A DNA stretch of 62,097 nucleotides, the filler included, from Nitrospirae bacterium CG2_30_53_67 (GTDB lineage Bacteria > CG2-30-53-67), in the NCBI GenBank assembly GCA_001873285.1. It is 3 parts of 3 records of this genome, joined end to end, with 100 filler letters (N's around TTAATTAATTAA, not from the genome) between each part and the next. Parts side by side here need not be neighbours in the genome. Positions count along the whole stretch, not along the records: positions 1 to 26,870 come from MNYV01000055.1; 2 more parts are not named here. One strand, given 5' to 3'. The notes beneath the pieces were generated by a model. That model searched no databases. It was given only the letters and a program-made list of their open reading frames with translations, and was not told the origin of the DNA. Position 1 is the stretch's first letter, and each line of letters opens with the position of its first letter. This document shows positions 1-62,097 of the stretch, piece by piece. A program made the position numbers and the translations under genes.

Positions 1-40
1 GAACAAATTTACCGTGTCAACGCGGGTCTGCGACAAAAAT

Positions 41-66
41 GCCTGTCCTCCGACTGGATCGGGGGA
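41..66 (-). repeat. Free-standing copy of a 25-26 bp hairpin unit
   Basis: GCCTGTCCTCCGACTGGATCGGGGGA is the exact reverse complement of 107-132. Confidence 0.85.
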
Positions 67-94
67 TTGGTACACATCAGGATTATATAGGGTT

Positions 95-227
95 GTCATT
101 GTCCGGTCCCCCGATCCAGTCGGAGGACAGGCCCGACCGGACAATCCACCCTTCGACAGGCTCAGGGTGACAATTGTCATGGTGAGCTTGTCGAACCATG
201 GATTCCCCGATCGAGTCGGGGAATGAC
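95..227. repeat. Composite palindromic REP/MITE-like element (GTCATT...AATGAC ends), copy 1
   Basis: Ends GTCATTGTCCGG and CGGGGAATGAC; internal inverted TTCGACA(G/A)GCTCA units; near-identical inverted copy at 5790-5925. Confidence 0.85.
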
Positions 228-270
228 GCTCTCAGAGAAATATTTACCCATAAATTTGTCGCACACCCGA

Positions 271-1515
271 TCAACGCCGTTTTTCCCCCCCATGCATCAT
301 GTTTTGAGCGGCGTCGGCCAGACTCTCTGCCTTGTGTTTGGCTTTTTTGAGCAGGCTCCTCGCCCAGACGAACTCGGTTGCGAGGATGCCAAGGCCGGCT
401 GGGATGACGATCACCGCAGGGCCGGGGAGCACGATCATGGCCACGCCGACCAGAAGCACGCTCGTTCCGATGATCAGGACCAGGATCCGCTTCGCATTTT
501 TGTAGGTCAGCCCGGCCAGGCGCTCCATATTCAGGGAGATGGCGGAGGGCTTGGTGGACGCGGTCTTGACAGGGGCGAAGATCGATGCGAGGATGCCGAC
601 CGATAGGATGCCGGCAATGACCGCGAGCGATATAGGCGCCGGGATATGGAAGTGCCTGGAGAGAATCATCTTCATCCCCACAAAGGCCAGGAGGAAGACC
701 AGGCTTGTTTTGATGTATCTCATTTTTTCCATGATACCGGCGATGACAAAGTAGAGCGACCGCAGGCCCAGGATCGCAAAGACGTTTGAGGTGAGCACCA
801 GAAAGGGATCCCGTGTGACGGCGATGACCGCCGGTATGGAGTCGACTGCAAAAAGGACGTCCGTGGTCTCGACCATGAGCAGGGCGAGAAAGAGCGGCGT
901 GACCGCACGTTTTCCGTGGACCCTAGTGAAGAACTTCAACCCGTCATACCGGGTGGTCACCGGGTAAATCTTCCGGGCAAGGCGCACGGCAAGGTTTTTA
1001 TCAGGGTCCACGTTCTCCTGGCTGGAGATGAGCATCTTGACCGCGGTCATCAGAAGGATCGCCCCGAAAACATAGACCACCCACTCAAACCGGTTGATCA
1101 GAGCCAGGCCTCCGGCGATCATAAGACCGCGAAGGACCACGGCGCCGAATATGCCCCAGAAGAGCACCCGATGCTGGTATTTCTGAGGGACCTTGAAATA
1201 GGAAAAGATGAGCGCCATGATGAAGATGTTGTCCAGGCTGAGCGACTCCTCGATGAGGTATCCGGTAAAGAACTGAAGGGCCGCCTGGCTGCCGCTGAGT
1301 CCATCCGGTGTATCAAGCCCGATGCCGAGCCAGTGGTGTTCGTATATATAGTAGACACCCGCGTTGAATGCCAGGGCAAGGGATATCCAGAAGGCGGTCC
1401 AGGCCAGGGACTCGAGCGGGGAGATTGCATGGGCCTTGCGGTTAAAAACACCGAGGTCAAGGACAAGAACGGCCGCGACCAGGGAGAAGAAACCGATCCA
1501 GATCCAGATACTCAT
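271..1515 (-). CDS. TerC/Alx family membrane protein with a C-terminal PGPGW-like domain
   Basis: YLIEESLSLDNIF, QHRVLFWG and DVLFAVDSIPA TerC motifs; C-terminal MIVLPGPAVIVIPAGLGILATEFVWA. Confidence 0.9.
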   Translation of the reverse strand: MSIWIWIGFFSLVAAVLVLDLGVFNRKAHAISPLESLAWTAFWISLALAFNAGVYYIYEHHWLGIGLDTPDGLSGSQAALQFFTGYLIEESLSLDNIFIMALIFSYFKVPQKYQHRVLFWGIFGAVVLRGLMIAGGLALINRFEWVVYVFGAILLMTAVKMLISSQENVDPDKNLAVRLARKIYPVTTRYDGLKFFTRVHGKRAVTPLFLALLMVETTDVLFAVDSIPAVIAVTRDPFLVLTSNVFAILGLRSLYFVIAGIMEKMRYIKTSLVFLLAFVGMKMILSRHFHIPAPISLAVIAGILSVGILASIFAPVKTASTKPSAISLNMERLAGLTYKNAKRILVLIIGTSVLLVGVAMIVLPGPAVIVIPAGLGILATEFVWARSLLKKAKHKAESLADAAQNMMHGGEKRR

Positions 1516-2795
1516 TATAAGCCCTTTAAACTTTTTCCGCAGGCCTCGATGGTCTTTTCGATGTCCTCTTCGGTGTGGGCCAGGGACATGAAGGCCGCCT
1601 CAAACTGGGAGGGCGCCAGGTTCACGCCATTCTTCAGCATGTTGTGAAAGAATTTCCCGAAACGTTTCGTGTCCGACCGGGACGCGCTTGCATAGTCCGA
1701 GACCGGATCACCCGTGAAGAAGGTGCAGAACATAGCGCCCACACGGGTCTGGTAGGCCGGAATGCCGGCTTTGCCGAAGGCCGTCCGGATCCCGGCGCAG
1801 AGCATGTCCGTGCTGCGCTCCAGTTTTTCATAGGCGCCGGGTTCAGAGAGGATCTTCAGGGTTTCGATCCCCGCGGTCATGGCCAACGGGTTCCCGGAGA
1901 GGGTCCCGGCCTGGTAGATGGGCCCCGAGGGCGAGACTTGTTCCATGATCTCTCTCCGGCCGCCGTAGGCCCCGACCGGAAGGCCTCCACCGATGATCTT
2001 GCCGAGGGTTGTCATGTCGGGCCGCACGCCGTAGCGTTCCTGGGCGCCTCCATAAGCCGCCCGGAACCCGCTCATCACCTCGTCGAAGATCAGCACGATC
2101 CCGTGTTCCTGGGTGATCTTTTTCAGACCTTCGAGAAAACCTTTTCCGGGAGGGATCACGCCCATGTTGCCCGGCAGGGGTTCGAGAATGATGCAGGCGA
2201 TCTCTTCCCCTTGTTTTTCAATGATCTCCTGCACGGCATGGAGGTCATTAAACGGCGCGGTGAGGGTGTTTCTCGCATAGTCCTTGGGCACACCCGGGCT
2301 GGTCGGGACGCCGAAGGTCGCGGCGCCGGATCCGGCCTTGACCAGCAGGCCGTCGGCGTGTCCGTGGTAGCACCCTTCAAACTTGATGATCTTGTCCCTT
2401 CCGGTGAATCCCCTTGCCACGCGGATCGCGCTCATGGTCGCCTCGGTCCCGGAGTTGACCATGCGGACCATCTCGATGGACGGCACGGCGTCTATAACCA
2501 TTTGGGCCAGCTCGATCTCGAGTTCCGTGGGGGCGCCGAAGCTCGTCCCTTTGGCGAGTGCCCGGGTCAATGTCTCGATCACCCTCGGATGGGCATGCCC
2601 CACGATCATGGGGCCCCAGGATCCCACATAGTCGATGTACGCATTGCCGTCCACGTCGTAGATCCTGCTCCCCTCCGCCCGTTCGATAAAGATCGGCGTT
2701 CCGCCTACGGATTTAAACGCCCTGACCGGACTGTTGACCCCGCCTGGGATGAGTTTTATTGCCTGCTGAAACAATTTTTCCGACCGATTCGTCAT
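1515..2795 (-). CDS. hemL: Glutamate-1-semialdehyde 2,1-aminomutase
   Basis: [47 protein letters not shown]; start placed at MTNRSEK behind AAGGAG. Confidence 0.97.
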
Positions 2796-2899
2796 GGATT
2801 CTTCTCCTTCTCTGCATTTGCCGCCAGACATTAAGTAACATTTTCAAAGGGGTTCTGTCAACGGGGATATAGGGCCCGAATCCCGATTATGAATCCTGT

Positions 2900-3163
2900 T
2901 TACGGGGCATAGGTCAGGAATGCGATGAGCATGAGCAGGAGAGGAAAGACCATGTGCGGAATAACGAAGGGCCAGCGGATGTCCCTGCATGCTTTCCTGA
3001 AGCAGATCAGATGGAGGTACCCGAAGACCAGAATAGAGAACAGAGAAACCCATGGGTTCTCCCGGATCAGGAGGAGCATCAGGGCCATGAAATAGATCAG
3101 ATCAAAAAAGAACAGGCTCAAGAGGTGAAAGATAATCTCGCCGTGGTAACGCCGGATGAACAT
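2900..3163 (-). CDS. Small hypothetical membrane protein (about 87 aa, ~3 hydrophobic segments)
   Basis: Co-oriented between hemB and hemL; GGAGG upstream of MFIRRYHG; strongly hydrophobic. Confidence 0.6.
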   Translation of the reverse strand: MFIRRYHGEIIFHLLSLFFFDLIYFMALMLLLIRENPWVSLFSILVFGYLHLICFRKACRDIRWPFVIPHMVFPLLLMLIAFLTYAP

Positions 3164-3182
3164 CTCTCTTTGCCCTCCATCC

Positions 3183-4151
3183 CTAAAGGAGTTTTGCCGC
3201 ATCCTTGGCCCAGTAGGTGAGGATCATATCCGCTCCGGCCCGTTTGATGGCCGTGAGGGATTCCATCATGACTTTCTTTTCATCGAGCCATCCGAGTTTG
3301 GCCGCGGCCTTGAGCATGGCGTATTCCCCGCTGACGTTGTAGGCCGCGACCGGGAGATCGAATTCCTCCCGCACGCGGTAGATGATGTCGAGATAGGGGA
3401 GGGCGGGCTTGACCATGAGGATGTCCGCGCCTTCGGATGCATCCAGCTCGGCCTCGCGCATGGCCTCCCGCGTATTGGCCGGGTCCATCTGGTAGGATGA
3501 CCGGTCTCCGAACTTGGGCGGGGATTCGGCCGCATCCCGGAAGGGTCCGTAAAAGGCCGAGGCATATTTGACCGCATAGGACATAATGGGGATCGCCTCA
3601 AACCCTTCTTCATCCAGGGCGTCCCGGATCGCCCCGACCCGGCCGTCCATCATGTCCGACGGCGCGACCATGTCGGCGCCGGCTCGGGCATGGGACACGG
3701 CCTCCCTGGCCAGAAGCTCAAGCGTCGTGTCATTGAGGACCTCTCCATTTTCCACGATGCCGCAATGGCCGTGGCTGGTATATTCGCAAAGGCAGACATC
3801 GGTGATGACCATGAGGTCCGGGACCTTGTCCTTGAGCGCCCGCACCGCCGTCTGGATGATCCCACGGTCATCGTAGGCCCCGGAACCCATCTCGTCCTTG
3901 GTCTTGGGGATGCCGAAGAGGATGACGGCGGGGATGCCGAGTCCATGCACGGTCTTGGCCTCTTTGATCAGGTGGTCCACGGAGAACTGAAAATTCCCCG
4001 GCATGGAGGAGATCTCCTTACGCACATTCTTCCCGTGGATCACGAACATGGGATAGATCAGATCATCCACGGAGAGGGCGGTCTCCCGGATCATCCTCCG
4101 CCATTGCGGGTTCTTCCGCATCCTTCGCGGCCGGTAGCTGGGAAAGAACAT
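3183..4151 (-). CDS. hemB: Porphobilinogen synthase (ALA dehydratase), Zn-type
   Basis: [41 protein letters not shown]. Confidence 0.98.
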
Positions 4152-4156
4152 GATGG

Positions 4157-5725
4157 TTAATCCTCCTTTTTTTTCTCTATATTATACGGTTCCCCGAACA
4201 AACGCAAGATCGAATCGGAAAGCGAGCTTAAGGTGGACGATTCGGGTTCGAGCGCCACCTCCAATCCCTGTTTCCTGGCAGCATTCCCTGTCACCGGGCC
4301 GATGCAGGCGATCCGGATTCCCTGAAGGGCCCCGCTCAGCCCCTCCTTTTCCACGGACGTCATGAAATTATTTACATTGGAAGGACTGGTGAAGACGATC
4401 AGATGGGCCTTTCTCTTGACCAGGATCTCCTGAAGGTCCTTGGGGTTGATCTCCGGCGGGACATTGCGGTAGACCGGGGCGACCACCACCTCGGCCCCCT
4501 CGTCCCTCAGGGTGTCTGGAAGGATCTCCCGGGCCTTTTCCGCCCTCGGGATCAGGATCTTGGCGCCGTGCAGATCGCCCTCTGCCTTGAGGGCCCGGAT
4601 CACCCCTTCGCCCCGGAATTCCTCAGGGATCAGGTCCGTCCGGATCCCTTTATCGAGAAGGGCCTGTGCCGTGGCCGTTCCCACGGTGATGATCCGGATC
4701 CCCTTGAGGTCACGGGCGTCCCGGCCCCGGGAAATGAGCCGGTCCATGAATCCCCGGACTGCGTTGGCGCTGGTGAAGACCGCCCAGTGGAAGGAGGAAA
4801 ACTCATCTATGGCACGATCCAGGATCTCAAAGCTCTCCGGCGGGACGATCCGGATGGTGGGAAGATAAAAGATCTCGGCGCCGAACCGTTCCAGGTGTTC
4901 GGAGAAGTCTCCGGCCTGCTCTCTCTCACGGGTGAGGACGATCCGTTTCCCGAAGAGGGGGAGCCGCTCCGCCCATTGGAGCTTGTCCCGAAGGGTCACG
5001 CTCTCCCCCACGATCATGATGGCCGGGGCCTTGAAGTCCGCGGCCTGCGCCTTTTCGTAGATGTCGGAGAGGGTTCCGCACAGGGTTTCCTGGTCCGGGG
5101 TGGTGGCCCACCGGATCAGGGCCACCGGGGTCTTAGGGGACCGGCCGTGGGCCATGATCTTCAGGACGTTTTCCTTGAGGTTTCCGATTCCCATGTAGAT
5201 TACCAGGGTCCCGACGCCGGTGCTGAGTTTTGCCCAGTCCACGGAGGGGCCGGATTTTTCAGACCCCTCATGTCCGGTCACGAAGGCCACGGTCGAGGAG
5301 AGGTTCCGGTGGGTCAGGGGGATTCCTGCGTAGGCCGCTGCGGCCGTGGCCGCGGGGATCCCCGGCACGATTTCGAACTCAATCCCCTGCTTGACAAGTT
5401 CCTCGGCCTCTTCGCCTCCACGGCCGAAGAGGAGCGGGTCCCCGCCCTTGAGCCGGCCCACGGTGCGGCCCTCTCGGGTCTTCTCAATCAGGATCTGATT
5501 GATCTCGTCCTGGTGCAGGGTGTGATGGACGCCGGTCTTCCCGGCGTAAATGATCTCGCAGCCTTTTCTCGCGTATTGAAGAAATTTCTGATTGGCCAGG
5601 TGGTCATAGAGAAGGACATCGGAGTCCTGAATGCACTCAATGGCCCTGAGAGTGATCAGTTTGGGATGTCCCGGTCCGGCGCCGATCAGGTAGACCTTTC
5701 CATTTTTGGGCCTTTCACGAAGCAA
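4157..5725 (-). CDS. cobA: Uroporphyrinogen-III C-methyltransferase / uroporphyrinogen-III synthase fusion (CobA-HemD)
   Basis: [25 protein letters not shown], then HemD domain ([20 protein letters not shown]); TTG start uncertain. Confidence 0.93.
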
Positions 5726-5789
5726 AGCAGATCCTCCAAATATACATAGAGTAATAAATATGCACAGCGACAGAAGTCGTAATCAGTTT

Positions 5790-5925
5790 GTCATTCCACG
5801 ACCCTCCGATCGGGGGATTGGAGGGCATGCTTGATCGGGGAATCCATGGTTCGACAAGCTCACCATGACAATTGTCACCCTGAGCCTGTCGAAGGGTGGA
5901 TTGTCCGGTCGAGCCGGACAATGAC
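5790..5925. repeat. Composite palindromic REP/MITE-like element, copy 2 (inverted relative to 95-227)
   Basis: Core is the reverse complement of the core of 95-227; carries a different hairpin insert at 5802-5829. Confidence 0.85.
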
Positions 5926-5953
5926 GTTATTCAACCATTTTTAGAAGAAATGG

Positions 5954-6886
5954 TTATCGTTGTTTATAGACTTCCTCCAGGATCTTGTCCGCACCGGCTT
6001 CGAGGAGCCGTTCGGCCAGCTTGACCCCGAGAGATTCTCCCCGGGTCCTGGGTCCCATGATCTCGTCCCGGATCAGGGTCTTCCCGTCCACGCTCCCCAC
6101 CAGACCCCTCAGGCGCATGGTATGGTTTTCGATCTCGGCGTATGCCGCGATGGGGACCTGACAGCCCCCTTCGAGCCTTTTCAGCAGGGCGCGTTCCGAC
6201 GTGACGGCGTCAAAGGTCTCCCGGTGCAGAAGAAAAGCGATTTGGCTGTTGATCCATGGATCCTCCCTGCGGCACTCAATGCCCACGGCCCCCTGGCCGA
6301 TGGCCGGAAGCGAGATCTCAGGGGAGAGCAACTCGGTGATCTTGTCGCCCCAGCCCATCCTCCGGATCCCTGCGGCCGCGAGGATCACGGCATCCAGGCC
6401 TTCGGTGTCGAGTTTGCGGATCCGGGTGTCGAGGTTGCCCCGCAGGGTGACCATTTTGAGGTCCGAGCGCAGGTGCAGGAGCTGGGCCTGCCGTCGGAGA
6501 CTGCTGGTTCCGATTTTAGCGCCCTGCGGCATTTCGGAAAACTTAAGTCCGCGGGAGATCAGGGCGTCCCTGGGGTCTTCCCGTTTGCAGATGACCGGGA
6601 GGTGGAGCGGATCAGGAAGGTCAGTGGGCACATCCTTGATGCTGTGTACGGCGATATCGATCTTGCCGTCCATGAGGGCCTCTTCAATCTCTTTGACAAA
6701 GAGCCCCTTGCCTCCCACCCGGGCCAGAGGCACATCGAGAATTTTGTCTCCGGTGGTCTTGATCTTGATCAGGGAGACCGACAGGTCTTTGTCCTTGGAC
6801 TCCAGGGATTCCTTGATCCAGTTGGCCTGCCAGAGTGCGAGCCGGCTTCCGCGCGTCCCGATTCGTATCTCATTTTTCTTCTGCAT
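5954..6886 (-). CDS. hemC: Hydroxymethylbilane synthase
   Basis: IGTRGSRLALWQA, GGKGLFVKEIE, VHSIKD, LEGGCQVPI. Confidence 0.98.
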   Translation of the reverse strand: MQKKNEIRIGTRGSRLALWQANWIKESLESKDKDLSVSLIKIKTTGDKILDVPLARVGGKGLFVKEIEEALMDGKIDIAVHSIKDVPTDLPDPLHLPVICKREDPRDALISRGLKFSEMPQGAKIGTSSLRRQAQLLHLRSDLKMVTLRGNLDTRIRKLDTEGLDAVILAAAGIRRMGWGDKITELLSPEISLPAIGQGAVGIECRREDPWINSQIAFLLHRETFDAVTSERALLKRLEGGCQVPIAAYAEIENHTMRLRGLVGSVDGKTLIRDEIMGPRTRGESLGVKLAERLLEAGADKILEEVYKQR

Positions 6887-6966
6887 GATATGTCCTTATG
6901 GTCCCTTCACCGAGTTCAGGCTGGGGTTATTTTTTTATCGACCTGCAAGATGACGTTCATGAACAT

Positions 6967-8241
6967 TCAGTCTTCTTCGGATTTTTCCAGTCGAAAGATC
7001 TCCTTGAGGATCTGTATGAAAGTCTCCTTCTCTTGCCTGTGGCTGTACATTTTCAAGGCCTGCGTGGGCCCGTGCAGGATCTTGTTGATCATGGAGACGG
7101 ACATGGATTCGATGGCCTTCTTGTCCTGCTCCGAGATCCCGTTTAACTTGGGGAGGGTCTTTTTCAGTTCTTCCCGGCGGATCTGTTCCAGCCGTTCCCG
7201 GAGAAGCACGATCAGAGGGGTGACCTCCAGTGATGCCATCCATTTCAGGAAGGCCAAGACCTCTTCGGAGACGATGGTGTCGGCCTTTTCGGCTTCTTTT
7301 TCCCGTCCCTCGATGTTGGTGTGCACCACCGACTGCAGGTCGTCAATGTCATAGAGGTAGACGTTGTCGATCTTATTGATCTCAGGATCCAGGTCCCTGG
7401 GTACGGCGATGTCGATCATGAGGATCGGTTTGTTGCGCCTCAAGTGAAGGACGTCCTTAACCTGATGATGGTGGAGGATATAATGGGGCGAGCCGGTTGA
7501 GGTGATAATGATATCGGTATGGATCAGGGAGTTGATGAAATCTTCAAAGCGGATGGCGCTTCCTCGGAACTCCTGTGCCAGTTCCACGGCCCTGCTGTAG
7601 GTCCGGTTGGTGACCAGAATTTTTCCGGCGCCGTTGTTCATGAGGTGCCGGGCCGCGAGCTCGCTCATTTCTCCGGCCCCGATCAGCATCACGGTCTTGT
7701 CCGTGATGTCCTCAAAGATTTTTTTGGCGAGTTCCACGGCCGCATAACTGATGGAGACGGCGTTCTTCGCGATCTCTGTCTCTGTCTTGACCCGCTTGGC
7801 CACGGCAAAGGCCTTGTGCATCAGCCGGTTCAGGATCAAGCCCGTGGCGTGGTTCTCCAAGGCGATGGTATAAGCGCTCTTGATCTGCCCTAGGATCTGA
7901 GGCTCGCCGACCACCATGGAGTCGAGCGATGATGCCACCCGGAAGAGGTGCAGGACCGCTTCCTCGTCCTTAAGGACATAGATATACGGATCAAGGGAAC
8001 TCACGGGCGTATTTTTTCCCGATCCGAGGAAACTCTTGATCTGCTCGATTCCCTTCTCCGGATGGCTGCTCAGCGTGAGAATCTCCACGCGGTTGCAGGT
8101 GGAGAGGATCAGGCATTCCTGGATGGCCTCGCTTTTCAGTTTTATAAGGAGATCGGGAAGGGTATCCACGGGCATGGAAAGCTTTTCCCGAAGCTCCACC
8201 GGCGCTGTCTTGTGGCTCATCCCGACCAGTAAAATACCCAT
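6967..8241 (-). CDS. hemA: Glutamyl-tRNA reductase
   Basis: HKTAPVELRE, LSTCNRVE, SLDSMVVGEPQILGQ, IGAGEM, IDIAVPRD. Confidence 0.98.
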   Translation of the reverse strand: MGILLVGMSHKTAPVELREKLSMPVDTLPDLLIKLKSEAIQECLILSTCNRVEILTLSSHPEKGIEQIKSFLGSGKNTPVSSLDPYIYVLKDEEAVLHLFRVASSLDSMVVGEPQILGQIKSAYTIALENHATGLILNRLMHKAFAVAKRVKTETEIAKNAVSISYAAVELAKKIFEDITDKTVMLIGAGEMSELAARHLMNNGAGKILVTNRTYSRAVELAQEFRGSAIRFEDFINSLIHTDIIITSTGSPHYILHHHQVKDVLHLRRNKPILMIDIAVPRDLDPEINKIDNVYLYDIDDLQSVVHTNIEGREKEAEKADTIVSEEVLAFLKWMASLEVTPLIVLLRERLEQIRREELKKTLPKLNGISEQDKKAIESMSVSMINKILHGPTQALKMYSHRQEKETFIQILKEIFRLEKSEED

Positions 8242-9053
8242 TAAAACCGCTCCGGATTATGATAGCTGGATAGAAACAGGTTCACTCCCAAAAAGGCGAA
8301 GACCAGCACGGCAAAGCCGATAATGGCCATGGTGGCGGACCGCCTCCCCCGCCACCCCACGGTCAACCTGCCGTGGAGGAGGGCGGCGTAGATCAACCAG
8401 GTGATGATCGACCAGATCTCTCTGGGATCCCCCTGCAGGTAACTTCCGAGGGCAACCCGTGCCCATAGGGCTCCGCTGATGATGCCGAGGGTCAGGAGCA
8501 GGAAACCGGTCGTGATGACCCGATGGTTCAGGGCGTCCAGGACCTCCAGGGAGGGGAGCTTGCGGAAGGTCGCCCCGAACCGGCGGGTTTTCAACTGGTT
8601 CTCCTGGAGAATGTACATGAGGCTGACGGCAAAGGCCAGGGCAAAGGCCGCATCCCCCAGAAAGGCCAGGCTCACATGGATGGCGAGCCAGGAACTCTTG
8701 AGGAGCGGCGAGAGATTCCGGATTTCATGGGGCAGCAGGGCCGGATAGAGCAGGGAGATGAAGGCCAGGGGGATGATGAAGGACCCGAGAATCAGGATCT
8801 TGTAGCGGTATTCCAGAATCAGGAAAATCAGGATGATGGCCCAGGAGAAGAAAGACATCCCTTCCTGAAAGTTGGTGACGGGGAGATGCCCCAAATGGAT
8901 GGTGTTCAGGGCGATGGCGGCGGTATGCAGCAGGAACCCGATGACGGCGCTCACCATATAGGCCCTTCCAAGGCTCTTTTTGGGGGTCACAAAATAAAGC
9001 AGGCAGTTGATGGTCGCGAGGAGGTAAAAAACCAGGGCAAGCTTGAGTATCAT
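8241..9053 (-). CDS. ccsA: Cytochrome c assembly protein (CcsA/HemX-like)
   Basis: Multi-TM; WLAIHV, GIISGALWA...DPREIWSIITWLIYAALLH WWD-like region; upstream of hemA. Confidence 0.88.
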   Translation of the reverse strand: MILKLALVFYLLATINCLLYFVTPKKSLGRAYMVSAVIGFLLHTAAIALNTIHLGHLPVTNFQEGMSFFSWAIILIFLILEYRYKILILGSFIIPLAFISLLYPALLPHEIRNLSPLLKSSWLAIHVSLAFLGDAAFALAFAVSLMYILQENQLKTRRFGATFRKLPSLEVLDALNHRVITTGFLLLTLGIISGALWARVALGSYLQGDPREIWSIITWLIYAALLHGRLTVGWRGRRSATMAIIGFAVLVFAFLGVNLFLSSYHNPERF

Positions 9054-9098
9054 ATCAATAGTTTTTCCTTTCTTCGGAACAAAAATCTTTTTTCAACC

Positions 9099-9728
9099 TT
9101 AAACCAGCATGGCAAATTGCTTGAGGATCGAAAGGCCTGCCTCCTGGCTCTTTTCCGGATGGAACTGTGTGGCAAAGAGGTTATCCTTCCAGATCATGGA
9201 TGTAAAATCCATGCCGTAGCACGTGGTGGCGGCAATGATTTCGGGGTCATCCGGCGCCACATAATAGGAGTGGACAAAATAGAGATAGGTCCGATCCGGC
9301 ACCTCTTTGAGGATGGGCGGATTCTTAACCTTATGGATGGTGTTCCATCCCATGTGAGGGATTTTACGGAGGTCGGACGGGTCGGAATCCGTCCGTTCAA
9401 AATGGAACCGGACGACTTTTCCGGGAATCAGGCCGAGCCCGGGGGTCTTCCCGAACTCATCGCTTTCCGTGAAGAGGATCTGCATGCCGAGACAGATCCC
9501 CAGGTAGGGTTTACCCTTTTGGATATGTTCGACGATCGGATCGATGAGCCGGAGGGCCGCTAAATTCTTCATGCAGTCCTTGAAGGCGCCCACACCCGGG
9601 AGCACGAGGGCCGAGGCCTTCCGGACGGCCTCAGGTTCTCGGACAATCTCAGCCTTGAAGCCGGTTTTCTCAAAACCCTTTTGCACGCTTCTGATGTTTC
9701 CCATACCGTAATCGACAATAGCAATCAT
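9099..9728 (-). CDS. hisH: Imidazole glycerol phosphate synthase, glutamine amidotransferase subunit
   Basis: IVDYGMGN, LPGVGAF, GICLGMQ, PHMGWN, TQFHPEKS. Confidence 0.97.
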   Translation of the reverse strand: MIAIVDYGMGNIRSVQKGFEKTGFKAEIVREPEAVRKASALVLPGVGAFKDCMKNLAALRLIDPIVEHIQKGKPYLGICLGMQILFTESDEFGKTPGLGLIPGKVVRFHFERTDSDPSDLRKIPHMGWNTIHKVKNPPILKEVPDRTYLYFVHSYYVAPDDPEIIAATTCYGMDFTSMIWKDNLFATQFHPEKSQEAGLSILKQFAMLV

Positions 9729-9824
9729 CTCGACCTCGGATATTAAAAAAACCGTCCGAACCGTTCAAATGATTGTAAGATGAGGCGGGGCCAATGTCAA
9801 CAGGTGTTAATTTTATTTTGGTGT

Positions 9825-11237
9825 TTATTTCGGAACCGGGTTCTTGTTTTTAGCTTTATAGGTGTAAAGGCTGCGGTCCGCTATGGTGACCAGGTCATCG
9901 GCTTTCAAGATCTGTTCGTTCGGATAGGTGGAGATGCCGTAGCTGACTTTTATTTTGGAATCGGGCAGAGATTCGAACTGGTAATCCATGATGGAACGGA
10001 CGACGCGATGCGCTTCCATTTCCGCGCCCTGACGGTCGGTCTGCGGCAGAAGGATGATAAACTCGTCCCCTCCATACCTGGCGACGATGTCGCTTTTGCG
10101 GATCTTTGATTTCAGGACCACGGCCAGTTCCTTGAGGATGCGGTCCCCGATCCTGTGCCCGAGGGTGTCATTGATCCCCTTGAAACTGTCCACGTCCATC
10201 ATAATGGCGGAAAGGGGGATGCTGTAGCGTTCTGCCCGATTAAATTCTTCGTCCAGGCGCCTGTAGAAATACCTGTGATTGAAGATGCCGGTCAGCCCGT
10301 CGGTGGTGGCCAGTTTTTCCAGATGGATGTTGGCGAGTTCCATGGACTCGAACAGGGAGGCATTGATCAAGGCGTTTGCCGCGGCGTTGGCAATGATCTG
10401 GCAGAACTGGATCTCCCGCTCTTCAAAGGGGCGGGTCCGGGCGGTCCTGAGGAGGATGGTCCCGATGACGTTCTGTTTCATGATGACCGGAAGGACGAGA
10501 AGGGAGTGAAAGAGGGTCTTCGATAGAAGCTTCCTCACAGAGGCCACCAGGGGGTCTTTGTCGATGTCGTTGACGAGGACAACTTCCTTGGTTTCGAGCA
10601 CCTTCATGATTTCCGGGTATTTCTCGATGTCAATGGGGATATTAAAGATATCCGGGTTCTCGTTGGAGGCGAGCACAAAGCCCCTGTGTCCATCGGCATC
10701 GATCTTGACGATGGAGCAGCGGTTCACATCAATGATTTCCGATATCTTTTTGACGATGGAGTAAAGGACGTCCCTGGAATCAAGCGTGGAGGTGATGGCA
10801 TTGCTGATGTCGAGGATGGCCATGAGATCCCGTTTTTCCCTTTCCAGTTGTTTGAGGAGGTTCCCGGCTCTCAAAAAAGTCTTGATTCTTGCCAGAAGTT
10901 CGCTTTTGTCATAGGGTTTGACGATGTAGTCATCCGCTCCGGACTTGAGCCCCCGGATAATGTCCTCCTTGCTCCCCATGGAGGTGGTCATGAGGATGGG
11001 AATCTTTTTATAATCCGGGTTGGATTTGATTGATTTGCAGACCTTGATTCCGTCCACTCTGGGCATCACGATATCCAGGAGTACGAGATCGGGGTTTTCG
11101 GTCTTGACCTGCTGCAGTCCGGAGGCGCCGTCCTCAGCTTCCAAGACCAGATACCCCTCTTGTTCGAGGATGGACCGGATGGATTTTCTGGCGGCTTTAT
11201 CGTCATCCACGACCAGAATTTTTGTTGAAGATTCCAT
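9825..11237 (-). CDS. Response regulator receiver - GAF - diguanylate cyclase
   Basis: REC (VVDDD, LLDIVMP, KPY), central GAF, RYGGDEF with RKSD inhibitory site. Confidence 0.92.
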   Translation of the reverse strand: MESSTKILVVDDDKAARKSIRSILEQEGYLVLEAEDGASGLQQVKTENPDLVLLDIVMPRVDGIKVCKSIKSNPDYKKIPILMTTSMGSKEDIIRGLKSGADDYIVKPYDKSELLARIKTFLRAGNLLKQLEREKRDLMAILDISNAITSTLDSRDVLYSIVKKISEIIDVNRCSIVKIDADGHRGFVLASNENPDIFNIPIDIEKYPEIMKVLETKEVVLVNDIDKDPLVASVRKLLSKTLFHSLLVLPVIMKQNVIGTILLRTARTRPFEEREIQFCQIIANAAANALINASLFESMELANIHLEKLATTDGLTGIFNHRYFYRRLDEEFNRAERYSIPLSAIMMDVDSFKGINDTLGHRIGDRILKELAVVLKSKIRKSDIVARYGGDEFIILLPQTDRQGAEMEAHRVVRSIMDYQFESLPDSKIKVSYGISTYPNEQILKADDLVTIADRSLYTYKAKNKNPVPK

Positions 11238-11358
11238 CTATGCTCCGGAATGGTTATAAAATTGAGAAAAATATATGATTTAACCGCTTTTATATAATAT
11301 AACAGAATTGTGCCCTCTTTTCAAGGTGAAAATCGACGTATTCCCACTTGAAAAGAAC

Positions 11359-11949
11359 CTATTCGAGGGTCCCTTTTGTGGACGGGACCATGGGATTCCG
11401 CTGATCCAGCGCGGTGGCCTGATCCAAGGCGCGGCCCAAGGCCTTGAACATGGCCTCCAGGATATGATGGAGGTTGTCACCATAGATCAGGCTGATATGG
11501 AACGTCGCCTTGATATGGTTGCTGAAGGCACGGAAGAATTCCTCAGCCAATTCCAGGTCGAAATCCCCCACTTTTTCCTTGGGGATCTCGGCATGGAAGA
11601 TCAGGCGCGGCCGTCCGGAGATATCCACAGAGACCTGGGCGAGCGCCTCATCCATGGGGATGGAGGCATGTCCATACCGGACAATCCCCCGTTTGTCCTC
11701 CAGGGATTTTTCAAAGGCCTTTCCCAGGCAGATCCCCACGTCTTCTACCGTGTGGTGGAAGTCCACAGCCGTATCCCCTTCGGCATGAATGGCCAGGTCA
11801 AAAAGACCATGCCGGGCAAAGAGTTCCAGCATATGGTTCAAAAACGGGACCGGGGTTTGGATCTCATAATCTCCTTTCCCATCGAGGTTGAGGCTTACCT
11901 TTATGCTGGTCTCCTTGGTTTTCCTTGCAATCTTTGCTTGTCTTGCCAT
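11359..11949 (-). CDS. hisB: Imidazoleglycerol-phosphate dehydratase
   Basis: [38 protein letters not shown]; start at MARQAK behind AAGGGGG. Confidence 0.97.
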
Positions 11950-12051
11950 AAAGCCCCCCTTTGTTGGTTGATGTATTGTAAAAATTAACCAGCACACAGA
12001 GAAATTCTTGGATATTATTAATAATCTCGAAATAGTCTGGACATAGGACGG

Positions 12052-12106
12052 CCCCCTCACCCTCCCCTCTCCCCCGCTGACGGGGGAGAGGATAAAGGTG
12101 AGGGGG
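12052..12106. repeat. REP-like GC-rich double hairpin (CCCCTCACCCT...CTCTCCCCCG/CGGGGGAGAG...GGTGAGGGG)
   Basis: Nested inverted repeats in the hisC-hisB spacer. Confidence 0.7.
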
Positions 12107-12174
12107 TCCCGCTCGTCAAGATAATTATGAGAACGTTAATAAATGGAAATTCTTTTAGAGAACATAGCGTGTTT

Positions 12175-12192
12175 CTCTGCGCACTCTGTGGT
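12175..12192. repeat. Short CTCTG(T/C)G-N2-CTC(T/A)GTGGT motif; second copy at 16451-16468
   Basis: Two similar 18-bp intergenic motifs downstream of hisC and dapF. Confidence 0.4.
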
Positions 12193-12232
12193 TTCATTTT
12201 GTACCGTATACGAGACGAAAACATCCAGGCTG

Positions 12233-13291
12233 TCAAAAAAAACGGCCAAGGTGTTCCAGAAACTCCGTATTTTCCTCAGGCATTCCCACGGTCATCCGGA
12301 GACACCCTTGAAGCGGTCCCGATTGGTCCAGGTTCCGGACGAGGATGCCGGCCTTGAGCAGGTTCCGGTAGAGTTCGTAAGCGTCTTGCGTCCGGAAGAG
12401 GATGAAGTTTGCCTGTGAAGGATAGACCTTGATCTCTTGGATGCTGCACATGGATTGGAAGAGGCGCTCCCGTTCTTCAATGATCATCCGGATCTGTTTC
12501 TTAATCGTTTCGGGACGGCTGAGCAGGGCCGAGGCGGCGGCCTGAGAAAAAGTATTGATGTTGTATGGCAGCCGGACCTTCTCCAATTCACTGATCACCT
12601 CTTGGCTGCTGATGAGGATCCCGACACGAAGGGCCGCCATGCCGATCTTTGACAAGGTCCTTAAAATGACCAGGTTCGGAATGGTCTGAAGATATTTCAT
12701 GAAACCCGGATGATCGGAGAAGTCGATATAGGCCTCGTCCACCACCACGATCGCCTGCGTTTCCTTCAGGATTCTGAGCAGGGTCTCATCGGCAAACCTG
12801 TTTCCCGTGGGGTTGTTGGGTGAGGCCAGGAAGATGATCCTCGGGGAGCGCTCTTGGGCCGTTTTTAGAAACAATTCGGGATTGATCTGGAAATGGCCGT
12901 CGAGAGGGACGGGAATGGCCGTCTGGCCCTGAGCCTTGGCGATGATGCCGTACATGGAAAAAGTCGGAACGGGGAAAAGGATCCCGCTGTTTTGGCCGCT
13001 GAATGCCGTGATCAAATACCCGATCAGTTCGTCGGACCCGTTTCCGAGCATCAGGTTCCGGGGTTCCGTGTGCAGGTATTCGGAAATCCGTTTCTTTAAT
13101 GTCACGGCCCCGGAATCCGGATAGCGGTTGAAATGCATGCGCCGAAGTTCTTCTGAGATTTCCTGCAGGATCTCGAAAGGAGGGTCAAATGGGCTTTCAT
13201 TGGCGTCCATCTTGACTCGTGACGGGGTCTCAACAACGGAATAGGGTCTCAGTGTCCGGATCTCAGGCCGAAGCAGATCAAGTGGATTCAT
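12233..13291 (-). CDS. hisC: Histidinol-phosphate aminotransferase
   Basis: NESPF, GNGSDELI, SPNNPTG, VVDEAY, RTLSKIGMAALRVG. Confidence 0.95.
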   Translation of the reverse strand: MNPLDLLRPEIRTLRPYSVVETPSRVKMDANESPFDPPFEILQEISEELRRMHFNRYPDSGAVTLKKRISEYLHTEPRNLMLGNGSDELIGYLITAFSGQNSGILFPVPTFSMYGIIAKAQGQTAIPVPLDGHFQINPELFLKTAQERSPRIIFLASPNNPTGNRFADETLLRILKETQAIVVVDEAYIDFSDHPGFMKYLQTIPNLVILRTLSKIGMAALRVGILISSQEVISELEKVRLPYNINTFSQAAASALLSRPETIKKQIRMIIEERERLFQSMCSIQEIKVYPSQANFILFRTQDAYELYRNLLKAGILVRNLDQSGPLQGCLRMTVGMPEENTEFLEHLGRFF

Positions 13292-14601
13292 AGACCTCCG
13301 CCCTCGTTTTTCAGCCGCTTGTTTCGGAGACTGACGGCACGGGCATGTCCCTGAAGCCCTTCGAGTTCTGCAAGGCGGATGGTATCCTCGGCTACGAGCC
13401 GGAATCCTCTCCGGGTAAAAGAGATCAGGCTGGATCGCTTATAGAAGTCTCCCACAGAGAGCGGAGAGAAGAACCGGGATGTTCCGCCGGTTGGAAGGAC
13501 ATGGTTCGGTCCTGCCATGTAGTCGCCGATGGGTTCCGGAGAATAGGGGCCCAGGAAGATTGCCCCGGCATTCTCAATCCGTTCCAGGATTTCAGACGGG
13601 TTTTCAGTCATGATCTCGAGGTGCTCCGGGCCGACGGCATTCGCTACCTGTGCGCCTTCGACGAGGTCTTTTACAAGGATCAGGGTCCCGTAATTTTGAA
13701 GCGCCTTTCCCGCGATGTCCCGGCGGGGCAATGTGCCAAGCTGCTCTTTTATGGCCTTCTGAACGGACCGGATCAAGTCCCTGGAAGTGGTGACCAGGAC
13801 TGTCCAGGCCATCTCATCGTGTTCTGCCTGGGAAAGCATATCAGAGGCGATGAAATCGGGATCGGCCGTATGATCCGCGAGGACCAGGATTTCGCTCGGC
13901 CCTGCGATCATGTCAATGTCCACGATGCCGAAGACCATCTTTTTGGCCAGGGCGACATAGATGTTCCCCGGCCCCACGATCTTGTCCACCTTGGGGATGG
14001 TTTCCGTCCCATAGGCCAAGGCGGCGACGGCCTGCGCCCCTCCCACACGGAAGATCCGGTCTATGCCGGCGATCCGGGCCGCAGCGAGGACATAGGGGTT
14101 GGCCTCTCCGCCGGGTGTGGGGCTGACCATGACCAATTCCCTGACTCCGGCCACCCTGGCCGGGATGGCGTTCATCAGCACGGATGATGGATAAGATGCT
14201 TTACCGCCGGGGACATAGATCCCGACCCTTTGAAGCGGGCGGACAATCTGGCCGAGCGTCACGCCATCCTGGTCCGTGAATGTCCAGGTCTGATCTTTCT
14301 GTTTCTCGTGAAAGGCCAGGATCCGCGCGGCTGAGGCACGGAGTGAGGCCAAGGCCTGGGGGTCGACCCTCTCCTCGGATCGTTCGATCTCTTTCCGAGC
14401 GATCTCCACGTTGGTGCGGTCAAGGGTGACCCGGTCAAATTTACGGGTCAACTCGAACAGGGCGGGATCTCCCTCCGCGCGGATCCGGCCGAGTATCTTC
14501 TCAACGACTTTGACGGTCTTCTTGTCGACCTCGCCCGCCCGTTGCTTGAAGCCGAGGACCTCCTCTTCGAAACCGGATGCTTTAGAATCAAGAATTCTCA
14601 T
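13288..14601 (-). CDS. hisD: Histidinol dehydrogenase
   Basis: GIYVPGG, GGAQAVAALAYG, IDMIAGPSE, SQAEHD, GPNHVLPT. Confidence 0.97.
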   Translation of the reverse strand: MRILDSKASGFEEEVLGFKQRAGEVDKKTVKVVEKILGRIRAEGDPALFELTRKFDRVTLDRTNVEIARKEIERSEERVDPQALASLRASAARILAFHEKQKDQTWTFTDQDGVTLGQIVRPLQRVGIYVPGGKASYPSSVLMNAIPARVAGVRELVMVSPTPGGEANPYVLAAARIAGIDRIFRVGGAQAVAALAYGTETIPKVDKIVGPGNIYVALAKKMVFGIVDIDMIAGPSEILVLADHTADPDFIASDMLSQAEHDEMAWTVLVTTSRDLIRSVQKAIKEQLGTLPRRDIAGKALQNYGTLILVKDLVEGAQVANAVGPEHLEIMTENPSEILERIENAGAIFLGPYSPEPIGDYMAGPNHVLPTGGTSRFFSPLSVGDFYKRSSLISFTRRGFRLVAEDTIRLAELEGLQGHARAVSLRNKRLKNEGGGL

Positions 14602-14629
14602 GGCCTACACGGGTATCGTTAGAATTTAA

Positions 14630-14988
14630 GGTTCTTCTCCCATTTAGTGGGTAAAAAGGGTTACGCTTCGCGTTCCCCGCTTTTCTCTGTTTTTGCCGTC
14701 TGCGACGGCTACTACACTAATGTATCTTGGGGTCGAGGGTTGAAGAACCATAGGGTTATAGGAGTCAAGGGGTCAAGGATTCAAGTGAAATACTGATACC
14801 GGTAAACCGAGTACAAGAACGCAAGCAAAATCTCCAGAGAAAAACACTTGAACCCTTGAACCCTTGAACCCTTGAACCCTTGAACCCTAGGACCCTCGGC
14901 CCCTTATGTTTTTAGCACTTCACTTGACCCCTGGAATCCTTGACCCCTTCACCCCTGATGTTTTCACACACTCTTTTGGAGATGATCT
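14630..14988. mobile_element. MITE family A, longest copy, with 8-bp tandem repeats
   Basis: Imperfect terminal inverted repeats GGTTCTTCTCCCATTTAGTGGGTAAAAA / TTTTCACACACTCTTTTGGAGATGATCT; (CTTGAACC)x5 at 14847-14886; related copies at 17307-17347, 19917-20041, 44707-44963. Confidence 0.8.
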
Positions 14989-14992
14989 GAAT

Positions 14993-15901
14993 TTAAAAGG
15001 CTGCTGGGTCTTGTCTGCGGTCCGCAGGGATCAGCCCATACTCATTCATGACTGCACTCAGTCTGTTTCTGTTTACCTCTCCCATCCTGCAGAGGGGAAG
15101 GCGGAACTCATCCTCGCATTTCCCCATGAGATGGAGAGCGGTTTTGACCGGGATCGGATTGGTCTCGAAAAACATGGCTTCCATGAGCCTGAGCAGTTCA
15201 TAATGCAGAGACCGCGCCTGGTCCGGGTCCCCGTCAAAAAAGGCCCGGACCATCTCCGACATCTTTCCGGGCGCCACATTGGCAACCACGGAGATAACGC
15301 CTTGGCCCCCGATGTCCAGAGTGGGAAGGGCCGTGAAGTCGTCCCCGGAGAGGACCACGAAATCTTCACGGCACAACTCAATAATTTTGCTGATCTGACG
15401 GAGGTCGGCCGATGCTTCCTTGATCCCCGTGATTTCACGGATACCCGACAGGCGGGCCACGGTTTCGGGAAGGATGTTCAGAGCGGTCCTGCCGGGCACA
15501 TTGTAGAGAATCAGGGGGAAGGAGGTCTCTTGGGCTACTTTTTTGTAATGTTGGTAGATCCCCTCCTGCGTGGGTTTATTGTAATAGGGAGAGATCAGCA
15601 GGGCCCCGTCCGCCCCGGCCTTTTTTGCCGCCCTCGTCAGTTCGATGGTCTCAGCCGTGGAATTGGACCCTGTCCCCGCCAGTACCGGGATCCTGCGGTT
15701 CACGGCCTGTACGGTGATCCGCACGACCTCCTTGTGTTCCTCATGCGTCAGTGTGGCCGATTCACCGGTGGTGCCGCAGGGGACGATCCCGTCGACCTTC
15801 TCTTCAATGCAAAAATGGATCAGCGCCCTGAGGGCCTCTTCATCTATCTTGCCGTCTTTTTTAAAGGGCGTAATGATGGCAGGCAGCGTACCTTGAAACA
15901 T
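14993..15901 (-). CDS. dapA: 4-hydroxy-tetrahydrodipicolinate synthase
   Basis: AIITPF, CGTTGESATL, PYYNKP, LYNVPGRT, GIKEAS, ETNPIPVK. Confidence 0.97.
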   Translation of the reverse strand: MFQGTLPAIITPFKKDGKIDEEALRALIHFCIEEKVDGIVPCGTTGESATLTHEEHKEVVRITVQAVNRRIPVLAGTGSNSTAETIELTRAAKKAGADGALLISPYYNKPTQEGIYQHYKKVAQETSFPLILYNVPGRTALNILPETVARLSGIREITGIKEASADLRQISKIIELCREDFVVLSGDDFTALPTLDIGGQGVISVVANVAPGKMSEMVRAFFDGDPDQARSLHYELLRLMEAMFFETNPIPVKTALHLMGKCEDEFRLPLCRMGEVNRNRLSAVMNEYGLIPADRRQDPAAF

Positions 15902-15910
15902 ATCTTCTCC

Positions 15911-16348
15911 TTATTGTTTTTTCTTAAGCGTGATCAGAATCCCCCCTGTGCCCCATGCCAGAATATTGTAGAGGGACCCCGCGATCAGGCCCAGAAATGA
16001 TCCGATGAACCCGTAAAAAACGGCGCAGGCGAGGATGACGGCGATCCAGGGCCCACTCCCTAAAAAGTGTCTTCCATTCATATGGAACGGGAGATCCGGC
16101 ATGCCCATGCCGGACAGGCCGAAACTTGCAAACAGAATCCCGAAGACCATGCCGATGACCGCATGGATCATGAAGAAAAGCTTGACCATGGAACAGACCC
16201 CGATCCTGCTGACTTCAAAGACCGTATCGCGGCCCTGTTCTGAAGGGGGCGGCGCGGCAGGCCGCCCGGCCCCGCAGTATGTGCAGAATCGAGCCCCTTC
16301 AAACATCTCCTTCCCGCAGGAAGCACAGAATTCGGCTGGATGCAGCAT
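15911..16348 (-). CDS. Zinc-ribbon-containing membrane protein
   Basis: FCASCG...ARFCTYCG zinc ribbon, then two TM helices and a LYNILAWGTGGI tail (DUF3566-like). Confidence 0.75.
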   Translation of the reverse strand: MLHPAEFCASCGKEMFEGARFCTYCGAGRPAAPPPSEQGRDTVFEVSRIGVCSMVKLFFMIHAVIGMVFGILFASFGLSGMGMPDLPFHMNGRHFLGSGPWIAVILACAVFYGFIGSFLGLIAGSLYNILAWGTGGILITLKKKQ

Positions 16349-16482
16349 GGTCCCTCCCCTTGTATCGGCTCGTCATAAAACATAAAATAAGTTATCTTGA
16401 ATCATTGGTCAACTCTGGGTTAATAAATGGTTGACCTTGACATTTATTTTCTCTGTGTTCTCAGTGGTGAATGGTTCTCTTC

Positions 16483-17304
16483 TCAAATCTCGATCTCTCC
16501 GGAGAAGACTTCTTGGGCCGGGCCCGTGAGGGTCACACGGTCTTTCTCATCCCATAGGACCTTGAGGTCTCCTCCCTTCAAATGGACAAGAACGCTGCGT
16601 CCGGTCCAGTGGTTGAGCGCCGATGCGACAGCGGAAGCACAGGCCCCCGTCCCGCAGGAAAGGGTCTCTCCCACGCCCCTTTCCCAGACCCGCATCTTGA
16701 TTTCATGGTCATTCAGGATCTGGATAAACTCAACGTTGGTCCTTCTCGGGAAAAAGGGGTGCGACTCGATCTGCGGCCCGATCTTTTCCACAGTGAAAGC
16801 GTCTACATCCTGGACCTTGATCACACAATGCGGATTGCCCATGGAAACACAGGTTATGAGCAAATCATTGCTGTCCAGCCGGATCGGTTTGGAGATGATG
16901 GTCCCCTCCATCTTGACGGGGATCTCAGGACCGGAGAGAACCGGGACACCCATGTCAACGGAGATCTCCTTCTCCCCTATGGCAGGCGTCATGATCCCCG
17001 CGAGGGTCTCCACGCGGATCACGTTCTTGGACGTATACCCATGATCTTTGAGATATTTTGCAAAACACCGAATTCCGTTCCCGCACATCTCCACTTCTGA
17101 GCCGTCGGCGTTTAAGATCTGCATCCGGAAATCCGCTTTTTCGGAAGACCGTAACACCAGGATCTGGTCCGCACCGATCCCGAATTTCCGGTCACACAGG
17201 AAACGGGCATAGGGATCCAGGGGACCGATCCTTTCTTGAAGACCGTCCACCAGGATAAAGTCATTTCCCGTCCCTTGCATCTTGGTAAAATGAAGGGTCG
17301 TCAT
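16483..17304 (-). CDS. dapF: Diaminopimelate epimerase
   Basis: FTKMQGTGNDF, NADGSEVEMCGNG, SMGNPH, ERGVGETLSCGTG. Confidence 0.97.
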   Translation of the reverse strand: MTTLHFTKMQGTGNDFILVDGLQERIGPLDPYARFLCDRKFGIGADQILVLRSSEKADFRMQILNADGSEVEMCGNGIRCFAKYLKDHGYTSKNVIRVETLAGIMTPAIGEKEISVDMGVPVLSGPEIPVKMEGTIISKPIRLDSNDLLITCVSMGNPHCVIKVQDVDAFTVEKIGPQIESHPFFPRRTNVEFIQILNDHEIKMRVWERGVGETLSCGTGACASAVASALNHWTGRSVLVHLKGGDLKVLWDEKDRVTLTGPAQEVFSGEIEI

Positions 17305-17306
17305 CT

Positions 17307-17347
17307 TTGACCCCTTATGGTTTCACCCACGCTTTTGGAGATGATCT
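17307..17347. repeat. Solo end of MITE family A directly upstream of the dapF start codon
   Basis: TTGACCCCTTATGGTTTCACCCACGCTTTTGGAGATGATCT resembles the right end of 14630-14988 and 44707-44963. Confidence 0.7.
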
Positions 17348-17379
17348 AAATTGAAAATTTATCACATCATGATGCGGAA

Positions 17380-18195
17380 TCAAAGAAGAAATTGAGCAAG
17401 TTTTGCAAACTCGTGAATGGAGAGGGATTCCGCTCGGAGGGTTGGAGAGATGCCGGCGGCCTTGAAGGCCGAATCCAGCTTGTCTGCGGAGACCCTTCCG
17501 GAACCAAGAAGCGAGTTCCGCAAGGTTTTTCTGCGGTGGGAGAAAGCGGCCTGAACCACCCTGAAAAAACCTTCTGGGTTTGATATATTGACGCAGGGCT
17601 GTTTTAAAACCTGGAGACGGACCAGCGCAGAGTCTACGGCGGGGGGGGGATAGAACGCCGTCCTCGGGACATGGGCCACGATTTCCGCCTGTGTGTGGAA
17701 CTGGGTCATGATGCTGAGAGATCCATATTTCTTTGATCCGGGTTCAGCGGTGATCCGTTCGGCAAGTTCCTTCTGGAGCATGATCAGGATCAAAGAGAAT
17801 TTTCTGACGGATTTCATGAGGTGTTTAAGAATCGGCGTGGAAATATAATAAGGCAGGTTTGCGATAACCTTTATATCCTGGCCCGGAAGATCATCGGTGT
17901 TGAATTTCAGGATGTCCTGCCATAAGATTCGGACGTTTTTGCGGTTCCTGAAACGGTTTCCAAGATACTCATAAAGGATTTTATCCACCTCAAGAGAAAT
18001 GAGGCAGCCGGCTGATTCTGAAAGGCGTTCGGTCAGACTTCCCAGTCCGGCTCCGATTTCAAGGACCGTATCGCCAGGCTGGATGTCCGCATGGAAAAGG
18101 ATCTCATCCAAGACCATTTCGTCATGTAGAAAATTCTGACCCAGCCGTTTTTTTCTTTTAAATTCAAGCTGTTTTAAGATGTTTTTGATATTCAT
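17380..18195 (-). CDS. rsmA: 16S rRNA adenine dimethyltransferase
   Basis: KKRLGQNFL, LEIGAGLG, IANLPYYIST, MLQKE, AFSHRRKTLRN. Confidence 0.96.
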   Translation of the reverse strand: MNIKNILKQLEFKRKKRLGQNFLHDEMVLDEILFHADIQPGDTVLEIGAGLGSLTERLSESAGCLISLEVDKILYEYLGNRFRNRKNVRILWQDILKFNTDDLPGQDIKVIANLPYYISTPILKHLMKSVRKFSLILIMLQKELAERITAEPGSKKYGSLSIMTQFHTQAEIVAHVPRTAFYPPPAVDSALVRLQVLKQPCVNISNPEGFFRVVQAAFSHRRKTLRNSLLGSGRVSADKLDSAFKAAGISPTLRAESLSIHEFAKLAQFLL

Positions 18196-18364
18196 CAGTT
18201 CAGGACCCGATGGTGTTGCGCCAAGATATCACCTTGCCGAACAGCCGTCCAGTCAAATTTTCATAAATGGCGGCTTAGAATTATATTGACAATTATTAGA
18301 GCATTTGTTTAAATAAAATTATCATTATTGCAGAACAAACGCTTCATTTTTTAAGTCAATTCCG

Positions 18365-19534
18365 ATGGTGTTTACGCCCTTGCGAATTCTTATTGTTGAT
18401 TCTGACCAGGAACTCTCAGCCGGCATCCGAAAGATCTTTCAGGACGGGGGTTACGAGGTGAACCACTGCGCCGGGAGTTCTGCTGCGATTCGGACCATGG
18501 AACAGGATCTGTTTCACTTCGTCCTGATCCATTCCGTACTCCCCGAAAAAGAACAACTCGAACTGATGGATCATATCAGCCGATTCTGTTCCGGTCTTCC
18601 ATTTTTTTACTTGTTTTGGTATGTGAGGTTCTCCGGCGCCGGGCCGGAATCTCGGCCGACTGATCCTGAAGGAGGCGATGAATGGGCCGGCATCCGGGCG
18701 ATAAAAATGACCATGGACCGGTTGTCCAAGGGTATTCTAAGAGAGTCCAGGGGCCAGGAGATGCAGCGGGATACCTTGAATATGGTCAAGGAATTTCAGG
18801 AGTCGAACCAACGGCTGATGGAACTCGGCAAAAAGAAGAATGCCTGTCTGGCAGCGGCAACTCATGAACTGAGGACCCCTCTCACCATCTTAGGTGGTTA
18901 CCAGAAACTTCTTCTCAGCGAATCCTTCGGGCCATTGAACGAAAAACAGAAGCATCTCTTGAAGGAGTCGGGGAGGAATTGCCGGCGGCTGATCGGGATG
19001 GTGAACTCGATGTTGGATCGTTGCAGGCTGGAATCGGAATCGGCGGAGTTTCATTTTCAGTATGCATCTTATCTGAAGACCCTGAAGAATATTCTTGAGC
19101 AGATGAGAAACTACATCGAAGAAAACGGGATTACACTCCATGTGGATTTTCCTGAAGAAGAGCTGATGCTGACCTTTGATGCCGGCGCCATTGAGCAGGT
19201 TCATATCAATCTGATCGGCAATGCCGTTAAATTCACCCCTTCGTCCGGCAAGATCACGGTGAAGTGTGAAAACACGCCGGATGGTATTCTCACGCAGATC
19301 ATGGATACAGGTGTGGGGATCGATGCCGAGGAGATCGGCCGGGTCTTCGATGAGTTCAACAATGTCGGGAAGCGGTATGGGGAGAAAAAGGGGGCTGGGC
19401 TCGGTCTTTCCATCTGCAAGAAAATTATTCAGGCGCATGGGGGGAGGATATGGGTTGAAAGCCGGACCGGGAAGGGGAGTTGTTTCTCTTTCCTCCTTCC
19501 CCGAGAAACAGTGGATATTACGGCTCATCCATAG
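18365..19534 (+). CDS. Sensor histidine kinase with degenerate N-terminal receiver-like domain
   Basis: HELRTPLT H-box, NLIGNAVKFT, DTGVGI, GAGLGLSIC; N-terminal ILIVDSD. Confidence 0.88.
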   Translation: MVFTPLRILIVDSDQELSAGIRKIFQDGGYEVNHCAGSSAAIRTMEQDLFHFVLIHSVLPEKEQLELMDHISRFCSGLPFFYLFWYVRFSGAGPESRPTDPEGGDEWAGIRAIKMTMDRLSKGILRESRGQEMQRDTLNMVKEFQESNQRLMELGKKKNACLAAATHELRTPLTILGGYQKLLLSESFGPLNEKQKHLLKESGRNCRRLIGMVNSMLDRCRLESESAEFHFQYASYLKTLKNILEQMRNYIEENGITLHVDFPEEELMLTFDAGAIEQVHINLIGNAVKFTPSSGKITVKCENTPDGILTQIMDTGVGIDAEEIGRVFDEFNNVGKRYGEKKGAGLGLSICKKIIQAHGGRIWVESRTGKGSCFSFLLPRETVDITAHP

Positions 19535-19541
19535 AAAATTT

Positions 19542-19648
19542 GGAAAAAGTTTTCCACTTTTGGGAAAAAGTTTTCATAAAAAGGGAAAACATTTTCCTTT
19601 TTTTTTTCAGAACAGAAATAGTTTTCCTAAAAAAGAAACTTTTTTTCC
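19542..19648. promoter_or_regulatory. Array of five 14-bp GGAAAA-N2-TTTTCC-like palindromes (candidate activator binding sites)
   Basis: Copies start at 19542, 19563, 19584, 19614, 19635. Confidence 0.5.
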
Positions 19649-19865
19649 ATTTTTTTGTATTCTTTCATTTGTCATTTTTCTGTGTTCCAATTGAGCGTTT
19701 TTTATGTTACACTAACCCTGTTTGATGGAGATATTCCTATGGATTTTACATCGGTTTGCCTTTTTTTGACCCGTTGAAGGATGTGGATGAGATGGATAGG
19801 GTGGATAGAAGATAAAATATATGAATATGCCGGGATTTTAGGTTAGATATGCATAAATTGGTTAT

Positions 19866-19881
19866 TGGCACACGATTTGCA
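19866..19881 (+). promoter_or_regulatory. sigma54 (-24/-12) promoter
   Basis: TGGCAC-ACGAT-TTGCA matches TGGCAC-N5-TTGCW; upstream of a sigma54 activator gene and EPS operon. Confidence 0.8.
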
Positions 19882-19916
19882 AAAAAAACCGTTGATTTTC
19901 ATTATAAAGTAAATAA

Positions 19917-20041
19917 AGATCATCTCCAAAATAGTGGGTGAAAACATCAGGGGTCAAGGGGTCAAGGATTCCAGGGTTCACTTGACCCCTTGAACCCTGG
20001 AATCCTCGAACCCTTTTTACCCACTATATGGGAGAAGAACC
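19917..20041. mobile_element. MITE family A, short copy in inverted orientation
   Basis: AGATCATCTCCAAAATAGTGGGTGAAAA ... TTTTTACCCACTATATGGGAGAAGAACC with internal inverted 8-bp repeat arrays. Confidence 0.8.
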
Positions 20042-20070
20042 GTAAATAAGAGCCATTGTTAAGGAGCTTC

Positions 20071-21531
20071 ATGCCTGAAGAGGCCACTATTCTTGTTATT
20101 GATGATGAGCTTGAGATCGGTAACTATCTCAAGACGCTGATCACACAGTTTGGGTACAGGTCAGAGATCGCTACGAGCGGGAAGGACGGTCTGCAGACCA
20201 TTCAGAGGATCAGGCCCGAGCTTGTCATCCTTGATGTGGTCATGCCGGATATGGACGGGCTTGAGGTCCTGAAACAGATACAGGAAGAAAAAATGGATAC
20301 GAGCGTGATCATGCTTTCGGGCCACCGTCAGACGAGCACGGTGGTCGGGGCCATGAAACTCGGAGCAGCCGATTTTCTCAACAAGCCGTTTGATCCGGAG
20401 GAACTGCAATTCACGATCAGCAAGGTTTTGGAGAGAAGGAATCTGATCTCAGAGGTTCAAAGACTCAAAAAACAGGTCAGTGAACAGAACGGGAACCAGA
20501 TCCTTTTTGGGAACAGTGAAAAGATGGGGGCCATCAAAGAGATTATCGAACAGGTTGCGGATACGGATATTACGATATTGATCCGTGGTGAAAGCGGCAC
20601 GGGGAAGGGGCTGATCGCCCGTTTCATCTATATGAATTCCAGCCGGCGGGACCGGCATTTTGTAAATGTGAACTGTGCGGCGCTTCCTGCCGAACTTCTG
20701 GAGAGCGAACTCTTCGGATATGAACGCGGGGCCTTTACCGGCGCCCATAAGAAAAAGCCCGGGAAGTTTGAGTTTGCAAACCATGGGACCATATTCCTGG
20801 ACGAGATCGGTGAGATTCCACCGGCCCTCCAGGCCAAGCTCCTGCAGGTCCTTCAGGATGGGGAGTTTGCCCCGCTGGGGAGTGAACAGGATGTCCGGGT
20901 GGATGCCAGAGTCATCGCGGCATCCAACAGGGATTTGGAAGCCGAGGTGGCGAGGGGGAAATTCAGGGAGGATCTTTACTTCAGATTGAATGTGGTCAAT
21001 ATTACGGTCCCGCCCTTGAGGGAAAGGATGGAAGAGATCCCGATCCTCACCGAGCATTTTCTGCAGAAATACAATCGTAAGTACAACAAAGACTATAAGA
21101 AGATTTCCAAGGAGACCATGGGCCTTTTCATGCAGTACAACTGGCCGGGGAATGTGCGGGAACTGGAGAACATGATCAAACGGGTGGTGGTCCTGGAGAG
21201 CGAGAAACCGATTGCCACCGAATTTCTCCTGAAAGAAGAGGATAAAGTCAGATCGGAACGGAAGAATGGTTCATCGGGATCCGGGGGGAATATGACGGCA
21301 TCCGGAGAATTCAGCTTTATCGATCCTCTTCTGGAGGGAAAGGATCATAACTTCACCCTGCGGGAGATCAGCAAAGAGGCATCCAAGAGGGCCGAGAAGG
21401 AACTCATCGAAAAGATTCTGAGGCAGACCAATTGGAACCGTAAAAAAACAGCAGAGATCCTGCAGGTCAGTTATAAGGCCTTGCTTTATAAGATAAAAGA
21501 GAATAAAATAGACAAATTTTCAGACTTTTAA
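20071..21531 (+). CDS. sigma54-dependent response regulator (REC-AAA+-HTH; NtrC/PrsR-like)
   Basis: ILDVVMP, GESGTGKG, GAFTGA, FREDLYFRLNV, WPGNVRELEN, C-terminal HTH; ATG 20071 behind AAGGAG. Confidence 0.93.
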   Translation: MPEEATILVIDDELEIGNYLKTLITQFGYRSEIATSGKDGLQTIQRIRPELVILDVVMPDMDGLEVLKQIQEEKMDTSVIMLSGHRQTSTVVGAMKLGAADFLNKPFDPEELQFTISKVLERRNLISEVQRLKKQVSEQNGNQILFGNSEKMGAIKEIIEQVADTDITILIRGESGTGKGLIARFIYMNSSRRDRHFVNVNCAALPAELLESELFGYERGAFTGAHKKKPGKFEFANHGTIFLDEIGEIPPALQAKLLQVLQDGEFAPLGSEQDVRVDARVIAASNRDLEAEVARGKFREDLYFRLNVVNITVPPLRERMEEIPILTEHFLQKYNRKYNKDYKKISKETMGLFMQYNWPGNVRELENMIKRVVVLESEKPIATEFLLKEEDKVRSERKNGSSGSGGNMTASGEFSFIDPLLEGKDHNFTLREISKEASKRAEKELIEKILRQTNWNRKKTAEILQVSYKALLYKIKENKIDKFSDF

Positions 21532-21555
21532 ATTATTTATTCAGAGGAGCAGGAT

Positions 21556-22155
21556 ATGATGAAAAAATATAGGGCAACTTATTTTCTTTGGATGGTGTTC
21601 ATGGTTTCAGGGTGTGCGACCTTCGGGTTGAGAACCGAAGTGCCGGTCGAAACAGCGGTTCAGGAGTCCGCACCGAAACAGGAAGAATATATCATCGGTC
21701 CTGAGGACCAGCTCATTGTTTCCGTCTGGAAGGATGAGACACTCTCGACCAAGGCCGTGGTCAGGTCGGATGGCAAGATCTCGGTCCCCCTCATCAATGA
21801 TGTACAGGCAAGCGGGCTGACCGTGTTGCAGCTCAAGGATGAGATCACCAAACGGCTTAAGGAATTCATCCCGGAGGTTGAGGTGACCGTGGTTGTGGAA
21901 CAGATGATCAGCAACAGGATTTATGTCCAGGGAGAGGTTCTCCACGCCGGCCCGCTTCCCTTCAACGGGGATCTGACGGTGATCCAGGCCCTGGCCCTGG
22001 CCGGGGGGCTGACCCCGTACGCGGATCGGGGTTCCATTATTATCCTGCGGGCCGATGGAGAGAAGCTGAAGTTTAATTACAATCAGGTGATCCGGGGTAA
22101 GAATACCGAACAGAACGTGAAACTGAAGAGATGGGATACGATCATCGTCCCGTGA
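21556..22155 (+). CDS. Polysaccharide export lipoprotein (Wza/OPX family)
   Basis: Lipobox VSGC, YIIGPEDQL, VRSDGKISVPLI, ALALAGGLT. Confidence 0.9.
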   Translation: MMKKYRATYFLWMVFMVSGCATFGLRTEVPVETAVQESAPKQEEYIIGPEDQLIVSVWKDETLSTKAVVRSDGKISVPLINDVQASGLTVLQLKDEITKRLKEFIPEVEVTVVVEQMISNRIYVQGEVLHAGPLPFNGDLTVIQALALAGGLTPYADRGSIIILRADGEKLKFNYNQVIRGKNTEQNVKLKRWDTIIVP

Positions 22156-22190
22156 GCGTAAATTTTTTCATGAATGGGGTATGAACAGCC

Positions 22191-23948
22191 ATGGAACAGA
22201 CCAAAGTGATGGACATTCGAGATCTACGGCGGATTGTCCGGAAGCGAAGATGGGTCATCCTGATTCCTGCGATTTCAATCTTTGTGGTCGTTTCCCTGAT
22301 CGCCTATCTTTATCCGGCGATCTACAAGTCGGAAACCCTGATCCTGATTGAAGAACAGAAAATTCCTGTGGATTATGTGCAGTCTACGGTCACCTCCCAG
22401 GTTGAGGAGAGGCTCAATGTGATCAACCAGAGGATCATGAGCCGGACCAAGCTCGAGGAGATTATGCAGAAGTTCAACCTCTACCCTGAGTATAAAGACG
22501 ACTGGACCAGGGAAGAGATCATTGAAAAAATGCGCGAAGACATCGCCATGGAGATTGTATCTGCCGAGGGCGTGAACAAGAAGAGCGGTCAGCAGGTCAC
22601 TTTCACGGTGGCCTTTAAACTTTCCTATGAAGGCAAGGACCCTCGGACCGTGCAGGCCGTGACCTCTGAGCTCGCCTCTCTTTATATCGGGGAGAACCTC
22701 AAGGTCCGTGTGGATGCGAGCGCCATGACCACGCGGTTTGTCTCCGACGAATTAAAAAAGATGGAGACCGAGATTGCAAGAATCGGCAAGGACATTTCGG
22801 ACTTCAAGCAGCAGCACCTCGATGAACTCCCTGAGCAGATGCAGGTCAACATGGCCAACCTCGACCGGTATGAGCGTTATCTCGAGACGAATCACAGGGA
22901 TTTGGAAATGGCCAAGTCCAACCTGGTTTTTCTCAAAGGGCAGCTCGCCATGACCGATGCGGACGCCACCATGATTTCCAGTTACGGGCAGAGGGTCCTT
23001 TCCCCGAAGGAGCAGTTGGAGCTTGACAAAACCCAGCTGATTTCACTGCAGTCCAAACTCTCCGAGAATCATCCTGATGTGATCGACCTGAAGAAACGGA
23101 TTGCCCGGATGGAAAAGGAAGTCAACTCCAATGATACCGAAAAGGCGCTTCATGAAAGTCTTGCCGGCAAGGAGAGTGAGCTGACTGCGATGGCCTCAAA
23201 GTATACCGAAAAACATCCTGATGTGGTCCGGCTCAAGGCGGAAATCGAGGACTTGAAGAAGAAGATTGAGACGGCTAAGAATTTACCGGATGTGGAGTAT
23301 GCCTCCAATCCCACCAATCCGGCCTATATCAATCTCCAGACACAGATCGAATCCAAGAGGCTTGAAATCCCGGCTTTGGAACAACAGGTGAAGGAGTATA
23401 AGAGGCTGATTGAATACTATCAGCAGAAGATGGCCAATACCCCGGTGGTGGATAAGACCCTGGCTGCCATGCAGAGCGATTATGACGTGGCCAGGATGAA
23501 TTATCAGGAACTGGTCAACAAGGAGACCCAGGCCAAGATCTCGGAGAGTCTGGAGAACCGGCAGCAGGGGGAAAAGTTCGCCATCATCGATCCCGCGCAG
23601 CTCCCCNNNNNNNNNNNNNAGCCGAACCGGATCGCCATCCTGTTCATCGGTCTGATCCTGGGGATCGGGTCCGGAGCCGGCGCAGGATTCCTCTCCGAAT
23701 ATCTGGATCAATCCTTTTCGAATCAGGATGAGCTCAGGGCCTTTACGAACCTGCCGGTGTTGGCGGTGATCCCCAAAGTGGTCACTCTTCAGGAGAATCT
23801 GCTCAAGCGGAAACGGTGGAAGGTGATCCTGGTCTCGTCTTTTCTTACAGTCCTTGCGGTTCTGGTCGTCGTTCAGATTTTCTTTTTTAAGTTTGATATA
23901 TTCCTGATCAAACTTTTTCGCGAGGCGCATAAGCTCCCTCTTCAATAA
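22191..23948 (+). CDS. Polysaccharide chain length determinant (Wzc/PCP periplasmic part); contains a 13-N gap
   Basis: N-terminal TM then YKSETLILIE, long coiled coil, HPDV repeats, IIDPAQLP...PNR before the second TM. Confidence 0.88.
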   Translation: MEQTKVMDIRDLRRIVRKRRWVILIPAISIFVVVSLIAYLYPAIYKSETLILIEEQKIPVDYVQSTVTSQVEERLNVINQRIMSRTKLEEIMQKFNLYPEYKDDWTREEIIEKMREDIAMEIVSAEGVNKKSGQQVTFTVAFKLSYEGKDPRTVQAVTSELASLYIGENLKVRVDASAMTTRFVSDELKKMETEIARIGKDISDFKQQHLDELPEQMQVNMANLDRYERYLETNHRDLEMAKSNLVFLKGQLAMTDADATMISSYGQRVLSPKEQLELDKTQLISLQSKLSENHPDVIDLKKRIARMEKEVNSNDTEKALHESLAGKESELTAMASKYTEKHPDVVRLKAEIEDLKKKIETAKNLPDVEYASNPTNPAYINLQTQIESKRLEIPALEQQVKEYKRLIEYYQQKMANTPVVDKTLAAMQSDYDVARMNYQELVNKETQAKISESLENRQQGEKFAIIDPAQLPXXXXXPNRIAILFIGLILGIGSGAGAGFLSEYLDQSFSNQDELRAFTNLPVLAVIPKVVTLQENLLKRKRWKVILVSSFLTVLAVLVVVQIFFFKFDIFLIKLFREAHKLPLQ

Positions 23949-24035
23949 CGATATGAGATGACAGGGAGGTACAAGATATCGTCTGGACGGCTGAACCCGG
24001 CATGCAAGATCTTTTTTTCAGAACAGGGATGACCC

Positions 24036-25412
24036 ATGAAGTTTTTTCGATTCTCATTCCAGTTCAAAAAGGCCCTGATGTTCTTTTCCGAAGGGGTATT
24101 GATTTATCTTTCGGTTCTGGCAGGGGTCTATCTCCGTCTCGGGGATCTGGAATACGATCTTTTGATACCCAAGGCCGTCGTGACCATGGGGGTCTGCCTC
24201 GCCAGCCTCTACTATGCGGATCTTTACGATCCGAAGATCATCAAGAATATCAGGGAGCTTTTGATCCGCCTGCTGCAGGCCCTGGGTGTGGCCTCAATCC
24301 TTCTGGCCTTCATTTATTATCTCTATCCTCCGCTGCTCATCGGCAGGGGGGCATCGCTGATCTCTGCCTGTCTGGTTCTCATTTTAATTGTTTCCTGGCG
24401 TCTTCTTTACCGCCTTTTTCTCAGGTCCAGCGGGATGACGGAGAATATCCTGATCATCGGCGCCAATCCATTTGCCATCACACTGGCCGAGGAGATAGTC
24501 GAGAATAGAGGCCTGGGATACAAAGTGGTCGGTCTCATTGACAAGAACCCCGGCCGGCAGGCCGGCAACCCGGTCAAGTTCCCGGTTATAGGAGATTATA
24601 ACGACATCCCATCGGTTGTTCAGAATCATCAAATAAGCCAGATCATTGTTTCTATGGATGAAAGGAGAGGGCGGCTTCCTATGGAGGCGTTATTGCAATG
24701 CAAGATGCGAGGAGTGCAGATCAACGAAGGCGTGGAATTCTATGAGCGGACGACCGGCAAGATCCTGATCGATAAATTAAGGCCGAGCTGGCTGATCTTC
24801 TCCTCGGGTTTCGAGCATTCGAGACTGGCCCAGTTGTTCAAGAGGTTGATCGATCTGTTTATTTCCGTATTTTCATTGGTGATTCTGTTTCCCTTGATCA
24901 TGATGATTGCAGTCCTGATCAAGCTTGAAAGCCGGGGACCCATATTTTTCAAACAGGAGCGGGTAGGAGAGAACGGCAGGGTTTTTGTCCTCTATAAATT
25001 TCGTTCCATGCAGGATGATGCGGAGAAAGAGACCGGCCCGGTCTGGGCGGAAGACATGGACGACCGGATGACCCGGATCGGGAGCTTCGTCCGGAAAACC
25101 CGGATAGATGAGATCCCGCAACTATTCAATGTATTGAAAGGCGACATGAGTATCGTGGGCCCCCGGCCGGAAAGGCCCTTCTTCGTGGAGCAGCTTGCCA
25201 AAAAAATCCCCTTCTATGTCAAACGGCATTCTGTCAAACCCGGGGTCACCGGGTGGGCTCAGGTTCGGTACTCATACGGCGCTTCACTGGAAGATGCCAA
25301 GGAGAAATTGCAATACGACCTTTTTTATATCAAGCATATGTCCTTCTGGCTGGACATGGGGGTGATTGCGGATACATTCAAGGTCGTTTTGATGGGCAAG
25401 GGGGCCAGATAA
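24036..25412 (+). CDS. Polyprenyl glycosylphosphotransferase (priming sugar transferase, TIGR03013-like)
   Basis: KRLIDL, KFRSM, RKTRIDEIPQL, SIVGPRPERP, VKPGVTGWAQV, YDLFYIK. Confidence 0.92.
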   Translation: MKFFRFSFQFKKALMFFSEGVLIYLSVLAGVYLRLGDLEYDLLIPKAVVTMGVCLASLYYADLYDPKIIKNIRELLIRLLQALGVASILLAFIYYLYPPLLIGRGASLISACLVLILIVSWRLLYRLFLRSSGMTENILIIGANPFAITLAEEIVENRGLGYKVVGLIDKNPGRQAGNPVKFPVIGDYNDIPSVVQNHQISQIIVSMDERRGRLPMEALLQCKMRGVQINEGVEFYERTTGKILIDKLRPSWLIFSSGFEHSRLAQLFKRLIDLFISVFSLVILFPLIMMIAVLIKLESRGPIFFKQERVGENGRVFVLYKFRSMQDDAEKETGPVWAEDMDDRMTRIGSFVRKTRIDEIPQLFNVLKGDMSIVGPRPERPFFVEQLAKKIPFYVKRHSVKPGVTGWAQVRYSYGASLEDAKEKLQYDLFYIKHMSFWLDMGVIADTFKVVLMGKGAR

Positions 25413-25466
25413 TTTGAGTAAAATATCGATCCGGTTCAGGGGTCGATTGTCGAGGAGGTTCGATAC

Positions 25467-26270
25467 ATGAGTAAAATCGAAGAGGCGCTGGAGAAGGCGA
25501 AGCAGGCACGAAGCGGAGTTAAAGAGAACAAGGCGGTTCCTGAAGCTCCGGAGGAGACGGCTCCAAGGTATACGCACACCGTTTTTAAGGAAGTGAATCC
25601 GGACATGATGGAAGAGAACCGGATTGTGACCCTCGCCGGGAAGAGCTCCCATATCACGGAACAGTACCGGATGCTCCGTACGCAGATCCTTCAGAGAACC
25701 GAAGGGAATGGAGACAACTGTTTGATGGTGACCAGCGCTGCTGACGGAGAAGGGAAGACCACCACAGCCATCAACCTGGCCGTATCCATTGCCCAGGAGG
25801 TTCAGAAGAATGTCCTTCTGGTGGATGCGGACCTCAGGCGGCCTTCCATTCACAAGATGCTGGGGCTGAAGCCGGAAAAGGGCCTGGTTCATTACCTGAT
25901 GGATCAGGTCCCGCTTGAGGATTTGCTGATACGGACCGGTGTGGAGAAACTCACCTTTCTGCCGGCGGGCGGGACCCTTCCCAACTCCACGGAGATTTTT
26001 AATTCGTCTCGGATGAAAAATTTCATCCGGGAGGTCAAGGACCGTTATAAGGACCGCTATGTGATTTTCGACACCACGCCGATTCTGTCCACGGCGGATC
26101 CGGTGGTCCTCTCCCAGTCCATGGATGGGATCATCTTTGTGGTTCAGGCCGACCGGACACAAAGGGGCGATCTGGCCGAGGCCCTGGCCCTTCTTCAGGG
26201 CCGGAACATCCTGGGAATTGTGATGAACAATCACTCGGATACGGGGGAAACCTATTATTACGAGGCGTGA
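25467..26270 (+). CDS. Polysaccharide biosynthesis tyrosine autokinase (CpsD/CapB family)
   Basis: MSKIEEALEKA, EQYRMLRT, GEGKTT, LLVDADLRRP, FDTTP, C-terminal YYY. Confidence 0.92.
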   Translation: MSKIEEALEKAKQARSGVKENKAVPEAPEETAPRYTHTVFKEVNPDMMEENRIVTLAGKSSHITEQYRMLRTQILQRTEGNGDNCLMVTSAADGEGKTTTAINLAVSIAQEVQKNVLLVDADLRRPSIHKMLGLKPEKGLVHYLMDQVPLEDLLIRTGVEKLTFLPAGGTLPNSTEIFNSSRMKNFIREVKDRYKDRYVIFDTTPILSTADPVVLSQSMDGIIFVVQADRTQRGDLAEALALLQGRNILGIVMNNHSDTGETYYYEA

Positions 26271-26348
26271 AGGCGGCGGCGCAAGAATTGCCGAGGGATC
26301 GTTTTCATACGTATGCCGCCGGTTTGAAAGACCTTGAAAGATCCTCTG

Positions 26349-26870
26349 ATGTACAAGGAATTTTATCAGTTTCGTGAAAAGCCTTTTTCTCTGACGCCGG
26401 ATCCGGAGTTTCTTTACCGGAGCAAGGCGCACAAACGGGCCTTTGCCTATCTGGAGTATGGGATCCAGGACCCCTCCGGATTCGTCTGCATCACCGGTGA
26501 TATCGGGGCCGGTAAGACCACGCTGATCCGGGCCTTCCTGAACCAGTTGGACGATCAGGTGAAAATCGCTCGGCTTTTCAATACCAAGGTTTCGTCCCGC
26601 CAGCTTCTGGAGATGGTCCTGCAGGACCTCTCCCTGGAGTTTCACGGGAAGAGCAAAACCGAGATGATCGACACCCTGAACAACCATCTGATCGAAACCT
26701 TCACGGAGGGGAAACGGGTGGTCCTGATCATCGATGAGGCGCAGAATCTCAGCACCGATCTTTTAGAAGAGATCCGCCTTCTCTCCAATCTGGAAACAGA
26801 GAAGACAAAACTCCTGCAAATTATTCTTGTCGGCCAGTCCGAGCTGCGTGAACACCTGCAGCTTCCCAAC
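26349..26870 (+). CDS. ExeA-like AAA ATPase (TIGR03015-like), truncated by contig end
   Basis: MYKEFYQFREKPFSLTPDP, GDIGAGKTT, IIDEAQNL, LSNLET, LVGQSEL. Confidence 0.9.
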
Positions 26871-26970
26871 NNNNNNNNNNNNNNNNNNNNNNNNNNNNNN
26901 NNNNNNNNNNNNNNTTAATTAATTAANNNNNNNNNNNNNNNNNNNNNNNNNNNNNNNNNNNNNNNNNNNN
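26871..26970. other. Artificial contig linker
   Basis: 100-nt N block with central TTAATTAATTAA (stops in all six frames) at 26915-26926. Confidence 0.95.
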
Positions 26971-27197
26971 CTCGTCCCATGTTGACTTCCACTTCTACAA
27001 CAGTGTCGTCCTTCCCAACGCGTCACTTTCGGGGCTCAATCCCTTCAACCAATCGGCTTACGGCCTGCCAGCTTGCTATCTTACGCTTAAAGAAGGATGT
27101 TACCGCCCTCCCTCCAAAGACTCGCTACCCGGTGGCTGGCTTACCTTCCGGGGCGGGATTCTCACCCGCTGGATGATACGACCTTGCCCGGTCGCAC
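26971..27197 (-). mobile_element. Group II intron, 5' end (domain I), truncated by contig end
   Basis: Minus strand begins GTGCG-ACCGGGCAAGGTCG, then GGGTGAGAATCCC, CACCGGGTAGCGAGTCTT, GGTAAC, GCAGGCCGTAA, ATTGAGCCCCGAAA, typical of bacterial group II intron domain I. Confidence 0.75.
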
Positions 27198-27203
27198 TGT
27201 AGG

Positions 27204-27264
27204 TCTGACCCCAAAGCCCTCTGACCCCAAAGCCCTCCCAAAGCCCTCTGACCCCAAAGCCCTC
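27204..27264. repeat. Tandem 16-bp repeat TCTGACCCCAAAGCCC (3 full copies plus a partial)
   Basis: Copies at 27204, 27220, 27247; partial at 27238. Confidence 0.9.
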
Positions 27265-27278
27265 CCCCGAATCATCTA

Positions 27279-27977
27279 TTATTTCTTCTTGAAATCGGTG
27301 GTGATTCCGAGCTCTTTAACGCGAAGGCCGGCAAGACTTTCAAGTCTTCTTGCCTGCGTTAGAAGGGTTCGGCGAAGTCCGTCGGATACGTCACGTTCGC
27401 TGATGACACGAGCAAGGTTGGCAATCGTCGTGGCCCGTCGCGCAATACGCACATCAGGGTGTTTTCGTTGCGTGTATATCGCTTCGGGAATGATTCGTTG
27501 TTTGTAGGATTGGGGGAGCTTAATTTCACTTCGTGGCGCCATTTCTTTTTCGTTCAGCACCGCGCCAAGCTCGGATTCTCTCAAGACCTTTTGAAAAACT
27601 GTGTATTCTGCGCGATCCAAAAGCGTCTTTTGATCTTTTTTCAGAAGACCGTCCACAAGATCATCGAGCGGCCACACTTCAATGTATGCCACCTCGAACG
27701 GATCGAGCACGTTCATTGCGACGGCGTCGGTTCTCTGGTTCGTCAGGTGTCTGCTGACACGACCGCTTAGTTTTTCTTCGGTCTGTCCAACGTATATAGG
27801 CTCGCCGTCATAGTCGTAAAAGGCGTACACGCCGTGCTTGTAGCTGCCAATGCGCTTTCCGTTGCCGTCTTTCGAGGCGAAGAATTTTCTAATTTCAGCC
27901 CGAATCGCTGCCACATCTTCTGGAAGTCCGACTACCTCAAATTGCGGTTGCGGCGTACCGCTCTTGCTCGATTTCAA
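27279..27977 (-). CDS. GIY-YIG type II restriction endonuclease (Cfr42I/Eco29kI-like)
   Basis: GVYAFYDYDGEPIYVGQT...RVSRH, downstream RAE and LNEK; directly after a C5 methyltransferase; start uncertain. Confidence 0.8.
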   Translation of the reverse strand: MKSSKSGTPQPQFEVVGLPEDVAAIRAEIRKFFASKDGNGKRIGSYKHGVYAFYDYDGEPIYVGQTEEKLSGRVSRHLTNQRTDAVAMNVLDPFEVAYIEVWPLDDLVDGLLKKDQKTLLDRAEYTVFQKVLRESELGAVLNEKEMAPRSEIKLPQSYKQRIIPEAIYTQRKHPDVRIARRATTIANLARVISERDVSDGLRRTLLTQARRLESLAGLRVKELGITTDFKKK

Positions 27978-29091
27978 TGGCGTGTAGCTCCTTCCATTCC
28001 GGTGTCAAATAATTCTCCGCAATCCATTTAATGACAGGAACGCAGACAGCGTCACCGAAGCCAAATAGTGCTTGGTTTAACGGAACTGTTATTTTGAAAT
28101 CGTTCGCCCCCATTAGACGCGCGCATTCCCTGGGTGTGAGAAGGCGGACCGCATAGCGTCCTTTGCCCGCTACAAATAAAATCTGGCGGCCGCTTCCGCC
28201 TCTCGGCGTGCGAAGACAGCCCGCGACACCGTCCGTTCTTAACTCTGCCATTGATTTTCCATAACGCACACGTCGAAAGACCGTCCCACAGGAGAGGTCC
28301 TTTCCTGCAATCATCTTATCAGCGATAGAGCGATGTTTTTCACTCATCTGGTTGAGAAGATATTCAGCTCTTTCCTTACTCCACCAATAGACAGAGTTGG
28401 TGGGTAAACGCTCGACAATATCTCGTAAGGTTGTTTTAGCGGCCACGATGGGTGGAAGACTTCGTAAAGACCATCGAATATCGGGATTCCATAAGATAAA
28501 GTCCGCGAGAGCGTGGGGCCGACATTGGGATTGATAGAACGAAGGCGTTTCAGAGATACGGTCAGCCTTGCGTTTCCCGCGCTTTCCGATAAGAAAAAGG
28601 CGTTGTCTACTTTGCGGCACGAATAAAGCGGCGTCAATAATAAAGGCGTCAACCGCGTATCCCAATTCATTCAGCGCAAGGCAAGCGTCTCTGAAATCGT
28701 TTCCATCGTGGGAAGTCAGGAAGCCAGCGACATTCTCCAGCATGACGAGCGGCGGACGCCGGTTCCGCATTCCTTTAAGGGCATCCACGAAACCCCAAAA
28801 TGCGCCGGAGTGTTGACCCGCCAGTCCACGTCGCGCGCCTGCCAACGAGAGGTCATTGCAGGGGAAAGACGCTGTTGCCAGCGCTACGCTTGGAATTTTG
28901 ACAGGGGTCAATTCATGAACATCGCCAAGATGAAAATGAGCAACATCGTCGGTAAAATGGCCGCGATACATCCTCATCTTATCTTCGTCGATGTCATTCG
29001 CCCAGACAACATCCCAGCCGGCTTGCTCAAGACCTAATCGCATGAGTCCTATTCCAGCGAAAAACTCTGCAACTGTTTTTTCATTCTTCAT
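27937..29091 (-). CDS. DNA (cytosine-5)-methyltransferase
   Basis: EFFAGIG (I), SFPCNDLSLAG (IV), LENV (VI), PQSRQRLF (VIII), LTPRECARLMG (IX), FGDAVCVPVI (X). Confidence 0.95.
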   Translation of the reverse strand: MKNEKTVAEFFAGIGLMRLGLEQAGWDVVWANDIDEDKMRMYRGHFTDDVAHFHLGDVHELTPVKIPSVALATASFPCNDLSLAGARRGLAGQHSGAFWGFVDALKGMRNRRPPLVMLENVAGFLTSHDGNDFRDACLALNELGYAVDAFIIDAALFVPQSRQRLFLIGKRGKRKADRISETPSFYQSQCRPHALADFILWNPDIRWSLRSLPPIVAAKTTLRDIVERLPTNSVYWWSKERAEYLLNQMSEKHRSIADKMIAGKDLSCGTVFRRVRYGKSMAELRTDGVAGCLRTPRGGSGRQILFVAGKGRYAVRLLTPRECARLMGANDFKITVPLNQALFGFGDAVCVPVIKWIAENYLTPEWKELHAIEIEQERYAATAI

Positions 29092-29491
29092 ATCCGCCCA
29101 TCGCTTTCCGTAACCGTGTTACAGTTGATGGCTTTGCTACCATATCTTCCCATATTCTGACTACTTTCCAGCCTTCATCTTTGAGCGTGCGAGTTACAAG
29201 CTTGTCGCGCACTATATTGTGGTTTATCTTTTTCAGCCAATATTCACGGTTAGTTTGCGGCACCCGGCATTTTCGTGGATGCCCATGCCAGAAACACCCA
29301 TCGACGAATACAGCAACTTTCCTGCGTGGAAACGCAAAATCGGGTTTGCCAAAAATAGGGTAGCGCCTGCGCCAGCCTACGATTTTAGATTTGCGAAGAA
29401 CGGCGACCAATATCTGTTCCGTTGATCTGTTTCCGACGGATTTGACCTGCGCCATTATCCACGAGCGTTTCTTCGCGCTGAACGTATCCAT
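29081..29491 (-). CDS. vsr: Very short patch repair endonuclease
   Basis: MDTFSAKKRSWIMAQVK, GKPDF, FVDGCFWHG, YWLKKI, GWKVVRIWE. Confidence 0.95.
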   Translation of the reverse strand: MDTFSAKKRSWIMAQVKSVGNRSTEQILVAVLRKSKIVGWRRRYPIFGKPDFAFPRRKVAVFVDGCFWHGHPRKCRVPQTNREYWLKKINHNIVRDKLVTRTLKDEGWKVVRIWEDMVAKPSTVTRLRKAMGGYEE

Positions 29492-29727
29492 GCAATCTTA
29501 AACCTTAAAAGCCATAAACATACTGATAAACTTTATCAGACTCTTTCGGCCATTTCAAGCAATTTGTGGAAGCTTTCTGCGCGGGATTAACAATGTTATT
29601 AAGCGACAAAACGAGTGTAACAGGAATAGGCTTCTTTGTAAAAGAAATTTGACATAACCTAATACATGATTCCCTGTTGTGATAGCCGCCGCAGGCGGTC
29701 CCGGCCCGGCAAGAATATTGAATAGGA

Positions 29728-30138
29728 TTACAGGATCTCCACCTTCATGGCCTTGGGCGGGCAAGTCCCCACGCAGAGTTCACAGACGATGCACTTCTCA
29801 GGGTCGAAGCTCACAATCATGGTCTTTCTGTCGATGGAGATGGCTTCGCTTGGACAGACTGCCGTGCAGGCGCTGCACTGATAGCACCGGTCTTCAACCT
29901 TGTAAACCCGCTTCTTGAGGTCCAGTACCTCCACGCCCGAGTCTTTGAGAAACTTGATCCCTTTCTTGTAGTTCTTGCTATCCCCATCGATTTCAAGAAC
30001 CATCTCCCCTTCCTCATCCGGGAGGATATTCGCCTTCAGGATGTTGAAGCTCAGGTCAAAATCCTTGACCAGCCTGTAAACAATCGGCTTGCTGATTAAA
30101 TTATTGGAGAATCTTAACAGAACTTTCTTGTATGCCAT
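29728..30138 (-). CDS. NIL domain + 2x[4Fe-4S] ferredoxin (MA1822-like)
   Basis: KPIVYRLVKDFDLSFNILKA NIL domain; CYQCSACTAVCP and CIVCELCVGTCP; start MAYKK behind AGGAG. Confidence 0.88.
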   Translation of the reverse strand: MAYKKVLLRFSNNLISKPIVYRLVKDFDLSFNILKANILPDEEGEMVLEIDGDSKNYKKGIKFLKDSGVEVLDLKKRVYKVEDRCYQCSACTAVCPSEAISIDRKTMIVSFDPEKCIVCELCVGTCPPKAMKVEIL

Positions 30139-30170
30139 AGCTGATGAACTCCTTTCCAAAAATAAATTTT

Positions 30171-30323
30171 GATGGACTCGTAAAAAGTCCACAAGTGGGA
30201 CGGCACAGTAAAAAGATCCGGATGCAAGGCGCGCGAATTCTGAGGAATGAGGCGTATTAGAGATACGCTGCAATGACGAAGAATGAAGCGCAACGCCGCA
30301 GACGGACTTTTTACGAAGCCGTC
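30171..30323. mobile_element. MITE family C with 6-bp target duplication
   Basis: TIRs GATGGACTCGTAAAAAGTCC / GGACTTTTTACGAAGCCGTC; AATTTT on both flanks (30165-30170, 30324-30329). Confidence 0.8.
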
Positions 30324-30327
30324 AATT

Positions 30328-31254
30328 TTATTTTGTATACATATCCGTACTCAGGTAACGCTCCCCGGTATCCGGAAAGATCACCACGACGGTCTTTCCC
30401 GGCCCGAGTTCCCTGGCGACTTCAAGCGCGGCAAAAAATGCCGCACCCGAGGAAATCCCGCAAAGGATCCCTTCCTGCCTGGCCAGATCCCGTGCCGCGG
30501 CTGCCGCATCCTCACCGCTCACCCGAACAATCTGATCAACGATCTCCATGTTCAGGACATCCGGAACAAATCCGGCGCCGATCCCCTGGATCTTGTGCGG
30601 TCCGGCTTTACCTCCGGACAGGACCGGGGATTCCCTGGGCTCAACAGCCACGATCCTGATGCCCGGATTTTTGTTCTTCAGGACCTCGCCCACACCGGTG
30701 ACCGTCCCACCGGTCCCCACTCCTGCAACAAAGGCATGGAAATCAAAACCGGCCTGCCTGATAATTTCCTGCGCCGTGGTCTTCCTATGCACCTCCGGAT
30801 TGGCGGGGTTCTTGAACTGCTGGGGCATAAAATACCCCGGATTCTTTTCGACCATCTCTTCAGCCTTGCGTATGGCCCCTCTCATCCCTTCATCTCCCGG
30901 CGTCAGCACCACCTCGGCGCCGTAGGCCCGCAAGAGGGTTCTTCGCTCGAGGCTCATGGTCTCCGGCATGGTAAAGATGGCCCGATACCCCTTGACCGCA
31001 GCAACAAAAGCCAAGCCGATCCCCGTATTGCCGCTGGTCGGTTCGACGATAACCCCTCCGGGTCTAAGCTTTCCTTCCCGTTCCGCGGCCTCGATCATGC
31101 TCAGGCAGATCCTGTCCTTGACACTGCCGCCGGGATTGAAGGACTCGAGCTTGGCCCAGATGACGGCCTCTTCCTGCCCGGCCAGCCGTTGTATCCGGAC
31201 CATGGGGGTATTCCCGATCAGGCCGGTAATCCATTCCACTCTATCCCTGTTCAT
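30328..31254 (-). CDS. cysK: Cysteine synthase A
   Basis: [57 protein letters not shown]; start could be 31269. Confidence 0.95.
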
Positions 31255-31294
31255 GTTGCTTCCATTCATCAGAACGGTTAAAGCTCTCTTTTCC

Positions 31295-32515
31295 CTATTT
31301 GTCCCAGGGTCTCTCCTTGAGCATTTTGAACGAGGCGCCGGAATCCGCCGAAGGGATCAGGTTCTGGGGTTCACCGAGCAGGAACTTTCCTTTGAGGATC
31401 CAGTCCTTGAGCGTCTCTGCGATCTTCACCGCCTTGGGGTAGCTCGAAAGAGAAGATGTCTTGACTTCCTTCCCCTGGATCATGATCTGACCGGACTTGA
31501 GTTCTTTGTAATTGACTTCTCCATAGCTCTTGGCGATGCCCTGCGGGTAATCTGCGCCGTAGTCCACAATCTGGGTATAGATCTGTTCATCTGATACGCC
31601 GGTGGTCCGGGCCAGGTCCTCGTCCAGGATCGGTATGGGAATACCAAGTCCCAACGAGAGAGAGACCCCATAACCCTGTAAGCTGACCCCTTTGACATAT
31701 TCCGTGCTCATGCCCCGAAGGTCCCCATAGGTGGCGATGGTCCCGGCAGGCGCGCGCACGACCCCATTCTCCCCCCGTTTAACCGAAGGGTTGTGCTGAG
31801 TCCCCGGCGAGACCACGTATCCGATCCCCCCGCCCATGAATATCCGCGTCCCAATGCCGATGGTGCGGTAAAAAGGATCGTTCAGCAGAGGGGACAACTG
31901 GCCTGCGCTGCAGTAGTTGGCGTTTCCAAGATTGGGCCTGAGTCCTCCCATATAGGTGTAGATCATTCGGCTTCCGAGGTTCACGGCGCAGTTGTAATTC
32001 TGGTAGGCATTCCTTGGATTGAAAAGGTAACATTCATTCAGATCCTTGATGTTGATCAGGGAATATAAATCCTTTCTGGGATAGCAGTCGGTCCCGTAGG
32101 CCAAGGCCTTGAGCTGGATGTCCTTCCCTGCGATCAGGTCCTCAATCACATGCCCTCCGCCATAGGGGAACTGTCCCGGGTAGACCCGGTTCTCCGGGTC
32201 GTCTTCCGCAAGTTCGGTGGCGCCGATGTAGAGGTCTACGGCTGCAAGGCCGCCATAGGCATTCACCCCGTTGAGCCAGGCGCTCTTGACTTTAATCTTG
32301 GGTTTGGAATGCCCGAAGTTCAAGAATGCCCCCGAAGAGCACATGGGACCGAATGTGCCGGTGGTGACCACATCCACCTTTCCGGCAGCGGCCACCGGGC
32401 CGTTCTTGTCCACGATGTCGATCATCTCCTCCGCGGTCACGACGACCGCCTCACCCTTTTTAATCCGGGCATTGATCTCGGCATATGTCTTTTTGACTTT
32501 GGTTTCTTTTTCCAT
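31295..32515 (-). CDS. Homocysteine biosynthesis protein (DUF39, MA1821-like aspartate-semialdehyde sulfurtransferase), no CBS domains
   Basis: [71 protein letters not shown]-ferredoxin partner in the same operon. Confidence 0.88.
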
Positions 32516-32526
32516 CCTCTTTCTCC

Positions 32527-32988
32527 TCAAATGTTGTACATCAACGATTTTTCTTCCTTATTCAGTCCCATTTGATCTGCCCGCCGGCAGAGGTCGGAAA
32601 TGGCGATGGAATCAAAATACCGGCTGATCATCGTGCCGGCCTCGTCCCAAACCATCCGGGTCACGCACTGGTCCATATATTTACAGGCCGAGCCGTCTTT
32701 TTCCATGGTCGTGCAGGGAACCGGCTCAACCGGGCCTTCAAGGACACGGATGATATGGCCGACCGTAATCTTATCCGGGGAACGGGTGAGCAAATACCCC
32801 CCCTTGGGCCCCCGGGTGCTCTCGATGATCCCCGCCTTTTTCAAGGAATAGAAGATCTGCTCCAGGAACCGCCTTGAGATCCCCTGTCTCCTGGAGATCT
32901 CCCGGATCTGTACCGTCCTCCCTGGGGAATAATAGGCCATATCAAAAAGCGCCCGGACTCCATATTGACTTCGGTTTGAAAGTTTCAT
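32527..32988 (-). CDS. Rrf2 family regulator with three Cys (IscR-like)
   Basis: YGVRAL, FLEQIF, STRGPKGGYLL; C-x9-C-x5-C. Confidence 0.93.
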   Translation of the reverse strand: MKLSNRSQYGVRALFDMAYYSPGRTVQIREISRRQGISRRFLEQIFYSLKKAGIIESTRGPKGGYLLTRSPDKITVGHIIRVLEGPVEPVPCTTMEKDGSACKYMDQCVTRMVWDEAGTMISRYFDSIAISDLCRRADQMGLNKEEKSLMYNI

Positions 32989-33039
32989 AAATTCTCAACT
33001 ACAATCTTTACCAAAAGAATGGGGTTCAGGATAAATAAT

Positions 33040-33064
33040 ATACTTTATTGATAAAGTCAAGTTT
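33040..33064 (-). promoter_or_regulatory. IscR type-1-like operator overlapping a TTGACT -35-like hexamer
   Basis: AAACTTGACTTTATCAATAAAGTAT matches 21/25 positions of the recalled consensus ATASYYGACTRWWWYAGTCRRSTAT (hand count). Confidence 0.65.
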
Positions 33065-33227
33065 TTTTGCTTTTTCCTGAATAGGGGAACTTTTAAAAAT
33101 CATTGGATGGAATAGGGCGCATGGAGAATGCATCTTGAAAATAGGCGTAAGAAAAGACAAAAAGGCAAAAAGGTTCCGGTTTTTTAAAGAAAATTCATTA
33201 AAAGCTCACATTTACATAAAAACAAGC

Positions 33228-33256
33228 TTGACAAAAATATGATATCTAATTATAGT
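33228..33256 (+). promoter_or_regulatory. sigma70 promoter of rpsU
   Basis: TTGACA-17 bp-TATAGT. Confidence 0.75.
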
Positions 33257-33309
33257 TAATATTTAGTTTTTTTAAACTTATTTTATATATGGAGGGAGGG
33301 GAAAAATGA

Positions 33310-33510
33310 ATGCTTGGCATCAAAATCAGAGAAGGCGAATCTTTTGAAGGGGCGTTGAGGCGGTTCAAGAAAATGTGCGAAAAATCAGGGCTCTTGTCTG
33401 AAATCCGCAAGCGCGAACATTATGAAAAGCCCTCCATAAGAAAAAAGAGAAAAACACTCGCGGCTCAGAAAAAGGCGCTGAAAATTCAAAAATATTCTGC
33501 AAGCAAATAG
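33310..33510 (+). CDS. rpsU: 30S ribosomal protein S21
   Basis: [12 protein letters not shown]...[12 protein letters not shown]. Confidence 0.97.
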
Positions 33511-33525
33511 CAACAAAGGAGCAGG

Positions 33526-33969
33526 ATGGGCCTTAAGGCGAAACTGGAAGCGGACATGAAGTCTGCAATGAAAACAGGCGACAAAGAGAGGCTTTCAGTC
33601 ATCCGTATGATTCTCTCTGAAATCAAGAACCAGGAGATCAAAACGGGAGGGGCCTTACAGGAAAACGAGATCACCGCCCTTCTTTCAAGAACCGTTAAGA
33701 GGCACAAGGAGTCCATTTCTCAATTCCAGATCGGGAAAAGGGAGGATCTGGTTCAAAAAGAGACCAAAGAACTGGGTATGGTTCTTGAATATCTCCCCCC
33801 TCCATTATCCGTCGAGGAGCTAAGAGAGATCATCAAAAAGGTCATCGCTGAGACCGGCGCCGGCTCGATGAAAGAAATGGGCGCCGTCATGAAGAAAGTC
33901 ATGGCCGAGGCCGCCGGAAGAGCCGATGGGAAACAGGTGCAGCAGTTGGTACAGAAAAGTTTATCGTGA
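33526..33969 (+). CDS. GatB/YqeY domain protein
   Basis: DMKSAMK, YLPPPLS, MKEMGAVMK, GRADGK; after rpsU. Confidence 0.93.
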   Translation: MGLKAKLEADMKSAMKTGDKERLSVIRMILSEIKNQEIKTGGALQENEITALLSRTVKRHKESISQFQIGKREDLVQKETKELGMVLEYLPPPLSVEELREIIKKVIAETGAGSMKEMGAVMKKVMAEAAGRADGKQVQQLVQKSLS

Positions 33970-33998
33970 AAGAGGGCCGCTAAGCCGGCCCTCTTTTT
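33969..33998 (+). terminator. Intrinsic terminator
   Basis: AAAGAGGGCCG-loop-CGGCCCTCTTTTT. Confidence 0.7.
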
Positions 33999-34106
33999 CG
34001 TAAACCCGTTTAACGCCGTTCCCAAGGAATGCGGCATTCCGGTGTAACGGGTTCAAAGCTGCGCCTCCTTCGACAAGGATTCGGAGAAGGGGCCGGGATC
34101 TCCCAA

Positions 34107-36449
34107 ATGGATAGACAGATCCTTCGGATCCTGGAATTTGACCGGGTTCAGAATATTCTCAAAAGATACGCTCAATCCCCTTTTGGCCAATCCGAGATTG
34201 AAAGTCTTACGGTACAACATGATCCTGTTCAGGTACAGTATCTCCTTCATTGCGTTGCCGAAATGATATCCTTGGTTAAGAAACGCGGCAGACCGTCCAT
34301 TCAGGGACTGTCCGATATCCGCCCCTTCTTGAAAGAGGCCCATGCCGAGGGGTATTTGCTTCAACCCGACGCCCTGATTTCCATACGCCGGGTGATCCGG
34401 ACCGTTCAGGGGCTCAAAAGATTCATCAAAAAAGAGGCCGGCGTTTTCCCGCTCCTTGAGGCGGAGATCGGCCGGATTGATCCCCTGTTTGAACTTGGGG
34501 AGGCCATAGATCGGAGCGTTGACGAAAAAGGAGAAATCAAGGATTCCGCCAGTACGGTTTTGGCCGGCATCCGCCGAAGGATCCGGCAGCAGAAAGAGTC
34601 AGTTAAACTCAGACTGGATGCCATACTCTCCTCGGATGCCTTGAAGACCGTTGTCCAGGAGAGGCTGGTTACCCTGAGGAATAACCGATATGTTATTCCC
34701 CTCAAGTCTGATTTCTCATCGAAGATCCAGGGGATCATTCATGACCAGTCAGCAAGCGGGATGACCGTCTTTGTGGAGCCCTCGGAAACCGTGGAGATGA
34801 ACAACCATCTTTCACGCCTTGTTTCCGAGGAGTTGAAAGAAGTCCACCGGATTCTTTTAGAAATCAGCGATCAGGTGCGCGCAGGATGGGAATCGCTTTG
34901 GAAAGACATCTCGGTCCTGGCGCACGTTGATCTCCATTTATGCAAAGCGCTTTTTGCCGAGGACTACCACGCGGTGATCCCCGTCATCTTGGCTGAGAAA
35001 AAGATTGATTTCAAGGGCGCCCGGCACCCCCTCCTTCAGGAAAGAAGGCAGGGGGCCGTCAATGAGATCGTGCCGGTTGACCTTCAGATTGGAGAGGGAT
35101 ACAGGACCCTGATGATTACAGGCCCCAATATGGGGGGCAAAACCGTGGCCCTGAAAACCTTGGGGATTCTGGTCCTCATGGCCCAGGCCGGTATCCCCAT
35201 TCCGGCTGCGGAGGGAAGCTCCATGGGGGTCTTTCGGGACGTCTTCGCGGATATCGGGGATGAACAGAGTATTCAGGAAGAGATGAGCACCTTTTCCTCT
35301 CATATCAAGAACATGGTTCGAATCCTCGAAGCGTCCGGCGCTTTATCCCTGGTTTTGCTCGATGAACTGGGAACGGGGACGGACCCGAAAGAAGGGGCCG
35401 CTCTCGGCATCGCCATCCTTGAAGCGCTGTCTCTCAAGGAGGCCCTGACGGCGGCCACCACGCATTACGAGGAGATTAAGCAATACGCCTATATGACCCA
35501 GGGGATGATGAATGCCTCTGTGTCATATGACGCGGAACGAATGCGGCCGGCATATACGCTTGAGTACGGCCGTCTGGGAACCAGTCACGCCTTCGAGATT
35601 TCTGAAAAGATCGGGATGCCGAAGGAGATCCTGGACCGGGCCAGGGAGAAGATCCCAGCCATGGACCGGAACACGGCCCATCTGATCGAAGAGTTGGAGC
35701 AGAAGATTCGGGATAACGAGGCGGTCCGGCACGAATGGGATAGGAAGAAAGAAGAGATGGATAGGGAGATTTCCGCCGTTGAGAATCAGAAAATAGCGGC
35801 TCTCAAGGAAGCGCATCAGTTCCTGAATGAGGCCATGTCGCTGGCCGCCCGGACTAAAACAAGGTCGAAAAGGCTTCTCAAGATTGCAGAGCATGGAAAC
35901 CGGATACGTTTCGAGGAGGAGATAAAAAAGATCGAGCAGGAACTGAAACCCTCGAATCCGATCCCTTTCCCCTCTCAGCCGGTGGAACTTGCAAGCATTC
36001 AACCCGGGCTTGAGGTCGAAATCATGGGCACCGGCAGAAAAGGGGTGGTCATGAACGGCCCGGATAAAAAAAAGCGGATCGAGGTCTTTTGCAACGGCCT
36101 TCGGGTCCAGGTTTCGGCTGATCAGGTGCAACTCGTATCCCAAGGCACTCAGGAAAGGCGTCCCATGGTGACCGTGGCGACGGACGCGGGGTCCCATAAG
36201 GAGGTTTCTCCCAGCATCAATCTCATCGGTCTGAGGGTGGAAGAGGCCGTGAAAAGAACCGAAAAATACCTGGATGACGCTCACCTTGGGAACCTCCGCA
36301 TGGTGCAGATCATTCATGGGATCGGGACCGGCGCCCTTCGGGACGCCGTTGCAAAGACCTTGATGTCGCACCCGCTTGTGGCCGATTTTCGGAGCGGCCA
36401 GATGGAGGAAGGAGGGCCGGGGGTCACCCTGGTCGAACTGATTTCATGA
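34107..36449 (+). CDS. mutS2: MutS2 with C-terminal Smr domain
   Basis: LEFDRV, IHDQSASGMT, ITGPNMGGKT, LLDELGTGTDP, IIHGIGTGALR. Confidence 0.94.
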   Translation: MDRQILRILEFDRVQNILKRYAQSPFGQSEIESLTVQHDPVQVQYLLHCVAEMISLVKKRGRPSIQGLSDIRPFLKEAHAEGYLLQPDALISIRRVIRTVQGLKRFIKKEAGVFPLLEAEIGRIDPLFELGEAIDRSVDEKGEIKDSASTVLAGIRRRIRQQKESVKLRLDAILSSDALKTVVQERLVTLRNNRYVIPLKSDFSSKIQGIIHDQSASGMTVFVEPSETVEMNNHLSRLVSEELKEVHRILLEISDQVRAGWESLWKDISVLAHVDLHLCKALFAEDYHAVIPVILAEKKIDFKGARHPLLQERRQGAVNEIVPVDLQIGEGYRTLMITGPNMGGKTVALKTLGILVLMAQAGIPIPAAEGSSMGVFRDVFADIGDEQSIQEEMSTFSSHIKNMVRILEASGALSLVLLDELGTGTDPKEGAALGIAILEALSLKEALTAATTHYEEIKQYAYMTQGMMNASVSYDAERMRPAYTLEYGRLGTSHAFEISEKIGMPKEILDRAREKIPAMDRNTAHLIEELEQKIRDNEAVRHEWDRKKEEMDREISAVENQKIAALKEAHQFLNEAMSLAARTKTRSKRLLKIAEHGNRIRFEEEIKKIEQELKPSNPIPFPSQPVELASIQPGLEVEIMGTGRKGVVMNGPDKKKRIEVFCNGLRVQVSADQVQLVSQGTQERRPMVTVATDAGSHKEVSPSINLIGLRVEEAVKRTEKYLDDAHLGNLRMVQIIHGIGTGALRDAVAKTLMSHPLVADFRSGQMEEGGPGVTLVELIS

Positions 36450-36463
36450 AAGCAGTCAGAAAC

Positions 36464-38257
36464 ATGTTTTTCCCGGAAGAATTTATCAACCAGGTCAGGG
36501 AAGAGAGTGACATCGTGGACGTGATCTCCAATTATGTCTCCCTTAAAAGAGGGGGGAGCAATTATAAAGGTCTCTGTCCCTTTCACTCGGAGAAAACGCC
36601 CTCTTTTATGGTCAACCCCTCCAAGCAGATCTTTCATTGTTTCGGCTGCGGGGAGGGGGGGAACGTCTTTCATTTCCTGATGAAACATGAAAATATGGGG
36701 TTCCCGGATGCGGTACGCGCCCTGGCTGAACGCTGTGGAAGGCCGGTTCCTGAAATCGAGCGTACCCCCGAAGACCTGGCTCAGCAGAAAATAAAGGATC
36801 GGATTTTTGAGATCAACAAGGCGGCTGCATCATTCTTTTTTGAGACCGGAAGGAAAACCAGCCTGGCCTTGTCCTACCTGAAGAGTCGTGGAATCACCGA
36901 GGAGACCCTGTCGCTCTTTAAGATCGGATATGCGCCGGATTCCTGGGATGCCCTGACCCTGCATTTGAAGGGGCTCGGTTTCAATGAAAAGGATATAGAA
37001 CTGGCCGGATTGGCTCTGAAAAAGAAAAGCGGAGACGGCTTGTATGACCGGTTCCGTAACCGGGTCATTTTCCCCATCGTAGACATCTACGCAAGGGTCC
37101 TTGGTTTCGGCGGGCGGGTCCTTGACGATTCCACCCCCAAGTACCTTAATTCTCCGGAGACGCCGGTCTTTGACAAAGGGTCCAGCCTGTATGGTTTGAA
37201 CCTCTCTTACGAGGCGATCCGAAAGCAGGAATATGCCATCCTGGTTGAGGGATATATGGACGTCATCACGACCTACCAGAACGACATCCACAACATCGTC
37301 GCTACGCTTGGGACCTCCCTGACCCGGTGGCATGTCCGTAAGCTGCAACGGTATACCCGGAACCTGGCCTTGTTTTTCGACTCGGACGATGCCGGAGTCA
37401 AGGCCGCCAAACGATCTTTTGACATCTGCGTCCCCGAGGGAATGAAAATGAAGGTCGTCACCCTTGTCCAGGGTGAGGACCCGGACAGTTTTCTTGGGAA
37501 GTACGGCAAAAACGGATTTAAAGATCGGATGGCAGAGGCCAAACCCATTATGGATTTCATGATCGAACATACCCTGAAAGAGATGCCGCAGAAGACCCTA
37601 AACGAGAAGGTGTCGGTGGCCGAACGGCTGATCCCTCTTCTTTCCATGATTTCAAACCCCATTGAGCAGGAACTTTATACGAATCAGGTTGCCTCTTTGC
37701 TCAGGATCGATCCCGGAACCATAAGGGCTTCCATCCGTTCCGGGGCCGCAAAGCTGCGGGGCAAGGAGGACCCTTCAAAAAAGGAGGGGACAAAACCCGG
37801 GAAGGAGGCCCCGGTCTGGGAAGGAGCCCTGGTCAGTCTCATGATCCATCATCCGGATCTGCTCCAAGAGATCAAGGGGCGGATCGAACCGGGCTATTTC
37901 AGTGACCCGGGTTTACGGTCCGTTGTACAGCGGATCTTTGATTCCCCTGGAGAAAAGCCCGGTCCCGGTACCATCCAGTCTCTGATCCCGGCAGAGGATG
38001 CATCCCTTGCGGGAATGCTTTCGAGATTTTTGATAGAGGATCAGGAGCCAGTGGACCTTCAAGGTCTGATCGACAGGGTTCGTCAGGAACATCTCAAGAG
38101 GATGAAAAAAACGCTTCAGGAAGAGGTTGAAGACGCCGAAAAACAAGGAAGAAGCCGGGAGGCTGCGCAACTTGTTCGGGAAATATCGAACATCTCATTG
38201 GAGGTTTCGACCCTCCAGCAGAGACTCGGTACTGAACGGAGGAATGTAAAAGCATGA
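36464..38257 (+). CDS. dnaG: DNA primase
   Basis: [49 protein letters not shown]; alternative start 36446. Confidence 0.97.
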
Positions 38258-40131
38258 CAAAAAAAATCAGACGAAGCCCGGAAATCAAATCTCTCATCAC
38301 GATGGGCAAGGAAAAAGGGTTTCTGACCTACGATGATCTGAACGATGCCCTTCCGGAAGATATGGTGAATTCCGAACAGATTGACGAGCTGATCATGATG
38401 CTCAACAACATGAATATCGAGATCATGGAGACCTCCCAGGAAGGGGGGGACCTGCATAGCAAGCTCCGTCTGGATCATGAACTGGACCAGGAAGATGAAG
38501 AGATTAAGGGCTTCGAGGTGGATTTCAAGGAAGAAGGCGTGGACATAGAGATGGAAGCCGGGATGGAAGGCGCCGCAGATGTGGAAGAGAGGGATCTGCA
38601 CCTCGACCTATCCCCTGGAGTCGTCGGCAAAACCGACGACCCTGTGCGCCTGTATCTCAAAGAGATGGGGACTATCCCGCTACTGAACCGGGAGGGGGAG
38701 GTCAGGATTGCCAAGAGAATCGAGACGGGCCAGAAAAAGATTACGGAAGTCCTGATGAACTCCCCCTTTGTGATCCGTATGGTTCTTTCCCTTGGAAAAC
38801 GGCTCCGGAAGGGAAAGATCTATATCCGGGATGTGGCTTGCGGCAATGAAGAGGACTTCGAGGAATTCTCTTCTTCCGGCGCCTCGGACAATGAACTCAA
38901 GGAACAAACCCTTAAGCTGATCGACGAAGTCCAGGAGCATAACGAGAATCTCCTTTATCTCCAGGGGCGCATCCAGGATCCGCGGATCAAAAAGAAAGAG
39001 ACGCTGGAAAAATACCGGAGCGGGATCGAGAAAACCAAGGAGAAGATCATCTCTTTGATGAAGCAGATCAATTTTCATCCGGATTATATCGAGCGGTTCA
39101 CGCTCAGGCTCAAGACCATCGTGGAACGTATCGATACCCTTCAGAAGGAGATCAGAAACTGCGAGAAGGCCGCGCGGCTTTCTTCCGAAGATGTCCTGGC
39201 CTATGTCAACGCCAAGCGGATGACCCCGAGGCGCAGGAAAATCGAGCGTGCAGCGAGGGTCAAGCCGGAGAGGCTGAAACTGATCGGACTCAGGCTGAAA
39301 AGGGCGCTGAAACAGATACGCATGATTGAGAAGACATTCGAGCAGGATTCCGAATACTTCAAAAAAGCCCTGAAGAAACTCAAGGCCGGAGAAACCGAGG
39401 CCCTGAGCGCCAAGGCCGAGATGGTTGAAGCCAACCTGAGGCTGGTCGTGAGCATCGCCAAGAAGTACACCAACCGGGGTCTTCTCTTTTTAGACCTGAT
39501 CCAGGAGGGTAATATCGGGCTCATGAAGGCTGTGGACAAATTTGAATACCGCCGGGGATACAAGTTCAGCACGTATGCCACCTGGTGGATCCGGCAGGCC
39601 ATCACACGGGCCATTGCGGACCAGGCCAGAACCATCCGGATTCCGGTACACATGATTGAGACCATTAACAAACTGATCAGGACGACCAGGCTTCTGGTCC
39701 AGGAAATGGGAAGGGAACCCACGCCCGAAGAGATCTCCAAGGAAATGGATCTTCCCGTTGAGAAGGTCCGTAAGGTGCTGAAGATCGCGAAGGAACCCAT
39801 ATCTCTGGAGACCCCGGTAGGAGAAGAGGAAGACAGCCATCTCGGCGACTTCATCGAGGACAAGAAGATCATGTCCCCGTCGGAGGCCGTGGTCAAGATC
39901 AACCTCCAAGAGACGGTCGGGAAGGTCCTTCAGACGTTGACGCCCAGGGAAGAGAAGGTCCTCAGGAAACGATTCGGCATCGGAGAGGCCACGGACCATA
40001 CCCTGGAGGAAGTTGGACAGGAATTTAAGGTCACGCGTGAGCGAATCAGGCAGATCGAGGCCAAGGCGCTTCGAAAGCTCAGGCATCCGACTCGAAGCAG
40101 GATCTTGAAGGCCTTCATTGAAGGTTCATAA
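38254..40131 (+). CDS. rpoD: Primary RNA polymerase sigma factor
   Basis: Region 1.1, [48 protein letters not shown]. Confidence 0.98.
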
Positions 40132-40179
40132 ATGGGTGACCCTCAAAGATCTCTCCTGCATAGTGAGAAATATTTCAGT

Positions 40180-42294
40180 ATGAGAGTTCATTACAGGTTT
40201 TGGAACCTCCTCGTTTTTTTGGGGAGCCTGCTTTTCGCTTCGCAGGCCTTCGCCTACATCGGCCCCGGCGCGGGGTTTGCGTTCTTCAGCTCTTTTCTGG
40301 TATTTGCCCTTTCCTTTTTAACCGCCATTGTAGCCATTATAATGTTCCCAGTCCGCCTCTTGCTGCGGGGAGTTCTAAAAAAACAAGGTGGACATACCCA
40401 AAAGATTCAGACAAAAAAGAAGGTGATTATCGCCGGGTTGGACGGCCTCTCTCCCATGCTGCTGCAAAAATTTATGGACAAGGGCCTCCTTCCAAACTTC
40501 AAAAAACTCAAAGAAACGGGGACCTTCAGGACCCTCGGGACGACTACCCCGCCGATTTCTCCGGTCGCCTGGTCTTCGTTCAGCACCGGCTGCAATCCGG
40601 GAAGACACAATATCTTTGATTTTCTGACCCGTGACCCTAAGACCTATATGCCGGTGCTTGCCTTGGCGGAGGTGGAGAAGCCGGCCAAAACCTTATCCCT
40701 GGGTAAATACCGGATCCCTCTTTCAAAGCCGGGTATTTATTCCTATCGCAAGGGGAGTACCCTTTGGGGCGTTCTGGGAAAACACGGCATTCCAGGCATT
40801 GTCATCCGGGTTCCTGTGACCTTCCCTCCCGACACGTTCAGCGGAAGAATTCTTTCATCCATGGGGGTACCGGACCTGCGGGGCACACAGGGAACCTTCT
40901 CTTCATATACATCCCTGGACGGTGCAGAGGCAAAGAGTACTGGAGGAGAGCGGTTTTATGTCCGTGTACTGAACAATAAGGTGAAAGGACTCCTTCGTGG
41001 TCCTGATAATACTCTCTTAAAGCACCCCGAACCCTTAACCGTACCGTTCACCATTCATCTGAACCCGGCAGGGGGCAAGGCGGCGCTTTCCCTGCAGGGA
41101 AAGGAGACCCCCCTGAAGGTCGGGGAATACAGCGAGTGGGCGCCTGTGACCTTCAAGATGGGCCTGGGGATCAAGGTGCACGGCATTTGCCGGTTCCTTC
41201 TCAGAAGCGTGTCTCCGGATTTTCAGCTTTATGTTTCCCCGATCAATATCGACCCGGAGAGGCCGGCGCTTCCCATTTCCTATCCTTTGATCTATTCGCT
41301 TTACCTTTCGAAGGTCATCGGCAGATTTTCCACGCTTGGCCTGGCCGAGGATACCTGGGCATTGAACGAAGGCGCTCTGGATGATGCGGCTTTTCTCGAT
41401 CAGTGTTACCTCAACCATGAAGATCGGGAGAAGATGCTTTTCCATGAACTCAAACGGTTCAAGAGAGGACTTCTCTGCTGTGTTTTTGACACCACGGACA
41501 GGATCCAGCACATGTTCTGGCGGAACATGGATCCGGCTCATCCCATGCACAGAAACGGGAGCGAGGCGGACTTCACGGTTTTTGAAGAACTTTATAGGCG
41601 GATGGATGATCTGGTCGGCCGTTTGATGGAGAAGATCGATCGGGATACGCTCTTCATGGTGATTTCCGATCACGGATTCGGCTCATTCCGGCGGGGGATC
41701 AATCTCAATTCATGGCTTTACCGGAATGGACTTCTTGCCCTTATCGAGGGCGCCGACGGGAAAAGCGGCCAGCTCTTTGAAAAGGTGGACTGGGGTCAAA
41801 CCCGGGCCTATGCCATCGGCCTCAGCGGGATCTTTATCAATCAGAAGGGAAGAGAGGCAAAAGGAATTGTGGAACCTGGACAAGAGACGGAAAAGGTAAA
41901 AAATGAAATCATTCAGAAGCTCGCAACCCTCAAAGATGAAAAGACGGATCAGACCGCGATTTCTCACGTCATGAGAAGGGAAGACCTTTATTCCGGCCCC
42001 AGCATGGAGAATGCGCCGGATCTGATTGTGTCTTATACAGAAGGATACCGGGCCTCCTGGGATTCGGTCATGGGCGGGGTTTCTGCGGATCTGATTGAGG
42101 ACAATCTCAAGGCATGGAGCGGGGACCACAGCATGCACCCGGATCACATCCCGGGCGTCTTCCTCTGTAATCGGAAAATGGTTTCCCACAAAATAAGACT
42201 CATGGATCTCACGCCTACGGTACTCAAGGTATTCGGGGTTCCCGTCCCCATTGAAATGGACGGCCGGCCTGCAGTTTTTGAAACGGAGAAGTGA
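40180..42294 (+). CDS. AlkP superfamily (type I phosphodiesterase/nucleotide pyrophosphatase-like) protein with N-terminal YIGPGAG membrane segment
   Basis: GLDG, PPISPVAWSSFSTG, DRIQH, SDHGF, WSGDH; signal peptide then AYIGPGAG and TM helix. Confidence 0.85.
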   Translation: MRVHYRFWNLLVFLGSLLFASQAFAYIGPGAGFAFFSSFLVFALSFLTAIVAIIMFPVRLLLRGVLKKQGGHTQKIQTKKKVIIAGLDGLSPMLLQKFMDKGLLPNFKKLKETGTFRTLGTTTPPISPVAWSSFSTGCNPGRHNIFDFLTRDPKTYMPVLALAEVEKPAKTLSLGKYRIPLSKPGIYSYRKGSTLWGVLGKHGIPGIVIRVPVTFPPDTFSGRILSSMGVPDLRGTQGTFSSYTSLDGAEAKSTGGERFYVRVLNNKVKGLLRGPDNTLLKHPEPLTVPFTIHLNPAGGKAALSLQGKETPLKVGEYSEWAPVTFKMGLGIKVHGICRFLLRSVSPDFQLYVSPINIDPERPALPISYPLIYSLYLSKVIGRFSTLGLAEDTWALNEGALDDAAFLDQCYLNHEDREKMLFHELKRFKRGLLCCVFDTTDRIQHMFWRNMDPAHPMHRNGSEADFTVFEELYRRMDDLVGRLMEKIDRDTLFMVISDHGFGSFRRGINLNSWLYRNGLLALIEGADGKSGQLFEKVDWGQTRAYAIGLSGIFINQKGREAKGIVEPGQETEKVKNEIIQKLATLKDEKTDQTAISHVMRREDLYSGPSMENAPDLIVSYTEGYRASWDSVMGGVSADLIEDNLKAWSGDHSMHPDHIPGVFLCNRKMVSHKIRLMDLTPTVLKVFGVPVPIEMDGRPAVFETEK

Positions 42295-44249
42295 CTATGT
42301 TCAATAAGAAAATGATTATCGGTGTTTTTTTATTATTCATCATGGTTGTTTCCGGGTGCGGACAACGGAATGCAGAGCCGGGTAAAAAGGTTCTCATCCT
42401 GGGGTTCGACGGCATGGACTTAGAGAGAACCAAGGTCATGATGGATGCGGGAGAACTTCCCAACTTTGCAAAATTACGGGACATGGGCGGTTTTTCACCG
42501 TTAGCCACCACCATCCCGCCTCAGAGCCCGGTGGCCTGGGCCACGTTCAGTACAGGTTTGAACCCCGGTGAACATAATATCTTTGATTTTCTAAGACGGG
42601 ATCCGGATACTTATTTCCCTGCCCTCTCCATGGCAGACGTCAAAGAACCGAAAAGAAAATTGGGCATCGGGCGTTGGAGCATTCCTCTCTCCTCACCGGA
42701 GATTAAGAACTTCCGTGAGGGGGTCCCGTTCTGGAAGGTCCTTTCCGATCATGGGATTCCGGTTTCGGTCCTCAGGGTCCCGGTCAATTTCCCTCCGGAC
42801 GAATGCGGCCATCAGCTCTCGGGCATGGGGACGCCTGACATGCTCGGAACCATGGGAACCTTTTCGTTTTTCACCAACCGCCCTGTAGATAAGACAACCG
42901 AAACAGGCGGACGGATCCAGGAGGTGGAGATCAGGAACAACACCGTTGAGGCCGGCATTGAAGGACCCAATAACCCTTATAAAAAAGGGGAAGTGAAACT
43001 CACCGTGCCTTTTAAGGTCTATATGGATCCGGCTTCCGAAACCATAGAACTCAGGCTCCAGGATCAGAGTCTCTTTCTCAAGAGAGGTGACTGGAGCAGA
43101 TGGGTGAAGGTCCGTTTTGAATTTATGCCTATGATGAATGCCACGGGGATCGTCCGTTTTTATCTGAAAGAGATCGAACCTTATTTCGAACTCTACATGT
43201 CACCCATCAACATTGACCCTAAGAATCCGGCGCTTCCGGTTTCCTACCCATCGGGGTATTCCAAAGAGCTTGCCAAGGAAGGCGGACCTTTTTATACACA
43301 GGGTATCGCGGAGGATACCTGGGCCCTGAACCAGAAACGCCTGGATGATGAATCCTTTTTAAAGCAGAGCGAGATCGTATTCGAAGAGACCCTGAGAAAC
43401 TTTCACCATGAATGGCGGGATTTTCACTCCGGTCTTCTTATCAGTTACTTTTCTTCGACCGATCCTCTGCAGCATATGTTCTACCGGTATACGGATCCGG
43501 AATGTCCAGGCTATGATGCGGAGAAGGCAAAGCGTTACGGCTCGGTAATCCCCGATACCTACAAAAAGATGGACCGGGTCTTAGGCGAAGTGCTCTCCGC
43601 CATGGACAAGGATATGACGCTGATTGTGGTCTCAGACCATGGCTTTGCCCCCTTCAGAAGAGCCGTGCATGTCAACCGCTGGCTGGTGGAAAAAGGGTAC
43701 ATGGTTTTAAAGGGCCCCTCTCTTCAGGAGAGCGGGGAATTTTTCGATAACGTGGATTGGGAGAAAACCCGTGCCTATGCCATTGGTTTGAACGGGATTT
43801 ACTTAAACATGGCCGGCAGGGAAAAGAACGGAATCGTGCAGCAAGAAGAAGCGGATGCATTGAAGGCGGAACTGATCCGTGGGCTTGAGGCCGTGGTTGA
43901 TCCGGATAACGGCAAAAAGATGGTGAACAAGGTCTACAGGGGCGACCAGGCCTATTCCGGGCAATATGCAGGGAATGCGCCGGATCTGGTCGTGGGTTAT
44001 ACACGCGGGTATCGCGGCTCCTGGCAGACAGCGCTCGGAGCAGCCCCAAAGGTATTGGTGGAGGATAACCTGAAGGCCTGGAGCGGAGACCATTGTATCG
44101 ATCCGGCGCTGGTCCCGGGTATTCTTCTCTCCAATAAGAAGATCATGAATAAAACGAATCCTTCTCTGATGGATATCGCCCCGACCGTACTGAATGAGTT
44201 CCATATGGCTCCTTTGCCTGCCATGACGGGGAAGGATGTATTGGAGTAG
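42291..44249 (+). CDS. AlkP superfamily lipoprotein, paralogue of the upstream gene
   Basis: Lipobox VSGC; GFDG, PPQSPVAWATFSTG, DPLQH, SDHGF, WSGDH. Confidence 0.85.
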   Translation: MTMFNKKMIIGVFLLFIMVVSGCGQRNAEPGKKVLILGFDGMDLERTKVMMDAGELPNFAKLRDMGGFSPLATTIPPQSPVAWATFSTGLNPGEHNIFDFLRRDPDTYFPALSMADVKEPKRKLGIGRWSIPLSSPEIKNFREGVPFWKVLSDHGIPVSVLRVPVNFPPDECGHQLSGMGTPDMLGTMGTFSFFTNRPVDKTTETGGRIQEVEIRNNTVEAGIEGPNNPYKKGEVKLTVPFKVYMDPASETIELRLQDQSLFLKRGDWSRWVKVRFEFMPMMNATGIVRFYLKEIEPYFELYMSPINIDPKNPALPVSYPSGYSKELAKEGGPFYTQGIAEDTWALNQKRLDDESFLKQSEIVFEETLRNFHHEWRDFHSGLLISYFSSTDPLQHMFYRYTDPECPGYDAEKAKRYGSVIPDTYKKMDRVLGEVLSAMDKDMTLIVVSDHGFAPFRRAVHVNRWLVEKGYMVLKGPSLQESGEFFDNVDWEKTRAYAIGLNGIYLNMAGREKNGIVQQEEADALKAELIRGLEAVVDPDNGKKMVNKVYRGDQAYSGQYAGNAPDLVVGYTRGYRGSWQTALGAAPKVLVEDNLKAWSGDHCIDPALVPGILLSNKKIMNKTNPSLMDIAPTVLNEFHMAPLPAMTGKDVLE

Positions 44250-44260
44250 GCCGGAACTTA

Positions 44261-44442
44261 GTGGTCCTATTCGTAAATACGGTCGCATTCGAGGGTCGTA
44301 GGGCGGCCTCATCTGCGTTCCGCTCCTTGCGGCGTACCAGAGGGTACGCCTCAGTCGCGCGCCTTGATAAGACCGCCCTACGACCCTCTACCGGTAAACC
44401 GAGTACAAGTCGGTACGTTACCCTATTTACGAACAGGACCAC
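44261..44442. mobile_element. MITE family B, copy 1 (carries a 21-bp insert)
   Basis: TIRs GTGGTCCTATTCGTAAATA / TATTTACGAACAGGACCAC; TTA on both flanks; near-identical copy at 61866-62028. Confidence 0.88.
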
Positions 44443-44459
44443 TTAGGAAAGGTGTGATC

Positions 44460-44518
44460 ATGTTTAAGAAAAAAATTCCCATCGACAAAGATCTCTTTGA
44501 ACGTGCTTCTCTGTTTGC
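44460..44518 (+). CDS. Start of a small protein (MFKKKIPIDKDLFERASLF...), truncated by contig end
   Basis: AAGGTG upstream of ATG; open to the gap. Confidence 0.45.
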
Positions 44519-44618
44519 NNNNNNNNNNNNNNNNNNNNNNNNNNNNNNNNNNNNNNNNNNNNTTAATTAATTAANNNNNNNNNNNNNNNNNNNNNNNNNN
44601 NNNNNNNNNNNNNNNNNN
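44519..44618. other. Artificial contig linker
   Basis: 100-nt N block with TTAATTAATTAA at 44563-44574. Confidence 0.95.
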
Positions 44619-44681
44619 ACGGACCTCCGGCGCCCGGATATCCTGATTCACCCGCTCTTTCTGGTTGTCTCTTTTTTTTAT
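44619..44681 (-). CDS. infC: Translation initiation factor IF-3, 5' fragment with ATA start (truncated by contig end)
   Basis: AAGGAGGTG then ATA-KKRDNQKERVNQDIRAPEVR, like the IF3 RINxxIRAxEVR motif; downstream of thrS; absent from the ORF track. Confidence 0.85.
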
Positions 44682-44706
44682 ACAATCACCTCCTTCAATA
44701 AATTAA

Positions 44707-44963
44707 GGTTCTTCTCCTCTACGAGCCCTCGGCCATATAGTGGGTAAGAAGGGGTCAAGGATTCCAGGGGTCAAGGGGTCAAGTGAGATACTGAAATGCA
44801 ATCAAAATCTCCAGAAAAAAACACTGGAACCCTTGACCCTTGATGTTTTCAGCACTTCACTTGACCCCTTGAATCCTTGACCCCTCGGACCCTCAAGTCT
44901 TGAAAAGCACTTCACTTGACCCCTTGAACCCTTATGTTTTCACCCGCTCTTTTGGAGATGACC
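44707..44963. mobile_element. MITE family A copy between thrS and infC
   Basis: Same ends and 8-bp repeat arrays as 14630-14988; 16-bp insert at 44718-44733. Confidence 0.8.
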
Positions 44964-44995
44964 CACCGGCAATATCCCATTCCCGGACAAAAAGA

Positions 44996-46942
44996 TCACA
45001 CCCGCTCGACGGTCTCTTCCGGTATGCGCTTCTCTTCTATTTCCTTCCGGATGTCTTGAATAGAAGATTCGATGTCCTTTGTCCCCAGATCTCCCCGGTC
45101 CCTGGATCGTAGTGAGATCTTCGATGCCTCCATCTCCCGTTCCCCTACAATGATCATGTAGGGGACTTTCTGGACCTGCGCCTCCCGGATTTTGTATCCC
45201 ATCTTCTCATTTCTCGCGTCCAGATCGGTGCGGATCCCGGCCTTGACGAATTTCTCTTTGACCTCGGCGGCGTAAGGGAGATGTTTGTCCGTGATATTGA
45301 TCACCACAGCCTGTACCGGCGCCAGCCAGACAGGAAACCTTCCTGCATAATGTTCGATGAGCACGGCCATGAAACGTTCCAGCGATCCCAGAATCACCCG
45401 GTGGAGCATGACCGGCCTGTGTTCCGTGCCGTCCTGCCCCGCATAACGGAGTTTGAATCGTTCAGGAAGGGTGAAATCACACTGGATCGTGGCGCATTGC
45501 CAGCTCCGTCCGATCGCGTCTTTGATCTTGACATCAATCTTGGGACCGTAGAATGCCCCGTCTCCCTCATTGATCGTGTAGGCAAGCCGGCGCTCTTTCA
45601 GCGCATCCATGAGCGCCCGGGTGGCCCGCTCCCAGTCCTCGTCGGATCCGATGGATTTTTCCGGACGGGTGCTGATCTCCAGGGTGTACTCGAATCCGAA
45701 AATCTTCATGACGTCCCGCACGAAATCCATGATTCCGATGATCTCGCCGGTCATCTGTTCGGGGAGACAAAAGATATGGGCATCGTCCTGGGTAAACCCT
45801 CTGACCCTGAGCAGACCGTGCAGCACACCGGTCTTTTCATGCCGGTGGACCATCCCGAGTTCGAAGAACCGGATCGGGAGGTCACGGTAACTTCGTGTCT
45901 TGGACTTGAAAATCATCATGTGGGCCGGGCAGTTCATGGGTTTGATCCCATATTCTTTCCCCTCGATCTCAGTGAAATACATGTTTTCCTTGTAGTAGTC
46001 ATAGTGGCCTGAGATCCGCCATACATCGCTCTTTAAGATCTGAGGCCCGATGACCGGCAAATAACCTCTCTTCAGGTGTTCGGACTTCTCAAAATCCTCC
46101 AGGATCCACCGGAGCATGGCCCCTTTCGGATGGTACAGGATCAGGCCGGCCCCGACGGTCTCGTTGATCTCGAAAAGATCGAGTTCCCGGCCAAGCCGCC
46201 GGTGGTCTCTCTTTTCGGCCTCCTCGATCATTTTCAAGTGGTTCCGGAGTCTTTCCTCCCGTGCAAAAGAGGTTCCGTAAATCCGCTGGAGCATGGGGTT
46301 CCTCTCGTCTCCTCTCCAATACGCTCCGGCCACATTCAAGAGCTTGAAGTGCTTCAGCATGGACGTATTGGGAAGATGAGGCCCGCGGCAGAGGTCCACG
46401 AAATCCCCTTGGGCATAGAGCGAGACCGTGGATTCATTCATCAGATTCCGAATCAGCTCCACCTTGTAGGGTTCGCGCCTCTTCTCAAAAAACGAGATGG
46501 CTTCACCCGGGGTCATTTCCATCCTGACCACCGGATAGGCCCTTCGTATGATCTCCTGCATCCGTTCCGTGATTTTATCCAAATCCTCCGGGGTGAACGG
46601 CTTTGCCGTATCGAAATCATAATAGAACCCGTTCTCTATGGTGGGGCCGATGGCGAGCCGGGTATCCGGAAAGAGCTCTTTCACGGACTGGGCCATGATA
46701 TGCGACGAGGTATGCCTCAATATCTCCTCACCCTCCGGAGATTCCATAAGAATGGTCTCTATTTCACAGGGCTCTGAGATCCGAACACAAAGATCCGCCG
46801 CTTTCCCGTTGCATATCACGGCCGCGGTATTTTTCTTGACGTCAGGATCCAATCGCTCCAGAACCTTTGAGATCTCTGTTCCCGCATCCACTTCCATGCC
46901 GTCCATGTTGCCGATACGAACTCTGACTTTCTCTTTTCCCAT
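44996..46942 (-). CDS. thrS: Threonine--tRNA ligase
   Basis: RHTSSH, DLCRGPH, GAYWRGD, RDHRRLG, KPMNCP, QDDAH, GAFYGPK; true start MGKEKV (the longer ORF call runs into the tRNA). Confidence 0.98.
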   Translation of the reverse strand: MGKEKVRVRIGNMDGMEVDAGTEISKVLERLDPDVKKNTAAVICNGKAADLCVRISEPCEIETILMESPEGEEILRHTSSHIMAQSVKELFPDTRLAIGPTIENGFYYDFDTAKPFTPEDLDKITERMQEIIRRAYPVVRMEMTPGEAISFFEKRREPYKVELIRNLMNESTVSLYAQGDFVDLCRGPHLPNTSMLKHFKLLNVAGAYWRGDERNPMLQRIYGTSFAREERLRNHLKMIEEAEKRDHRRLGRELDLFEINETVGAGLILYHPKGAMLRWILEDFEKSEHLKRGYLPVIGPQILKSDVWRISGHYDYYKENMYFTEIEGKEYGIKPMNCPAHMMIFKSKTRSYRDLPIRFFELGMVHRHEKTGVLHGLLRVRGFTQDDAHIFCLPEQMTGEIIGIMDFVRDVMKIFGFEYTLEISTRPEKSIGSDEDWERATRALMDALKERRLAYTINEGDGAFYGPKIDVKIKDAIGRSWQCATIQCDFTLPERFKLRYAGQDGTEHRPVMLHRVILGSLERFMAVLIEHYAGRFPVWLAPVQAVVINITDKHLPYAAEVKEKFVKAGIRTDLDARNEKMGYKIREAQVQKVPYMIIVGEREMEASKISLRSRDRGDLGTKDIESSIQDIRKEIEEKRIPEETVERV

Positions 46943-46972
46943 CGTATGTTCCACAGGATAGAAATAGAAAAA

Positions 46973-47008
46973 GGGCATCACATCCAAGTACGATCCGTTG
47001 TGACGCCC
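46973..47008 (-). promoter_or_regulatory. thrS leader hairpin (candidate tRNA-Thr anticodon mimic or terminator)
   Basis: GGGCGUCACA...UGUGAUGCCC stem, apical AUCGUAC loop, followed by a U-rich tract. Confidence 0.45.
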
Positions 47009-47058
47009 CCCTATCATGATTATTTCACAAATATTCCCCGGATTTGATTCATTCCTTA

Positions 47059-47135
47059 TGGTAGGCGGTACTGGAGTTGAACCAGCGACCTCCACGATGT
47101 CAACGTGGCGCTCTAACCAACTGAGCTAACCGCCT
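47059..47135 (-). tRNA. tRNA-Val(GAC)
   Basis: AGGCGGTTAGCTCAGTTGGTTAGAGCG-CCACG-TTGACAT-CGTGG-AGGTCGCTGGTTCAACTCCAGT-ACCGCCT-ACCA cloverleaf. Confidence 0.97.
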
Positions 47136-47302
47136 TTATGATCTTTTTATCAAGGTAATTTAATTGATTTTACAAGATTTTGTCAAGACAAAAATAATGC
47201 GTTCTCACGCACTTTCCACGTGAAATGAGGGTCAAAATGACTCCCGAGCCCTTTGAATCGGTCTGATCCGACCATTAAAAGGTCTGCTTTCGGGCTGCAG
47301 CC

Positions 47303-47572
47303 TCAGATGGATTCACGCAGTTCCTTGCCCGGCGAGAACTTAGCGACTTTTCTTGCTTTAATCTTGATCATCTCACCGGTCCTCGGATTTCTCCCGTCAC
47401 GCGCCTTTCTCTTGGCCACTGAAAAGGTGCCGAATCCCATGAGCGTCACCTTTTCACCCTTTTTAAGGGCCTTGGATATATTCGTGATCAGGGAATCCAG
47501 ACTCTTCCCGGCTGAGGTCTTGCTGACATTCGCGTCGGCGGCCATCGCTTCAATCAATTCTGCTTTAGTCAT
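47303..47572 (-). CDS. hup: DNA-binding protein HU
   Basis: MTKAELIEAMA, GFGTFSV, GRNPRTGE, KFSPGKEL. Confidence 0.93.
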   Translation of the reverse strand: MTKAELIEAMAADANVSKTSAGKSLDSLITNISKALKKGEKVTLMGFGTFSVAKRKARDGRNPRTGEMIKIKARKVAKFSPGKELRESI

Positions 47573-47651
47573 TTGTTCTCCTCCCCCTTGAAATTTAAAA
47601 AATATATTTTTAAGATGAACATCACTTGCAAGGCGGTAAAAAATGCAGTAT

Positions 47652-47680
47652 AATATAACAACCCGCCATGAACTTGTCAA
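47652..47680 (-). promoter_or_regulatory. sigma70 promoter of the HU gene
   Basis: TTGACA-17 bp-TATATT. Confidence 0.7.
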
Positions 47681-47708
47681 GGGAAAACAGATTGCCATGC
47701 AGGGATGG

Positions 47709-49160
47709 TCATCCTCTGCCGCTCTTATGGTCTCTGATATGAATATCATATGCCTTGATCTTCTTGCGCAATGTGTTCCGGTTGATCCCGAGTATCCGTG
47801 AGGCCTTGATCTGGTTTCCCCCGACCTCTTTCAATACCATCTCAAGCATCGGCGTCTCAATGCGCTCCATCACCTGTTTGAGTATTCCTTCTGCATCGGC
47901 CTGAATCATCCGATGGACAAACTCATGAAGGTTGTTCTGGATACAAAGATCGAAGCTCTTCCTCAGATCCTGCTCCGCGCCGGATGGATCCGGGATAAGA
48001 GATGGGAATGAATCCGGGGTCAGATTCTTGCCGCTGGTCATCACCAAAGCCCGTTTCACCATGTTTTCAAGTTCCCGGACGTTGCCGGGCCAGTCGTAAT
48101 CAATCAGGCCATTCAAGGTATCCTCGGCGTATCCGGTCACCTGAGACCCCAGTTCCTTTCTCCCTCTCTCCATAAAAAACTTCAGCAGGAGCGGGATATC
48201 CTCTTTGTGTTCCCTGAGTGGAGGGATATGGATGGGGACCACGTTCAAACGGAAGAAGAGGTCATCACGGAAAAGCCCTTCCTTGACTCTTTTCTCAAGG
48301 TTGCTGTTTGTGGCTGCCAGGATTCTGACGTCCACGGGGATCGGACCGCTCCCTCCGACCCGCTCGATCTCCTTCTCCTGAAGAACACGGAGAAGTTTGG
48401 TCTGCAGATTTTTCTCTAAATCGCCGATTTCATCAAGGAAGATGGTCCCTCCGTGCGCCTGTTCAAACTTACCTGTTTTCTGCGCAACCGCTCCGGTAAA
48501 AGCCCCTTTCTCATGGCCGAAAAGTTCAGACTCGAGAAGATTTCCAGGGATGGCCGCAAGATTCACGGGGATGAACGGCTTTCCGAAACGGCGGCTGTTA
48601 TAATGAAGCGCCCTGGCAATCACTTCCTTGCCTGTGCCGCTTTCTCCGGTCAGCAGGACCGTGACATCCCGTTCGGCAATCCGTCCGATGGTCTTGAAGA
48701 TCTCCTGCATCTTCGCGCTCTCCCCTACCACGGTTACGGACTCGAATTTTTCACGAATCTCTTCTTTCAGGACCTGCAATTCATCATTCAACTCAAGGAC
48801 CCGCCATGCCTTTGAAACGATGATGTTTAATGCCTCCATATCGAAGGGCTTGGTCAGGTAATCAAAGGCGCCCTGCTTCATGGCCTCAATGGCGTTCTGC
48901 ATGGTCGCCTGGGCCGTCATGACGATGGCGAGTGATTTCGCATCCCTCCGGCGGATCTCCTTGAGGCATTCCAGTCCGCTCATGCCGGGCATCAGGATGT
49001 CCAGGATCACGAGGGGGAATTTCTCCTTGTCCAGCCGCTTCATCCCCTCCTCTGCATTCGATGAAACGTCGGCCTGGTATCCTTCCTTTTCCAGGGCCTT
49101 TTTGATCACCCAGCGCATGCTTTCATCATCGTCGATCACCAGAATCTTTTTTTCAATCAT
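47709..49160 (-). CDS. ntrC: sigma54-dependent response regulator, NtrC-like
   Basis: DDDESMRWV, MTAQ, GESGTGKE, GAFTGA, LGINRNTLRKKI; dusB-ntrB-ntrC order. Confidence 0.85.
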   Translation of the reverse strand: MIEKKILVIDDDESMRWVIKKALEKEGYQADVSSNAEEGMKRLDKEKFPLVILDILMPGMSGLECLKEIRRRDAKSLAIVMTAQATMQNAIEAMKQGAFDYLTKPFDMEALNIIVSKAWRVLELNDELQVLKEEIREKFESVTVVGESAKMQEIFKTIGRIAERDVTVLLTGESGTGKEVIARALHYNSRRFGKPFIPVNLAAIPGNLLESELFGHEKGAFTGAVAQKTGKFEQAHGGTIFLDEIGDLEKNLQTKLLRVLQEKEIERVGGSGPIPVDVRILAATNSNLEKRVKEGLFRDDLFFRLNVVPIHIPPLREHKEDIPLLLKFFMERGRKELGSQVTGYAEDTLNGLIDYDWPGNVRELENMVKRALVMTSGKNLTPDSFPSLIPDPSGAEQDLRKSFDLCIQNNLHEFVHRMIQADAEGILKQVMERIETPMLEMVLKEVGGNQIKASRILGINRNTLRKKIKAYDIHIRDHKSGRG

Positions 49161-49211
49161 AAGCGCCTTTCTTTACCGCGTTCAGAGCAGATCCTGAAAG
49201 ATCGGACCCGG

Positions 49212-50351
49212 TCACCCGTCCTTCATCGGGATGACGACCGGCAGACAGACATGGAAACACGTCCCCTTGCCCGGAGCGCTCGTGACCTCAATCTTGCCTC
49301 CATGTTCCTCGATGATCCTATGGCTGATCGAAAGTCCCAGGCCCACGCCTCCGGCCTTGCGGGTATAAAAAGGATCGAATATCTTCTCGATCTCCTCCGG
49401 GCCGATCCCGCATCCTCTATCCTCGATATCCACGGAGATCATCCCCTTTTTTTCATGCCCTCCATCCTGCATCCGGTATCCGGGGAGCATCCGTGTGGTG
49501 AGAGAAAGGACGCCCTCCCCTCCCATGGCATCGATCCCGTTTTTAAACAAGTTCAGAAAGACCTGGCTTAAGGGGTCAGGGTCCGCCTTGATAAGGGGGA
49601 GACTCGGATCAAAGCGCCGGACAATACCGACCTTTCCGGATGGGGATTCCATCTGAACCAGGGATGCGACCCGTTCCAGGACCTGATGGAGATTCGTGGG
49701 ACGAAGCCTTAACTCAGTCGGTCTTGAAAAATCGAGCAGTCCCTGTACGATCTTATTCAATCGATCCGCCTCCCGGATGATCACATCCGTGTACTCCTGC
49801 AGGAGATGTCCTTCACCCATCTCTTTGCAAAGGAGCTGAGCGGCCCCCCGGATTCCGCCCAGAGGATTCTTGATCTCATGCGCCATGCCGGCGGCGAGGA
49901 TGCCGAGAGAGGCCAGGCGTTCACCCTTTCGAAGGCGTTCTTCCAGTGACTTGACCTGTGAGAGGTCCCTGAAGACAATCACCACGCCGATCGACGCGCC
50001 CTTGTAATCGATCAGCGGAGACGTGGCCAATCCGATATCACGGCGATCGCCGAAATATCCGTGTATGGAAAAATTGGAGTCTGAATAACTCCTCCCCGTC
50101 AGGATGGTTTTCCTGGCCAGGGTATGGATTCCGGATTCCTCTTCGAAGATTTCCGAGAGCCTCTTTCCTTGAACGGATCCGGTCTGGATTCCCGTCATCT
50201 GCTCCGCGGTTGCGCTGAATGTCGTGATACAAAAATCCTGGTCCACCACAACGATCCCGTCGATCAGACTGGAGAGGATATTGTCATAATACTCCTGAAC
50301 CTGCCGTGCCGGACGGCTGAACCCGTCCGGTCTTTTCTCCTTTTTATTCAT
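49212..50351 (-). CDS. ntrB: PAS sensor histidine kinase, NtrB-like
   Basis: PAS, AHEIKNPLGGIRGAAQLL, FDPSLP, GVGLGLSI. Confidence 0.87.
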   Translation of the reverse strand: MNKKEKRPDGFSRPARQVQEYYDNILSSLIDGIVVVDQDFCITTFSATAEQMTGIQTGSVQGKRLSEIFEEESGIHTLARKTILTGRSYSDSNFSIHGYFGDRRDIGLATSPLIDYKGASIGVVIVFRDLSQVKSLEERLRKGERLASLGILAAGMAHEIKNPLGGIRGAAQLLCKEMGEGHLLQEYTDVIIREADRLNKIVQGLLDFSRPTELRLRPTNLHQVLERVASLVQMESPSGKVGIVRRFDPSLPLIKADPDPLSQVFLNLFKNGIDAMGGEGVLSLTTRMLPGYRMQDGGHEKKGMISVDIEDRGCGIGPEEIEKIFDPFYTRKAGGVGLGLSISHRIIEEHGGKIEVTSAPGKGTCFHVCLPVVIPMKDG

Positions 50352-51340
50352 GGAGCGGCCCGATCAGCCCATATCCTATTCTTCACGGAATCAAAATATT
50401 CTTTAACCAGCCTGCGGAATTCCTCATCATGTTCCACGCGATGGATCCGGTTCCGAAATTCGGCCGACCCGGGAAGTCCTCTTGAATACCAGCCCGCAAA
50501 CTTTCTCATGTAGGGAACGCCTTTTCCCCCTTTGAGTTCCACTTCCATTTTGAGATGCATGAGCAGGGTCTGTTTAATGGTTTCCGGATCAGGACGCGGG
50601 TCCGCCTTTCCGTATAGAAGGAGTGAACGCAGGCTGCTGAAGATCCATGGATTTCCCATGGCCGCACGCCCGATCATGATTCCGTCGCAATGGGTCTCCC
50701 TGAACATCCTCTCACCATCCTCCGGGACCTTGATATCCCCGTTGCCTATCACCGGAATTTTCAAGGACGCCTTGACCTTCCGGATGATCTCCCAATCGGA
50801 ACGGCCGCAGAACGCCTGGGATTTTGTCCTGGGGTGGAGGGTCAATGCCGCGGCGCCCGCATCCTCTGCGGCAAGGGCAAGATCCACGGCACACAGGCTC
50901 TCCTGGTCCCAGCCTGAACGAGTCTTGACGGTCACCGGCAGATGGGTGGCATGAACCACGGCATGGATCACCTTCCATGCCTGACGGATGTCCCGCAGCA
51001 GGGCTGACCCGGCGCCTGAACGGATCACCTTCCTTACGGGACAGCCGATATTAATATCGATCAGATCAAAACCTTTCTCTGAAAGTATCGAAGCGGCGCG
51101 GGCCATCTCATCCGGATCCGCCCCGAAGATCTGCGCCGCAACCGGCCTTTCCTCATCATCGGTCATGATATGCCGTGCATTCAGGCCGGGATTCCGGGTC
51201 AGGGACGCGGATGAAATCATCTCGGTAAAAACCAGATCTGCGCCGTTTCGTCTTGCTAAAAGACGAAAGGCAAGGTCACTCACCCCTGCTATCGGCGCCG
51301 CCGCCAACCCTAACCCCAGATCAAGATCTTTAATTTTCAT
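50348..51340 (-). CDS. dusB: tRNA-dihydrouridine synthase B
   Basis: APIAGVSD, IDINIGCPV, GAGSALL, IGNGDI, GRAAMGNPW. Confidence 0.92.
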   Translation of the reverse strand: MKIKDLDLGLGLAAAPIAGVSDLAFRLLARRNGADLVFTEMISSASLTRNPGLNARHIMTDDEERPVAAQIFGADPDEMARAASILSEKGFDLIDINIGCPVRKVIRSGAGSALLRDIRQAWKVIHAVVHATHLPVTVKTRSGWDQESLCAVDLALAAEDAGAAALTLHPRTKSQAFCGRSDWEIIRKVKASLKIPVIGNGDIKVPEDGERMFRETHCDGIMIGRAAMGNPWIFSSLRSLLLYGKADPRPDPETIKQTLLMHLKMEVELKGGKGVPYMRKFAGWYSRGLPGSAEFRNRIHRVEHDEEFRRLVKEYFDSVKNRIWADRAAP

Positions 51341-51373
51341 TTTCGATAGTGTACGTTGAAAATGCGCTCCCTG

Positions 51374-52426
51374 TCAACTCCTCGTATCCTCTGAGTCTGA
51401 AACATGCCCGAGGGAGAGGCCGGCTGATGCATTCAAGTCCAGACCGTCCTTATGGCCCATTTTGAAGGACTGGGCGGCAGCCGAGGCAATCATCGCCGCA
51501 TTATCCGTGCAGAGAATCGGAGAGGGGACAAAAAACCCGGCGCCCCTCTTTTCCAACTCCTGTTTCAACCGTTCTCTTAGACGGCGGTTGGATGCCACAC
51601 CACCGGAGAGGACCATGCGCTCAAATCCATACGTCTCAAGGGCCGTCATCGCCTTGTCAACCAGGACCTGAACCGCCGCCTCCTGAAAAGAGGCTGCGAT
51701 GTCCGATAGGCGCTCCTGCAGCCCGGCGGCTTCCTCCCCTTCGGGGCCCCACCCGTTTTTTAAGAGAAAGTTTAAAACCGCGGTCTTAAGACCGCTGAAG
51801 CTGAAATCCAAGGACCCGGGAGAGAGCATGGATCTTGGAAATTCCACAAAATGGGGATTCCCTTTCTCGGCCAGGGCATCGAGGACCGGCCCGCCGGGGT
51901 AACCCAGTCCCATGATTTTAGCTGTCTTGTCGAATGCCTCGCCTACGGCATCATCCCTTGTTTTTCCCAAGAGGGTATAATCGCCGAATTCCCTGACATG
52001 GATCAGTTCGGTATGACCGCCGGAAACCACCAGGCTGAGAAAAGGATAGGGGACCTCGGCCTCGAGAGAGACGGCATGGATGTGACCCTGGATGTGGTTC
52101 ACGCCGACCAAGGGGATCCCGCAGGCAAAGGCCATGGCCTTTGCAAAAGAGAGCCCCACCAACAGGGCGCCCACCAGACCGGGCCCGTAGGTTACCCCGA
52201 TCAGGTCGATTTGATTCAGCTTGGCGCCGGACTCTTCAAGAGCAAGGTCCACCACCTGCGAGATCTGTTCCACATGATGTCTGGACGCGATTTCCGGGAC
52301 CACGCCGCCATATTTTCCGTGTATCTCCGTCTGTGAGGCGATGATGTTGGACCGGATCTTCCTTCCATCCTCGACCACGGCTGCCGAGGTCTCATCGCAG
52401 GATGTCTCTATACCGAGGCAAAGCAT
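51374..52426 (-). CDS. tsaD: tRNA N6-adenosine threonylcarbamoyltransferase
   Basis: LGIETSCDET, GGVVPEIASRHH, HIQGH, VSGGHT, DDAVGEAFDK, CTDNAAMI. Confidence 0.97.
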   Translation of the reverse strand: MLCLGIETSCDETSAAVVEDGRKIRSNIIASQTEIHGKYGGVVPEIASRHHVEQISQVVDLALEESGAKLNQIDLIGVTYGPGLVGALLVGLSFAKAMAFACGIPLVGVNHIQGHIHAVSLEAEVPYPFLSLVVSGGHTELIHVREFGDYTLLGKTRDDAVGEAFDKTAKIMGLGYPGGPVLDALAEKGNPHFVEFPRSMLSPGSLDFSFSGLKTAVLNFLLKNGWGPEGEEAAGLQERLSDIAASFQEAAVQVLVDKAMTALETYGFERMVLSGGVASNRRLRERLKQELEKRGAGFFVPSPILCTDNAAMIASAAAQSFKMGHKDGLDLNASAGLSLGHVSDSEDTRS

Positions 52427-52439
52427 CTGATGAACCCTT

Positions 52440-53669
52440 TCAGGAAACACCGATCAGTTCGGAGACCGGCACGATTTCGACTCCCTGAGAACGGAACTTT
52501 TCCATGGAATCCTTCAGCGCCTTGATGGTGCTCTCCTTGGGATGACAAATGGCAATGGCATAACCCCTGCGTTTAGCCAGCCGGATCAACTGGTCGATCT
52601 GTTGGATGACCGATTCTTCATGATCAAGATTATCGAGGAAGATGTCCCGCCTGCCGGACTTGACGCCGAGACGCAGAGATTCATCATAGGCCGTGGAATT
52701 CTTTACGGTCAGACTGTCTATAAAGAAGAGGTTCCTTTTTTTGAGTTCTTCAAGCACCACGGACATGCGTCCACGATCCTGGGTGAATCGGGATCCCATA
52801 TGGTTATTCACCCCGGAAAGATAGGGGACCTCTTGGATCAGTTCACCCACACGTCTCCTGATTTCTTCGGGGTCCATGCTGACCGTAAGCGATCGGTCTC
52901 CGGGATTCTTCCGGGGATAATTCAAAGGCTCCATGGGAATATGAAGCATGATCTCTCTTTTTTTTTCATGGATCAAGCCGGCGGCATCCAAGGAATGTTG
53001 CAGCCCCGGGATGATCGAGAAGGTGATCGGCTGGTCCAGGGATAACAGCATCTTGACCGGCACAAGGCTGAGGCCGATATCATCAACGATAATGGCCACC
53101 CTGAAAGGCGCCGGAGAGGGAGAGGGTTGGAAGACAGCCTCTCCCTGAGGAATCAGGACTACCTGGCGGATCACCCGTTCCCGCATCCTAAGACTCAGGG
53201 TTGTGCGTTCCTCCCCGCCGGATATCTCCTTCCGGATCAGCATGGTGGCCCCCGGCAGGCTTCCGGCCGCAAGATCCAATGCTCTTTCCAGCTCGGATAT
53301 TTTATCTTTTACAGTGATCCGGACTTCGTAACGTTTGAAAATAAATGTCCCGCCGCCCAGGCCTTCCGGATGCTGCCGGATCATGATGAACTGGGAATCC
53401 ATCCCCGCTTTTTCAAAAACAGACCGGCAATGCTCGTCAAAAAGACGGCCGGCCTTGTCCAGTTCGGAAGCAGCCCTCCCGGGCTCCTCCTTTTCGGGCA
53501 CGGGGTGGATCCATTGCTGGAGTCTTTCACGATAAATTTCAAGATAAAGAAGAACCGATATGGCTGAGACCAGAAGCCCCAGAAAAACCCACCAGGATAT
53601 CCAGAATCGTCCACGATTTTTTTGAGATCTTCCGGCCGTTCTTTTTGAAGTTCTCTTTCTTTTCATCAC
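52440..53669 (-). CDS. Divergent polysaccharide deacetylase family protein (YibQ-like), membrane anchored
   Basis: AIIVDDIG, MLHIPMEP, GVNNHMGSRFT, FFIDSLT, RDIFLDN, AICHP. Confidence 0.92.
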   Translation of the reverse strand: MMKRKRTSKRTAGRSQKNRGRFWISWWVFLGLLVSAISVLLYLEIYRERLQQWIHPVPEKEEPGRAASELDKAGRLFDEHCRSVFEKAGMDSQFIMIRQHPEGLGGGTFIFKRYEVRITVKDKISELERALDLAAGSLPGATMLIRKEISGGEERTTLSLRMRERVIRQVVLIPQGEAVFQPSPSPAPFRVAIIVDDIGLSLVPVKMLLSLDQPITFSIIPGLQHSLDAAGLIHEKKREIMLHIPMEPLNYPRKNPGDRSLTVSMDPEEIRRRVGELIQEVPYLSGVNNHMGSRFTQDRGRMSVVLEELKKRNLFFIDSLTVKNSTAYDESLRLGVKSGRRDIFLDNLDHEESVIQQIDQLIRLAKRRGYAIAICHPKESTIKALKDSMEKFRSQGVEIVPVSELIGVS

Positions 53670-53673
53670 AGGT

Positions 53674-55269
53674 TTATGAGACCTTACTCTTTCCTTCCGC
53701 AGGAATCTTGAATATCCATTTCCGCATGACTTCGAACTCTTCCACCTTCAAGGCCGTACACAGGATGACATAGGATGCGACACCCATGAGGATTCCCCTT
53801 CCCAGGTAAAATATTTTTTTCAGGGCATGGCCGGATGATAACCACAGGTTTCCCTCCACGCCATGGTAGGCGCCGTAATAGGCAAATATCCCCATCACCA
53901 GCGAGGCCGAGAAGATTTTTATAACGGAACGGAAAATCATCCTCCCTTGAAGAGGTCCGATCCGCCTCCTTAAGATCCAGATCAGCACCGATACATTGAG
54001 CATGGAAGAAAGGGAATTGGCCAGGGCAAGTCCTGAATGCTGAAGATACCTCATCAAAAACAGACTCAGGAGAAGGTTGACCAGGAGCGAAAGGGCCGCT
54101 ACTTTCATGGGAGTCCAGGTATCCTGCACGGCGTAGAAGGTCTGTGCGACCATGCGGACCTCGGCAAACGCCCAAAGCCCTAATGAATAAAACATCAAGG
54201 CGGATGCCGTCCCCTGAGTGGCAGCCGCCCCGAAACTCCCCCTTTGAAAGAGGGTATTCACGATCGGCGTCTTCAGGACCAGAAGCCCGATCATGGAGGG
54301 GATCATCAGAAAGAGGACCATCCTCATGGCTTTTGAAAGGGTTTCCACCATCTCCGGGATATTTTTATTGGAGGCATGAACGGAGAGAGCGGGAAGCATG
54401 GCCGTGGCCGCAGAAAACCCGAATACGGCGAGTGGAAACTGTACAAGCCGGTCTGCAAAAAAAAGATAGGTGATGCTTCCCGCGGGAAGAAAGGAAGCCA
54501 GCAGATTCCCTATGAAGAGATTAATCTGCAGGACGCTTTGGCCGATGACGCCGGGGACCATTAAGCTGAAAATCTTCCGCATCCCCTGATGGGCAAGATC
54601 GAGCCGGTACCTGAACCTGAACCCCTTTCTGATCAGGAAGGGGACCTGTACCGATATCTGCAGGAGTCCTCCCATCAGGACCCCGATGGCGAGACTCGTG
54701 ATCGGGACCGGGAGATGCGGGCTCAGAAAGAGCGCGGATAAGATAATCATGAGGTTGAAAAAAGATGGGGCGATGGCCGGTGATCCGAAGTGGTTCAACG
54801 AGTTCAGGATCCCCATGGATGCAGCGGAAAGCCCCACAAAAACCGCCACCGGAAAGATGATCCTGGTCAGGAGAACCGTAAGGTTGAACTGCATGGGGTC
54901 CTTGGTAAATCCGGGCGTAATGGCCTTGACCAGGCCTGGTGTGAAGATCATACCGAGGATCACAAACAATGATAGGATGGTGAAGATCACCGTGATCACG
55001 ACATTCGCCAGATCCCATGCATGCTCCCGTCCTTTCCGGTTCAGGGTCTCCGTAAAGACAGGGACGAAGGACGCATTCAGAGTCCCTTCTCCGAAGATCC
55101 TGATCAAATAATTCGGAATCCGGAAGGCTGCGATATAGGCATCCGTCATCATGCCTGCGCCGAAAAGGCCGCTCATGACCATATCCCGGACGTACCCCAT
55201 GATCCGGCTCATGAGCGTAGAGGCGCCGATGATCCCGGCCGCTCTGGCAATTCCCTTATGTCTTCTCAT
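53674..55269 (-). CDS. murJ: Lipid II flippase MurJ
   Basis: SRIMGYVRD, AFRIPN, FGEGTLNASFVP, FADRLVQFP. Confidence 0.95.
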   Translation of the reverse strand: MRRHKGIARAAGIIGASTLMSRIMGYVRDMVMSGLFGAGMMTDAYIAAFRIPNYLIRIFGEGTLNASFVPVFTETLNRKGREHAWDLANVVITVIFTILSLFVILGMIFTPGLVKAITPGFTKDPMQFNLTVLLTRIIFPVAVFVGLSAASMGILNSLNHFGSPAIAPSFFNLMIILSALFLSPHLPVPITSLAIGVLMGGLLQISVQVPFLIRKGFRFRYRLDLAHQGMRKIFSLMVPGVIGQSVLQINLFIGNLLASFLPAGSITYLFFADRLVQFPLAVFGFSAATAMLPALSVHASNKNIPEMVETLSKAMRMVLFLMIPSMIGLLVLKTPIVNTLFQRGSFGAAATQGTASALMFYSLGLWAFAEVRMVAQTFYAVQDTWTPMKVAALSLLVNLLLSLFLMRYLQHSGLALANSLSSMLNVSVLIWILRRRIGPLQGRMIFRSVIKIFSASLVMGIFAYYGAYHGVEGNLWLSSGHALKKIFYLGRGILMGVASYVILCTALKVEEFEVMRKWIFKIPAEGKSKVS

Positions 55270-55456
55270 GTTGACTCTTCTATTCGAGCTGGATCAGGAA
55301 AACGATTGCATGAAACAAATATTTAAAAAGATATGCGGACAAGACATACGTCTTCTCTGCTGAAAATAAGAAAAGTTACTATAACATATTGGTCAGGGGT
55401 GGACAATAGAATTTGGAATGAAGGCCTGATGAAGGGGAAAGCGCTTGGGGCGGCCT

Positions 55457-55738
55457 TTATGGATTCAGGCCGTCGCTCCCGCCCTCAAGGTATTTGAGGA
55501 TGTTCATCACACTTTTGTTATTCAGGAAATAACAAATCTGTGAACCCTTTCTTTCGGAATTAAGAATACCCTTGTTCTTCATCAGGATGAGATGCTGAGA
55601 AACATTGGCTTGCGGAAGAGACAAACTCTCCCATATATTTTTAACACACTTGTTCTCGTTTTTTAAGTGCATCAGAATCCTTAACCTGGTTGGATGCCCC
55701 ATGATCTTGAGCAGCTCCGCTGCATTCTCGTAGTCCAT
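55457..55738 (-). CDS. ArsR/SmtB family regulator
   Basis: LKIMGHPTRLRIL, CV...QANVSQHL, ERKG. Confidence 0.9.
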   Translation of the reverse strand: MDYENAAELLKIMGHPTRLRILMHLKNENKCVKNIWESLSLPQANVSQHLILMKNKGILNSERKGSQICYFLNNKSVMNILKYLEGGSDGLNP

Positions 55739-55766
55739 TGGATATCTCCTCACTTGGGAAGGAAAC

Positions 55767-56096
55767 CTAAAGCGCCGACTTTATAATCTTGAGCAGATTT
55801 TCTTTGGGTTGGGCGCCGATCATCTGTTCCACCATCTCACCATCCTTAAAAAGAATCAACGTCGGGATAGACATCACCCCATATTGCGCGGCAATGGTTC
55901 GGTTCTGATCGACATTGAGTTTTCCAATCTTCAGTTTTTCATTATACTCCTCGGCGATCTCCTCCAGCATGGGAGCAATCATCCGGCATGGCGCACACCA
56001 TTCGGCCCAGAAATCAACCAAGATAGGCACTTGGGAGGATTTGATCTCCTCCTTAAAATTTTGATCATTTAAAACGACGATTTTATCTGATCCCAC
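55767..56096 (-). CDS. trxA: Thioredoxin
   Basis: VDFWAEWCAPC, GVMSIPTL; GTG 56096 fits GGAGG spacing (ATG 56102 alternative). Confidence 0.93.
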   Translation of the reverse strand: MGSDKIVVLNDQNFKEEIKSSQVPILVDFWAEWCAPCRMIAPMLEEIAEEYNEKLKIGKLNVDQNRTIAAQYGVMSIPTLILFKDGEMVEQMIGAQPKENLLKIIKSAL

Positions 56097-56214
56097 AATC
56101 ATCCTCCCTGAAAAACAAAATTCAACTGTATGAAAATTGATCAATTATTAACATGATTATTTTAGGGAGTCAAGAAAAAAGAATTCAATATAGAATATTA
56201 TAATACCATAAATT

Positions 56215-56242
56215 AAAAAACCCGATCCATGACCGGGTCTCT
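56215..56242 (-). terminator. Probable intrinsic terminator after ihfB
   Basis: ACCCGGTC-ATG-GATCGGGT-TTTTT on the minus strand. Confidence 0.5.
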
Positions 56243-56287
56243 TTGGAGGCTTGTTTAAAATTTGCAAATCTTTTTAATGATTTGGAA

Positions 56288-56566
56288 TCAACTGTCTACA
56301 CGAACCTTGAGTTCTTTCCCTGCCTTGAAAAAAGGGACTCTCTTGGAAGGGACTTGGACCAGATCGCCGGTCTTGGGGTTGCGGCCATCCCTGGATCGTC
56401 TTTCGCGAATCTTGAAACTTCCGAAACCCCTCAGTTCCACTTTGTCGCCGCGTGCCAGGGCGTCTTTTATACTGTCAAATATCGTGTTCACAATGACTTC
56501 AGTCTGCTTCTTCGTTAAACCATTTATGTTCTCAACGACAGTCTCCACCAGTTCTGCCTTTGTCAT
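56288..56566 (-). CDS. ihfB: Integration host factor beta-like subunit
   Basis: MTKAELVE, VELRGFGSF, GRNPKTG, PFFKAGKELKVRVD. Confidence 0.85.
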   Translation of the reverse strand: MTKAELVETVVENINGLTKKQTEVIVNTIFDSIKDALARGDKVELRGFGSFKIRERRSRDGRNPKTGDLVQVPSKRVPFFKAGKELKVRVDS

Positions 56567-56862
56567 TTCTCCCTCCAGCATTTTTTCTCGAAGCGGTTTT
56601 ATCGCCTTACTGAAAATCAAGTCTTGAAGGATGGAACAGATATTCACTTATTTAATAATAACTTAGCATGGAGCCCTTTCTTCTGTCAAGAATAAAATAA
56701 TATGTTTTCCCAAATAAATAGGAAGGTTGTAAGTGCCGGCAGTCCCTTTCTTCCTTGCGCCGTCATTTAGGAAAGCCTATTTCATGCTTGTTTTCGGGTA
56801 ATTTTCAAAGGCGCCGGGAACAGCGATTGAACAGGGTTTGCCGCCGGTACACAGAAAGGCCC

Positions 56863-57414
56863 TTAGGGTTGACGATTCGTATTTATTTTAGAAAGGATCT
56901 GCTCGAAGACCCCGGTTATTTGGGGATCCGTCCAGTCCCGAGGCCCAATGACTTTGTAGAGAAGGGTTCCATCCGGACCGATGAGGAACGTCTCAGGGAC
57001 ACCGGTGGTTCTGTATAGGGCCGCCGCCTCTTGTCTCTGATCCATAAACATGGGAAAGGTATAACCTCCGAATTTCCGGAAGCCCTCCACCTGGCTCGGA
57101 TCATCATCAACGCTCGCCGCCAGGATTTGAAACGGCCGGCCCTGCATGGACCGGTAAAGATCCTCTATGGAAGGCATCTCTTCCCTGCACGGAGGACACC
57201 ATGTGGCCCAAAAATTCAGGAAAATGAGTTTGCCCCGAAAATCCGATAGACGCACTGCGTTTCCTTTAAGATCCTTGATCATGAAATCCGGAGCGGATTT
57301 GCCCGGTTCTATGCTCACCATATCGCTTCCGGGATGTTTCTGCAGCATGAAAATCAGCAACAGGCCGAGCAGAAACAGAATGGGAATAAGTATCTTCTTG
57401 CGTAAAGATGACAT
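56863..57414 (-). CDS. TlpA/ResA family thiol-disulfide oxidoreductase
   Basis: N-terminal TM, APDF, LNFWATWCPPCREEMP, GVPETFLI. Confidence 0.93.
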   Translation of the reverse strand: MSSLRKKILIPILFLLGLLLIFMLQKHPGSDMVSIEPGKSAPDFMIKDLKGNAVRLSDFRGKLIFLNFWATWCPPCREEMPSIEDLYRSMQGRPFQILAASVDDDPSQVEGFRKFGGYTFPMFMDQRQEAAALYRTTGVPETFLIGPDGTLLYKVIGPRDWTDPQITGVFEQILSKINTNRQP

Positions 57415-57424
57415 GAAAAAAATC

Positions 57425-57955
57425 CTATTTGCGTTTGTAGCGGCCCATGAGTTGGGCTTCAGCAAGCTGATGGCCTTTCATGGCCTCAAGAAGTTCCTTC
57501 TTTGCAGCGTTAGGAGAAAGGGAGAGGACGGTATCCAGCGCATAAAGCTTGAAGTAGTACCGGTGCGTGCCTCCGGGCGGGCAGGGCCCGCCGTACCCGA
57601 CCTTCCGGAAATCCGTCATTCCCTGAATCGTGCCATCCGGCAGTTTTTCATCCATCGGGAAGCCCTCTTCAAGACCCCGCTTGTCCGGCGGGATATTATA
57701 GACAACCCAGTGCACCCAGGTTCCCATGGGAGCGTCCGGGTCATCGCAGATCAACGCAAACGACCGGGTTCCTTTGGGCGGGTCCGACCAGGTCAGCCCA
57801 GGTGAGACATCCTCCCCGTCGCATGTGAATCCGGATGGGATCATCCCTTCTTGCCGGAACGCCGGACTTTTGATTTCAAATCCCATAGCATCCCCTCCTA
57901 CATCCATGGTCAAGATAAAGAGCAGCATTCCTATGCAGGACGTACGCCCTCTCAT
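57425..57955 (-). CDS. YbhB/YbcL family (PEBP) protein
   Basis: DDPDAP, WVHW, YGGPCPP, HRYYFKLYALD; start may be 57886. Confidence 0.93.
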   Translation of the reverse strand: MRGRTSCIGMLLFILTMDVGGDAMGFEIKSPAFRQEGMIPSGFTCDGEDVSPGLTWSDPPKGTRSFALICDDPDAPMGTWVHWVVYNIPPDKRGLEEGFPMDEKLPDGTIQGMTDFRKVGYGGPCPPGGTHRYYFKLYALDTVLSLSPNAAKKELLEAMKGHQLAEAQLMGRYKRK

Positions 57956-58034
57956 ATATCCTCCCCTTGGAATACTACCGCATTTTTATGGATGGTATTA
58001 TACTTTGTGAAGAAAGAAAATGCAAGTTCGGGAC

Positions 58035-59942
58035 CTATTGGATACCGATCATCTCTTGTAAGATCTGTTTGATACTCTTTTTCTTGCGCAGGTGGATCAG
58101 GCGGATTTCCCTCATCGCCTCAATATATTTCGGGTCTCTCTCCAGCGCCCGGGAGAACATCTGCTCTGACCGGTCGGTATCGTCCCTGACCTTGTACACG
58201 CATCCCAGATAGAAAAACGGCCGGGCATCACGGGATGAGAGGTTCATGGCATAGTTAAAGGCGCTCTCCGCCAGATCCAACCGGTCCGGCTGTTCATCCG
58301 CGCCTTCCATGAATATCAGCCCCAGTTGGATATGATATTCGGTCTCTTTGGGATGGACCTGGATGGCTGAAATCAAGGCATTCTGAGCCCCTTCAAGGTC
58401 GCCCTGCCGGGAAAGGGCCATCCCCTTCTCGAAGAAATGCTCTGCCCGGGATATACTTTCATCTTTCGGCGGCTCTCTGAGACACGGATCCGAAGGGGCG
58501 GCTTTCAAGGTCTCCTTTTCTGTTTTTGATATATTCTGAAGGAGTTCCTGATAAACTTGGTTGATCCTCTGGAAGATTACCTTGATATAGTCGTTATATT
58601 TATCATCCAGCTTGTGAAAATAACGGTCCGGATGGTAGGTCTTGGCCATTTTCATGAAGCCCTGTTTGATCAGTTTCTTATCTTTTGTCTTTGAAATTTC
58701 AAGGATCTCGTAGGGGTTCTGTGACTGCACCTGGATATATTTCCTCAGGATGGACGATCTTTGGTCCTCATCCATCAAGGGCTCGGCGCCATGACCGGCC
58801 ATGAGATCCACATCGTCTTCTGTCATCTCTTCTGCGCCTTTTTTATGGATGATCCGGCATAAAAAAAGCGCATAGAGGAACTTCCTGACCATAACCGATG
58901 GGAGCTGCGCCTGATGGACGATCTCCTCCACCGAACGGCTTCCATCCACCAGAGAGAGGATCTTTTCTTCCTTTTCATTCAGTTGGATATTCTGAAAACG
59001 GAAACGGGGGTCGGAAGAGAGGACGAATACGGTATGAATCTCAGGGAAATGGCGTTCCAGCATCTCCGCCGTATAGGTCTTTTGCACTCCTCGGATGATG
59101 ACCTGTGCAGGAGCCGCTTTCAGTGTGATATACTCATCATGATCCGTGGACGGGACAAAATCGTAATACCCGGAATTCCAGGTGAAGACGCTGTGAAGGA
59201 TGTTGGTTAACTGCCTTTGCAAATACGTCTCCAGCGTGGCGGCATCTATCCTGCCCGATTCGAGCAGGAGCAAACCGAGACGTTTTCCCGTCTCTTTCAT
59301 GGTCTGAGAGATTTCACTGTATTGCATAGGCGAGATTTTGTGATCGGATAGAAGGAGTTCTCCGAGGCGCTCCTCTTTCTGGTTGGAGACGGCAAAGGAG
59401 ATATAACCATCCTTGAAATAGATTGATTTCCGTATATTCCCTTTTTCCAGGTAGAGAATTCCGGTTCTGTTCTCACCGTATAGCGTGTGCAGGAGACGTA
59501 GAATGGTCCCGTCTTTTAATTTTTTGAAGTGAAGCCGGGCCGTGTTGAGTCCTTCACCTGCATCGGCCCGATTCCCCGTCAGATCCTCGATGCGGGTAAA
59601 AAGATTCTGGACATTTAGAGGTTTTTCAAAATAACCGTCAGCGAGATATTCCTTGGAGGACTGCATTCGGTACTTGTGCCCTTTGTAGACGCCGGAGATG
59701 AGGAGGATCGGGGTTTCTTTGCCTTCCGGCATTTCCTTAATCTTCCTGCACAGGTCAAAACCGTGAAGTTTAGGAAGGAGCCCGTCCAGAAGAAGGATGT
59801 CCGGCCTTTCCCGGGTAAAGAGCTGAAAACCCTCCTCCCCGTCCCGTGCGGAAACCACCTCATAGCCGAGGGTCACGGCATATTCACTGAGGGCTTGAAC
59901 ACTCCCCTGATCATCATCAATAATTCCGATCTTGACTGTCAT
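58035..59942 (-). CDS. Multidomain receiver - DUF4388-like - DnaJ - TPR protein
   Basis: REC (IIDDD, LLDGLLP, KP); TGILYL...ERLGELL...FTWNSGYYDF; NPYEILEI...YHPDRY J-domain; C-terminal TPR helices. Confidence 0.82.
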   Translation of the reverse strand: MTVKIGIIDDDQGSVQALSEYAVTLGYEVVSARDGEEGFQLFTRERPDILLLDGLLPKLHGFDLCRKIKEMPEGKETPILLISGVYKGHKYRMQSSKEYLADGYFEKPLNVQNLFTRIEDLTGNRADAGEGLNTARLHFKKLKDGTILRLLHTLYGENRTGILYLEKGNIRKSIYFKDGYISFAVSNQKEERLGELLLSDHKISPMQYSEISQTMKETGKRLGLLLLESGRIDAATLETYLQRQLTNILHSVFTWNSGYYDFVPSTDHDEYITLKAAPAQVIIRGVQKTYTAEMLERHFPEIHTVFVLSSDPRFRFQNIQLNEKEEKILSLVDGSRSVEEIVHQAQLPSVMVRKFLYALFLCRIIHKKGAEEMTEDDVDLMAGHGAEPLMDEDQRSSILRKYIQVQSQNPYEILEISKTKDKKLIKQGFMKMAKTYHPDRYFHKLDDKYNDYIKVIFQRINQVYQELLQNISKTEKETLKAAPSDPCLREPPKDESISRAEHFFEKGMALSRQGDLEGAQNALISAIQVHPKETEYHIQLGLIFMEGADEQPDRLDLAESAFNYAMNLSSRDARPFFYLGCVYKVRDDTDRSEQMFSRALERDPKYIEAMREIRLIHLRKKKSIKQILQEMIGIQ

Positions 59943-60159
59943 TTCGTCTCTTGCACCCCTCATTCGGATGAACATCCCCGGGCCATCGCGGTGATAGACG
60001 TTTGGAACGTTAAGAACAGAAGATCATGACCGGATGCGCTTCCTTGTAACTTTATGATACTTCAGCAATAATATTCCTGTCAATCCATGTTTTTCACCTC
60101 CTGATTCCCTGTTGAAAAAGCGCTTTATTACCGGACCGAAACATGATAGAGTAAAAAAT

Positions 60160-60723
60160 ATGTTACGCGAATGGAAACCGATCCGAAGCGAATGCATCCA
60201 GCACTTCCGTATCTTTGATCTCATGCGGGAGACCTATATCTCCCCCAGAACCGGGGACCAGTACCCTTTTTATATCCTCCAGACCATGGACTGGGTCAAC
60301 ATCATCCCCCTGACCTCCGACCATCACGTGGTGATGATCCGTCAATTTCGGGCCGGGATTCGTTCTTTTACCCTTGAGATTCCCGGAGGGCTGGTGGATT
60401 CTTCAGACGGCTCCCCGCTCAAAGCGGCGAGGCGTGAGATGTGTGAGGAGACCGGGTATGACAGCGATGAGATCTTCTCCCTGGGGATGGCTCATCCCAA
60501 CCCGGCCTTCATGAACAACCGGTGCTATACGTTCTTTGCCAGGAACGTCTGCCGGATCGGTGAACAAAAACTGGACATTGGAGAGGATATTGATGTCTGC
60601 CTGATCCCATTGGAAAAGATTTCCGAACTCATTCAGAATGGGGAGATCACACACAGCTTAGTCTTAAACGCCTTTCAATGGTTTATGAATTCCGAATGCA
60701 GGAAAAAGGTCCCCGGTGAATAA
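60160..60723 (+). CDS. NUDIX hydrolase (ADP-ribose pyrophosphatase-like)
   Basis: EIPGGLVD...AARREMCEETGY Nudix box, DWVNII, RQFR. Confidence 0.9.
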   Translation: MLREWKPIRSECIQHFRIFDLMRETYISPRTGDQYPFYILQTMDWVNIIPLTSDHHVVMIRQFRAGIRSFTLEIPGGLVDSSDGSPLKAARREMCEETGYDSDEIFSLGMAHPNPAFMNNRCYTFFARNVCRIGEQKLDIGEDIDVCLIPLEKISELIQNGEITHSLVLNAFQWFMNSECRKKVPGE

Positions 60724-60822
60724 AAAGTTCTTTTGATCGTTATTATAGGCATAAGGATAAAGGATAGACAAAAGGGAACAAAAAAGATCTATTTGAAAAA
60801 AATAAAAGGAAAGGAGACCTTT

Positions 60823-61215
60823 ATGAAAAAATGGATGATTCCCGCTATGCTGATCAGCTTTCTCAGTCTTTCAGTCCTATCACCGGCAGAAGCAGGCGAA
60901 AGAAGCCGTCACCGTTGGCAGGGAATCGCCATCGGAGCCGCCTCCTATATGGTTCTGGACCACCTGTTCAACCGTCCGGCAGGTTACGGATATTCGCAAC
61001 CGGCCTATGTCTACCCTGCGCCGACCGTGATTTATGAATACCGGCCTGCCCCCCCACCCTGCTACCCGCCTGAAACCCGACATTATAGAAAACAATACTA
61101 TTCGGAACGCCAGATGGAGAGCGGTTACTGGGAATCCGTCTGGATTCCTGGACATTATGACCGTTCCGGCAGGTACATTGATGGTCACTATGAAAGATAT
61201 TATGTAGAGGATTGA
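60823..61215 (+). CDS. Secreted Tyr/Pro-rich hypothetical protein
   Basis: AAGGAG RBS; signal peptide ending AEA; GYWESVWIPGHY...YIDGHYE repeats. Confidence 0.7.
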   Translation: MKKWMIPAMLISFLSLSVLSPAEAGERSRHRWQGIAIGAASYMVLDHLFNRPAGYGYSQPAYVYPAPTVIYEYRPAPPPCYPPETRHYRKQYYSERQMESGYWESVWIPGHYDRSGRYIDGHYERYYVED

Positions 61216-61229
61216 CGGCGCCTCTATAT

Positions 61230-61367
61230 TCAGGAAACTGAATCGCAGGGCAGGATCTTCTCCTTGAGAAGACGAATTCTCTCTTGAGTCATCTCGGACT
61301 TGAGCGTCCATGGATCAATGGAAGGGTCGTCTTTTTTCTTGATCAGGAGCCATTCGTTTCCCTTTTT
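61230..61367 (-). pseudogene. 3' remnant of a LigD 3'-phosphoesterase-domain gene
   Basis: KKGNEWLLIKKKDDPSIDPWTLKSEMT...ILPCDSVS*; in-frame stop directly upstream and no start codon. Confidence 0.5.
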
Positions 61368-61460
61368 TCACTCATAAAAAAATTAGTTTACAATCATAGG
61401 AATTCCATATACAATAACTATGGACTTAATCAACAACCTGATCAATAGGAGGATAACTCT

Positions 61461-61865
61461 ATGAAATGGTTCATGATTTTTTTTTCATGTATGATGATCT
61501 CATTTGGGCTTTCCGCTTCATTGTTTGCAGACGACAATCAGAATGCCGTCACCTTGATTAACAGCAACGATTACCCGCCCAACAACCTGGTGCTTGCCGT
61601 TGATAAACTGGGCCGCGGGGTCCTCAATACCGCCTTCGGTGTGGTGGAGATTCCAAAGCAGTCCATCAAAAGGTCCATTGACACCGACAGTTCCTATGGT
61701 TACGTTTCCGGTTTCTTTATAGGAATCGGATATTTCGTCCTCAGGGAACTCTCCGGTGTTTATGAGATCGTGACGTTCCCCTTCCCGGTTCCTGCCGGCT
61801 ATGCGCCTGTGATTGACCCCATCCTGGGATACAAGCCGAAAATCATACCCAAAATTTCCGACTAA
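61461..61865 (+). CDS. Exosortase system-associated protein (TIGR04073-like)
   Basis: Signal peptide; KLGRGVLNTAFGVVEIPK...RELSGVYEIVTFPFPVP. Confidence 0.8.
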   Translation: MKWFMIFFSCMMISFGLSASLFADDNQNAVTLINSNDYPPNNLVLAVDKLGRGVLNTAFGVVEIPKQSIKRSIDTDSSYGYVSGFFIGIGYFVLRELSGVYEIVTFPFPVPAGYAPVIDPILGYKPKIIPKISD

Positions 61866-62028
61866 GTGGCCCTATTCGTAAATACGGTCGCATTCGAGTG
61901 CCGTAGGGCGGCCTCATCTGCGTTCCGCTCCTTGCGGCGTACCACAGTGGGTACACCTCAGTCGCGCGCCTTGATGAGACCACCCTACGACCCTCTCGGT
62001 ACGTTACCATATTTACGAACAGGACCAC
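61866..62028. mobile_element. MITE family B, copy 2 (empty of the 21-bp insert)
   Basis: Same TIRs as 44261-44442; TAA on both flanks, the left one being the stop codon of the upstream gene. Confidence 0.88.
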
Positions 62029-62051
62029 TAAGTATGGAAGGTCTCACTCAA

Positions 62052-62093
62052 GTTCACCCCGTTAGAGGCCTTAAGGCCTCTAACGGGGTGAAC
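62052..62093. repeat. Perfect 42-bp palindrome
   Basis: GTTCACCCCGTTAGAGGCCTT|AAGGCCTCTAACGGGGTGAAC. Confidence 0.9.
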
Positions 62094-62097
62094 CGTT

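Follow-up and report, generated by a model that had tools for sequence, protein, structure and literature searches.

Short CANG-tailed hairpin units in a groundwater Nitrospirota-like genome: probable miniature REP-like mobile insertions

A stretch of DNA of 62,097 nucleotides (the window, taken here at its full length with the filler that joins its parts) contains a composite repeat whose two copies each carry a short hairpin insert that the other lacks. The question raised by this locus is whether such inserts are pieces of DNA that move and, if so, what moves them. The source genome (G000) is a groundwater Nitrospirota-like MAG of 2,365,998 bases in 183 contigs with a GC content of 53%. The closest relatives of its HemB protein are found in Nitrospirota/Nitrospirae MAGs (70-74% identity), and the metagenome runs that contain its DNA come from groundwater and aquifers. 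Three of its contigs make up the window:

1-26870: contig C76
26971-44518: contig C81
44619-62097: contig C84

All inserts of the window lie within intergenic repeat DNA. The interval 24-268 is found downstream of the stop of a TerC gene, and 5790-5925 separates hemD/cobA from hemC. An Rfam match to group-II-D1D4-6 (67.6 bits, window 26960-27162, minus strand) was noticed right at the beginning of contig C81. The inserts, the repeats that carry them and the corresponding empty sites are as follows:

24..268, unstranded: outer MITE-like element with inverted ends GGGTCTGCGACAAA / TTTGTCGCACACCC (also written GGGTCTGCGACAAA/TTTGTCGCAGACCC)
42..66, minus strand: type I unit, free-standing in the arm of the outer element, 25 nt, hairpin followed by CAGG on the minus strand
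95..227, plus strand: double-hairpin composite, copy 1, GTCATT-GTCCGG..CCGGAC-AATCC..GGATT-CCCCGA..TCGGGG-AATGAC
107..131, plus strand: type I unit TCCCCCGATCCAGTCGGAGGACAGG, at the stem/loop junction GTCCGG^C(T>C)CGA in the left hairpin of composite copy 1
5790..5925, minus strand: double-hairpin composite, copy 2, inverted relative to copy 1
5802..5829, plus strand: 28-nt insert of type I, CCCTCCGA-TCGGG-..-TTGGAGGG-CATG, with a 3-nt scar GGA
14797..14817, plus strand: type II unit TACCGGTAAACCGAGTACAAG, 21 nt, TACCGG-TAAA-CCGaGTA followed by CAAG, within an octamer-flanked repeat (host a)
44256..44447, plus strand: host b MITE, filled copy, ends CTAAGTGGTCC.GTTCGTAAATA
44389..44409, plus strand: type II unit TACCGGTAAACCGAGTACAAG, at ACGACCCTC^TCGGTAC of host b
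44785..44809, plus strand: empty host-a site, GAGATACTGA^AATGCAATC, compared with 14787-14830
61861..62033, plus strand: host b MITE, empty copy, with the empty site between 61996 and 61997

A previous, sequence-only reading of this DNA had described the two composite copies as differing by one insert each. Aligned with the reverse complement of copy 2, copy 1 is indeed collinear except for gaps of 25 nt and 28 nt. The 25-nt unit was also said to occur free-standing and inverted, and 42-66 is a 100% match of 107-131. The 21-mer TACCGGTAAACCGAGTACAAG, which ends in CAAG, is present at both 14797 and 44389, again as described. Both TCCCCCGATCCAGTCGGAGGACAGG and TACCGGTAAACCGAGTACAAG thus occur twice in the window, compared with 0 occurrences expected from 100 shuffles.

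Alignment of filled with empty alleles gives exact unit ends at several sites for both the 25-nt and the 21-nt units. The host b copy at 61861-62033 is identical to that at 44256-44447 minus the 21-mer, an exact 21-nt indel, and 44785-44809 is the empty counterpart of the filled site at 14797. The empty counterpart of the 42-66 site is found on another contig (C182:964) and reads AAAAATG^TTGGTAC; since no base is common to both ends, this unit is exactly 25 nt long. The unit at 107-131 is absent from composite copy 2, and the genome contains 20 empty sites of its position.

The carrier repeats are themselves numerous. There are 25 paired copies (96-262 nt) of the outer MITE-like element, which in the window encloses both the 42-66 unit and composite copy 1. 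The double-hairpin composite, with the consensus GTCATT-GTCCGG-CTYGA-CCGGAC-AATCC ... GGATT-CCCCGA-TCRAG-TCGGGG-AATGAC, is present in 47 paired copies of 37-397 nt. Twelve of these have a plain form of 66-71 nt; others include a 63-nt near-palindromic centre in either orientation, and some centres are cut down to minimal forms of 37 nt. Host b, whose 71 paired copies have a basic length of 161-163 nt, carries a type II unit in 13 copies, 12 at the site seen at 44389 and one elsewhere, and the host a position is filled in 14 copies and empty at 69 sites. Hosts a and b are unrelated repeats, and both hold the 21-mer. Host a is flanked by 8-nt tandem arrays (GGGGTCAA/GGGTTCAA/GGATTCCA; window 14744-14960, 19940-20025 and 44742-44950), which supply the most abundant 12-mers in G000, with as many as 201 copies.

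A k-mer search of the whole genome recovered the 25-nt unit in six exact copies and in 19 with up to three mismatches, and the 21-mer in 24 and 31, respectively. For the 28-nt insert there is one exact copy, and two with up to two mismatches. A genome of the same genus (G001) was used for comparison. The orthologous hemD/hemC spacer of that genome lacks the composite and is unalignable, and a type III site (C155:20349) is approximately 23 nt shorter there and has no unit, in sequence too diverged to give exact ends; two further comparison sites are not syntenic or not clean. For two units at unique sites of contig C72, no empty allele was found among metagenome contigs (four runs from four studies, 0-1 differences). 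This result is no evidence either way, since contigs hide rare variants.

Three families of units can be distinguished in the genome: type I (30 copies), type II (43 copies) and type III (26 copies), the last of which is absent from the sequence-only reading. Type I is 25 nt long, with the pattern [YCCYCCGA][TCNAG][TCGGRGGR][CAKG]. Type II (21 nt) follows [NNCCGG][TAAA][CCGaGNN][CARG], and type III (24-36 nt) consists of CCTGTCTGC..loop..GCACAGG followed by CAGG. All are imperfect hairpins with CA[G/A/T]G at the 3' end or, read on the opposite strand, C[C/T/A]TG at the 5' end ahead of the hairpin. Crude ORFs include 3/30 copies of type I, 5/43 of type II and 4/26 of type III; the rest are intergenic. 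An Rfam search of the units matched no family, and a search of the literature for the units as literal strings returned only unrelated primers.

The families were counted with regular expressions that required the tail. Because of this, two surveys that do not demand it are important. A tail-free search for the hairpin gave 94 matches, in which the most frequent following words are CAGG (19), CAAG (4) and CATG (3), in agreement with the CANG tail proposed for the insert ends; the chance level is approximately 1.2% per end. Among the 90 host hairpins whose arms pair perfectly, 39 are filled and the remaining 51 are empty. The loops of the empty hairpins are uniform (CTCGA 23, CTTGA 23, CTGGA 5). 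By reading of the list, approximately 34 of the 39 filled hairpins have CA[GAT]G, or C[ACT]TG when read on the opposite strand, where the tail should be; of the remainder, three contain no unit (partial duplications of the host) and two have variant tails.

Insertion follows defined rules. Flanking sequences fall into 32 classes (4 for type I, 9 for type II and 19 for type III), and in 31 of these there is no flanking direct repeat of more than 2 nt, which bears out the claim that no target is duplicated. The uncertainty of the boundaries, given earlier as 1-2 nt, is wider than this: it amounts to 0-3 nt in 31 of the 32 classes and to 5 nt in one type II class. Type I is found directly 3' of the 5' arm, ahead of the 5-nt loop, in 26/26 occupied host hairpins, and its left flank is CCGR in 25/29 cases. 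Type II uses the same junction but in the opposite orientation (8/8 host hairpins), and type III occupies either stem/loop junction. For types II and III no left-flank tetranucleotide is conserved, and many type III copies lie within unique DNA. Filled and empty alleles together support the earlier proposal of one class of ultra-short units, each a hairpin with a tetranucleotide, that insert precisely and mostly into structured repeats and into one another.

Units nest at the equivalent junction up to four deep. For example, C144:3961-4131 resolves into four whole 25-nt units of alternating orientation, and similar nests occur in other copies. Alternation is what a strand-specific target, CCGR^CTNGA, predicts for nested type I units. 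Copies within host repeats should not be counted as independent events, since a filled host can itself multiply. One peculiarity concerns type I units of the TCGGAGGACAGG kind (window 107-136). These are followed by a loop CCCGA in 9/10 host hairpins, and also in nested copies and in G001. This loop is found in 0/51 empty hairpins, which have CTCGA, CTTGA or CTGGA instead, and simple insertion does not explain it.

Deletion also shapes these loci, as the 28-nt insert and the shortened centres illustrate. The sequence-only reading had treated this insert as a hairpin ending in CATG, on a par with the others. It is not a primary unit, however, but a 25-nt unit plus a 3-nt scar left by a lost nested unit. 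A variant of it on contig C169 corresponds to a nested pair on C26 minus the 22 nt between two GATCGGG repeats.

As DNA without their surroundings, the units form weak folds (z -0.7 to -3.0, with three units between -0.7 and -1.4). The plus strand of the 42-66 unit gives -6.2 kcal/mol (z -2.3) and the 28-nt insert at 5802-5829 gives -8.1 kcal/mol (z -2.95). In their host context they fold well (z -3.9 for the 107-131 unit, and -3.2). Stems are 6-10 bp in units of 21-36 nt, and they are kept by compensatory change: the two outer pairs of type II covary (TA/TA 24, CC/GG 11, CA/TG 1). Type I has 240 arm pairs: 211 Watson-Crick pairs, 26 that read C.A on one strand (and therefore G.T on the other) and three of the reverse kind. 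Of the 29 pairs that are not Watson-Crick, 26 are consequently G.T when read on the strand with 5'-CNTG ahead of the hairpin. This asymmetry points to a functional form that is single-stranded, either DNA or RNA.

That the units are mobile insertion elements is, in our view, very likely. More specifically, they are probably three families of miniature REP-like mobile insertions, whatever the nature of the mover. On this proposal each unit would be non-autonomous DNA which is now, or was recently, copied or moved as a defined piece of 21-36 nt. It would insert precisely and without target duplication, mainly at the stem/loop junction of other DNA hairpins. Two MITE families and the GTCATT double-hairpin element would serve as targets, as would units already in place. 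The four-deep nests would build up by successive insertions and would lose parts through slippage between short repeats, the 28-nt insert being one such product. The active form may be single-stranded, with the strand that carries CNTG and the hairpin as the structured one. Recognition would involve hairpin and tag together, as for REPs by RAYT proteins or for IS ends by HUH transposases, and the enzyme would act in trans from a gene that is not beside the units.

An HUH enzyme of the Y1 type, as suggested in the sequence-only reading, is a tentative candidate for the mover, with the balance somewhat against it. In 12 genomes, 52 Y1_Tnp loci were examined (three in G000, six in G001, 13 in G003/G005/G007/G031 and 30 in G041-G047), and 0/52 are flanked on both sides by units; nor are three further Y1 fragments of G000 flanked by units. 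Three Y1 loci have one type III or type III-like unit within 1.5 kb. The Y1_Tnp genes of G000 comprise a complete gene on contig C69 for a 326-aa protein (Y1 plus a DnaA_C-like part), a multi-copy gene at contig ends and several fragments. The MAG is 95% complete, so a cognate gene may have been missed there. G031, which has 122 type III copies, encodes a single RAYT, flanked by a different REP of its own, and two closed chromosomes with 34 and 48 type III copies have only weak partial Y1 matches (35-41 bits). The IS91-type domain Y2_Tnp was not found in seven of the eight other unit-bearing genomes, which include G001, G031 and two closed chromosomes. No orientation bias of the units was seen relative to local GC skew on contigs (15:11, 15:16 and 7:9). 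In view of the lack of a unit-flanked Y1 gene, the absence of Y2 from most other unit-bearing genomes and the lack of an apparent orientation bias, the HUH reading is a working analogy and not a demonstrated mechanism.

Several observations were made on these loci in passing. A 17-mer, ATAGGGACAGCGCCCAT, is present in 28 copies in G000 and ends several different IS-like elements, including the multi-copy Y1_Tnp gene (C109:43316-43673, C125:13490-13770, C85:1-500, C154:18200-18455, C103, C137 and C149). Stuttered partial copies stand ahead of it, and its positions are also those of assembly breaks. In G001, a gene for a 324-aa protein with Y1 and HTH parts (L106, G001:C15:1-1998) has its own stuttered terminal repeats in a TIRtron-like layout and is directly followed by a plain double-hairpin element. 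Proteins of 1220-1283 aa with a partial Y1_Tnp-like stretch (35-41 bits) are encoded at L304, L297 and L139 (G042, G045 and G007); a type III unit lies approximately 290 nt upstream of the gene in G042. One broken IS200-like gene (L299) also has a type III unit, approximately 170 nt upstream. It was set aside as a candidate, as no tie between this unit and an IS end was found.

The alternative that survives best, though we consider it unlikely, requires no dedicated transposase. The units would spread by template switching during replication or by short-patch gene conversion between hairpins: a growing strand that has halted at an extruded hairpin would copy the loop of another, with the shared CCGA/TCGG arms as microhomology. 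A CCGR-loop-YCGG core is indeed common to type I units, their targets and host hairpins. Deletions between 7-nt repeats are clear (the 28-nt insert and the 37-nt minimal centres), and no enzyme gene is linked to the units. However, some occupied sites have no homology to the unit (AAAAATG^TTGGTAC, ATACTGA^AACGC and ACGACCCTC^TCGG), and the flank classes of type III number 19, many of them in unique DNA. The ends of the units are also exact to the nucleotide, and their orientation is constant. Conservation of the outer arms of type III from phylum to phylum speaks for recognition of a specific sequence and against template switching.

Less probable again is a function at the RNA level, in which the units would be terminators or mRNA-stabilising stem-loops and the tag a part of that function; this is compatible with mobility. 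The almost exclusively intergenic position of the units and the restriction of G.T pairs to one strand fit such a role. Moreover, for types II and III the strand with CNTG and the hairpin is the sense strand in 20/28 cases between genes of the same direction, although these copies do not count as independent. For tagged REPs, a similar case is made by Di Nocera et al. (PMC3733652). Against this, the sense of type I is split 5:4, and the alternating orientation of nests leaves half of the nested units unreadable in the favoured sense. A function would not in itself explain precise indels.

A third alternative, which we regard as slightly less credible still, is that a structure-specific nuclease cuts hairpins at the junction and that repair then copies other hairpins, so that the units would be homing-like passengers. 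Insertion at the stem/loop junction agrees with this, and there is a candidate: a 105-aa GIY-YIG gene (PF01541, 57.5 bits; G000:C25:10253-10567, L113 1489-1803) occupies the centre of a double-hairpin element, and two decayed remnants lie by hairpin arms. Only one copy is intact, however. The small GIY-YIG genes of four relatives lie outside such hairpins, G031, for all its 122 type III copies, has only a GIY-YIG match of UvrC size, and the insertion sites that are not hairpins would be unexplained. The last codons of the C25 gene are encoded by a hairpin arm, and the remnants, at C166:2195-2269 and C78:550-633, derive from its C-terminus; the GTCATT double-hairpin repeat may have this gene as its coding ancestor. 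Elsewhere in G000, where two units up to 4 kb apart have a gene between them, this gene is an ordinary one.

Rolling-circle transposition of the IS91 type, by a Y2 HUH enzyme, is very improbable. As described in PMC13181058, the IS91 family makes no target duplication, cuts beside hairpins and carries a tetranucleotide, 5'-CTTG/GTTC, next to a subterminal palindrome at oriIS. The units resemble it in having no duplication and a tetranucleotide beside a palindrome, so that the tail could be the counterpart of CTTG/GTTC, and G000 has one Y2_Tnp match, on C71. The lack of Y2 in 7/8 other unit-bearing genomes nevertheless largely refutes this explanation, and tag and hairpin are arranged as the mirror image of oriIS. 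The only match in G000 runs off its contig and has a stop within it. At this locus (L112, G000:C71:17202-19401), a Y1-like N-terminus continues in frame into a zinc-finger and Y2 (IS91-like) transposase. Either the gene is recombinant or the join is chimeric.

The equally remote possibility that nothing inserts and that short alleles are deletions from ancestral long forms can draw on the 28-nt deletion product and the truncated centres, but deletion cannot account for the bulk of the data, since the 51 empty hairpins have uniform 5-nt loops, empty sites are the majority in hosts a and b, the 39 filled hairpins hold three unrelated families at two junctions, and the same unit is found in unrelated hosts.

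If the units are REP-like mobile insertions, they should be compared with systems already described. In REPIN-RAYT systems (Enterobacteria, Pseudomonas) a hairpin and its foot tetranucleotide are likely recognised by a single-strand-specific enzyme. The present units share their extragenic location, their tens of copies and the combination of hairpin and foot tetranucleotide. Unlike REPtrons, they flank no RAYT/Y1 gene (12 genomes), and unlike REPINs or BIMEs they are single or nested and form no regular inverted pairs (pairs within 4 kb). IS200/IS605 elements make no target duplication, insert 3' of a short word and are recognised by hairpin plus tetranucleotide. The lack of duplication, the position of type I 3' of CCGR and the presence of Y1 genes in G000 are similar. 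The differences are that each unit has one hairpin instead of distinct left and right end hairpins, that the left flank varies in types II and III, that no strand bias was seen relative to GC skew and that no parent IS with such ends is present.

The small dispersed repeats (SDRs) of cyanobacteria are another parallel. Elhai et al. in 2008 reportedly found the 21-nt SDR5 of heterocystous cyanobacteria inserted precisely into the HIP1 repeat, and these SDRs are also said to nest. The likeness lies in very small modules (21-27 nt in the SDRs) at a defined position of another repeat. The phylum is different, and the sequences are likely to differ. We know of no enzyme for the cyanobacterial SDRs.

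The closest likeness in anatomy is to tagged REPs. According to Di Nocera, De Gregorio and Rocco (2013; PMC3733652), these are palindromes of 20-40 nt with stems of 6-13 bp and an unpaired conserved tetranucleotide at one end, which defines the GTAG and CGTC super-families. The same work describes sub-families with complementary stem changes, frequent G.T pairs and variable self-complementary loop cores; some families sit inside other palindromes, and the CGTC class has no dedicated transposase. The present units agree with this in length (21-36 nt), stem (6-10 bp), unpaired end tetranucleotide, complementary stem changes, G.T pairs and dispersed, mostly extragenic copies. Type III also has variable self-complementary loop cores, and units occur inside palindromes. 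Types I and II, with 21-25 nt, are close to the lower size limit. They differ in the tag, C[C/T/A]TG (CA[G/A/T]G) instead of GTAG or CGTC, which is alike in form and would be a third one; in being single, not head-to-head or tail-to-tail dimers, and nested up to four deep; and in the abundance of exact filled and empty alleles. What sets the units apart is the new tag, the single or nested organisation and the wealth of exact filled/empty alleles.

A bolder reading, which we consider possible and rather doubtful, is that CNTG mini-hairpins add a third super-family, one that crosses phyla, to the tagged REPs. They would then be the smallest self-nesting mobile units documented to date with exact filled/empty alleles, and the enzyme that moves them would act in trans and be distinct from both a flanking RAYT and IS91. 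In that event the mover could be an unlinked HUH protein or a new stem/loop-junction nuclease-ligase that acts on extruded hairpins.

It has long been asked how REP-like repeats multiply. G000 provides an unusually clean record for this question: base-exact units of 21-25 nt, empty sites by the dozen, an insertion junction and an orientation that are both fixed, nests of four, and a sister family that extends over many phyla. These are defined substrates for biochemistry (unit, tag and target junction). On the practical side, the nests break assemblies and can be mistaken for a CRISPR-like or regulatory structure. The presence or absence of type III over phyla could be used to look for the mover by phylogenetic profiling.

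G001 has 12 copies of type I and two of type II, and neither type was found in the genomes of 39 further relatives. The strict type III pattern is absent from G001 and present in 7 of 41 relatives' genomes, with its 122 copies in the distant G031. In a wider scan, type III is found at no fewer than 123 loci over many phyla; among the matches listed are Planctomycetota, Latescibacterota, Thermodesulfobacteriota, Verrucomicrobiota, Nitrospinota and others. Three closed chromosomes contain 34, 48 and 91 copies. In a closed chromosome the copies form regional runs with no two-replichore pattern, the origin not having been located. The type III hairpin, CCTGTCTGC..GCACAGGCAGG, has a variable self-complementary core (G031, G042, G045, G046 and loci L170-L249), and its copies are often clustered, with partial duplications of the 5' arm.

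Follow-up and report, generated by a model that had tools for sequence, protein, structure and literature searches.

A 21-nt hairpin module, very probably mobile, nested within the repeats of Nitrospirae bacterium CG2_30_53_67 and other genomes

The small dispersed repeats (SDR1-8) that Elhai and co-workers described are reportedly 21-27 nt long and nested in minitransposons and in tandem short repeats. They are said to share a hairpin fold that is backed by compensatory changes; their mobiliser is said to be unknown, and an RNA intermediate has reportedly been proposed for them. Later papers (PMC3116915, PMC5861425 and PMC4390886) point to Elhai et al. 2008 (Genome Res 18:1484) for these tiny mobile hairpin repeats, nested in MITEs of Nostocaceae, and one of them places SDR5, inserted precisely and with no duplication, between nucleotides 3 and 4 of HIP1 (PMC4390886).

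REP, BIME and REPIN repeats with their RAYT (TnpA-REP) Y1 HUH enzymes are established biology (PMC3116915, PMC3333891 and PMC3733652), and in a REPtron the RAYT gene has its own REPs on either side. The definition of a REP includes an unpaired GTAG or CGTC tag at one end, and REPs occur inside genes too (PMC3733652). For the TnpA-REP of E. coli, the text describes a requirement for single-stranded DNA and a stem mismatch, low-specificity cuts on either side of the REP and strand transfer (PMC3333891). A third kind of short hairpin repeat, the 28-nt NTS/SRM repeats of Ssn GIY-YIG single-strand nucleases, is described as recognised in single-stranded DNA and as present in several phyla (PMC11893778).

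In this work, we follow up a sequence-only reading of one stretch of DNA from Nitrospirae bacterium CG2_30_53_67 (62,097 nt in all, hereafter the window), which had singled out an identical 21-bp hairpin inserted into two unrelated mobile elements. We compared the window with two related MAGs (G001 and G002) and with metagenome loci, and conclude with high confidence that the 21-mer is a discrete inserted mobile module. We then weigh the processes that could have placed it where it is found, and set it beside the systems introduced above.

The 21-mer in the window and its empty sister sites

The 21-mer (TACCGGTAAACCGAGTACAAG) matches the window exactly twice, where chance predicts zero exact matches (Table 1). 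No third match with three or fewer mismatches exists in the window, and 0 of 100 shuffles gave any match. Each of the two insertions can be read against a sister copy of its host that lacks the module. The filled MITE A runs ...gaaatactga-(21 nt)-aacgcaagc and its sister reads ...gagatactga/aatgcaatc, whereas the filled MITE B runs ...cgaccctc-(21 nt)-tcggtacg and its sister cgaccctc/tcggtacg, with slashes marking the empty sites. The module boundaries are unambiguous in MITE A and carry a 1-nt (T) ambiguity in MITE B. Neither junction in the window shows a target-site duplication or a terminal inverted repeat, and these two classical marks of DDE-type MITEs are absent at every module junction examined. 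Three statements of the sequence-only reading are thus borne out in the window: the same 21-mer lies in both elements, both sister copies read straight through their sites, and no target sequence is duplicated at either insertion.

Table 1. Repeat elements, module copies and flanking genes in the window, together with the module subtypes (coordinates count along the window).
Feature	Position	Strand	Remarks
REP-like outer hairpin with a different 25-nt insert	97..146	-	identical loop site
REP-like outer hairpin, empty	5900..5922	+	ATTGTCCGG-TCGAG-CCGGACAAT; loop site between 5913 and 5914
hisD	13288-14601	-	neighbour of filled MITE A (Pfam match)
MITE A, filled	14626..14987	+	from self-BLAST; ends approximate
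Subtype 1 module	14797..14817	+	central unpaired region of MITE A; exact match
DHDPS-family gene	14993-15901	-	neighbour of filled MITE A (Pfam match)
MITE B, filled	44256..44446	+	191-nt palindrome
Subtype 1 module	44389..44409	+	right arm of MITE B; exact match
MITE A, empty	44701..44965	+	empty site between 44794 and 44795; ends approximate
MITE B, empty	61861..62033	+	empty site between 61995 and 61996
Subtype 1			TA-core-TA-CAAG; hosted by MITE A and by MITE B
Subtype 2			CA-core-TG-CAAG; a variant with a C·A mismatch and a loop change exists
Subtype 3			CC-core-GG-CA(A/G)G; in the REP-like loop

MITE A is a long imperfect palindrome of roughly 360 nt whose arms are made of tandem octamer units (GGGTCAAG and CTTGAACC), and the filled copy of MITE B has a predicted DNA fold of -55.4 kcal/mol (z -9.2). 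Both are true repeat families, as seen from their many copies in the related genome G001, which holds roughly 25 full copies of MITE B (none filled) and roughly 22 cores of MITE A (2 filled). The genes flanking both MITE loci have orthologues in G001 that are roughly 85% identical to those of the window. At the locus orthologous to the window's filled MITE A, G001 has no MITE A whatever, so MITE A itself moved after the two lineages split; for the filled MITE B no such comparison was informative, as the contigs of G001 stop at the repeat. The window is itself scaffolded, with runs of N and, at 44519-44619, a ttaattaattaa linker.

In the predicted fold of MITE A, the module falls within the apical loop region. 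A second module site, found in the left arm of MITE B in other loci, is predicted to lie inside the stem and not in a loop. A target rule by which the module always enters a loop would fit the apex of MITE A and the REP-like loop described below, but it fails at this left-arm site and we rejected it.

A module family in five site classes

The 21-mer belongs to a family whose subtypes have in common a 13-nt core, CCGGTAAACCGAG. Exact copies of this core number 11 in G001 and 4 in G002, against our own estimate of roughly 0.1 expected exact cores per genome, and the module copies, about 4-11 per genome, are all singlets. In each unit a 17-nt hairpin precedes a tail of 4 nt, CA(A/G)G. The inner stem (CCGG/CCG-G), the TAAA loop and one bulged A are invariant across subtypes and the CARG tail is fixed, whereas the two outer stem pairs covary, from TA/TA through CA/TG to CC/GG, with TC/GA in another genome. 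The hairpin is as the earlier reading drew it, with six base pairs in its stem, a single bulged A and a TAAA loop. Folded alone as DNA, subtype 1 is weak and not significant (-1.7 kcal/mol, z -0.71), since 36 of 200 shuffles do as well or better; the case for the hairpin comes from covariation among subtypes, not from folding energy.

Two pattern scans extended the search for relatives. A broad pattern, CCGGTAAACCGAGNNCARG, listed at least 120 matches, and among the matches listed both outer pairs are Watson-Crick in 24, compared with roughly 7.5 expected; the six known genomes supply 17 of those 24. Several of the other Watson-Crick matches among those listed are one identical sequence across unrelated genera, which suggests coding matches. 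The degenerate pattern YACCGGTAWACCGAGTRCAAG added only two matches outside the known genomes, and as both are GyrA/ParC-type coding sequence (AAYRYTECK) we attribute them to chance. In Rfam, a permissive scan of 13 module loci returned nothing at E values up to 0.1, and a scan of the window at gathering level gave a tRNA, a group II intron domain and nothing else. The viral contigs searched hold no match to the unit, and a literature search with the core sequence found no paper.

The exact 21-mer occurs at 3 loci in two species-representative genomes (G001 and G002) and at 65 metagenome loci, many of them recovered from more than one sample. Counting both window sites, the 70 sequences that carry it reduce to 28 distinct loci, of which 15 are at the MITE A site, 11 at the right-arm site of MITE B, one at the second, left-arm site of MITE B (tgccgt/agggcgg; L018, L026 and L036) and one an unrelated coding match. 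This last one, L055, we do not accept as a genuine copy: it sits in a DDE transposase gene on a GC-rich, unrelated contig, and roughly 0.5 chance matches are estimated for the collection. The position of the module is constant within each MITE family, and empty alleles are common, at 24 of 43 distinct MITE A cores and, from the alignment, at 23 of 36 distinct MITE B loci, which have no module at either site.

A further host is a REP-like outer hairpin, present in the window in its empty form (Table 1), which folds at -9.7 kcal/mol (z -3.95). In related genomes the same loop site is filled by the subtype-3 module, CCCCGGTAAACCGAGGGCA(A/G)G, so that the filled form reads ATTGTCCGG-TC(A/G)(A/G)G-(21 nt)-CCGGACAAT. 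The outer hairpin has 10 matches in G001 and G002 together: five carry the subtype-3 module, two are empty, two hold an unrelated 25-nt unit and one holds a 50-nt nested unit. The window's empty hairpin sits in a larger repeat that is filled in G001, and has its 5' flank in common with two filled homologues (L198 and L206). Another copy of the outer hairpin in the window carries a different 25-nt insert at the identical loop site, which marks the loop as a repeatedly used insertion point; this 25-nt unit is an inverted copy of sequence roughly 35 nt downstream of the hairpin. Beside the window's REP-like host element lies a dRS3/NTS-like hairpin, at about 200-227 on the minus strand.

One copy lies inside a gene. 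A subtype-2 unit (G001:C144) is antisense within a 451-codon open reading frame with an HTH_8 domain, a conserved regulator gene. Seven extra residues are present both in the G001 protein and in P0001 (89% identical), and P0002 (66% identical) aligns on both sides without exactly those seven, which identifies a 21-nt in-frame insertion in a real gene. For annotation this carries a warning, in that seven-codon insertions in proteins can derive from repeats.

Five unrelated site classes thus pair filled with empty alleles (MITE A at its centre, MITE B at two sites, the REP-like loop and the regulator gene), which, together with the compensatory stem changes in the sister subtypes, upholds the claim of precise insertion into unrelated hosts. 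Two further module copies (G001:C51 and G002:C85) lie in contexts with no available empty allele.

The family also extends across distant lineages. The exact subtype-3 21-mer is found at 14 loci in six species-representative genomes. Besides G001 and G002 these comprise a Candidatus Erginobacter MAG from the phylum Candidatus Auribacterota, a MAG labelled Candidatus Absconditabacterales and two MAGs without classification. Of these four, all except the Absconditabacterales MAG have the unit inside another palindrome, aaccgcggatttaa-unit-ctggatt...ataatccgcggtt. As the family is rare and patchy, horizontal movement fits its distribution better than an ancient conserved function.

Candidate mobiliser and rival explanations

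The window holds no Y1/HUH gene, in line with the earlier remark that it has no mobilising gene: tblastn with seven Y1 proteins found none in it, and the one marginal match is the HTH of an NtrC-type regulator. That reading had also named an HUH-type transposase as the plausible mobiliser, and such an enzyme stays a candidate. Each of the six module-bearing genomes has genes matching Y1_Tnp (6, 5, 2, 20, 9 and 1 matches), but the identical search also matched Y1 genes in 6 of 14 control genomes. Two of the Y1 genes score above the NCBIfam NF047646 cutoff of 80 bits, at 82.3 and 94.8 bits, and several are RAYT-like. No conserved target or cleavage motif flanks the insertions. Their left flanks share nothing (CTGA, CCTC, CCGT, CAAG/CGAG/CGGG, TTAA and others), a result that agrees with the earlier remark that the two target sites have no obvious sequence in common; target choice of the IS200/IS605 type is not seen.

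The earlier reading had proposed a search for an open reading frame consistently flanked by the unit. No RAYT gene has a module on both sides, and of roughly 29 exact-core sites in the six module-bearing genomes one lies within 0.5 kb of a Y1 gene and another roughly 2 kb off. The nearer one is a subtype-3 module 442 nt past the stop codon of the 82.3-bit RAYT gene (G002:C511), on one side only, and is part of a 182-nt repeat that is found also at a RAYT-free locus of G001. The RAYT gene itself (L150, 1471-1911) carries an in-frame TAG. In the other case the sole module of its genome (G005) is roughly 2 kb from a Y1 open reading frame, with a 666-codon gene between. Our own Poisson estimate for two such proximities (p roughly 0.04) is suggestive only. 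Another Y1 gene has a perfect-stem relative, CCCCGGTAAACCGGGG, within roughly 1 kb.

At least five unrelated contexts have received the whole 21-nt unit with no target duplication. A single hairpin with exact boundaries, no duplication, no terminal repeats and a preference for palindromic hosts argues for single-strand cut-and-join chemistry, and a trans-acting Y1/HUH enzyme of the RAYT type could carry it out. This is the least certain step of the scheme, and we name a RAYT/HUH enzyme, the leading candidate, as the agent only tentatively. Such an enzyme would recognise the hairpin loop and the bulge, make one cut at the hairpin's foot and another behind the CARG tail, and pass the unit on to DNA that extruded palindromes expose as a single strand; the usual choice of MITEs and REP loops as hosts would follow from this. 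The traits of TnpA-REP, which needs a stem irregularity and cuts with low specificity, would fit the conserved bulge of the module and the absent target motif. After entry into MITE A and MITE B, the unit would have multiplied mostly passively as these MITEs transposed, possibly with gene conversion. Taken as a whole, a REP- or SDR-like hairpin module that is joined in precisely, amplified passively and mobilised by an HUH enzyme is the best explanation we can offer, and we would put it just short of an even chance. A more ambitious version strikes us as rather unlikely: the hairpin with its 4-nt tail would be a complete minimal substrate for single-strand transposition, cut out and re-inserted in one piece by a trans-acting HUH enzyme that reads loop and bulge and not the target sequence, and would be a unit that passes between phyla and colonises the single-stranded parts of other elements. 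If true, this would be the smallest defined mobile DNA outside cyanobacteria and the first with clean pairs of filled and empty alleles, it could land in frame inside genes, and its candidate enzymes would be directly testable.

Most copies probably multiplied passively with their host MITEs, and we infer that true module insertions were few, perhaps 5-10 in the data seen. Taken to its limit, this becomes an account of a few old events in which the module entered each host once, spread afterwards only by MITE transposition and gene conversion, and is now a passenger. We consider it unlikely, though it would explain why the module has a fixed position within each MITE and why every subtype is bound to its own host elements, and the absence of the window's MITE A from the orthologous G001 locus makes MITE A a vehicle that has been mobile since the split. 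The tree evidence falls on both sides. For the 36 MITE B loci, a maximum-likelihood tree was built from which the columns of the insert had been left out. Unconstrained, this tree requires six changes of state altogether, and the bootstrap trees give 5-7 for the right-arm group; one clade for all 12 right-arm-filled loci is nevertheless not rejected by an AU test (p 0.34). With good support on 6 of 33 branches, the tree has too little signal for a count of insertion events. Two points pull against a reading with few insertions: the window's filled MITE B is nearest, by tree path, to the window's own empty copy (94% identity), and the MITE-borne units are letter-perfect in five of five cases with differing MITE flanks, in a count from three genomes that allowed mismatches and so carries no ascertainment bias. 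No locus polymorphic for the module between close strains was found. Even so, a few old events would still have to include at least five separate precise insertions of 21 nt, and hence a mobilising process.

Two other routes into DNA both appear improbable. Spread through RNA would start from a transcript, a small hairpin RNA, that is copied by reverse transcription and then patched into DNA. The resemblance to SDRs in size, nesting and compensatory changes speaks for this route, as does the reverse transcriptase activity that a group II intron (Rfam RF02005, 26960-27162) brings to this genome. Against this, the module has no poly-A, no primer-like feature and no association with a reverse transcriptase gene, the few stem variants show no asymmetry of the G-U type, and no Rfam family covers it. 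Patch repair or template switching, in which a polymerase copies a short, hairpin-prone ectopic stretch into breaks in palindromic DNA, deserves a similarly low weight. The hosts are indeed long and breakage-prone palindromes, the 25-nt unit in the window's other REP-like loop resembles local template switching, and in MITE B the module's start has its complement in the flank TCGGTAC; yet exact 21-nt boundaries recur in five unrelated contexts, the MITE A junctions have no microhomology, and a conserved loop and bulge with a covarying stem point to recognition of a structure. An assembly, adapter or chimera artefact, for which the N runs and the linker of the window scaffold might speak, is negligible as an explanation. 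The exact 21-mer recurs at 68 further loci, relatives with compensatory changes exist in other genomes, viral contigs yielded no match, and independent contigs cross both junctions: four metagenome assemblies (L009, L029, L030 and L069) span the window junctions at 97.7-98.7% identity over 784-1244 aligned nt and, together with two others that are 100% identical to the window over 730 nt (L031 and L052), cover both.

The module beside known hairpin repeats

At 21 nt, the module ranks among the smallest units of mobile DNA seen, although cyanobacteria have tiny repeats of a similar kind. The copying of very short hairpin repeats such as REP singlets and cyanobacterial SDRs is a standing problem, for which the module offers clean material, with exact 21-nt bounds, five kinds of filled and empty pairs, covariation that marks the recognised bases and few candidate RAYT genes. 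MITEs and REP loops serve as landing pads for smaller modules, and this accounts for some of the mosaic nesting of repeats in uncultured groundwater bacteria.

The likeness to NTS/SRM repeats is that of a short hairpin repeat found across phyla, one that in the case of NTS/SRM is read by a small trans-acting nuclease. Ssn nucleases are not known to join DNA, and the NTS/SRM sequence is unrelated to that of the module. IS200/IS605 elements need a different hairpin at each end, and their insertion sites lie 3' of a fixed tetranucleotide or pentanucleotide. With these elements and their non-autonomous derivatives (PATEs) the module has in common the logic of a single-strand hairpin without terminal inverted repeats or target-site duplication; unlike IS200/IS605-derived elements, it is one hairpin, and its left flanks contain no common target.

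REP/RAYT systems provide the nearest mechanistic model, though the module fails their end tag and their doublet organisation. Like REPs, it is a short imperfect palindrome with a conserved stem irregularity and no target-site duplication, in genomes that have RAYT-type genes, and it would be mobilised in trans. A GTAG or CGTC tag is missing from subtypes 1 and 3, however, and subtype 2 followed by TAG gives a GTAG on the 3', not the 5', side; the units are single and not the inverted doublets of REPINs and BIMEs. By definition REPs are imperfect palindromes of 20-40 bp, extragenic and high in copy number, with hundreds of copies; the module is such a palindrome, has 4-11 copies per genome, lies inside a gene in one case and inserts within the interior of other repeats.

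The earlier description of an undescribed system was too strong, since both the SDRs nested in MITEs of Nostocaceae and the biology of REPs and RAYTs had already been described. The small dispersed repeats of Nostocaceae are the closest described phenomenon. The module resembles them in being a unit of roughly 21-27 nt that is precisely inserted relative to empty sister copies without target duplication, in being nested (in MITE A, MITE B and the loop of the REP-like hairpin), and in a hairpin fold that is kept by compensatory changes of the outer pairs around an invariant core. It appears to differ from the SDRs in its sequence, and it differs in its non-cyanobacterial hosts and in its lower copy number. 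It differs further in that one of its subtypes is letter-identical in several distant lineages and that one of its copies lies in frame within a gene.

Small inserts and gene junctions of MITE A

MITE A hosts a second kind of module besides the 21-mer hairpin, the small palindrome ttCACCCCGTTAGAG...CTCTAACGGGGTGaa, of which a 35-nt relative is nested in MITE A in the related metagenome-assembled genome G001, where it lies 12 nt upstream of the site used by the 21-mer. Another G001 copy of the MITE A core (L114, G001:C2), otherwise empty, carries a single additional T at the precise position of the 21-mer insertion (ACTGA[t]AACGC); this is the same as the first base of the module and could be either the footprint of an excision or an ordinary indel.

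The left end of the element reads ggttcttctcccat(a/t)tagtgggtaaaaaggg (window 14601-14660 and loci L001 and L002), and in all three copies inspected it adjoins a minus-strand gene at its start codon, that gene being hisD in the window. On the strand of that gene the same end reads GGGAGAAGAACC, a ribosome-binding-site-like sequence that makes MITE A a possible source of expression signals.

Further inserts in MITE B and an assembly join

Extra small inserts also occur in metagenome copies of MITE B (L018, L025, L062 and L032). Among metagenome copies, the left arm bears a 24-nt unit, gcctgcctgtgccatggcagacag, at roughly the mirror position of the right-arm 21-mer site, and the right arm bears a 41-nt related hairpin that adjoins the 21-mer. 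The internal-loop region of MITE B seems to be a hot spot for insertions.

Just past the filled MITE B, a ttaattaattaa linker lies between runs of N (window 44519-44619), which identifies the window as a scaffold of joined contigs; the DNA to the right of this interval might lie elsewhere in the genome.

Candidate mobiliser gene and mapped features

The RAYT-like gene of the related genome G002, which encodes an enzyme of the kind considered as a candidate mobiliser of the 21-mer, contains a TAG in frame after codon 146; the reading frame then runs on for roughly 85 more codons, and a tandem duplication of roughly 60 nt follows. This gene may be decaying.

Locations of the mapped genes, RNA features and repeats
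Feature	Location	Strand	Remarks
RAYT-like gene	L150 1471-2260 (G002:C511)
Group II intron D1-D4 domain	window 26960-27162	(-)	RF02005, 67.6 bits
tRNA gene	window 47062-47135	(-)
Small palindrome ttCACCCCGTTAGAG...CTCTAACGGGGTGaa	window 62053-62092; also L002 and L123 (G001)
Short MITE A remnant	window 19920-20047		without 21-mer site
MITE A right-end fragment	window 17307-17344		without 21-mer site
Hairpin gtcATTCCCcgactcgatcgGGGAATcc	window ~200-227; 5833-5849	(-); (+)	adjoins REP-like element

REP-like element and other hairpin repeats

The 25-nt unit in the loop of the REP-like outer hairpin at window 97-146 (-) is an inverted copy of the sequence at ~42-66 (-), which lies downstream of the hairpin at a distance of about 35 nt. 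The arrangement looks like a product of local template switching or palindrome building. Another short hairpin repeat, ACTTTACGGCTTCGTAAAAAGTCCATC, is abundant: it occurs at L007 1440-1469 and in at least 35 places in G001, where a search gave 35 matches. The hairpin gtcATTCCCcgactcgatcgGGGAATcc resembles the dRS3/NTS-type repeats of Neisseria, which are tied to Ssn GIY-YIG nucleases (PMC11893778).
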